Shown here: piece by piece, positions 1 through 29,687 of the stretch | Layout of the letters: each line of letters opens with the position of its first letter | How positions within the stretch are numbered: position 1 is the stretch's first letter | From: a virus | Taxonomy: Duplodnaviria; Caudoviricetes | IMG/VR virus record: IMGVR_UViG_3300043185_000108 | Coordinates: 1-29,687 of that record | Strand: one strand, 5' to 3' | DNA: 29,687 nucleotides | Notes under the pieces: generated by a model | What the model saw: the letters and a program-made list of their open reading frames with translations, nothing else | Told to the model about the DNA's origin: nothing | Database searches by the model: none | Translations under genes and position numbers: made by a program

Positions 1-406
1 GGCAGATCTCGACGCCGTGGTAGAAGCCGTTCAGCGCCAGGTTCTGCGGCAGGTAGGTTTCGGTGAGGATCGGGTTGGGTTCGCAGGCGACGACGCGGCC
101 GGTCGGACCGCAGGCGCCGGCCATCAACAGGGTGTAGTAGCCGTAGTTCGCGCCGACATCGACGCACCAGCAGCCTGGCTGCAGATGGCGGGCGATGGCG
201 AGCGTCACCCACGACTCCCAAAAACCGTCCAGCACCAGACGCGGGCCAAGCATCAGGTCGCGCGTATCCACAAAGGCCAGAAAGTCACCGAGCAGCCGGC
301 ACAGGAGGCGGTGGTCTCCGTAATAGACGCCGGCGGCGTGTTGGCGACTATGGACCTCCAGGTCCAATCGGCTGGCTCGCAGAAAACTTGAGAGAGGCAT
401 GGTCAT
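1..406 (-). CDS. FkbM-family SAM-dependent methyltransferase (runs off window start; absent from the ORF track)
   Basis: Manual translation from ATG at 406: MTMPLSSFLRASRLDLE...GFWESWVT...CVDVGANYGYYTLLMAGACGPTGRVVACEPNP. DVGAN-G-Y and EPNP are FkbM motifs. ATGA overlap with the stop of the upstream glycosyltransferase. Confidence 0.85.
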   Translation of the reverse strand, partial: MTMPLSSFLRASRLDLEVHSRQHAAGVYYGDHRLLCRLLGDFLAFVDTRDLMLGPRLVLDGFWESWVTLAIARHLQPGCWCVDVGANYGYYTLLMAGACGPTGRVVACEPNPILTETYLPQNLALNGFYHGVEIC

Positions 407-1743
407 TTCTCCAGGGGAATGAACTCGATGGGCATCCGCTCGTGTTCGAGCCATTGGCCCGTCCACACGGCGTCGCCATTACGTTGCAGGTGACAGGTGG
501 GCCGGTCCAACCGGCTCAAGGTCAGGATGGTCACGCCGTCGTCGATGTTGATGTCCCAGCGCCGTTCGCAATCAGCCGCGCCTTCGCCGACCCGGCCCGC
601 CGGTTCCAGGAGGACGGGCCGCTCATCGTGGCCGACGCGGCGGTACAGAAAACGCCGGCCGGTCAGCTCGGCGATGACCCGCTGTTCCGCGGGCGTCGGG
701 TCGAGGTTGTGCCAGAGGACGCCATCCCAGCGCTTGCGCAGGTCGGCCACGAAGTTGAAGCAGAGTTCCTCATTCGCCAGGGAATTGTTCCGGCGGTTGC
801 CGCCGCCGAGCTTCCATTTGTCCTGGCAGCGGTGATTGAACATCTGCTGGTCCCGGAAGTCCCACTGCACGATGGTGTGCTGATTCCAGCCGGGTGCTTT
901 GCTCGGCATGGCGTAGTCGCTGCCGAGCTTGCGCCAGCCGAGGTGGAAGCATTCCTTGTCGCCGTACACGACTCGAAACACGAAGTCCGAGTGCTCGGCG
1001 TACCACAGCGCCATGCGGAGTTCGCTCCAGCACCGGGTCTTGTTGATCAGGTATTGGCCGCTCTCGAACGCCACTTCGCTTTGCCAGCGGGCGGCGACCT
1101 CCGGGATGTCGAAGATTTCCCACACGTCGCGTTTGAGTTGCCAGCAGGCGTAGTCGGGCCAGAAGATCGCTCCCTTCTCCAGGTACTCGGGCCAGGTGAA
1201 GACCTCGGTCACGTCGCGGCACGGCCCGCAGTCGGCATCGAGGAACAGCACCTCCTCGAACGGGGAGTGCAGCGTGGAAAACGGCTTCAACTCCCAGCCG
1301 CAGAGAATGCGACACGGATGCTCCTTTTCGACCTGGCGGGCATCGACGCACTCGACGCCGAGCGGCTTCAGGAGCCGGCGCAGATACGGATCGATCTCGC
1401 CCTTCCCCAGATGCCAGAGTTGGATCGGCAACGTGCAGCCGAAGTGGCGGATCAGGTGGACCCCAACCCAGACGCTGGGGAAGTACTTCAGCCCGCCGCC
1501 GGCAATGACGATGCCGCGCCCCTCCGCGTAGGCGTGCCGGCCCGGCGTCAGGCTGTCGGCGAAGCGCCGGGCCATGACGCGGAGCGCCTCGTTGACGTTC
1601 GGCCACGCCGCCCAGCCGTTGGGCCAGGGACCGGGCGGGGCGCTTTCGATCAGGCGGATCATGTCCTCGACCGACAGGTCCTGCGTCGCCGAGTCGCACT
1701 TCGTCCAGTCGATGGCTGCCTTCTCTTGAAGGGTGGTGCTCAT
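403..1743 (-). CDS. Glycosyltransferase, GT71/Mnn2-like alpha-mannosyltransferase family, with extra C-terminal domain
   Basis: Motifs GRGIVIAGGG, IRHFGCTLPIQLW, K-FSTLHSPFEEVLFLDAD (DxD), FWPDY, ESGQYLINK and YGDKECF occur in the conserved order of GT71 blocks. Confidence 0.8.
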   Translation of the reverse strand: MSTTLQEKAAIDWTKCDSATQDLSVEDMIRLIESAPPGPWPNGWAAWPNVNEALRVMARRFADSLTPGRHAYAEGRGIVIAGGGLKYFPSVWVGVHLIRHFGCTLPIQLWHLGKGEIDPYLRRLLKPLGVECVDARQVEKEHPCRILCGWELKPFSTLHSPFEEVLFLDADCGPCRDVTEVFTWPEYLEKGAIFWPDYACWQLKRDVWEIFDIPEVAARWQSEVAFESGQYLINKTRCWSELRMALWYAEHSDFVFRVVYGDKECFHLGWRKLGSDYAMPSKAPGWNQHTIVQWDFRDQQMFNHRCQDKWKLGGGNRRNNSLANEELCFNFVADLRKRWDGVLWHNLDPTPAEQRVIAELTGRRFLYRRVGHDERPVLLEPAGRVGEGAADCERRWDINIDDGVTILTLSRLDRPTCHLQRNGDAVWTGQWLEHERMPIEFIPLEK

Positions 1744-2852
1744 AGAGGCTCCCAGTTGAGGTTGAACTCCCAGAACGCGCCGACGTGGTACGCGCCGTCA
1801 ATCGTGCTGGCGTCCAGCTCGATCAGGTGCTCGCCGGGCGGCAGGTCGATGAAGCCGCTGGGCGTGACCGTGGTCATGGCGCAGCCGAGACCTTCGCCCA
1901 CCGAGCCGCCCATCGCGACTGGCATCCCGTTGACGCGTGCAGACGCTTGCTCGTAGCCGAAGTCCTGGCGCTCGACGACGCCGACCATGCTGATGGTCAG
2001 CCGCATGGGGACGCAGATGCAGACCTGCCGGGTCGCGGTGCCCGATTGGGTGCTCCCGTTCGGCCCTCCGCAGTTCTGCGAGTCCTCGAACGAGATGCGG
2101 AGGGACCAACCATCGCCGGTCCAGGTTGCGCCGCTGAAGGCCGTCTTCTGCCAGGGGTATTCGGGGCAGGCGCACGAACCGCTCGGCAACCCAGTGCCAA
2201 GGGAACCGCTGACGCCGGAACTGCCCCCTGAGCTACTCGGTGCGGACGCGCTGCCGATTCCAGAACCACCCGGAAGCGAACCTCCGGGCAATGAGCCGCC
2301 CGGCAGTGAGCCGCTACCGACGCCCGAACCTGGAACCGAACCGCCGCCAGACGAAAGGCCACTGCTGGCCCCCGAAGCGCCAGGTGGTCCCGAGCTGGGC
2401 ACGGAGCCGCTTGCGCCGGGCACGGACCCCGATTGCACGCCAGACCCCGTGCCGCTCGCTGAACCGCTGCCCACCGCGCCCGAGCCGCTGGCGGACCCAG
2501 CCTGCGAGCCGGCACCCGATCCCGAGACCGCACCGCTGCCGGACTGTGCGCCGCTGGCTACACCCGAGGACGAGCCCGCCTGGCCGCTTGGCGACGAACC
2601 GACGCCGCTGGATGCGCCGGAGCCTGATGCCAATCCTGACTGGGTCGTCGATCCCGAGGCCGAACCTGGGCCGGATGCGCTGCCCGGCGCGCTGGCCCCG
2701 GACGATTCGCTCACTCCACCGGAAACTCCTGAAGAACCCGATGCGACGCCGGCGCTCCCGCTCTGCGACCCGCTTGCACCGGAACTGCCGCTGACTCCCG
2801 AAACCTCGCCGCTTGATCCGCTGCCGGACGTGCCGCTCGATGAACCCGCCAA
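1740..2852 (-). CDS. Ser/Gly-rich low-complexity protein with Cys-containing C-terminal beta domain (possible virion or surface fibre; 5' end uncertain)
   Basis: About 225 aa of S/G/A/P/V followed by a globular domain (CACPEYPW...FWEFNLNWEPL). ATGA overlap with the GT gene. TTG start lacks a clear RBS. Confidence 0.65.
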   Translation of the reverse strand: MAGSSSGTSGSGSSGEVSGVSGSSGASGSQSGSAGVASGSSGVSGGVSESSGASAPGSASGPGSASGSTTQSGLASGSGASSGVGSSPSGQAGSSSGVASGAQSGSGAVSGSGAGSQAGSASGSGAVGSGSASGTGSGVQSGSVPGASGSVPSSGPPGASGASSGLSSGGGSVPGSGVGSGSLPGGSLPGGSLPGGSGIGSASAPSSSGGSSGVSGSLGTGLPSGSCACPEYPWQKTAFSGATWTGDGWSLRISFEDSQNCGGPNGSTQSGTATRQVCICVPMRLTISMVGVVERQDFGYEQASARVNGMPVAMGGSVGEGLGCAMTTVTPSGFIDLPPGEHLIELDASTIDGAYHVGAFWEFNLNWEPL

Positions 2853-3154
2853 CGACCCAGCGCATCAGAAAGCGCTACGCCGGCTTGGGCCCGGAGCCCG
2901 AGCCGGGAGCCGAGCGTTGAACAATCCCGGTGCCGAGCGAAGTGTGTCTCTGCGAGAGGCCGCGTTGCTGAGCTACGCCGAAGGTGGATCACAAGAACGT
3001 GACGACCGCCGCCGGGATTATTTTTTTCACTTGACAATCAGACCCTGAGAGCCGTTAGCCAGCCCCCAGCGCCCCAACCAAAAAAGTGTATCAAACCACC
3101 GTCTTCGGGTAGTATTAAGTTAGAGGGCAACGGTCGCACCAGAAAGGCAAGGTC

Positions 3155-4453
3155 ATGGCGGCAAGCCAGATAAGCGGCGTCATCCAACACCTTCGCAGAA
3201 CGGTACTTCAGCGGGACGGTGCGGGGCTGACCGATGGACAACTCCTGACGGAATACCTCAGCAGCCGTGACGAGGCGGCTCTTGCAGCCCTTGTGCGTCG
3301 GCATGGTTCGATGGTCTGGGGCGTGTGCCGCCGTGTCCTCCGCAACCACCACGATGCCGAGGACGCCTTCCAGGCGACCTTTCTGGTGTTCGTCCGCAAG
3401 GCGGCGTCGATTGCCACGAGGGAGTTGGTGGCCAACTGGCTCTACGGGGTGGCACTCCAGACGGCGCTCAAGGCGAGGGCGACCGCCGCCAAACGGAAGG
3501 AGCGAGAAAGACAGGTGATGGAGATGCCCGAACCAGCCGTGACGGAAGATGCCCTGTGGCGTGATTTCCAACCCTTGCTGGATGAAGAGTTGAGCCGCTT
3601 GCCTGACAAGTATCGTGCCGTCATCGTCCTGTGTGATCTGGAAGGCAAGACCCGCAAGGAGGCGGCTGGGCAACTCGGCGTGCCGGAAGGGACGGTTGGC
3701 GGGTGGCTGGCGCGGGCGCGGGCGATGCTGGCGAAGCGGCTGACTCAGCGTGGCGTAGCCCTGTCGGGTGGGGCGTTGGCGGCGGTGCTGTCGCACAAGG
3801 TGGCGTCGGCGGGCGTGCCGACCTCGGTGGTGTGTTCCACAATCAAAGCCGCAACTCTGTTTGCGGCAGGGCAAGCGGCGGCTGCGGGAGCGATCTCGGT
3901 CACGGTCGCCGCGCTGACAGAAGGAGTGCTCAAAACCATGCTGGTGACGAAACTGAAAACCCTCTCGGTGGTGCTGATGGTTGCCGTGGTCGGCATGATG
4001 GCGTTGGGGGTCGGAGCGACGGCCCTAATCGCCGAGCCGCCAGAGGCGAAGCAGGCGGATCGGGACACGCCCAAGCAGAAGGATGACACCATGAACGGCA
4101 ACAAGGCGCGGACGGTGCTGACCCCCGAGGAGGCGATCAAGCAGATGCCGAAAGAGCAGGTCACGGTGGAGTTCACGGTCAAGAGGGCTGCCATCAGCCC
4201 CAACCCTGCCTTCGTCCCCGAAGGGGGAGAGGTTGATGACATTTGGCTGGAATACGGCGACAGGTTCTACGTCACTCTCGCACGCAAAGCCGTCACGCAT
4301 GTCAAGCGGCTCGGCATCGAACCCAGCGTGTTCTTCCGTGACAAGCTGATCCGTGTGACGGGACGTATCTGGCCTGAGCAAGAGGCTGCGGGCAAGGACA
4401 CTCGCTACAGAATATGGATCGACAGCCTCGATCAGCTGGAGGTCGTGAAGTAG
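3155..4453 (+). CDS. Planctomycete-type ECF sigma-70 factor with C-terminal extension (TM helix plus putative OB-fold domain), ECF57-like
   Basis: Region 2 LVRRHGSMVWGVCRRVLRNHHDAEDAFQATFLV and region 4 LPDKYRAVIVLCDLEGKTRKEAAGQLGVPEGTV; Ala-rich linker; hydrophobic LSVVLMVAVVGMMALGVGATALIA. Confidence 0.9.
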   Translation: MAASQISGVIQHLRRTVLQRDGAGLTDGQLLTEYLSSRDEAALAALVRRHGSMVWGVCRRVLRNHHDAEDAFQATFLVFVRKAASIATRELVANWLYGVALQTALKARATAAKRKERERQVMEMPEPAVTEDALWRDFQPLLDEELSRLPDKYRAVIVLCDLEGKTRKEAAGQLGVPEGTVGGWLARARAMLAKRLTQRGVALSGGALAAVLSHKVASAGVPTSVVCSTIKAATLFAAGQAAAAGAISVTVAALTEGVLKTMLVTKLKTLSVVLMVAVVGMMALGVGATALIAEPPEAKQADRDTPKQKDDTMNGNKARTVLTPEEAIKQMPKEQVTVEFTVKRAAISPNPAFVPEGGEVDDIWLEYGDRFYVTLARKAVTHVKRLGIEPSVFFRDKLIRVTGRIWPEQEAAGKDTRYRIWIDSLDQLEVVK

Positions 4454-5216
4454 CGGCAACGCGGGTCAGCCACTGGACGATAGCCTGGAGCGTCGGGGCC
4501 AGCGCCGCACCGACCATGAACGCGACCTGTTTGAGTGACCGCCACAGGCTGGAGAGCGCGTCGCCGAACGCCTCGGCCGCCTGGGCGTCCTCGGTACTCA
4601 TGGTCAGACCGAGGCTGTTCGCTTCGCGGCGCAGGTCCTGAATGCCCTGAGCGCCGGTGGAGAGGAGCGGCAGCAGGCTGGCCCTGGTGCGTCCGAAGAT
4701 CTCCATCGCAATCGTGGCGAGGTTGGCCGGGTTCTGGATGCGCGACAGGCGGTCGGCGATCAGCTCGAACTGCTGGTCGGGCGAGAGGCCGTTCAGATCG
4801 GCGATGGTCAGGCCCAGACGAGCCAGGTTCTGCCGGGCCGAGGCGGAGCCACGCGCCGCCTCGATGATGTTCCGGCTCATCGTGCGGAGTCCCTTCTCCA
4901 GGTTCTCCGCGCCGGAACCGGACTGCTCGGCGGCGTACCGCAGCTCGGACAGCGCCTCGACGGCGACGCCGGTGCGCTGAGACATGTCGAGCATGTCGCT
5001 GCCCATGTCGGCGAACAGCTTGGCCGCGCCCAGGAAGGGAAGGGCAAGAGTCACGCCCAGGCCCGCGAGCCTGGCCCCCAGCGCGGTGATACTCGCGCCG
5101 AACGCCTTCAGTCTTGCGGACGCGGCGTTGAGCCCCTTGACGAGCCGACTGTCCCGGACGAACAGCTCGACGTAGGCGGCACCCGCGCGAATACCCGAAG
5201 CAGCGGCCATCGTCAT
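4451..5216 (-). pseudogene. Phage tail tape measure protein, 3'-truncated
   Basis: N-terminus AYVELFVRD and helical Ala-rich segments (LDMSQRTGVAVEALSELRYAAEQSG, LSPDQQFELIADRL). The TMP-like sequence ends at ...QWLTRVAAT, after which the ORF is only antisense read-through into the ECF gene to 4302. Confidence 0.8.
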
Positions 5217-5623
5217 CTCCGGTCCACAAACACTTGCTTCAGCACGTCGATCGGCACCTTGCGCACGGCAAGCTCACGCCGGCGGTGGTAGGGGTTGAAA
5301 TCCGCTGGTCTGTACGGAGCGGGCTTTTTGCGATGGTCACGGTGGACGTTGGCGGTGAGCGCCAACTGAGCCGACGTGTGCGCCCAGCGCTCGCGGCTCC
5401 GAGCCTCGGCCATCAGGCAGAGTTCTCGGAGGGTGAAGGGGCCGGGGTCGATGCCGAGGACTCCGGCGCAATGCCAAATGAGCGCAACAACTTGTTCGCT
5501 TCGCGGTCGGCGTCGAAGGTCTCCAGCACCTTCTCGGCCCGGACCATCAGCCGGTCGCGGACCTTGCGGCTTTCGGACACGATCTTCCGCAGGCTGCTCT
5601 GCGCCCTCGCTTCGGGGAAAAAA
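5213..5623 (-). CDS. Tail assembly chaperone gpT-like segment (probably reached by -1 frameshift)
   Basis: Open -1 frame between the chaperone gene and TMP; C-terminal part IWHCAGVLGIDPGPFTLRELCLMAEAR...DFNPY resembles gpT segments; stop overlaps the TMP start. Confidence 0.6.
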   Translation of the reverse strand, partial: FFPRSEGAEQPAEDRVRKPQGPRPADGPGREGAGDLRRRPRSEQVVALIWHCAGVLGIDPGPFTLRELCLMAEARSRERWAHTSAQLALTANVHRDHRKKPAPYRPADFNPYHRRRELAVRKVPIDVLKQVFVDRR

Positions 5624-5913
5624 TCGATCAGTTCCTCCAGGAAGGCGTCGGTCGCCAGGGTGATGGCATCGCCCGCCAGCGCCCGGCCGAAGTCCTCGTC
5701 GGTGATCTGCTTGGCGTCGGCCTCGTCCTTGCACAGGCAATACAACACGTCGGCGAGCATCACCGGGTCGCCGACGAGCGCGCCGAGCGGCTTGAAGCCG
5801 TCGTCCACCAGCTTGTAGAGATCGACGTTGAGCAAGCCTCGCACCCGCTTGATCGCCGCCACGTTGATGGCGATGGTCCAGGTCCGGCCGGCGTTGTCGT
5901 TGAAGGTACGCAT
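5413..5913 (-). CDS. Tail assembly chaperone (gpG-like)
   Basis: Lies between tail tube and TMP; AGGAG RBS; contains the IDFFP motif over a T6 run. Confidence 0.7.
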   Translation of the reverse strand: MRTFNDNAGRTWTIAINVAAIKRVRGLLNVDLYKLVDDGFKPLGALVGDPVMLADVLYCLCKDEADAKQITDEDFGRALAGDAITLATDAFLEELIDFFPEARAQSSLRKIVSESRKVRDRLMVRAEKVLETFDADREANKLLRSFGIAPESSASTPAPSPSENSA

Positions 5914-5932
5914 GCGAACGGTTCTCCTTGGG

Positions 5933-6373
5933 TCACGGCACGATGATCCAGGCCGGAGGCGTGACCGAGTACGTCGGCTTGACGGTGACGCTCACCGTGA
6001 TGGCTTCTTCCAGCGCCTCGTTGCGGCTGAAGTTGGTGACCATGCAGGTCGCCCGCAGGCCTTGCGAGCCGGACGCGGCGATGTCGCCGTCCATGACCGC
6101 AAACTCCATCGCCCCGCGATTGAGAAAGGTGTCGCGGATCGCGCCGAAGTCGTCGTCGGCCGTGTCCCAGACCATCTCGAACTCGATGGAGCCGTCCTTG
6201 AGCGTGGCCACGGTCGCGCGCCAGCCGGCGTTGCCGCGCGTGGTCACGTCGGCCTCGCCTGCTTCGAGGTTCAAGGTCACGTCTTTGACGTTGTGGATCT
6301 CGTTCCACACCGGGGCGGGGATAGTGCCGGTGTTGCGGTAGAGCTTGGCGTCGAGGCCGAGTTTGACTGCCAT
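5933..6373 (-). CDS. Major tail tube protein
   Basis: NVKDVTLNLEAGEADVTTR...W....ATLKDGSIEFEMVWD...VTNFSRNEALEEAITVSVTVKP, a siphovirus tube pattern; AGGAG RBS; synteny. Confidence 0.8.
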   Translation of the reverse strand: MAVKLGLDAKLYRNTGTIPAPVWNEIHNVKDVTLNLEAGEADVTTRGNAGWRATVATLKDGSIEFEMVWDTADDDFGAIRDTFLNRGAMEFAVMDGDIAASGSQGLRATCMVTNFSRNEALEEAITVSVTVKPTYSVTPPAWIIVP

Positions 6374-6385
6374 GAATGAGTCTCC

Positions 6386-6817
6386 TTAGCGAACCGAATC
6401 GCGCCACAGCGCCGACAGCTTGGGCTTTTCCGCTTCAAACGCCGGCTGCATGAACGGCCGGGGCCGGTAGCGCGCGTGTCGCTTCTTGCCGCGATCCTCG
6501 ATCACCGCGTCGCCGCCATGCTCCAGGAGGCGTGGCGCCGGCGAGCCTTCTTTCGTCAGCGTCGGCCCGATGACGACGCTCTTGCGCTGCGGGTCATAGG
6601 CGAACAGAATGAACTTCCGCAGCAATCCCACGTGCGAATAGGGCGGCGATCCGGGCGGGCTGGTCCCCTTGCGCTTGCGAATCGAGGTCTTGGCCCGCTG
6701 CCGCACGAACGCGCCGAACTTCGAGAACACCCGTCGCGTGCCGGCATCCACCGACCGCTTGACCTTCTCCCGGTCGAAGAAGCCGCCTTTCGCTGTCTGG
6801 AAGGTCATGCCGATCAT
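6386..6817 (-). CDS. Neck/tail completion protein (HK97 gp10-like)
   Basis: Basic protein with SPPGSPP, LLEHGG and RPRPFMQPAFE motifs; GGAGGTGA RBS; synteny. Confidence 0.7.
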   Translation of the reverse strand: MIGMTFQTAKGGFFDREKVKRSVDAGTRRVFSKFGAFVRQRAKTSIRKRKGTSPPGSPPYSHVGLLRKFILFAYDPQRKSVVIGPTLTKEGSPAPRLLEHGGDAVIEDRGKKRHARYRPRPFMQPAFEAEKPKLSALWRDSVR

Positions 6818-6820
6818 GCC

Positions 6821-7249
6821 TCACCTCCACACGCGGTAGGTCAGCGTGATGACGCTCGTGAACTGCCGGAACTCGTCCAGGTGTTCCAGCGAGTAAACCG
6901 GGACGTTCTCGACCTCGGTGGAGCGGGCTTGCGGGTAGCCGGCCAGCGGTTCCGACCGGAAGTGGTCGGCGATCTCCTCGACCAGTGCCATGAGCGCATC
7001 GAGGTTCCCCGGCGTCGGATCGAGCTTCTGCTGCACCGCCACGTCGATTCGGTAGTCGAAGCTGTCGCGGCTGCGGTCGAGCCCCTTGCTCGTCACCGAC
7101 CGGGGCACGACGCTCATGCGCAGTTCCGTCATCTCCGACAGCTCGAACTGCGGCTGGTAGTGCCGCTCGGCCGTCACCGGCTGGCTGAACGCGGTCGCGT
7201 TCAACTGGGCGACCACGGCGTCGGCGATGTCGAGGATCGTCGCGGACAC
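6821..7249 (-). CDS. Putative tail terminator protein
   Basis: Acidic 142-aa ORF between head-closure and neck genes; coupled to the upstream stop. Confidence 0.55.
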   Translation of the reverse strand: MSATILDIADAVVAQLNATAFSQPVTAERHYQPQFELSEMTELRMSVVPRSVTSKGLDRSRDSFDYRIDVAVQQKLDPTPGNLDALMALVEEIADHFRSEPLAGYPQARSTEVENVPVYSLEHLDEFRQFTSVITLTYRVWR

Positions 7250-7629
7250 TACTCGACTCCCACTTGCTTGGTGTGAATCCGCAGGAGCTTGCGGTACACG
7301 TCCGACCAGCGCCAGGGCGGCTCCTTGCCGGGGGCCATCACCTCGTACACGAACGTTTTGGTTCCGACCGTTTCCCGAATCCTGTCGCCTCGCTCAGGCA
7401 GCACGGCCCCCGCGCCCAAGACGAGGGCCGCCGCCTGGATCAGGAAATCGCGGTCGGTCCACTCCATCCGCACGCCGCCGTAGCCGTCGTTCAGCTTGAG
7501 CAACGTCCGTCCGATGGTCGCTTGTACCGCGACCTCGTCGGCCCCACGGCGGTAGATCACCGGCCGCGAGACGTGTTCCTTCAACTGGTCGGCGAGCCAG
7601 TCCGAGCCGGTTTGCAAGAGGTCGGGCAT
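7249..7629 (-). CDS. Head-tail joining/closure protein (gpFII-like)
   Basis: Beta-rich, RDFLI...LPERGDRI motif; synteny after the capsid decoration gene. Confidence 0.6.
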   Translation of the reverse strand: MPDLLQTGSDWLADQLKEHVSRPVIYRRGADEVAVQATIGRTLLKLNDGYGGVRMEWTDRDFLIQAAALVLGAGAVLPERGDRIRETVGTKTFVYEVMAPGKEPPWRWSDVYRKLLRIHTKQVGVE

Positions 7630-7636
7630 GGCGGCC

Positions 7637-7966
7637 TCACTGGGTCATGCGGACGCGAACCGTGGCGTCCGCTGCCGCCGCGGCGCGGACGACCTTGCCG
7701 AGTTGCTTGTTGCCGGCCGCCACGTTCGTGGCGACGTTGGCGGCATCGTCCCAGTACACGATGGTCCCAACCGGCAGGACGAGGGCCGCGAGCTTGGCGA
7801 AGTCGAACACGCCGCACACGGCCAGCGCGCCGAGCTTGTTCGCCTTAATGTCCAGCTTGGCGATGCCGATCAGGTCCACCTGCACGACCACGTCGCCTGC
7901 GGCCACGTCCGCCGCCGGGGTGTAGTCGATGGACTGGCCGTCCTGCACGAAAGTCGCTTGAGGCAT
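7637..7966 (-). CDS. DUF2190-family capsid cement/decoration protein
   Basis: FVQDGQSIDYTPAADVAAGDVVV...GVFDFAK...VYWD...VRVRM signature; directly after the capsid gene; AGGAG RBS. Confidence 0.85.
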   Translation of the reverse strand: MPQATFVQDGQSIDYTPAADVAAGDVVVQVDLIGIAKLDIKANKLGALAVCGVFDFAKLAALVLPVGTIVYWDDAANVATNVAAGNKQLGKVVRAAAAADATVRVRMTQ

Positions 7967-7992
7967 GGGTCTGTCTCCTTGGGTTCAATGCT

Positions 7993-10041
7993 TTACGCAC
8001 CGGCGCTCTTGACCGCCGCCCGGTAGTCCTGCATGGCGACGCCGAAGTCGAAGTAGCCGCGCCACTTCATCCCGAGCGTGTCGAAGTCCGTCTCCCCGCT
8101 CTCGATGGTCGGCGTCCGCTGGCCGCGCAGGTACGCGATCTCCATCGCGGCCACGTCGGCCGGGTTGGCGAACAAGTACCAGGCGGTCGCGCTGCTGCCG
8201 GCCAGCCCCTGGGCGTTCAGGTAGGGCGAGGCGTAGGGCTGCCACTTGCCCGCGTGCGGGTTGTTGGCCGGCTTCGGCTTGTCGGCCGTGGTGGTCTCGT
8301 TGACCCGCGTCTCGGTCATGAGCTGCTGGGCGGTGACCTTGAGGCCGGTCGGCACGAGCAGGATCGCCGACTTGACCAGGATCGGGTCACCGTTCTTGTC
8401 GGTCTGATTGTCGAACAGCTCCTCGGCGGTCGTCAGCGAGCCGATTTGCAAGGCCGTCGCCGCGCCGGACTGGAGGTTCTTGTTGGCCACGCTGAAGAAG
8501 CCGCCGGGGTTCGACAGCAAGAGCGTGAAGACCGCCTTCTCCACGGCGATGGCCGACTGCCGGCCGAGGATGCGCGGGATTTGCAGGAACGCCCCGAGGT
8601 CGTCGTTGATGATCATCTGCCGGGTCAGCGCGATGATCTTGCCGTAGGTGTCGATCTGGTTCGTATAAGACTCTTCCGTGAGGTTCGCGTGCTTCAACTC
8701 GCCGTCGGGGCCGACCTTCTCGAAGGTGCCCTGGCCGGTCATGCGGTAGCGCGTTACCTGCTTGAAGTCGTTCACGTCGGCCTGGGCGCAGATGACCGTC
8801 GCCACGCCCTCGACGGCGGTGTACGCCTCCAGCAGCGCCTTGTTGGCGACGTTAGACAGGATGCCCGACAGGCTGATCGTGGAGAAGCTGCCGCCCGCGG
8901 CGCGAATCGTCCGGTCGGCCTCGAACGCGGTGCGGATCGTCTCGTCGGTCATCCGGCCGGGCCGTGCGTGCCCGCCCGCCGCGTGGATCACCTGGAAGAA
9001 CAGCTCGTGCAGGCCCATGCCGCACAGGTCGCGGGACCGGGCGGCCTCGACCGCCGGCGCGCCGTACCAGCCGAGAACCTTCTCCTCGGGCATCCGCACT
9101 GACAGACACAATGCCGCTTCGACGGCGGCGGCGGTCATCGGCTTGCCGCCGGACTGGAGCGCCGGGCCGCTCGGCCGCTTCTCACGCAGCACTTCCAATT
9201 CGGTACGCGTCGCGTCCCATCCCTCTTCGATGGCCCTGGCCTCGATGTCCGCGTGCTTCCCGCCGCAGACTTTGCGGATGGCGGCGATGCGTTTGGCCTC
9301 GGTCGCCGCCTCGGCGCGAATCGTCGCGGCCGGGTTCTCGTTCGCCAGCGTGGGTGGCTCTTCCGGCCGGGCGTCGTACATCGCCCGGAGGCTGGTCGTC
9401 TGCTGCTCGGTGAGCGTGTTCCCTGCGAACCCCTGCTCGTCGAGCCACTGTGCAAAGTCCATGTCGGTCTCCTGCGGTTGGTCGGCGCTGGCGGCGATCT
9501 GGGCCGAGGTGTTCTCGTCCGCGCCGAGCACCACGAAACTGATCTCTCCCAGGGACGCGCGCCGGGCCACGTTGAGCGGGCCGGCGAACTCCCGGCCGTT
9601 GACCTGAGTGGTCTTCCCCTCGGGCACGAACTCCACCTGCTCGGCCCGCGCCCCGATGGACGCCTGCCAGGCGAATCCCCGGTCGTTCAGGGCGATCACC
9701 TGCCGTGCCTTGGGCGAGTCGCCCATCACCTGCCCGGCAACGACAAGCTGATGGTTCATGACCGCGACGGAGTCGGTCTGTCCCATCACGAAGTCCACGT
9801 CGCGGGTGTGGTCGAGCAGGATCGGCCGCCGCTGCCGCCCGGCGTCGAGCCCGGCGAGATCGACGACGACCGGGTAGCGCCAGCCGGCGAGCGGCATCGC
9901 GCCGCCGGTGTAGGCGGTCATGGTGAACCGCCGCAGCGCCTGCGCGTCGCCCTCGGCGGGAGCGGCTTCGAGTTCGACCGCCGCCGCCAGCAAGTTCAGC
10001 CGACCGTCACTCGGCCGGTTCTTCGACTTCGGCTTCTTCAT
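7993..10041 (-). CDS. Prohead protease-scaffold-major capsid fusion protein (Mu gpT-like capsid domain)
   Basis: Protease part AYTGG...PILLDH...WQASIGA...EISFVVLGAD; coiled linker; capsid part DFKQVTRYR, YGKIIALTRQMIINDDLGAF, YFDFGVAMQDYR. Start placed at ATG 10041 (alternative 10098). Confidence 0.85.
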   Translation of the reverse strand: MKKPKSKNRPSDGRLNLLAAAVELEAAPAEGDAQALRRFTMTAYTGGAMPLAGWRYPVVVDLAGLDAGRQRRPILLDHTRDVDFVMGQTDSVAVMNHQLVVAGQVMGDSPKARQVIALNDRGFAWQASIGARAEQVEFVPEGKTTQVNGREFAGPLNVARRASLGEISFVVLGADENTSAQIAASADQPQETDMDFAQWLDEQGFAGNTLTEQQTTSLRAMYDARPEEPPTLANENPAATIRAEAATEAKRIAAIRKVCGGKHADIEARAIEEGWDATRTELEVLREKRPSGPALQSGGKPMTAAAVEAALCLSVRMPEEKVLGWYGAPAVEAARSRDLCGMGLHELFFQVIHAAGGHARPGRMTDETIRTAFEADRTIRAAGGSFSTISLSGILSNVANKALLEAYTAVEGVATVICAQADVNDFKQVTRYRMTGQGTFEKVGPDGELKHANLTEESYTNQIDTYGKIIALTRQMIINDDLGAFLQIPRILGRQSAIAVEKAVFTLLLSNPGGFFSVANKNLQSGAATALQIGSLTTAEELFDNQTDKNGDPILVKSAILLVPTGLKVTAQQLMTETRVNETTTADKPKPANNPHAGKWQPYASPYLNAQGLAGSSATAWYLFANPADVAAMEIAYLRGQRTPTIESGETDFDTLGMKWRGYFDFGVAMQDYRAAVKSAGA

Positions 10042-11503
10042 CGATCGGTTCCTCGGTCTCCTCGTCGGGTTGGTCCGGTTCGGGTTCGTCAGGCTCATTT
10101 GGAGCGGGTGGGGCCGCCGGCGTCAGGCCGAGTTCGGCCATGAGCGTGACCTCCTTGGCCCGCTGGCGCAGGGCTTCCTCCCAGTCCCGTCCCTGGCGGG
10201 CGAACTCGTGCGCGAGCGTGGTCGTGTGGTTGCTCAGGCGCGTGGCCTGGGCGGACGCTTCTTTCGCGGGATCGACGTGTTCCTGACCGTCCCAAAACCA
10301 CTGGTGCGGCCAGTCGGCGAACGGCCCCAGGCCGGCGGGGAGCAGGCCAGGGATGAGGGCGGCCTCGTCGAGCCAGGCGGCGAAGACGCGGTCGAGGACG
10401 ACGCACTCCAGGTGGGACTGATCGACGCGGATCGCCTTGAAGTAGGTTTGGTGATCGAGGCGACCCGAGGCGTAGTTGTAACCCGATGAATTCCCGGCCG
10501 CGACGTTGAACGGCATGTTCAGGCAGCGGGCGATCTCGTTCAGGACCTCGTGCTTGAACTCGGCGTATCCCGTCGAGGGTTGCTCCGCTTGCAGCTGCGA
10601 CATCTTCCAGCCGCCGGGCATCGTGACGAGCGCCCGCTTCTCCAGTTCGATCGGCTCGAACGGTTCGGCGGCGTCGGCTTCGCCCGAAGCGGGGGCATCG
10701 GTGTAGAGGATGCCCGCGAAGTCGGCGGCCGTCTCGGCGGCGGCGATCACGGCGAGGGTGAACCGCCGCAGTTGGGCGAACAGCGGCAGGGCCGGCAGGA
10801 TGTCGGGCACGCCCCGGGCCTGGCCGGGCCGGTCGCAGCGGAACCAGTGCAGCATCGCGGCCGCCGGGACGCGGTCGTAGTCGAGGTAGAACCGGGTGGT
10901 CGTCTCCCCCGGATGCTCCTTCAGCACGTGGTACTCGACCGGGTTGCCGGCCTTGTCGAACACGATCCCGTCCACGGCGTTCGTCACGACCGCGCTGGCG
11001 TCCGGCGTGCAAACCTGGTCGGCCTCGACGAGTCGCAGGTCCAGCTGCACCGCCGTCGGCAGCTTCGGTTTGCTCGTCAGGACGACGAACGCCTCGCCGT
11101 CACTGGCCCGCGCCATCCGCATGGTGCGGAGCTTCTCGGCCAGACCGACCGCCTTCGCCCATGCGGCGAACGCCTCCTCGATGAGCCGACCTGCTTCGGC
11201 ATCCTCGGTCAGCATCTGTAGTCGGGGGCCGGTGCCGACCACGTCGTTGGCGAGCGTCAGCACGATGCCGCGCGCGTAGCTGTTGTTGGCGACCTCGTAG
11301 CGGGAGCGGTTCCGCAGGACGCGGCGGACCTCGGCGCTGTTGGCCGCGTTCGCGGAGAGCCCGTCCGCGTTCGCCCAGTGCCGCCGGTTCTCGTCGCTGG
11401 TCACGGCCGCGTCGTAGCGGGCACGAACAACCCGCACCGCACGCGGCCCGGCCGAGTTCGCGCGCTTGGCGCTCGTGAACAGGTTGGAGAGCCAGGTCAG
11501 CAC
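10007..11503 (-). CDS. Phage portal protein, lambda family
   Basis: ARYDAA, LRNRSRYEVANNSYARG, VVGTGP, RPGQARGVP, NYASGR and VDPAKE motifs. Confidence 0.9.
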   Translation of the reverse strand: MLTWLSNLFTSAKRANSAGPRAVRVVRARYDAAVTSDENRRHWANADGLSANAANSAEVRRVLRNRSRYEVANNSYARGIVLTLANDVVGTGPRLQMLTEDAEAGRLIEEAFAAWAKAVGLAEKLRTMRMARASDGEAFVVLTSKPKLPTAVQLDLRLVEADQVCTPDASAVVTNAVDGIVFDKAGNPVEYHVLKEHPGETTTRFYLDYDRVPAAAMLHWFRCDRPGQARGVPDILPALPLFAQLRRFTLAVIAAAETAADFAGILYTDAPASGEADAAEPFEPIELEKRALVTMPGGWKMSQLQAEQPSTGYAEFKHEVLNEIARCLNMPFNVAAGNSSGYNYASGRLDHQTYFKAIRVDQSHLECVVLDRVFAAWLDEAALIPGLLPAGLGPFADWPHQWFWDGQEHVDPAKEASAQATRLSNHTTTLAHEFARQGRDWEEALRQRAKEVTLMAELGLTPAAPPAPNEPDEPEPDQPDEETEEPIDEEAEVEEPAE

Positions 11504-11701
11504 TTACGACACTCCCGGTGGAACGAGCTTGTTGAACCGCAGCCCACGCTGCTTCGACTTCGCGGCGTCCTTCGACGCGAGGTAACGGTCGGCCTCAATC
11601 TGGTCCGGGAGAGGATGCTGTTCAACCGAGCCAGCGTCGCCCGACGCCTTCGCCGGTCCCTTGGCGTTCTGCTCGATGGTGTCTTCGAGATCATCGGCCA
11701 T
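11504..11701 (-). CDS. Small head completion protein (gpW position)
   Basis: 65 aa MADDLEDTIEQNAKGP...LVPPGVS between terminase and portal; GAGG RBS. Confidence 0.65.
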   Translation of the reverse strand: MADDLEDTIEQNAKGPAKASGDAGSVEQHPLPDQIEADRYLASKDAAKSKQRGLRFNKLVPPGVS

Positions 11702-11803
11702 GTTCGGGCCCCTCGCGGACGCGGATTGCGGGCGTCTACAAGAAGGCCTTTGCAAGTCGGCGGCGGGTTGACGCGAAGGGCAGTCGAAAAGTGCAGGATC
11801 GTG

Positions 11804-12004
11804 CTACATCTGGCGATCTGGCCTGGCGGTCACGGACGGCAGAGCCTCGAACGTGACCACCCTCCGCCCACAGTGACGGCAGGCCTTTCGCCGGCGGATG
11901 CGTCCGTCGCGCAGCGGCTCGGTGTGCGTTGTCTTGAAGTGCCTACAACCGCAACGGCTGCAAACGATGCCGAGGTCGCGTCGAGCGGGTTGTGGTGCTT
12001 TCAT
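11804..12004 (-). CDS. Small zinc-ribbon protein (NrdR-N/Ogr-Delta-like), possible late regulator
   Basis: CSRCGC...IRRRKACRHCGRRVVTFE; ATGA overlap with the terminase stop; GGAGG RBS. Confidence 0.7.
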   Translation of the reverse strand: MKAPQPARRDLGIVCSRCGCRHFKTTHTEPLRDGRIRRRKACRHCGRRVVTFEALPSVTARPDRQM

Positions 12005-14268
12005 CGCTGCGCCCTCCGTTGCAACTCGCGAAAGCTGACCCGCTCGCGCTTGGAGGGTGCGCGACCGTCGGTGCCGAAGAGAACCGCGCCCTGGATCGAC
12101 GCTGCCACGGCGCAGCCGACCAGGCAGTCGAACCAGTGGTTGTCGCCACGCTCCGGCCGCAGCTTCCACTCGTCCACAGTGCGGCCGCGACCCTCGGTCT
12201 TCACGCGGTACTCGGCGGTGACGTGTTCCGCGAACAATCGATGCGTCTCGGCCTTGTCACCGAACAAGGACAGACAGCCCTTCTCGCCCATCGGCACGGC
12301 GAGCCGGGCATGAACGAAGGACTTCCAGAAATTGGTGTCGTAGAGCGCGTGTCGCACCGCGCGCTTGCCCTGGACGTTCGGAATTCGCCAGTTGAAACCG
12401 ACCCGGTCCCCCGGCCGCCGCTTGTACTCGCTGAACGGCTGCGAGGACGCACCGACGAACCGGCCGTGGCTGGGCAGCACGATCCCGGCGTGGGCCGACT
12501 GCCGGCAGAACTGGTAGACCACGTCCGTCGAAGAGCCCCAGTTGGCGTCGATCAGGCAGCGTTCGACCCGCAGGTCCGCGCCGTCGTCGCGCCGCCACGG
12601 ACGGCCGAGCAAGTCGGTAGTGAGCGCATCCAGGCCCGCGTAGATCGCCCCTTCCAGTCCGCCCGTCGGCGTCGCGGCGGCGAGCGTGAGTCGTGCGTCT
12701 CGGAGCGTGAAGTAGGCACGTTTCTGGTCGGGCCAGGTGCCGTAATCGAGGACGTATCCAGTGAAGTCGTCCTCCCAGGCGGCGACGACCCAGAAGAGCA
12801 AGTTGGCCTGCACGTCGATGAAGGCGGTGATGTGGTCGCAGCCGACCGGCACCTCGCTCCGCTTCATCCGGTTGAACTTCGCGGCGATCTGGTCGGCGGT
12901 TAGCTCGTCGTCCGCCGCCGTCTCGGCGGGCAGCGGTTCGTTCTGATACTCGGCGAAGAACGCGGCCTCGTCCTGGAGCCGCAGGTTCATCGCGTGCTGC
13001 ACCGCCGACAACTCGTCGTGGTTGAATCGCTCGGGCCACGCGATGACCGCCCCCTCGTCCATCGCCTGACGGTTCTCGCGGTAGAACGCGGTTGCCTCCT
13101 CGCCGCCGTTCCCCTGGCGCATGCTCTCGGCGCGGACCTCGGCGTACCGTTGCCAGAGCTTCTCGTTCACCGGGAACGAGTAGACCATCTTGGTTCGTTC
13201 GCCATTCCACTCCGGGTGCTTGTCGCGGTCCAGGATAGAGTCGGCCATGTCGCCAGGCCGGATGACCGTGCAGGGCATGATCCCGGAGATCTTCTGGCCA
13301 GGCCCGGACAAGCCGAGGACCGCTCCGGCCAGGACGCTCTCCCGCGTGGCGCATTGCGACAGCGACCGCGCCGATTCGTCCGTCTGCGGATCGTCGAGGA
13401 CGACCAGCGTCGGGCGGACGGTGCGGCCGTCGGCACGCTTGTACTTCATGCCCCGGATTCGCCCGGTGATCCCGGCGACTTTGATGATCGCCCCGCTCGC
13501 CGTGCTTCCGGGCATCGTCGGCAGCACGATCTCGCGCGCGGTCCAGCCGATGTGCGTTCGCTCGCCTTTGTAGAGCTGGCCGTTGCAGCGGTTGGCAATC
13601 CCGTCGAGGCACTGGATCGGGTAGACCACCTCGGGGAAGTCTTCGAGCAACAGGTCGTTGCCGTCCAGCTCCATCTTGATCGAGTCGAGCATGTCCATCG
13701 CGTGCCCTTCGTCGCTGCCAATGAGGCACACGAACTCGCGGTGCCCGAAGAGCACGGCCCAGATGCAGGCGCACTCGCAGATCGTGCTCTTCCCCGAACC
13801 GCGCGGCATGGCCATTGCGAAGAGGCCGCCGCGCAGCACGGCCTGCTCGATCTTGGCGATTACTTTCAGATGGTCCCGCGACCACGGCAGGTGGAATGTC
13901 AGCGGGAAGTACTGCTCGCAGAAGAAGCGGAAATCGGACGCGGCCTTCTCTTTCCTCTCCGCGTTCACGACGTCCGGCACGTCGCCGATGTCCCGGCCCG
14001 CCAGCGACAGGGCAATGTTTCGGGCGCGGGCACGCCCCTTCAGCGTCTCGTAGGGATCGCCGTCCCGTTCTGGTCTCGGGGCGTGCCGGACTTGGACAAG
14101 CCAACCGACGTAGCGCACGAGGTCCACGTGCCGGGCGTCGCCGATCCGCAACCCCGCGCGCGTGCGATGGCGGTGCAACTGCCGCTCGCCGATCACCTCG
14201 CCCAGCGGGGTCGAGTTGAGCAGGCGGCAGAGTTCGCTCGGTCGCAGCCGCCGCGGGTCAGTCGCCAC
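12001..14268 (-). CDS. terL: Terminase large subunit, GpA-type, with N-terminal wHTH extension
   Basis: Walker A MPRGSGKST, Walker B VVLDDPQ, nuclease AFIDVQ, CLIDANWG and NHWFDCLVG. Confidence 0.9.
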   Translation of the reverse strand: MATDPRRLRPSELCRLLNSTPLGEVIGERQLHRHRTRAGLRIGDARHVDLVRYVGWLVQVRHAPRPERDGDPYETLKGRARARNIALSLAGRDIGDVPDVVNAERKEKAASDFRFFCEQYFPLTFHLPWSRDHLKVIAKIEQAVLRGGLFAMAMPRGSGKSTICECACIWAVLFGHREFVCLIGSDEGHAMDMLDSIKMELDGNDLLLEDFPEVVYPIQCLDGIANRCNGQLYKGERTHIGWTAREIVLPTMPGSTASGAIIKVAGITGRIRGMKYKRADGRTVRPTLVVLDDPQTDESARSLSQCATRESVLAGAVLGLSGPGQKISGIMPCTVIRPGDMADSILDRDKHPEWNGERTKMVYSFPVNEKLWQRYAEVRAESMRQGNGGEEATAFYRENRQAMDEGAVIAWPERFNHDELSAVQHAMNLRLQDEAAFFAEYQNEPLPAETAADDELTADQIAAKFNRMKRSEVPVGCDHITAFIDVQANLLFWVVAAWEDDFTGYVLDYGTWPDQKRAYFTLRDARLTLAAATPTGGLEGAIYAGLDALTTDLLGRPWRRDDGADLRVERCLIDANWGSSTDVVYQFCRQSAHAGIVLPSHGRFVGASSQPFSEYKRRPGDRVGFNWRIPNVQGKRAVRHALYDTNFWKSFVHARLAVPMGEKGCLSLFGDKAETHRLFAEHVTAEYRVKTEGRGRTVDEWKLRPERGDNHWFDCLVGCAVAASIQGAVLFGTDGRAPSKRERVSFRELQRRAQR

Positions 14269-14482
14269 CGGACATCACCTTCACCAGCCATGCCGCGTAG
14301 TGCACCAGGTTCAGCGTCCCGTCGGCGTTCGTGGGCGCGCCGGCGTCGAGGTCGGCCCGGAGCATTTCCACCGTGATCGGCGCGCCGCCCGCCTTGGACA
14401 GGAGCCGGGCGGCGTCGGCCAGCGCCAGGGCGTTCGGGTTCAGGCCCACCGGGGGCGTCGCATCGCGGTTTTCGGCCATCAT
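14258..14482 (-). CDS. Small wHTH protein, candidate terminase small subunit (Nu1-like DNA-binding domain)
   Basis: 74 aa directly upstream of and overlapping terL; AARLLSK...GAPTNADGTLNLVHYAAWL. Confidence 0.6.
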   Translation of the reverse strand: MMAENRDATPPVGLNPNALALADAARLLSKAGGAPITVEMLRADLDAGAPTNADGTLNLVHYAAWLVKVMSGGD

Positions 14483-14515
14483 TTCGCCCCCCGAAAAACC
14501 TTCAGAAATCTGGTT

Positions 14516-14536
14516 GAACTCCGCTTGATGTTCTCC
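14516..14536 (+). promoter_or_regulatory. Repeated 21-bp upstream motif, copy 1 (contains -35-like TTGATG)
   Basis: gaactccgcttgatgttctcc, 19/21 identical to 16259-16279; both precede plus-strand genes. Confidence 0.55.
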
Positions 14537-14601
14537 CGAACGCGAGGTAACTGACTGTCACAGCGCAGATGCAACCTATTGCCACGAAAGGAGAAACGGC
14601 G

Positions 14602-14805
14602 ATGAAGCGACGCGGGAAACGGACCAGCGAACGGGGGTTCGAGGCGAAGCTCGCGCGATTGCTGGAACGGGTGCTTGACCAGCGCGGGGGCCGGGTCGAG
14701 ACGTTCGAGCAGGCGGGGGTTCTCACGATGAATCGCGGGCTGGTGGTCACCATGCCCAACCGGCAGGAGTTCCAACTGACCATCGTCGAGAGCACCCGCC
14801 GCTAG
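14602..14805 (+). CDS. Small hypothetical protein
   Basis: AAGGAG RBS; VETFEQAGVLTMNRGLVV...EFQLTIV reads as a compact globular domain. Confidence 0.7.
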   Translation: MKRRGKRTSERGFEAKLARLLERVLDQRGGRVETFEQAGVLTMNRGLVVTMPNRQEFQLTIVESTRR

Positions 14806-14809
14806 TGAA

Positions 14810-14869
14810 GCCGAAACGCCCTGCGGGGCGTCGCGGCGGATGGTTTCCGCCCCCTGATGATGGCAGCCA
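14810..14869 (+). ncRNA. Type II hammerhead ribozyme
   Basis: GCC-GAAA-CGCCC(TGCG)GGGCG-TC / GCGGCGGA(TGGTT)TCCGCCCC-CTGATGA-T-GGC-AGCCA: complete core, three stems and a loop I pseudoknot. Confidence 0.85.
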
Positions 14870-14901
14870 CACCATCGAAACCTCGTAAGAGGAGACGACC
14901 C

Positions 14902-15258
14902 ATGTCCGCGAAGAAGAAGACCACCAAGACCCAGGCCCCGGCGAGCGCCGCCAAGAAGGCCCCCAAGGCCAAGGCCGCGAAGCCCGCCAAGACCAAGCCC
15001 GAGGCCACCGCCAAGGCGAAGAAGCTCAGCGCCATCGACGCCGCCGTCAAGGTCCTGAGCGAGAACGGCCAGGCCATGAACTGCAAGGAGATGATCGACG
15101 CGATGGGGGCGAAGGGGTACTGGACCAGCCCCGCCGGCAAGACGCCGCACGCCACGCTCTACGCCGCGATCCTCCGCGAGATCACGACCAGGGGGAAGGA
15201 AGCCCGGTTCAAGAAGACCGACCGGGGCCAGTTCGGGCTGGCCAAGGTGGGAGGGTAG
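14902..15258 (+). CDS. HARE-HTH winged-helix protein with Lys/Ala-rich N-terminal tail
   Basis: LSAIDAAVKVL...MNCKEMID...GKTPHATLYAAILREI...RFKKTDRGQFGL; GAGGAG RBS. Confidence 0.8.
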   Translation: MSAKKKTTKTQAPASAAKKAPKAKAAKPAKTKPEATAKAKKLSAIDAAVKVLSENGQAMNCKEMIDAMGAKGYWTSPAGKTPHATLYAAILREITTRGKEARFKKTDRGQFGLAKVGG

Positions 15259-15261
15259 GCC

Positions 15262-15636
15262 ATGCGACGTTCGCAACGGGACGTCGTGTTCGAGGTGTGC
15301 CGTGGCCGGCTCGCGCGCCACGTGCGGTTCATTGACGGTCGCGGCTACACCCAACATTGCACGTCCGACGTGCTCGGGCAGGTCGCCTGTCTTGTCGAGG
15401 AGCGCGGACAGGACGGCATCACCACCAACGAGTTGTGGGAGGCGCTTCCCGACCTGCCCTGCACGCAAGTCTCCATCGCTCTGGCCTTCCTCAAGGACCG
15501 GGGCTGCGCCGAAGCGCGCGGACGGCGGTCGTATGCCGCCTCCACCACGCTCTACGAGGACGCGATGACCGAGTTTCACTACCTGGCTCACGTGGCGAGC
15601 GGGGGAGCCGAAGCTCCCTCGCCATGTGGCCCATGA
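15262..15636 (+). CDS. Hypothetical protein, probable winged helix
   Basis: GGAGG RBS, 3 nt after the previous stop; TTNELWEALPDLPCTQVSIALAFLKDRG. Confidence 0.65.
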   Translation: MRRSQRDVVFEVCRGRLARHVRFIDGRGYTQHCTSDVLGQVACLVEERGQDGITTNELWEALPDLPCTQVSIALAFLKDRGCAEARGRRSYAASTTLYEDAMTEFHYLAHVASGGAEAPSPCGP

Positions 15637-15656
15637 CAGAAACGGAGGCGTAACGA

Positions 15657-16022
15657 ATGGACCGCGAAGTTCTGAAACTGATGGCCCACATCGACCAGAC
15701 GCGAGCCGACGTGCGGACCGCCATCGAGCGCATGCCGCCGGACGATCTGGTTCAGCTGTTCCGCGACTGCACGGCGGGCCGTTTGGCAAGCCACTCGATG
15801 GACGGCGAGACCATGCAGCTGGTCGGCATGCTGGCGGCGATGGCCATCTACGACATCTGCCAGGGCCGCGAAGACGCGGACGATTGGACGCCGCCCGGCC
15901 CCGCGTGCCCGCACTGCGGGGAGGACGACATCGATCACCTCGTCTGGCTCGACGACGAGAAAGTGCGCTGCGACAGTTGCGGCACCGTCTACGATCCGAA
16001 CTTGCCGGACGAGGAAGCGTAG
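15657..16022 (+). CDS. Hypothetical protein with C-terminal zinc ribbon
   Basis: GGAGG RBS; CPHCGE...CDSCGTVY. Confidence 0.7.
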   Translation: MDREVLKLMAHIDQTRADVRTAIERMPPDDLVQLFRDCTAGRLASHSMDGETMQLVGMLAAMAIYDICQGREDADDWTPPGPACPHCGEDDIDHLVWLDDEKVRCDSCGTVYDPNLPDEEA

Positions 16023-16048
16023 CCCGCCCCGAAAACCCCATCGCCCAC

Positions 16049-16073
16049 GAGACCCCCTGGCGGGGTCTCTTCT
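16049..16073 (+). terminator. Putative intrinsic terminator
   Basis: gagacccc-ctggc-ggggtctc 8-bp stem followed by ttctc, just after the plus-strand operon; weak U tract. Confidence 0.5.
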
Positions 16074-16109
16074 CGTTGGACCCGTGGGCGCTCACCCCCG
16101 CATCCCCGA

Positions 16110-16216
16110 CGCGACGTGGGCCAACGTGGGCGGGCGGTCCCCCCCGTTGGGCGTTTGGTCCGCCTCGGGGCAACCCGCCGCGACGTGGCCCAACGTGGGC
16201 GACCCGTTGGCCAACC
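16110..16216. repeat. Two copies of gcgacgtggscc aacgtgggcg; the second extends to a 40-bp match inside the primase gene
   Basis: Copies near 16111 and 16180; 16177-16216 matches 20191-20230 at 36/40. Confidence 0.8.
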
Positions 16217-16258
16217 ACGGGGCCGTTGGCCCCCGGCAAATCCCCGGCGAATCCACCC

Positions 16259-16279
16259 GAACTTGGCTTGATGTTCTCC
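16259..16279 (+). promoter_or_regulatory. Repeated 21-bp upstream motif, copy 2
   Basis: gaacttggcttgatgttctcc; see 14516-14536. Confidence 0.55.
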
Positions 16280-16362
16280 ACGGTTCCTGGCTCCTGTGTC
16301 CTGGCCGGCGCGGATTGGCCGCGCCGCGAACCAACGATCTTTGACAACGGGAGGACCAACTC

Positions 16363-16614
16363 ATGTCGCGCAAATGTCTCGCGTGCGGGCGTCGCCCCGC
16401 CGCGACGACGCCGGAATGGCCGGCGTTGTGTTCATCGTGTCTCAACCGCACCGGCGAACGCATCAAGCCCGGTGCCCGTGTGATCTGCGAAGTCGATGAC
16501 GGGTGCAGCGGGACCGTCAACCGCATCGAAAACGGTCTGGCGGTCGTGACCACCAACGACGGCAAGGAGGCCTGGGTGCCGATCCCGGAATCGATCCGCG
16601 TCACGAGACGATAG
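16363..16614 (+). CDS. Small hypothetical protein (CxxC pair plus SH3/KOW-like segment)
   Basis: GGGAGG RBS; CLAC...CSSC then IKPGARV...GTVNRIENGLAVV...EAWVP. Confidence 0.55.
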   Translation: MSRKCLACGRRPAATTPEWPALCSSCLNRTGERIKPGARVICEVDDGCSGTVNRIENGLAVVTTNDGKEAWVPIPESIRVTRR

Positions 16615-16972
16615 CCATCCTTGGGGGCATCGCCCGGCAATCCACCAGCCGGGCGATGTCCACATACCGCACCGGCTTGCCCAGCTCCCGCGCGATCCGA
16701 ATCTCCTCCCGCACGCCAATGCTCTCCTGCCAACCGTCCAACATCAGAACCACGACCTCATCGCACCGGGCCAGATGCTCGCGGTCGTGCCGTTCCCAAA
16801 ACGACCAATCCGTCGGCAGGCCATGCTCCACAAGCGGATGGCTATGAGCGATCGGCGAAAAGACCGCGTGGCCGGTTTGCATGAGCGCCACGGCCGCGCG
16901 GCATGCATCTCGGAATCGCTTTTCGCGGACGGCTGGGTCGGGATGCGAATAAGGACTGGCAAGGTAGATCAT
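16601..16972 (-). CDS. DUF1937-family protein (nucleoside deoxyribosyltransferase-like fold)
   Basis: IYLASPYSHPD...VFSPIAHSH...CDEVVVLMLDGWQESIGVREEI..A..LGKPV; ATGA coupling to the methyltransferase gene. Confidence 0.8.
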   Translation of the reverse strand: MIYLASPYSHPDPAVREKRFRDACRAAVALMQTGHAVFSPIAHSHPLVEHGLPTDWSFWERHDREHLARCDEVVVLMLDGWQESIGVREEIRIARELGKPVRYVDIARLVDCRAMPPRMAIVS

Positions 16973-18285
16973 GCCGTCGCCTCCTCCGGCACGACGCTGA
17001 TCCGTTCCGCTTTCCGTCCCGTGAACTTCTCGAAGCGCTGGACGATGACGTCGCAGTACAGCGGGTCCAATTCCATCAAGAACGCGCGCCGCCCCGTCTG
17101 CTCGGCGGCGATCAGCGTCGAGCCCGACCCACCGAACAGGTCAATCACGTTCTCCCCGACCCGCGACGAATACTGCATCGCTCGCACGGCCAGCTCGACC
17201 GGCTTCTCGGTGAGGTGGATCATCGACTGCGGGTTGACCTTCTTGATCGGCCAGACATCGACGGCGTTGTTCGGGCCGAGGAAAACGTGCGCCGCGCCTT
17301 CGCGCCAACCATAGAAGCACCACTCGTGGTTCCCCATGAAGTCTTTCCGCGTCAGCACCGGGTGCTCCTTCACCCAGATGATCGCCTGCGAAAAGTACAA
17401 TTCGCACGCCTTCAGCACCGGCGGATAGTTGGCGACGTTGGCGTAGCCGCCCCAGATGTAGAAGCCCCGGCCCGGCAGCAGCACCCGCGCGAGGTTGCCG
17501 AACCAGGCATGGAGCATGCGGTCGAAGTCGTCGTCGGAAACGAAATCGTTGGCGAGCGGCCGGTCCTTGGCGCGGAGCTTTTTGTCGGTCGGCTTGGCCT
17601 TCTCCGGGTGCCGGACCACATCCAGCTTCTGGTGGTGAGTCGTCCCGAACGAGCTGAGGCCGGCGGCGATGGCGTTGTTGGAACGCGGCTCAACCTTCAC
17701 GTTGTAGGGCGGGTCGGTGTTGACCAGGTGAATCGCCGCGCCGTCGAGCAGCCGGTCCACGTCCTCTGCCTTGCCGGCATCGCCGCAGACCAATCGATGA
17801 TCTCCGAGCAACCACACGTCGCCTGGCTGCGTGGTCGCCTCGTCCGGCGGGGCGGGCACGTCGTCGGGATCGCAAAGACCGTCCTTCACGCCAGCGTCGA
17901 GCAGCTTGGCCAGTTCGTCCTGGTCGAAGCCGAGCAGGCCGAGGTCGTAGTTCATGCCCTGCAACTCGGCGAACTCGATGGGCAGCAGATCGTAGTTCCA
18001 GTCCGACAGCTCGGCGGTCTTGTTGTCGGCGATGCGGTACGCCTTGATCTGTTCGGGTGTCAGGTCCTTGGCGACATGGACCGGCGCCTTCTCCAGGCCG
18101 AGCTTCAGCGCCGCCTTGTAGCGGGTGTGGCCGACGATGATGACGCCCTCGGTGTCCACCACGATCGGTTGGCGGAACCCGAATTCGCGGATCGATGCCG
18201 CCACGGCCTCGACGGCATCGTCGTTGACGCGGGGGTTGCCGAGATAGGGCTTGATCTCGGACAGCTTGCGAAGCTCGATCTTCAT
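16969..18285 (-). CDS. ParB-N-terminal-domain fused N6-adenine/N4-cytosine DNA methyltransferase (beta class)
   Basis: NPR.N...SIREFGFRQPIVVD...GHTR (ParB/Srx domain); TDPPY, H.TEKPVEL and DLFGGSGST. Confidence 0.9.
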   Translation of the reverse strand: MKIELRKLSEIKPYLGNPRVNDDAVEAVAASIREFGFRQPIVVDTEGVIIVGHTRYKAALKLGLEKAPVHVAKDLTPEQIKAYRIADNKTAELSDWNYDLLPIEFAELQGMNYDLGLLGFDQDELAKLLDAGVKDGLCDPDDVPAPPDEATTQPGDVWLLGDHRLVCGDAGKAEDVDRLLDGAAIHLVNTDPPYNVKVEPRSNNAIAAGLSSFGTTHHQKLDVVRHPEKAKPTDKKLRAKDRPLANDFVSDDDFDRMLHAWFGNLARVLLPGRGFYIWGGYANVANYPPVLKACELYFSQAIIWVKEHPVLTRKDFMGNHEWCFYGWREGAAHVFLGPNNAVDVWPIKKVNPQSMIHLTEKPVELAVRAMQYSSRVGENVIDLFGGSGSTLIAAEQTGRRAFLMELDPLYCDVIVQRFEKFTGRKAERISVVPEEATA

Positions 18286-18339
18286 GGCTCTTCTCCGTGG
18301 AAAGTTCGGTCACACAAAACAAACTCTGCTCTGGTTGGC

Positions 18340-18387
18340 GGCTGTTCCCGCCGGGGGCACGGGCGGCGGATCGGCCGGGAAGTACCT
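18340..18387 (-). promoter_or_regulatory. Candidate packaging (cos) region
   Basis: Minus strand AGGTACTTCCCGGCCGATCCG resembles lambda cosQ and its flank; upstream of the packaging operon. Confidence 0.4.
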
Positions 18388-18388
18388 A

Positions 18389-18656
18389 ACCCATTGACCT
18401 TTTGCGCCCCCTCCCTCGCGTATGCGCGCGTGCGCGGGCGAATGGAATACGCGCGGGATAGATAGCGCAATAGGTCAATAGGTTGTTGTTCTTCTCCATA
18501 AGTTCATTCCCCTTCGATCTTTTTGCTTCCATGCCCACCCCAACCTGTTGCGCTTCCGTTCGACCTATTGCCGCAACGGGTCGGCTATTGCCTGCCGGCC
18601 ACGAACCGGTTGCAAGCGCAATGGGCTGCGTTCCCGCAACGGGTCGGGCAATGGGT
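18389..18656. repeat. Iteron-like CAAYRGGT array around an AT-richer tract; candidate replication origin
   Basis: About ten exact or near copies in both orientations directly downstream of the primase stop. Confidence 0.65.
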
Positions 18657-20750
18657 TCATGCCAGGCGATAGAGGCGCTGGGGCGTTCCACCGGTCTTTC
18701 GCTCCTGGTACTCGAGGAGGCGTTGGTTCAACAGCGTGGTGCGGACCTCCTCGTGCTCGCGTTCGCTCCACGGGTGCTTGCGGTTGATCTGCCAGAAGGG
18801 CATCCAGGCGTCGCCGTGCTTGTCCTGCCAGGTGCGCAACGTGACCACGAGCTTCTTGCACCGGGCGTCGAACTCGTTCTCGCTCACGTACTCGGCGGCC
18901 ATGAACAGCATGCGGCGGGTCTGGTGCTCGACGAAGGCGCATGCCCAGCGGGCGGCGTCGGCGTCGATCCGCGGGTCGAGGTGGCTGGCGCTGCAGGCGT
19001 AGACCAGGGCCAGCCGGCGGGCCTTCTCGTTGGCGCGAGCCCAGATCGCCATGCCCACGGGGTCGCCCTGGTCCTCGGCCAGCGAATACTGGTCGTCGGC
19101 CCGCTGCCGGAACGCCCGCAGCACGTCGCCGGCCTCGGGCGTGTGCTCGACCACCTGGGGGACCGGGTGCCAGTCGGCGAGGTTGCCGCGCTGCTCGCCG
19201 GGCGCGAACTCGACCCACCACCGCGCCGCCTCCAGCACCGACGCGGGTGGGTCGCGGACGACGGCGTCCTGGCCCCGGCCGCGCTTGCCCGTCTCGAGGA
19301 TGAGCATGCGGGCGAAGAAGCCGTTGGTGAGTATCTTCAGCGACAGCGCCTCGTAGTAGTGCTTGGGGATCGCGGTGCCGAAGATGCACAAACAAGGCTG
19401 GTCGATGACGCCGGCCTCCTTGCCGGCCTTGACCCGCATCGGGTACAGCGCGCTGGCGCTCGTGTACATTTTGAGGAGGACGTTCATGATCCCCTCGTGC
19501 CGCGCGTCCTTGCCGAGGTTGATCTTGGTCATGAGGCCGTCGATCTCGTCGGTCTGGAACAGCACCGACGGGTGCAGGAACAGCCGGTCCTCGATCCCCT
19601 CACCACTGGCGAACGTGTCGCCCAGACTCTCGGTCAACCCGGCCTCCAGCAGCACCTTCTGGTTGACTTTGCGCGGATAGTCCTTGCCCGCGCCGGAGTT
19701 GGCCAGGCCCAGGACGTAGAGGTTGGTGCGGTTGTCGGCGGGATCGCGGACCTTGCGGCCGGCGAGCAGGGCCTGCAACGACAGTGCGCCGCAGAACGCC
19801 AGGGTTCGCTCCGGGTACGGCGCGGTCTGGAGCGTGTAGGTCATCACCTCGTCGATGAAGCCGGGCACGCGGAGCAGGTGATCGGGGATCGCGCCGGGGT
19901 CGGGGGTGTCCGGGGCCTCATCGTCCAGTGGCCGCTCCGCGTACATCTGGTCCCAGTGATTTTCGGCCAGGGCCACGGCGACCTGGTCCGGTTCGTAGCG
20001 GGCGACGCTGGCCGCGATCCGCTCGACCTCGCGCGGGGCGAGAGGCGGGCCGCAACGGTCGGCGTTGACGCGCGCCAGGGCGGCGGCCATCTCGGCCTGG
20101 GACATGCCGACCCGACGCATCGACCCCGCCAGTCGCGCCAGGGTCGCGTTGCGTTGCCCCTTGGGGATTTGGTTCGCCCCGGCGTCACCGGCCGCGACGT
20201 GGGCCGCCGTGGGCGAACCGTTGGCCAACCGGTCGAGGTCCGCGACGAGCCACGCGGGCGGCTCGGGCAGGCGGTCGGGCGGGTCGTCGAGTTCGAGGCC
20301 CGGTGCCCAGCGGTACGACTTGCCCTCGACCACGGACGGCGGGGCCACGATGTAGCCGCCGTCGGCGCGGGTATCGACCTTCGGCGCGAGCCGGCCCTCG
20401 GTGCAACGCCAGCCCTTGCCCGCCGGCTGCCGGAACACGCGGTGACTCCCGCCTCGTGGCGTCAGCGCCATCGGCCCCGCCGCCAGCTCGAGCAGCCGGT
20501 CAGGGTCGTCGCCGGGCCATCGATTGCCGTCGCCATCGATGTCGAGGACGATCAGGCCCGCGGTGTGGAGGCCGATGTTGGCATTCGGAGACTGCGTCCA
20601 CCAACGCTCGATCTGCTCGGGGTCGGCCGTCGCGTCATGAAAGCCGTGTTCGGTGAGAGGGTTCTTGCCGCCCGGCGCGCACGGAAACACCCGATAGCCC
20701 ATGTCGGCATAGCGCAGCGCGGCCGTCAGCAACTCGCCGGGCGTCACCAC
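18657..20750 (-). CDS. Bifunctional primase/polymerase (Prim-Pol) with PriCT and C-terminal helicase-like (DUF3987-type) domain
   Basis: YRVFPC..GGKNP, ANIG, VLDID, TPRGGSH, DTRADGGYIVAPPS, GQRNATL, ANSGAGKD (P-loop) and FQTDEID. Confidence 0.9.
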   Translation of the reverse strand: MVTPGELLTAALRYADMGYRVFPCAPGGKNPLTEHGFHDATADPEQIERWWTQSPNANIGLHTAGLIVLDIDGDGNRWPGDDPDRLLELAAGPMALTPRGGSHRVFRQPAGKGWRCTEGRLAPKVDTRADGGYIVAPPSVVEGKSYRWAPGLELDDPPDRLPEPPAWLVADLDRLANGSPTAAHVAAGDAGANQIPKGQRNATLARLAGSMRRVGMSQAEMAAALARVNADRCGPPLAPREVERIAASVARYEPDQVAVALAENHWDQMYAERPLDDEAPDTPDPGAIPDHLLRVPGFIDEVMTYTLQTAPYPERTLAFCGALSLQALLAGRKVRDPADNRTNLYVLGLANSGAGKDYPRKVNQKVLLEAGLTESLGDTFASGEGIEDRLFLHPSVLFQTDEIDGLMTKINLGKDARHEGIMNVLLKMYTSASALYPMRVKAGKEAGVIDQPCLCIFGTAIPKHYYEALSLKILTNGFFARMLILETGKRGRGQDAVVRDPPASVLEAARWWVEFAPGEQRGNLADWHPVPQVVEHTPEAGDVLRAFRQRADDQYSLAEDQGDPVGMAIWARANEKARRLALVYACSASHLDPRIDADAARWACAFVEHQTRRMLFMAAEYVSENEFDARCKKLVVTLRTWQDKHGDAWMPFWQINRKHPWSEREHEEVRTTLLNQRLLEYQERKTGGTPQRLYRLA

Positions 20751-22444
20751 GGAATCTCCTCCTCCGCGGCAACCGCGTTGTATCCGAACGGGAAGTCGAG
20801 CGCCCCCTCGGGCAAGTCCTGCTCATCCAGCGGCGGCGGCGTGTCGCCCAGCCGGTAGCCGACGATCCGGTCGTAGTCCTCGCCCGTGACGCTGCGGACG
20901 GTGATTTCCAGCGTCGGGGCCAGGCATCCCGCCTGGGCCAGGGTGACGGCATCTTCGGCCGAATCGGGCATCGGCTCCGGCGAGCGCCGTCTCCACCAGT
21001 GCACCGCCTTCTGGCGGGCATAGCCGTCGTGCTCGAAGCAGATCCACTCGGATTTGAAGTCGTTGAAGCCCACCTTGTAATCGACCCGCATCGTCCTGGG
21101 CGCGTCGTCGCCCGCGCCGCGCTTGCGGTGGACGCTGTAGAACACGTCCTTAACCACGTGCTTCGTCGTGGTGATCTGCCCGGAGAGAATGCCGGCCTCG
21201 CTCGCCCTGGCCTCGTGCTTGGAACGTTCAGGCGGCGGGAACTCGAAGCCGCACTCCGGGCAACGGGCGTAGCCGGCGGCGACGACCGCATGGCACTCGG
21301 GACATTCCTTGGCCGGGGCCGGGCCAGTGCCGGCGTCGCGCTCCTTGACGCGGATCTGATCGACCGGGCCATGCCGCAGCACGTTGCCGCCGAAATCCAG
21401 CACGAGGCAGTTCGCCTTCGACGCATGCAGCCGGAAACCGCGACCGACCATCTGGTAGTACAGGCCCGCCGACAGCGTCGGCCGAACTAGGGCCACGCAG
21501 TCGATGTGGGGCGCGTCGAACCCGGTCGTCAGCACGTTGACATTGCACAGGTACTTCAGACCGTCGGCCTTGAATCGAGCCAGGATCGCGTCGCGCTGGT
21601 CGATCGGCGTGTCGCCCGTGACGAAGCCGCAGCCGATGCCGTGCTTGTTCTTCAGCACCGTGACGATGTGCTCGCCATGCTTGACGCCGCTGGCGAAGAT
21701 CAGAACCGCCTTGCGGTCGCCGGTGTAGCCGACCGTCTCGCCGCAGGCGGCTTCGACCAGGGCGTCCTGGTCCATGAGGTCCTCAACCTCGCCGGCGATG
21801 TATTCGCCGCCGCGCACGTGCAAGGCGCTGGTATCGACCTTGTTGATGCCGGCCTTCGTGATGAGCGGGCACAGGTAGCCGTCGCGGATCAGTTCGCGGA
21901 CCCCGACCTCGTAGCAGATGGCGTTCAAGAAGCCGTCCGGCGTGCAGATCGGCCCGGTCTTCATCCGAAACGGCGTGGCGGTGAAACCAATGATGCGCAG
22001 GTTCGGGTTGATGACCTTGGCCTCGGCCAGGAACTGCCGGTACATACCATCGCCTTCAAGCGGGATCATGTGCGCCTCGTCGATGACGACGAGATCGAAC
22101 GCGTCCAGCTCGCACGCCCGCCTGTAGACGGACTGGATGCCGGCCACGATGACCGCGTGCGCCGTGTCGCGGCGGTTGAGCCCGGCTGAATAGACGCCGA
22201 AGCGAACCTCGGGGCACACGGCGTTGAGCTTCTCGGTCGCTTGCTCCAGCAATTCCTTGACGTGCGCCAGGATCAGCACGCGGCCGTTCCACTGGCCGAC
22301 CGCGTCCTTGCAAATCGACGCCATGACGGGCGTCTTGCCGCCGGCGGTCGGGATGACCACGCAGGGGTTGTCATCCCGCGTGCGCAGGTGCTGGTAGACG
22401 GCGGCTTTCGCCTCCTCTTGATATGGTCGCAGGATCAGCATCAC
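20744..22444 (-). CDS. SF2 DEAD/DEAH helicase (RadD/YejH-like) with zinc finger
   Basis: LRPYQ, PTAGGKT, IDEAH, TATP, LTTGFDAP, QMVGRGFR and CPEC...CPEC. Confidence 0.92.
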   Translation of the reverse strand: MMLILRPYQEEAKAAVYQHLRTRDDNPCVVIPTAGGKTPVMASICKDAVGQWNGRVLILAHVKELLEQATEKLNAVCPEVRFGVYSAGLNRRDTAHAVIVAGIQSVYRRACELDAFDLVVIDEAHMIPLEGDGMYRQFLAEAKVINPNLRIIGFTATPFRMKTGPICTPDGFLNAICYEVGVRELIRDGYLCPLITKAGINKVDTSALHVRGGEYIAGEVEDLMDQDALVEAACGETVGYTGDRKAVLIFASGVKHGEHIVTVLKNKHGIGCGFVTGDTPIDQRDAILARFKADGLKYLCNVNVLTTGFDAPHIDCVALVRPTLSAGLYYQMVGRGFRLHASKANCLVLDFGGNVLRHGPVDQIRVKERDAGTGPAPAKECPECHAVVAAGYARCPECGFEFPPPERSKHEARASEAGILSGQITTTKHVVKDVFYSVHRKRGAGDDAPRTMRVDYKVGFNDFKSEWICFEHDGYARQKAVHWWRRRSPEPMPDSAEDAVTLAQAGCLAPTLEITVRSVTGEDYDRIVGYRLGDTPPPLDEQDLPEGALDFPFGYNAVAAEEEIPW

Positions 22445-22785
22445 TCGTTCCGAATGCGGACAAGGGTCTTCCCGCCATCGACGGGCTCCCGTTTTACGAT
22501 GGCCAGGCGAACGACCTGGCTGTCATCCAGATAAGCGCCGCCGTGCTGCAGCGCATCGAGTAGGGCTTTTTGCACGTTGTCGATGTCGCGCCGACGGTTG
22601 TCGGGCGGATACACTTCGACTTCCACGGCGAGCGGTCCGTGCAGCGGCTCGCAGGCGAGGGCCGCGAGGATCGCCATGACGCGCTGCCGGAAGCGGCGGC
22701 CTTCGCGGCTGATCAGGGTTCGCGGCCCCACCCGTCGCCAGTAATGATTGATGGACGGCGGATAGGGCAGCACGATCTCGAACAT
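22441..22785 (-). CDS. rusA: RusA Holliday junction resolvase
   Basis: LPYPPSINHYWR...PPDNRRRDIDNVQKALLDAL...DDSQV; TGATG overlap with the upstream stop. Confidence 0.9.
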   Translation of the reverse strand: MFEIVLPYPPSINHYWRRVGPRTLISREGRRFRQRVMAILAALACEPLHGPLAVEVEVYPPDNRRRDIDNVQKALLDALQHGGAYLDDSQVVRLAIVKREPVDGGKTLVRIRNE

Positions 22786-23249
22786 CAAGAGCGCCTCCAC
22801 GGCGGTGCGCTGTTCGCCGACGGCTGTGTGTTCGCCGGAACCGCCGCCAGCGAATCCTTCTTGGCGTAGCCCTTGATCTCGTTGGCCAGCTCGCCGGTGT
22901 CATCGCGCTTCTTGCACTTGACGTGGACCACCAGCGGCAGGTTGTGAAGCTCCACCGAGTCGTTGGGGGCCAGCACGCCCACAGCCCGACAGATCGCGGA
23001 CAACTCCGCGCGCGCGATCTGCACCGCAGTCGCGTTCGGGTTGTCGAGATTCAGGCGAGCCCACAGCAGGCGGTTCTTGAACGGGCCTTCCATGACCTGG
23101 AAGGTGAGCTGGAGAAAGTGCCCGGTGCCGGCCTTGTTGGGCTTCATCTCGCTCTCGGTGACGATGGCCAGATACTTGCCGGCCGGGATCGGATCGAAGT
23201 CGGTGGACGGTTCCACCCGGTTGGCATCGAACCTGGGGAGATCGGCCAA
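22785..23249 (-). CDS. DUF669-family phage single-stranded DNA-binding protein
   Basis: FDPIPAGKY..IVTESEMK....G.G..LQLTFQV.EG....R..W.RLNL...NEIKGY...PPW; TTG start without a clear RBS. Confidence 0.8.
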   Translation of the reverse strand: MADLPRFDANRVEPSTDFDPIPAGKYLAIVTESEMKPNKAGTGHFLQLTFQVMEGPFKNRLLWARLNLDNPNATAVQIARAELSAICRAVGVLAPNDSVELHNLPLVVHVKCKKRDDTGELANEIKGYAKKDSLAAVPANTQPSANSAPPWRRS

Positions 23250-23264
23250 ACAGAAATGGACGAA

Positions 23265-25034
23265 CTACTGGACACGCAGTTGGTTGACGCGCAGGAACTC
23301 CGCCGGGTCGGTGAAGGCCGTGAAGAACAGCGGCTTGCCGGAGAACGCCAGCGGCGAAACGGGACCGACCGCCATGAATGGGAACTCTTGCAGGTCGCGG
23401 CGTGGGAAGCTCTGCGGATCACGGAACGACTGGTAAAGCTCCAGCGACCGTTTGTCGCCGCCGGCGAAGTCTCGCAGCCGGTCGAATTCGGTCCCCATCG
23501 CCAGACCGAAGCCAAAGGCGAGAATCCGCAGCTGCTGGAGAATCTCATTGTCGATGCCGCCGAGCGTTTGGCTGATGAAGAACCAGCCGATGCCGTACTT
23601 CCGCGTTTCGCGCACGGCCCGGCGCAGCAGGGACCGGAGGCGATCCGCCTCGGAGCCTTCGTCCAGCCGGCCGCTCGGCGCATGACGATGGGCCTCGTCG
23701 AGCAGCACGAGCACGTTCGCGCTTTGCTGGGTGCTCAGGGCTGATGTGGCCTGCGCCACCAGGATGTTGAGGAGCTTGGCCAGAATTCTGCGCTGCAATT
23801 CCTCGGACCAGAATCGCTGGTTGCCCTGCCGGGAAATGTCAATCACGATGACCGGGCGGGGAGAATTGCCTCCAGCCGATCCGAGGAGCCGGTTGACGAT
23901 GCCTGGCTGTTGCTGCCCATAGCTGTAAAGCCGGTGCCTGTTCTGCCCCCGCGTAAAGAGCTGGCAAATTGGTTGCCAGGTGTTGGTGAGCAGTTGATTC
24001 TGCGCCTGCTGATCGCCGAGGAACCGTTGGACACGCTGCTGAAGCTGCTGGGCACGCTGCTTGGTCGTGTAGATGAAACCGGCGTTGTTGGGGTCATTGA
24101 CGGCGTTCAGAGCGGCCTGGAGAACTGGAAGCGTCCCCAGGGCGTCGAGGTTGTGCGTCCCCTCCAGGGCGTTACGCACAACCTCAGCGGCCCGGCGAGC
24201 ATTCTCGGCCGATGCGCTCGGAATCTGCAACTGCTCGAAGAACCGCAAGGAGATGAGCATCTCCTCGAAAGTGGTCCAGTCGTCCAGCTGGATGTCGCCG
24301 ATCCTGAAGACCTCGATCGGTCGCCCCTGCGACCGAATCGCCTGGTCAAGCTGCAATCCCTGCTGGCCGACGCGAGTGCCGGAGAGCTCCAGTGAGAATT
24401 CCCCCTGTGGGTCGATGACCAGAATTCCAAGCTGGGGATGGCGGGAGTAGGCGCACAGCATCATCTTTGCCAGGCCCGACTTGCCGGAACCCGTCTTGCC
24501 GAAAACGCCAAGATGGTACGCTTCACCCGCGCCGCCCGCTCCGCTGCCGAAGTGCTTGAACCACATGGGGTAGAGCACGTCGTTCGCGTAGGCTTTCCCC
24601 AGGTAGACGATTTCCTGTTGATAGACTGACAGCAACTGGTTCAACAGTGCCTGATCGACGCGGAACACGCGGGTGCCAGTAGGCGGGACCATGCCCAGCA
24701 CCTCCGGCTCGTAGCCGTTGCTCCCCTGGCGGAACGTCGCGCCGACAACCAGGTCCGCGATGCGGGTGTCCTGCCGGTTGGTGATCGGGGGAATCTCTCC
24801 CGTCCGCTTGACGAGGTTGCGGAAAACGGAGTCCTCGTGCCAGCGGTTTCGCAGCTCGATGCCGACGACCTGGCCAACGGAAATGATGGGCGTGCCGTTC
24901 TGGCTGGCGCGGAACGCTGTCAGCGCGCCTACCATGCGTTCTTCGGTCGCTTCGAGCAGGAGGTCGAGCGTCAGTTCGGTGTTGGACGACGGGCTGCCGA
25001 TCACGGCCACGTCCTGGTTGCGTTCCGCCGACAT
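23265..25034 (-). CDS. herA: HerA-family ATPase/DNA translocase (N-terminal HAS barrel)
   Basis: HLGVFGKTGSGKS, IDPQGEF, LLDEAH and RETRKYGIG..FISQ; GAGGAGG RBS 2 nt after the nurA stop. Confidence 0.88.
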   Translation of the reverse strand: MSAERNQDVAVIGSPSSNTELTLDLLLEATEERMVGALTAFRASQNGTPIISVGQVVGIELRNRWHEDSVFRNLVKRTGEIPPITNRQDTRIADLVVGATFRQGSNGYEPEVLGMVPPTGTRVFRVDQALLNQLLSVYQQEIVYLGKAYANDVLYPMWFKHFGSGAGGAGEAYHLGVFGKTGSGKSGLAKMMLCAYSRHPQLGILVIDPQGEFSLELSGTRVGQQGLQLDQAIRSQGRPIEVFRIGDIQLDDWTTFEEMLISLRFFEQLQIPSASAENARRAAEVVRNALEGTHNLDALGTLPVLQAALNAVNDPNNAGFIYTTKQRAQQLQQRVQRFLGDQQAQNQLLTNTWQPICQLFTRGQNRHRLYSYGQQQPGIVNRLLGSAGGNSPRPVIVIDISRQGNQRFWSEELQRRILAKLLNILVAQATSALSTQQSANVLVLLDEAHRHAPSGRLDEGSEADRLRSLLRRAVRETRKYGIGWFFISQTLGGIDNEILQQLRILAFGFGLAMGTEFDRLRDFAGGDKRSLELYQSFRDPQSFPRRDLQEFPFMAVGPVSPLAFSGKPLFFTAFTDPAEFLRVNQLRVQ

Positions 25035-25036
25035 GT

Positions 25037-26158
25037 CTATCCTCCTCGGCCGCCTTCGGTGCGGTAGTTTTGCAGGAACAGCATCGTCGTCTCCCCGTCA
25101 GGGGAGTCGCCAGCGACGTGCTGAGCCACGGCCTGTTCGATGACCGCGACACCCGCTCCCAAGCTCTTGACCATTCGGTCGGCCAGGAAAAGTGGGTATG
25201 GCTCGATGACAGCAGGGCTGAAGAACTGCCGCTCGATGCCGTGCAGCACAATCGACAAACGGGGCAGGCTGGACGCGATTGGCTTTGGCAATTCCAGCCT
25301 GATCGCGGGCACCCAGCCAAAGGGCCGGAAGAAGATGACGCGCATGTCCGCCAAATGCTGATTGATGAGCTTCTGCGTCTGCTCTGGGCAACTTCCCTTC
25401 GGCAGGTGGTATTCCTGATCCTCGCCGCCGAAATGGTAGATCGGCTCAGGAGCCGTGTATTCACCGGGGGACAAGATCAACGTCGCCAGGGTTTTCCCAT
25501 CCGTTTCGGGCAAGTTGTTGCCCGTGAGCAAATCCGCGAGCTCGTTTCGACCCGAGTACTTCGGGACGGCAACGGTGCGCTCACTTCCCAGCAATCCCAC
25601 GAATCGGTCAAGGACTTCTTCATCATGCCAACGTCGTTGAAACTCATCGCGGAGCATCTGCGGGGCCTCGCCAACGCTCGTCAACCCTTGGTTCAGGTAG
25701 ATCAGCAGGATGATGAAGGAGCCGTCCAGCAGCACGAGGTCGTGCGGGGCCTTCGCCGCAAGATCGAGTTCCATCGAGATCATCAGGCCGCGCAGCGTGT
25801 TGGTGACGTTTTTGCTGTGCTCAAGCGACTCGACCCACATCCGGTGGTGCGGTTTCTCCCAATGGCGCTTCGCCTCCTTCGAGGTTCCCTCGACGGCCAC
25901 GGACGCGGCCGCACACAAGTCAACCGCCGTGAGACGATGGACCTGGTAGGAACCGTCGATACCAACGACAGAAGGCTCACGCGGAACATCCAGGTCCGCC
26001 TTTCGTCGAATCCAGCCGCGCCGTTCGGCCTCAGTGCGCAGAGATGGCTTGGCCCGCCGGAGGGCTTGCAGGTTTTGATTTACGCCCTCCGCAACCGGCA
26101 AGGCCTTGGCCAGGAGGTCTTGCACCAGCGCGTCTGGAAGATCGGCAAAGGCTTCCAA
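25037..26158 (-). CDS. nurA: NurA-family nuclease
   Basis: VVGIDGS, ME, VLLDGS, AVPKYS and PYPLFLADRMVK; adjacent to herA. Confidence 0.85.
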   Translation of the reverse strand: MEAFADLPDALVQDLLAKALPVAEGVNQNLQALRRAKPSLRTEAERRGWIRRKADLDVPREPSVVGIDGSYQVHRLTAVDLCAAASVAVEGTSKEAKRHWEKPHHRMWVESLEHSKNVTNTLRGLMISMELDLAAKAPHDLVLLDGSFIILLIYLNQGLTSVGEAPQMLRDEFQRRWHDEEVLDRFVGLLGSERTVAVPKYSGRNELADLLTGNNLPETDGKTLATLILSPGEYTAPEPIYHFGGEDQEYHLPKGSCPEQTQKLINQHLADMRVIFFRPFGWVPAIRLELPKPIASSLPRLSIVLHGIERQFFSPAVIEPYPLFLADRMVKSLGAGVAVIEQAVAQHVAGDSPDGETTMLFLQNYRTEGGRGG

Positions 26159-26181
26159 GGCTTCACCCTTTGAAACTCATG

Positions 26182-27330
26182 TCACTTTCGACAAAGGCGA
26201 AAGGACTCGTTGGAGTAGTCCGCGAATTCCCGATTGCGCTCAGCACGAGGGATGAGCCATCGATTACGGAAGAACGCTGCAAGATCATCAGCGGGCTGGT
26301 GAAACCACAATAGCCGCTGGTGCTCGCCGCGGAGGAACTCGCGGGCGTTTTTCGCCAGAGGCATGACGAACAACTCTCGGCGAATCCCGTGGTTCATCAA
26401 GTTGCCGGAAAGGCCGACGTGGGCCAGGACCCGTCGAACGACTTCACGACGGTTGCGAAACCCCGTTCCCCAGGATTCGTGCTTGGCCGTCTTGTCACAG
26501 TATTTCTCCGCGTAATCACGCAGCTGAGAATAAGCCCCGTTGCTGAACTGAAACTCGCCCCAACCGCTCGTATGGCCGACGGACAGCATCAGCAACCTGT
26601 CGTGATACCGCAGGCGGTTGTAGATCGAAGAACGCCCCAGGGCCGAGGTGGTCGCAATCAGGGCCAGACGTCCGTCGGCGGTAGCGCCTGTGATCAGGGA
26701 CTCCCCCTCGCCGTACTTTCGCTGAAACGCCCGTCTCACTTCGTCGCTGGCACACAGCATGGCGACCAGCTTGCCGCCGAGTAACATGGAGTACGGCGGC
26801 ACAGCCCCGAGGATGAACGCCTCCAGGACGTTCCGCAGCCTGGCTTTCCGGGCGTTCAGGTTCCAGCCTATCCAGGCATCGCGTGCCGCCACGCTGAAGA
26901 CCGGATCGCACAGCCCGAACAGGCCGATCAGTTTGCCGTTGTGGGCATCCTCGACCAGGAAGCGCAAGCGCCGGCCGTAACCCGACGATGTGGGAATGCT
27001 CCAGTGCAGGCTCGCATAGCGGAAGAGGAGCTCGTCCTCTGAGTCGGGGCGTACCTCAACGAGACGTGGAGCGACCTTCGCTGGTTCGACCTCGCTTCCC
27101 GAAGCGATGCGCCCGAGCAACCGGTCCTCATAACGCCCGAGGCGTGGCTGGGCTTCCTCGACGCGATGCTGGACGGACAAGCGGTGCAGGCATCGGAGCT
27201 TGTCCTTGGTCGCCTTCTTGGACAAGACAATCTGATCGTCTCGAATGCGAAAGCCCTGCCGGCGCAGGGAATCTTCGATCAGTTCGCGTAGCTTGGCCCG
27301 TTTCTGGGATGAAGCTTTGGTCATGTTCAT
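26182..27330 (-). CDS. DUF4338 / Druantia DruA-like protein
   Basis: WSIPTSSGYGRRLRFLV.D..NGKLIG...L.DPV.....RD.WIGW, GAVPPY..LLGGKLVA and TTSALGRSSIYNRL. Confidence 0.8.
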   Translation of the reverse strand: MNMTKASSQKRAKLRELIEDSLRRQGFRIRDDQIVLSKKATKDKLRCLHRLSVQHRVEEAQPRLGRYEDRLLGRIASGSEVEPAKVAPRLVEVRPDSEDELLFRYASLHWSIPTSSGYGRRLRFLVEDAHNGKLIGLFGLCDPVFSVAARDAWIGWNLNARKARLRNVLEAFILGAVPPYSMLLGGKLVAMLCASDEVRRAFQRKYGEGESLITGATADGRLALIATTSALGRSSIYNRLRYHDRLLMLSVGHTSGWGEFQFSNGAYSQLRDYAEKYCDKTAKHESWGTGFRNRREVVRRVLAHVGLSGNLMNHGIRRELFVMPLAKNAREFLRGEHQRLLWFHQPADDLAAFFRNRWLIPRAERNREFADYSNESFRLCRK

Positions 27331-27797
27331 GGTTCCGAAATACCACTCTTTGGGGATTTTACGGGAAGAACCATCACATCGCTATGTTGGTTGGGCTCAG
27401 CAAGCTCGTGCCACATTCGACGCTGTTTCCGCCAATCAGGCGCAGCTGAAATCGGCTGCAGCTGACGCAAGTGGATCGGGTCGCGGCCATGCTCCGTCCG
27501 GGGCAGGAAGAGGATAGCCGCCTGGATGTCAGGGGCCAGGTTCAAGAGATTCATGATCTGGCTGATGCGCGGGCGGCTCACATGGCCCAGCGCGGCCAGT
27601 TCGCCGAAGGCGGAAACCTGGCCGGCGCGGAGGTACTCCTCGAAGCGAATCGCCAGCGCCATGAGGCGGGCGACGCGCGGGACCCGCCCTGGCTCCCTGA
27701 CCGGGCGCGGCGGTTCCTGCCCGACTGCCATTTCCCGACGGCTGCCCCGGCCGCGCCGGCGGAAGTGGACGTTGCACTCGAAGGTGGGATTCGTCAT
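27327..27797 (-). CDS. HTH protein associated with the serine recombinase module
   Basis: ELAALGHVSRPRISQIMNLLNLAPDIQ helix-turn-helix; ATGA couplings at both ends; AGGAG RBS. Confidence 0.75.
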   Translation of the reverse strand: MTNPTFECNVHFRRRGRGSRREMAVGQEPPRPVREPGRVPRVARLMALAIRFEEYLRAGQVSAFGELAALGHVSRPRISQIMNLLNLAPDIQAAILFLPRTEHGRDPIHLRQLQPISAAPDWRKQRRMWHELAEPNQHSDVMVLPVKSPKSGISEP

Positions 27798-29379
27798 GCG
27801 ATCTTCTCCTTGGGTTGGTTGGCCAGTTCACCAGCCAGCGTTTTGATGCCCGTCGGATGAAAGGTAATGGCGATCTTGCCCTTGGCCCCGTCGTAATCGA
27901 CGCGCTCCACGAGCAGTTGAACCACGCGGGTCTGCTCGCGAAGCGTCAAGGATTCCCAAACTGGACTGAAGACCGATAGGGCCAAGGCGATCTCACGCTC
28001 ATCAACCAGGGTTCGGCTGAGCAGGATGATCTCCTCGCGAATCTCCGTAGCACGGCGCTCTGCGACGCGGATGCGCTCCTGTACGTCGGCCAGGCGCGCG
28101 ACAGCCGGCGTGTCACCGTCGCACGGAGCGACCTGCTCAAGGAGTTTGCGGACCCGGCGCTCCATCGCGCCAGTTCGCGCTCCAGACGCCGGCGCTCGGC
28201 CTCCAACTCCGCGACGCGGGCAACGCCTTGGGCGCGGGCCTCCTTGAACGTCGCATTCAGCATCGTCGGGTCCTTGCCGATACACTTGATCTGCTCAACC
28301 ACGAACCGCTCGATCTCGCCAGCGGGCACGGCCTTCGACGGGCATGAGTGCCAGCCCCGTTTCTGAGCGTTGGAGCAGACGTAATAGCGATAGCGCTTGT
28401 TGCCGTTCCGGGTCGTGTGCGTCGGCGTCATGGCGCAGTCGCAAGGCACGCAACGCAGGACGCCCTTGAGAAGCGCCCCGAATTTGTTTCGCACCAGCGC
28501 TCCCCCGTTGCGGCCATTCCGCTGCAGCAAGGCCTGAACGCGCTGCCAGATGGCGGCGTCCACGATGGCGGCGTGCTCACCGTCGTGGGTTTCGTGCTTG
28601 TACTTGATCTTGCCGACGTAGGCGACATTGGTGAGCAGCTTGTGCAAGCTGGTCTTGGTGAATTGCTTGCCTCCGCGCTCGCGGCCCTTCCGCGTGGTCC
28701 AGCGTTTGTTGAGCCAGCCCCGTCGATTCAGCTCTTCGACGACCGGCATCATGGCCTGGTGCTGAAGGTAAAGCTCGAAGATCGCCCGCACGCGCCCAGC
28801 CTCGTCCTCGTTGACGATCAGCTTGAAGCCGCGCGGGTCGATGTCATATCCCAGGATCGGGTGCCCACCGGCCCATTTTCCCTTGCGCCGGGCGGCGGCG
28901 ATCTTGTCGCGAGTCCGCTCCGAGATGATTTCGCGCTCGAACTGGGCGAACGAGAGGAGCACGTTCAGGACCAGCCGGCCCATCGACGACGCCGTGTTGA
29001 ACTGTTGGGTGACCGACACGAAGGAAACCTGGTGCTTCTCGAACACCTCCATCATCCTGGCGAAGTCGAGAAGCGACCGGCTGAGGCGGTCCACTTTGTA
29101 GACAACGACGCAGTCGATCTTGCCCGCGTCGATGTCCGCCTTTAGCCGCCTGAGCGCGGGCCGGTCCATGTTGCCGCCGGTGAAGCCGCCATCGTCGTAA
29201 TGGCCCGGCAGGCATTCCCAGCCTTCGTGCGTTTGGCTTTTGATGTACGCCTCGCCGGACTCGCGCTGGGCGTCGAGCGAGTTGAACTCCTGCTCCAGGC
29301 CCTCCTCCGTGGATTTGCGCGTGTAGATGGCGCAGCGGACGGTTGGCTTGGGCGGTGGTGCTTTGCGTGTCTTGCTCAT
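27794..29379 (-). pseudogene. Large serine recombinase (integrase) with a 1-nt frameshift near 28154
   Basis: AIYTRKST, YDDGGFTG...RPAL, VYKVDRLSRS, FAQFERE, recombinase domain and Zn ribbon (CVPC...YYVC...C). The coiled-coil and C-terminus continue in another frame (ORF 27794-28285). Confidence 0.88.
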
Positions 29380-29687
29380 CGGCCTTCCTCCTTTCCGAGG
29401 CGAAAGAAGTAGTAGCCGTTGCAGTGCTGGCCGGTGATCGCCCTGGCCACAGCGCTGAGCGACTTGTAGACCTCGCCCTCGAACTCGAAGCCATGCGGCA
29501 AAACCTTGACGTGCAGGGATTCGCCTTTGTACGCGCGGGTGATGACCGTGCCGGGCAGCGGCAGGCGGTCGTCCCCCTTGACGCGAAGCGCCGCCGTCCT
29601 GGTGCGCTCGGCCACGGCCGGGCCAGCCTTGGCCTTCGGCGGCGAGAGCCGCAGGTCGGCGTCGTTGGCCAGCTCGACAGCCCGCTG
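29376..29687 (-). CDS. DUF2924 domain protein (5' end outside window)
   Basis: ELANDADLR...RLPLPGTVITRAYKG....V.V...GFEFEG..YKSLSAVARAITGQHCNGYYFFRL; ATGA overlap with the recombinase start. Confidence 0.88.
   Translation of the reverse strand, partial: QRAVELANDADLRLSPPKAKAGPAVAERTRTAALRVKGDDRLPLPGTVITRAYKGESLHVKVLPHGFEFEGEVYKSLSAVARAITGQHCNGYYFFRLGKEEGR

Follow-up and report, generated by a model that had tools for sequence, protein, structure and literature searches.

A mobile druA-nurA-herA cassette in a probably defective prophage, a candidate anti-phage system of TdpABC-like design

The cassette and its prophage setting

A compact array of druA, nurA and herA, in this order on the minus strand, was originally predicted to form an undescribed anti-phage system in a contig of 29687 nt that comprises an entire record (hereafter the window, meaning the whole stretch of DNA analysed). 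The three genes are indeed co-oriented and closely packed (Table 1), with gaps of 23 nt between druA and nurA and 2 nt between nurA and herA. Their products match Pfam families PF14236 (DruA, 370 bits), PF09376 (NurA, 32 bits with a cut-off of 21) and PF01935 (DUF87/HerA, 45 bits). The catalytic motifs were said to be intact, and this is borne out: all 39 aligned NurA copies have D68 and D145, and the Walker A (GKTGSGKS, residues 179-186), Walker B (DEA), TRKYG and SQ motifs of HerA are 98-100% conserved across 47 copies. Also as stated, neither Mre11/Rad50 nor other Druantia genes, including any DruE-like ORF, were found in a Pfam scan of 31 window ORFs. PADLOC was expected to return no full system call; DruA matches its DruA1 model at 379 bits, HerA obtains only weak matches (18-19 bits, compared with cut-offs of 800-850 for antiphage HerA proteins), and none of its models matched NurA. 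The trio was further described as richer in A/T-ending codons than the phage backbone. This is true of druA and nurA (GC3 of 0.74 for both), but not of herA, whose value of 0.81 falls within the range of ten backbone genes (0.79-0.93). Neither a sigma-70 promoter nor a flanking terminator was found at the cassette.

Table 1. Coordinates of the cassette, its genes and the flanking prophage features in the window
Feature	Coordinates	Strand	Description
Cassette interval	23249..27400		~4.15 kb in place of ~5.33 kb of prophage backbone
druA (DUF4338, long type)	26182..27330	-	382 aa; GNAT-fold acyltransferase; candidate DNA-modifying subunit
nurA	25037..26158	-	373 aa; NurA-family nuclease; both DGS motifs (D68, D145)
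herA	23265..25034	-	589 aa; HerA/FtsK-type ATPase; Walker A/B, arginine-finger and SQ motifs intact
Conserved prophage ORF (PHROG 14161)	27327..27797	-	last ~22 codons are cassette DNA
DUF669 gene, right junction	22785..23249	-	TTG start
Large serine recombinase	27794..29379	-	frameshifted into 477-aa and 163-aa ORFs; Pfam

The trio had been placed between the integrase and replication modules, and a recombinase module does lie on one side, with DUF669, RusA and helicase genes on the other. However, the arrangement is a replacement and not a plain insertion. Alignments (blastn) to loci L003, L004 and L005 end at ~27400 and restart at 23248, and the backbone genes replaced encode a LexA/S24 repressor, a 397-aa ORF, a sigma-like ORF and an AAA_24 ATPase, none of which was found elsewhere in the window. 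At one junction the stop of the PHROG 14161 ORF overlaps the druA start (ATGA), and at the other the ATG and AGGAG ribosome-binding site of DUF669 in relatives have been replaced. No repeats and no target-site duplication were found at the cassette ends. Locally, a prophage repressor and early genes have thus been swapped for a candidate defence cassette. The proposal that this integrase-adjacent slot is a defence hotspot is not supported, given that the repressor and early genes were replaced and that none of 80 related prophage loci carries the trio there; by the latter count the trio does not regularly settle at this position.

An assembly chimera was ruled out because both junctions are bridged by contigs. 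The two are seen in run X1, from which the contig DNA itself may derive and where only ~30 letters cover the short side of the right junction; for the left one, run X2, part of a separate study, provides a further bridging contig. The recombinase frameshift reflects a net 14-nt length difference relative to L002-L004, and the same frameshifted sequence is present in a contig of run X1. Because of this frameshift the prophage element is probably defective, and the cassette that it carries would serve the host.

Linkage and distribution of the trio

Neighbourhood analysis reveals that the trio recurs, as had been proposed. The gene for DruA lies directly upstream of nurA in 53 of 56 GTDB loci, a result that contradicts the possibility that druA is not reproducibly linked to nurA-herA. 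Similarly, herA is found downstream of nurA in 50 of these loci, and all six exceptions have only 0-207 nt of contig left. The complete trio is present at 47 of the 56 loci, over which NurA identities span 34-95%. In the reverse direction, nurA adjoins 14 of 18 long-type DruA loci from 351 Chloroflexota genomes, and two of the other four have no contig room. These context counts leave out most of the distant NurA clades, and nine Chloroflexota loci from a distant clade, with no herA and no druA within 1.5 kb, were excluded. Leaving aside shadow frames of its own genes, the trio has no recurrent fourth member: every other family is limited to at most 5 of 62 loci.

The distribution of the cassette is patchy. 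Only 3 of 61 Methylococcus relatives and 2 of 351 Planctomycetota carry it (each count includes the centre genome), and the identity of the trio is high between distant phyla. The trio is a mobile unit found across many bacterial phyla. When the nearest genes were scanned, neither mre11 nor rad50 appeared among the recurrent or nearest neighbours; the lack of an mre11/rad50 context supports the original prediction. A PADLOC-type defence gene neighbours 13 of the 56 loci (9 by direct hit and 4 by BLAST cluster, as a raw count without background), and these neighbours include type I and type III restriction-modification (RM) systems, Hma, Tiamat, Old, Shedu and a DruE-like helicase. Many copies of the trio sit among housekeeping genes, and in some Chloroflexota lineages it occupies a conserved housekeeping synteny.

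The composition of the cassette is not entirely fixed. Pairs of nurA and herA without druA occur at 2 of 56 GTDB loci and at four of 20 close loci from Chloroflexota, where they form a single syntenic lineage, along with three plasmid pairs, which suggests that a mark is not always needed. Broken cassette copies are present in relatives (L111, L119, L137 and L183). Moreover, DruA swaps partners among different DNA-processing machines. At L122, for example, a DruA that is 84% identical to the window DruA accompanies a NurA-HerA pair that is only 36-39% identical, and a remnant of the old herA end persists at 97% identity. At L203 and L143, DruA is directly paired with DruE, and a DruE-like gene lies upstream of the trio at only one scanned locus, L105. 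In two related genomes the druA slot is filled by a short DUF4338 gene. Such short genes in metagenomes are accompanied by nurA or herA at none of 80 loci, although many of these contigs are short, and their commonest downstream family is IS66 transposase.

Relation to known systems

The closest known architecture to the trio is that of TdpABC. TdpABC was reportedly described by An et al. (2025, Nat Chem Biol) as a phosphorothioate-based restriction-modification system. In both cases three genes provide one modifier, one NurA-fold nuclease (TdpB in Tdp) and one HerA translocase. However, the modifier position is occupied here by a GNAT-fold DUF4338 DruA and not by the phosphorothioation (PT) enzyme TdpC, a protein of the PAPS-reductase type. 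The sequences also resemble each other very little (6% identity in structural alignment; E 5e-6 for HerA), so the trio and TdpABC are not orthologous. The accessible portions of two reports likewise present TdpABC as a PT-based system with tdpC as its sole modifier (PMC13223576, PMC12914056). Membership in Tdp was rejected, since the third gene encodes a GNAT-fold DruA and no other gene recurs. The trio is a variant of the TdpABC design with a different modifier rather than a wholly new kind of system. The original prediction knew of no described system with this trio, and our literature search brought up no paper in which DruA and NurA appear together (Doron 2018, the Tdp paper and all supplements lay outside its reach), but the prediction had overlooked the TdpABC architecture.

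Druantia type I (DruABCDE) shares the DruA family, with 36-41% identity between the window protein and five full-length plasmid DruA matches. In contrast to Druantia, the contig has no DruB, DruC, DruD or DruE, and its DNA-processing machine is NurA-HerA. NurA-linked DruAs also cluster apart from Druantia-linked DruAs in a midpoint-rooted tree (support values not considered). Membership in Druantia was rejected because neither a large DruE helicase nor DruB/C/D lies beside druA and none of these is recurrent in 62 loci. Type III Druantia carries out no DNA modification. For Druantia type I, the available portion of one source describes an adenine signal at CAGCTGNC that arises without a methylase and for which the responsible gene is unidentified (10.1101/2024.04.14.589459). 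HerA motors also serve in Sir2-HerA, DUF4297-HerA and the predicted BRC systems, but the effector here is NurA, and no Sir2, DUF4297, PglZ or TGT is present. In BRC, the partner of HerA is a GNAT for which a role in marking self DNA has been proposed, and the accessible text on BRC mentions neither NurA nor DruA (PMC12839542).

By structure, NurA is closer to its archaeal repair counterpart than to TdpB. HerA hexamers pump double-stranded DNA into a NurA dimer, and both strands are cut from an end. The model of the window NurA (pLDDT 95) matches Sulfolobus NurA with Z 22.1 and rmsd 4.0 over 294 aligned residues, compared with Z 12.4 and rmsd 6.6 over 278 for TdpAB chain G (8WET). A PDB sequence search with a deep NurA profile returned only the P. 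furiosus-type NurA 3TAI (E 0.002), and the best PDB sequence match of HerA is TdpA, a weak one (E 5e-6). The archaeal herA-nurA-mre11-rad50 loci and the HerA-NurA of Deinococcus/Thermus share folds, catalytic motifs and adjacent nurA-herA genes with the trio, which differs in having no mre11/rad50 and in being mobile, patchy and linked to DruA.

The DruA model (AF2, pLDDT 88.5) matches GNATs, most of them protein or small-molecule acetyltransferases. Phage Mu Mom (8BV8) ranks second of 48,161 chains (Z 9.2, rmsd 3.7, 166 aligned), tied with the protein acetyltransferases KKT23 (Z 9.3) and YhbS (9.0). Foldseek gave no PDB match for this model at E<=0.001, and in a BFVD search a Mom entry stood at rank 10 (E 0.025). 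At the sequence level, direct comparison of DruA and Mom by hhalign was not significant (probability 0.08), the window DruA had no match to Mom PF25680 at E<=5, PDB sequence searches with DruA returned nothing, and an ESM Atlas search returned DruA clusters only. A bridge between the families is offered by four short DUF4338 proteins, selected for the purpose, that exceed the cut-offs of both PF14236 and PF25680; profile comparisons gave only E 0.005 (probability 6.7) for long versus short DUF4338 and E 0.07 for short DUF4338 versus Mom. Mom modifies adenine N6 in double-stranded DNA and requires R111 and S124, according to the accessible part of PMC13219725. By eye, with an alignment that is not reliable, the Mom-like H-W, Y and G-x-T positions are kept in long DruA, and equivalents of R111 and S124 are seen in short DUF4338 but appear substituted in long DruA. 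Residues of DruA that are invariant include H109, W110, T227, Y237 and R239. Unlike Mom, DruA is longer and mostly cellular rather than phage-encoded.

Proposed function and alternatives

We consider it likely that the trio serves some kind of anti-phage defence. For its mode of action we favour, with a probability of roughly 0.5, a TdpABC-like modification-restriction scheme in which self DNA carries a mark set by DruA and DNA that has none is destroyed by HerA-NurA. DruA would place an acyl-type, non-methyl mark on host DNA, presumably at adenine N6; HerA and NurA are predicted to form a complex that would degrade incoming unmarked DNA, and the mark would gate this nuclease. A prediction of the NurA-DruA complex scored 0.16 against a mark of 0.32, which is evidence neither way. 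More tentatively, DruA might be a cellular Mom-related enzyme that writes an acyl or aminoacyl adenine mark, which would be a common self-mark for DruE in Druantia I and for NurA-HerA and would correspond to the methylase-free 'm6A' of Druantia I. Should DruA turn out to modify DNA, its mark would extend the chemistries of bacterial self marking (methylation, phosphorothioation and deazaguanines) by a new class, and bacterial NurA-HerA would have entered restriction on at least two occasions, each time with another modifier. If the base-acylation reading is true, the trio would count as the smallest restriction system to use such chemistry. A 4-kb cassette of three genes makes both the function of DruA and the methylase-free adenine mark of Druantia I directly testable.

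The cassette might also act in defence with DruA acylating a protein or tRNA, either to keep HerA-NurA switched off until a phage infects or as a toxic backup effector, with HerA-NurA attacking DNA ends. This version is in our view doubtful. The tie between Mom and protein or small-molecule acetyltransferases among the fold matches speaks for it, as does the by-eye comparison in which the essential Mom residues are not clearly kept; in addition, the available text of PMC10853773 interprets the DUF4338 GNAT of DndF as a backup effector that may act suicidally by targeting proteins. However, DruA is ~49% identical across unrelated partners (the DruE helicase, and NurA-HerA pairs only 35% alike), and such conservation across unrelated machines is easier to reconcile with a substrate common to all of them, for instance DNA, than with a regulator of one specific protein. 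The unexplained adenine mark that accompanies Druantia I in the accessible part of its source (10.1101/2024.04.14.589459) also speaks against acylation of a protein or tRNA.

In 53 of 56 loci the genes keep a near-obligate order and lie close together, which argues for functional coupling, as does the re-recruitment of a second DUF4338 subfamily to the druA slot in two related genomes. These observations make it quite unlikely that HerA-NurA simply degrades any free-ended linear DNA with no self-mark gate, leaving DruA a separate linked function such as shielding host DNA from other nucleases. A circular chromosome has no free end, and the existence of druA-less pairs and the absence of nurA/herA from the 80 metagenome loci of short DUF4338 genes are consistent with such end-sensing. 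So is the T. kodakarensis HerA-NurA, which loads on ends, cuts both strands whatever the shape of the end and has a proposed role in defence, according to the portion of PMC12977600 available.

Two readings without a primary defence function fare worse than modification-restriction. That the trio is an accessory DNA repair or recombination module for end resection, substituting for recombination genes lost by the prophage, is highly improbable: its best NurA fold match is a repair enzyme, the replaced early region held an AAA_24 ATPase and some Chloroflexota copies keep a housekeeping synteny, but mre11/rad50 are absent from the recurrent and nearest neighbours, the trio is patchy among relatives, its sequences are highly similar between phyla that are far apart, and it is missing from all 80 related prophage loci. 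We also regard as very unlikely a selfish addiction module, in which mark and nuclease mainly prevent their own loss and that of the defective prophage with little anti-phage benefit. The cassette does persist in a prophage that lacks its repressor and whose recombinase is frameshifted, and it also occupies many unrelated sites in chromosomes. Yet the broken copies in relatives indicate that loss is tolerated, and RM and other defence genes adjoin the trio in 13 of the 56 loci.

The cassette and its conservation

The window makes up an entire virus record of 29,687 nt. A Pfam scan identified a serine recombinase in it, together with genes for head, terminase, primase and helicase functions and those for RusA and DUF669. 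The original prediction had singled out three closely spaced, co-oriented genes as a candidate anti-phage system, and both the ORFs and the Pfam identities agree with this arrangement, with gaps of 23 nt between druA and nurA and 2 nt between nurA and herA. The catalytic motifs are likewise intact and are conserved among relatives. The proposed enrichment in A/T-ending codons relative to the phage backbone holds for druA and nurA (GC3 of 0.74 each) but not for herA, whose value of 0.81 falls inside the 0.79-0.93 range of ten backbone genes. PADLOC recognised DruA and gave only weak matches for HerA; none of its models matched the window NurA, and HerA had no NCBIfam match above cut-off.

Genes of the druA-nurA-herA cassette, in window positions
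Gene	Coordinates	Strand	Profile match
druA	27330-26182	minus	PF14236 (DruA), 370 bits
nurA	26158-25037	minus	PF09376 (NurA)
herA	25034-23265	minus	HerA/DUF87 (Pfam)

Among 8000 candidates scored, 793 were NurA relatives; the best 120 share 68-93% identity, and the named sources span several phyla. A GTDB scan with NurA yielded 56 loci, and the link expected between druA and nurA-herA proved reproducible: druA is the gene immediately upstream in 53 of them and herA follows downstream in 50, with 47 showing both partners. The six loci lacking herA are all at contig ends, as is one of the three lacking druA, the other two (L093 and L131) being real. When all ORFs were clustered, every further family was limited to at most 5 of 62 loci, shadow frames of the trio aside. 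The three genes form a conserved unit that is mobile. Its distribution is patchy: a broader NurA profile matched 3 of 61 relatives of Methylococcus, 2 of 351 genomes of Planctomycetota and 30 of 351 of Chloroflexota. Of the Chloroflexota loci, 20 are close; these comprise 14 with a DUF4338 protein of the window type (long DruA), two in which a short DUF4338 takes that slot, and four with neither, which form one syntenic lineage. Beyond these 20 there are nine more distant NurAs without either partner and one broken locus. In the reverse direction, nurA adjoins 14 of 18 long DruA loci. Plasmid NurA-HerA pairs (~27-32% NurA identity) lack druA, indicating that only some members of a broader mobile NurA-HerA family are linked to DruA.

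Several variant arrangements were observed. In 2 of the 61 genomes searched, the place of druA ahead of nurA-herA is taken by a short Mom-like DUF4338 gene with no transposase (L184:7794-8735, L185:7702-8715). One family of ~350-aa ORFs, possibly an insertion element, lies in the druA/nurA gap of two loci and 3' of herA in a third (L102:8949-9998, L109:8945-9979, L112:12812-13933). Plasmids of Rhodococcus, Corynebacterium and Dietzia (L148-L150) share a conserved block of distant NurA and HerA genes, with two genes on the opposite strand between them and an SMC-family ATPase after them. On a Natribaculum plasmid (L146:5710-10733), nurA-herA and an HFX_2341-like regulator gene are divergently transcribed.

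Likeness to known systems and the possible role of DruA

TdpAB reportedly degrades unmodified DNA. The predicted NurA model matches archaeal and Deinococcus NurA first, with chain G of the TdpAB complex next, and the best PDB sequence match of HerA is TdpA. TdpABC is described in excerpts of PMC12914056 and PMC13223576 as a phosphorothioate R-M system with a single modifier gene. The trio is similar to it in design, yet lies outside TdpABC, as it does outside Druantia I and the archaeal repair operon. That no described system contains this trio, as originally supposed, accords with the literature searched (subscription papers and supplements outside its scope), where we found neither a description of it nor a paper in which the whole words DruA and NurA occur together.

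The predicted DruA model has a GNAT fold, and excerpts of PMC10853773 also name DUF4338 a GNAT. Foldseek returned only GNAT matches, all weak, and in VIA-align Mom came second among 48,161 chains, level with protein acetyltransferases; acylation of protein or tRNA by DruA is a possible but rather doubtful activity. Short DUF4338 proteins match both the DruA and Mom Pfam models and, weakly, a Mom-like PHROG; direct DruA-Mom comparisons were not significant. Mom uses Gly-tRNA as the donor to attach glycine to adenine in dsDNA (PMC13219725), and Ojima et al. report that Druantia I, a system without a methylase, is the only one to give a PacBio 'm6A' signal at CAGCTGNC. We give a probability of about 0.5 to a scheme in which DruA would place a mark on self DNA and HerA-NurA would degrade DNA lacking it, as in Tdp. 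This scheme is weakened by the existence of NurA-HerA pairs without druA, by the weak DruA-Mom homology, and by the apparent loss from DruA of Mom's essential residues. End-sensing without a gate is unlikely, and addiction is improbable. Neither Mre11 nor Rad50, whose absence had been remarked on, occurs among the nearest genes scanned around trio loci, and a role in repair appears the least probable of these alternatives.

In BFVD, the closest structural matches of DruA come from giant viruses (Faunusvirus, E 5e-16; Yasminevirus; Dasosvirus), whose matching proteins are uncharacterized, and from an uncultured phage. Metagenomes hold short DUF4338 genes in great number (e.g. L243:5780-7390; an estimated ~14,000 stretches), their commonest downstream family being IS66 transposase; insertion sequences may be carriers of Mom-like DNA modifiers.

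Partner exchange and genomic neighbours

DruA also occurs on plasmids in canonical-looking Druantia I operons, and DruE is nearby in locus L143 and directly adjoins DruA in L203. The latter (L203:7142-13853) is a two-gene unit of druA and a druE-like helicase, a possible minimal Druantia variant; the same genome carries the trio elsewhere. In L122 (8771-13137), DruA is 84% identical to that of the window and NurA and HerA only 36-39%, and the divergent pair is followed by a 65-codon remnant 97% identical to the end of the window HerA. L122 is an effector swap in which a divergent NurA-HerA pair replaced an older one. Where NurA pairs are <40% identical, median DruA identity is 49% (65 loci; pairs not independent).

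The neighbour scan covered nearest genes only (122, 98 and 50, the last set hand-picked). As a raw count, 13 of 56 loci have a PADLOC-type neighbour. Defence-type neighbours include type I/III RM, Hma, Tiamat, Old, Shedu, a DruE-like helicase, a partial methylase and PDC-S01; others are toxin-antitoxin genes or transposases, and many loci have unrelated housekeeping genes.

The prophage slot

The three closest slot-spanning prophage loci (L003-L005; 77-92% nucleotide identity) lose similarity to the window at ~27400 and regain it at 23248, with ~5.33 kb of other DNA in the cassette's place. In one of them (L004), this segment encodes a LexA/S24 repressor, a sigma-like gene and an AAA_24 ATPase, none of which was found in the window. 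The window DUF669 gene has lost its ATG and ribosome-binding site, and the serine recombinase is frameshifted. We infer that the element is a defective prophage with a host-serving cassette. None of 80 related prophage loci carries the trio in this slot; a divergent trio is present on three other viral contigs, two of which (L138, L139) retain a multi-gene early region before DUF669. The cassette junctions are bridged by contigs. Sequencing runs X3 and X5 cover the cassette but hardly the recombinase side, and one X5 contig diverges into unlike DNA at ~27303, which is consistent with the cassette residing in other contexts too.

Elsewhere in the window, the backbone includes a ParB-fused N6/N4 DNA methylase and a DUF1937 gene (16601-18285), and the far end of the element carries a mannosyltransferase-like gene (PF11051) and an opposite-strand sigma-70 ECF-type gene (403-1743, 3155-4453).
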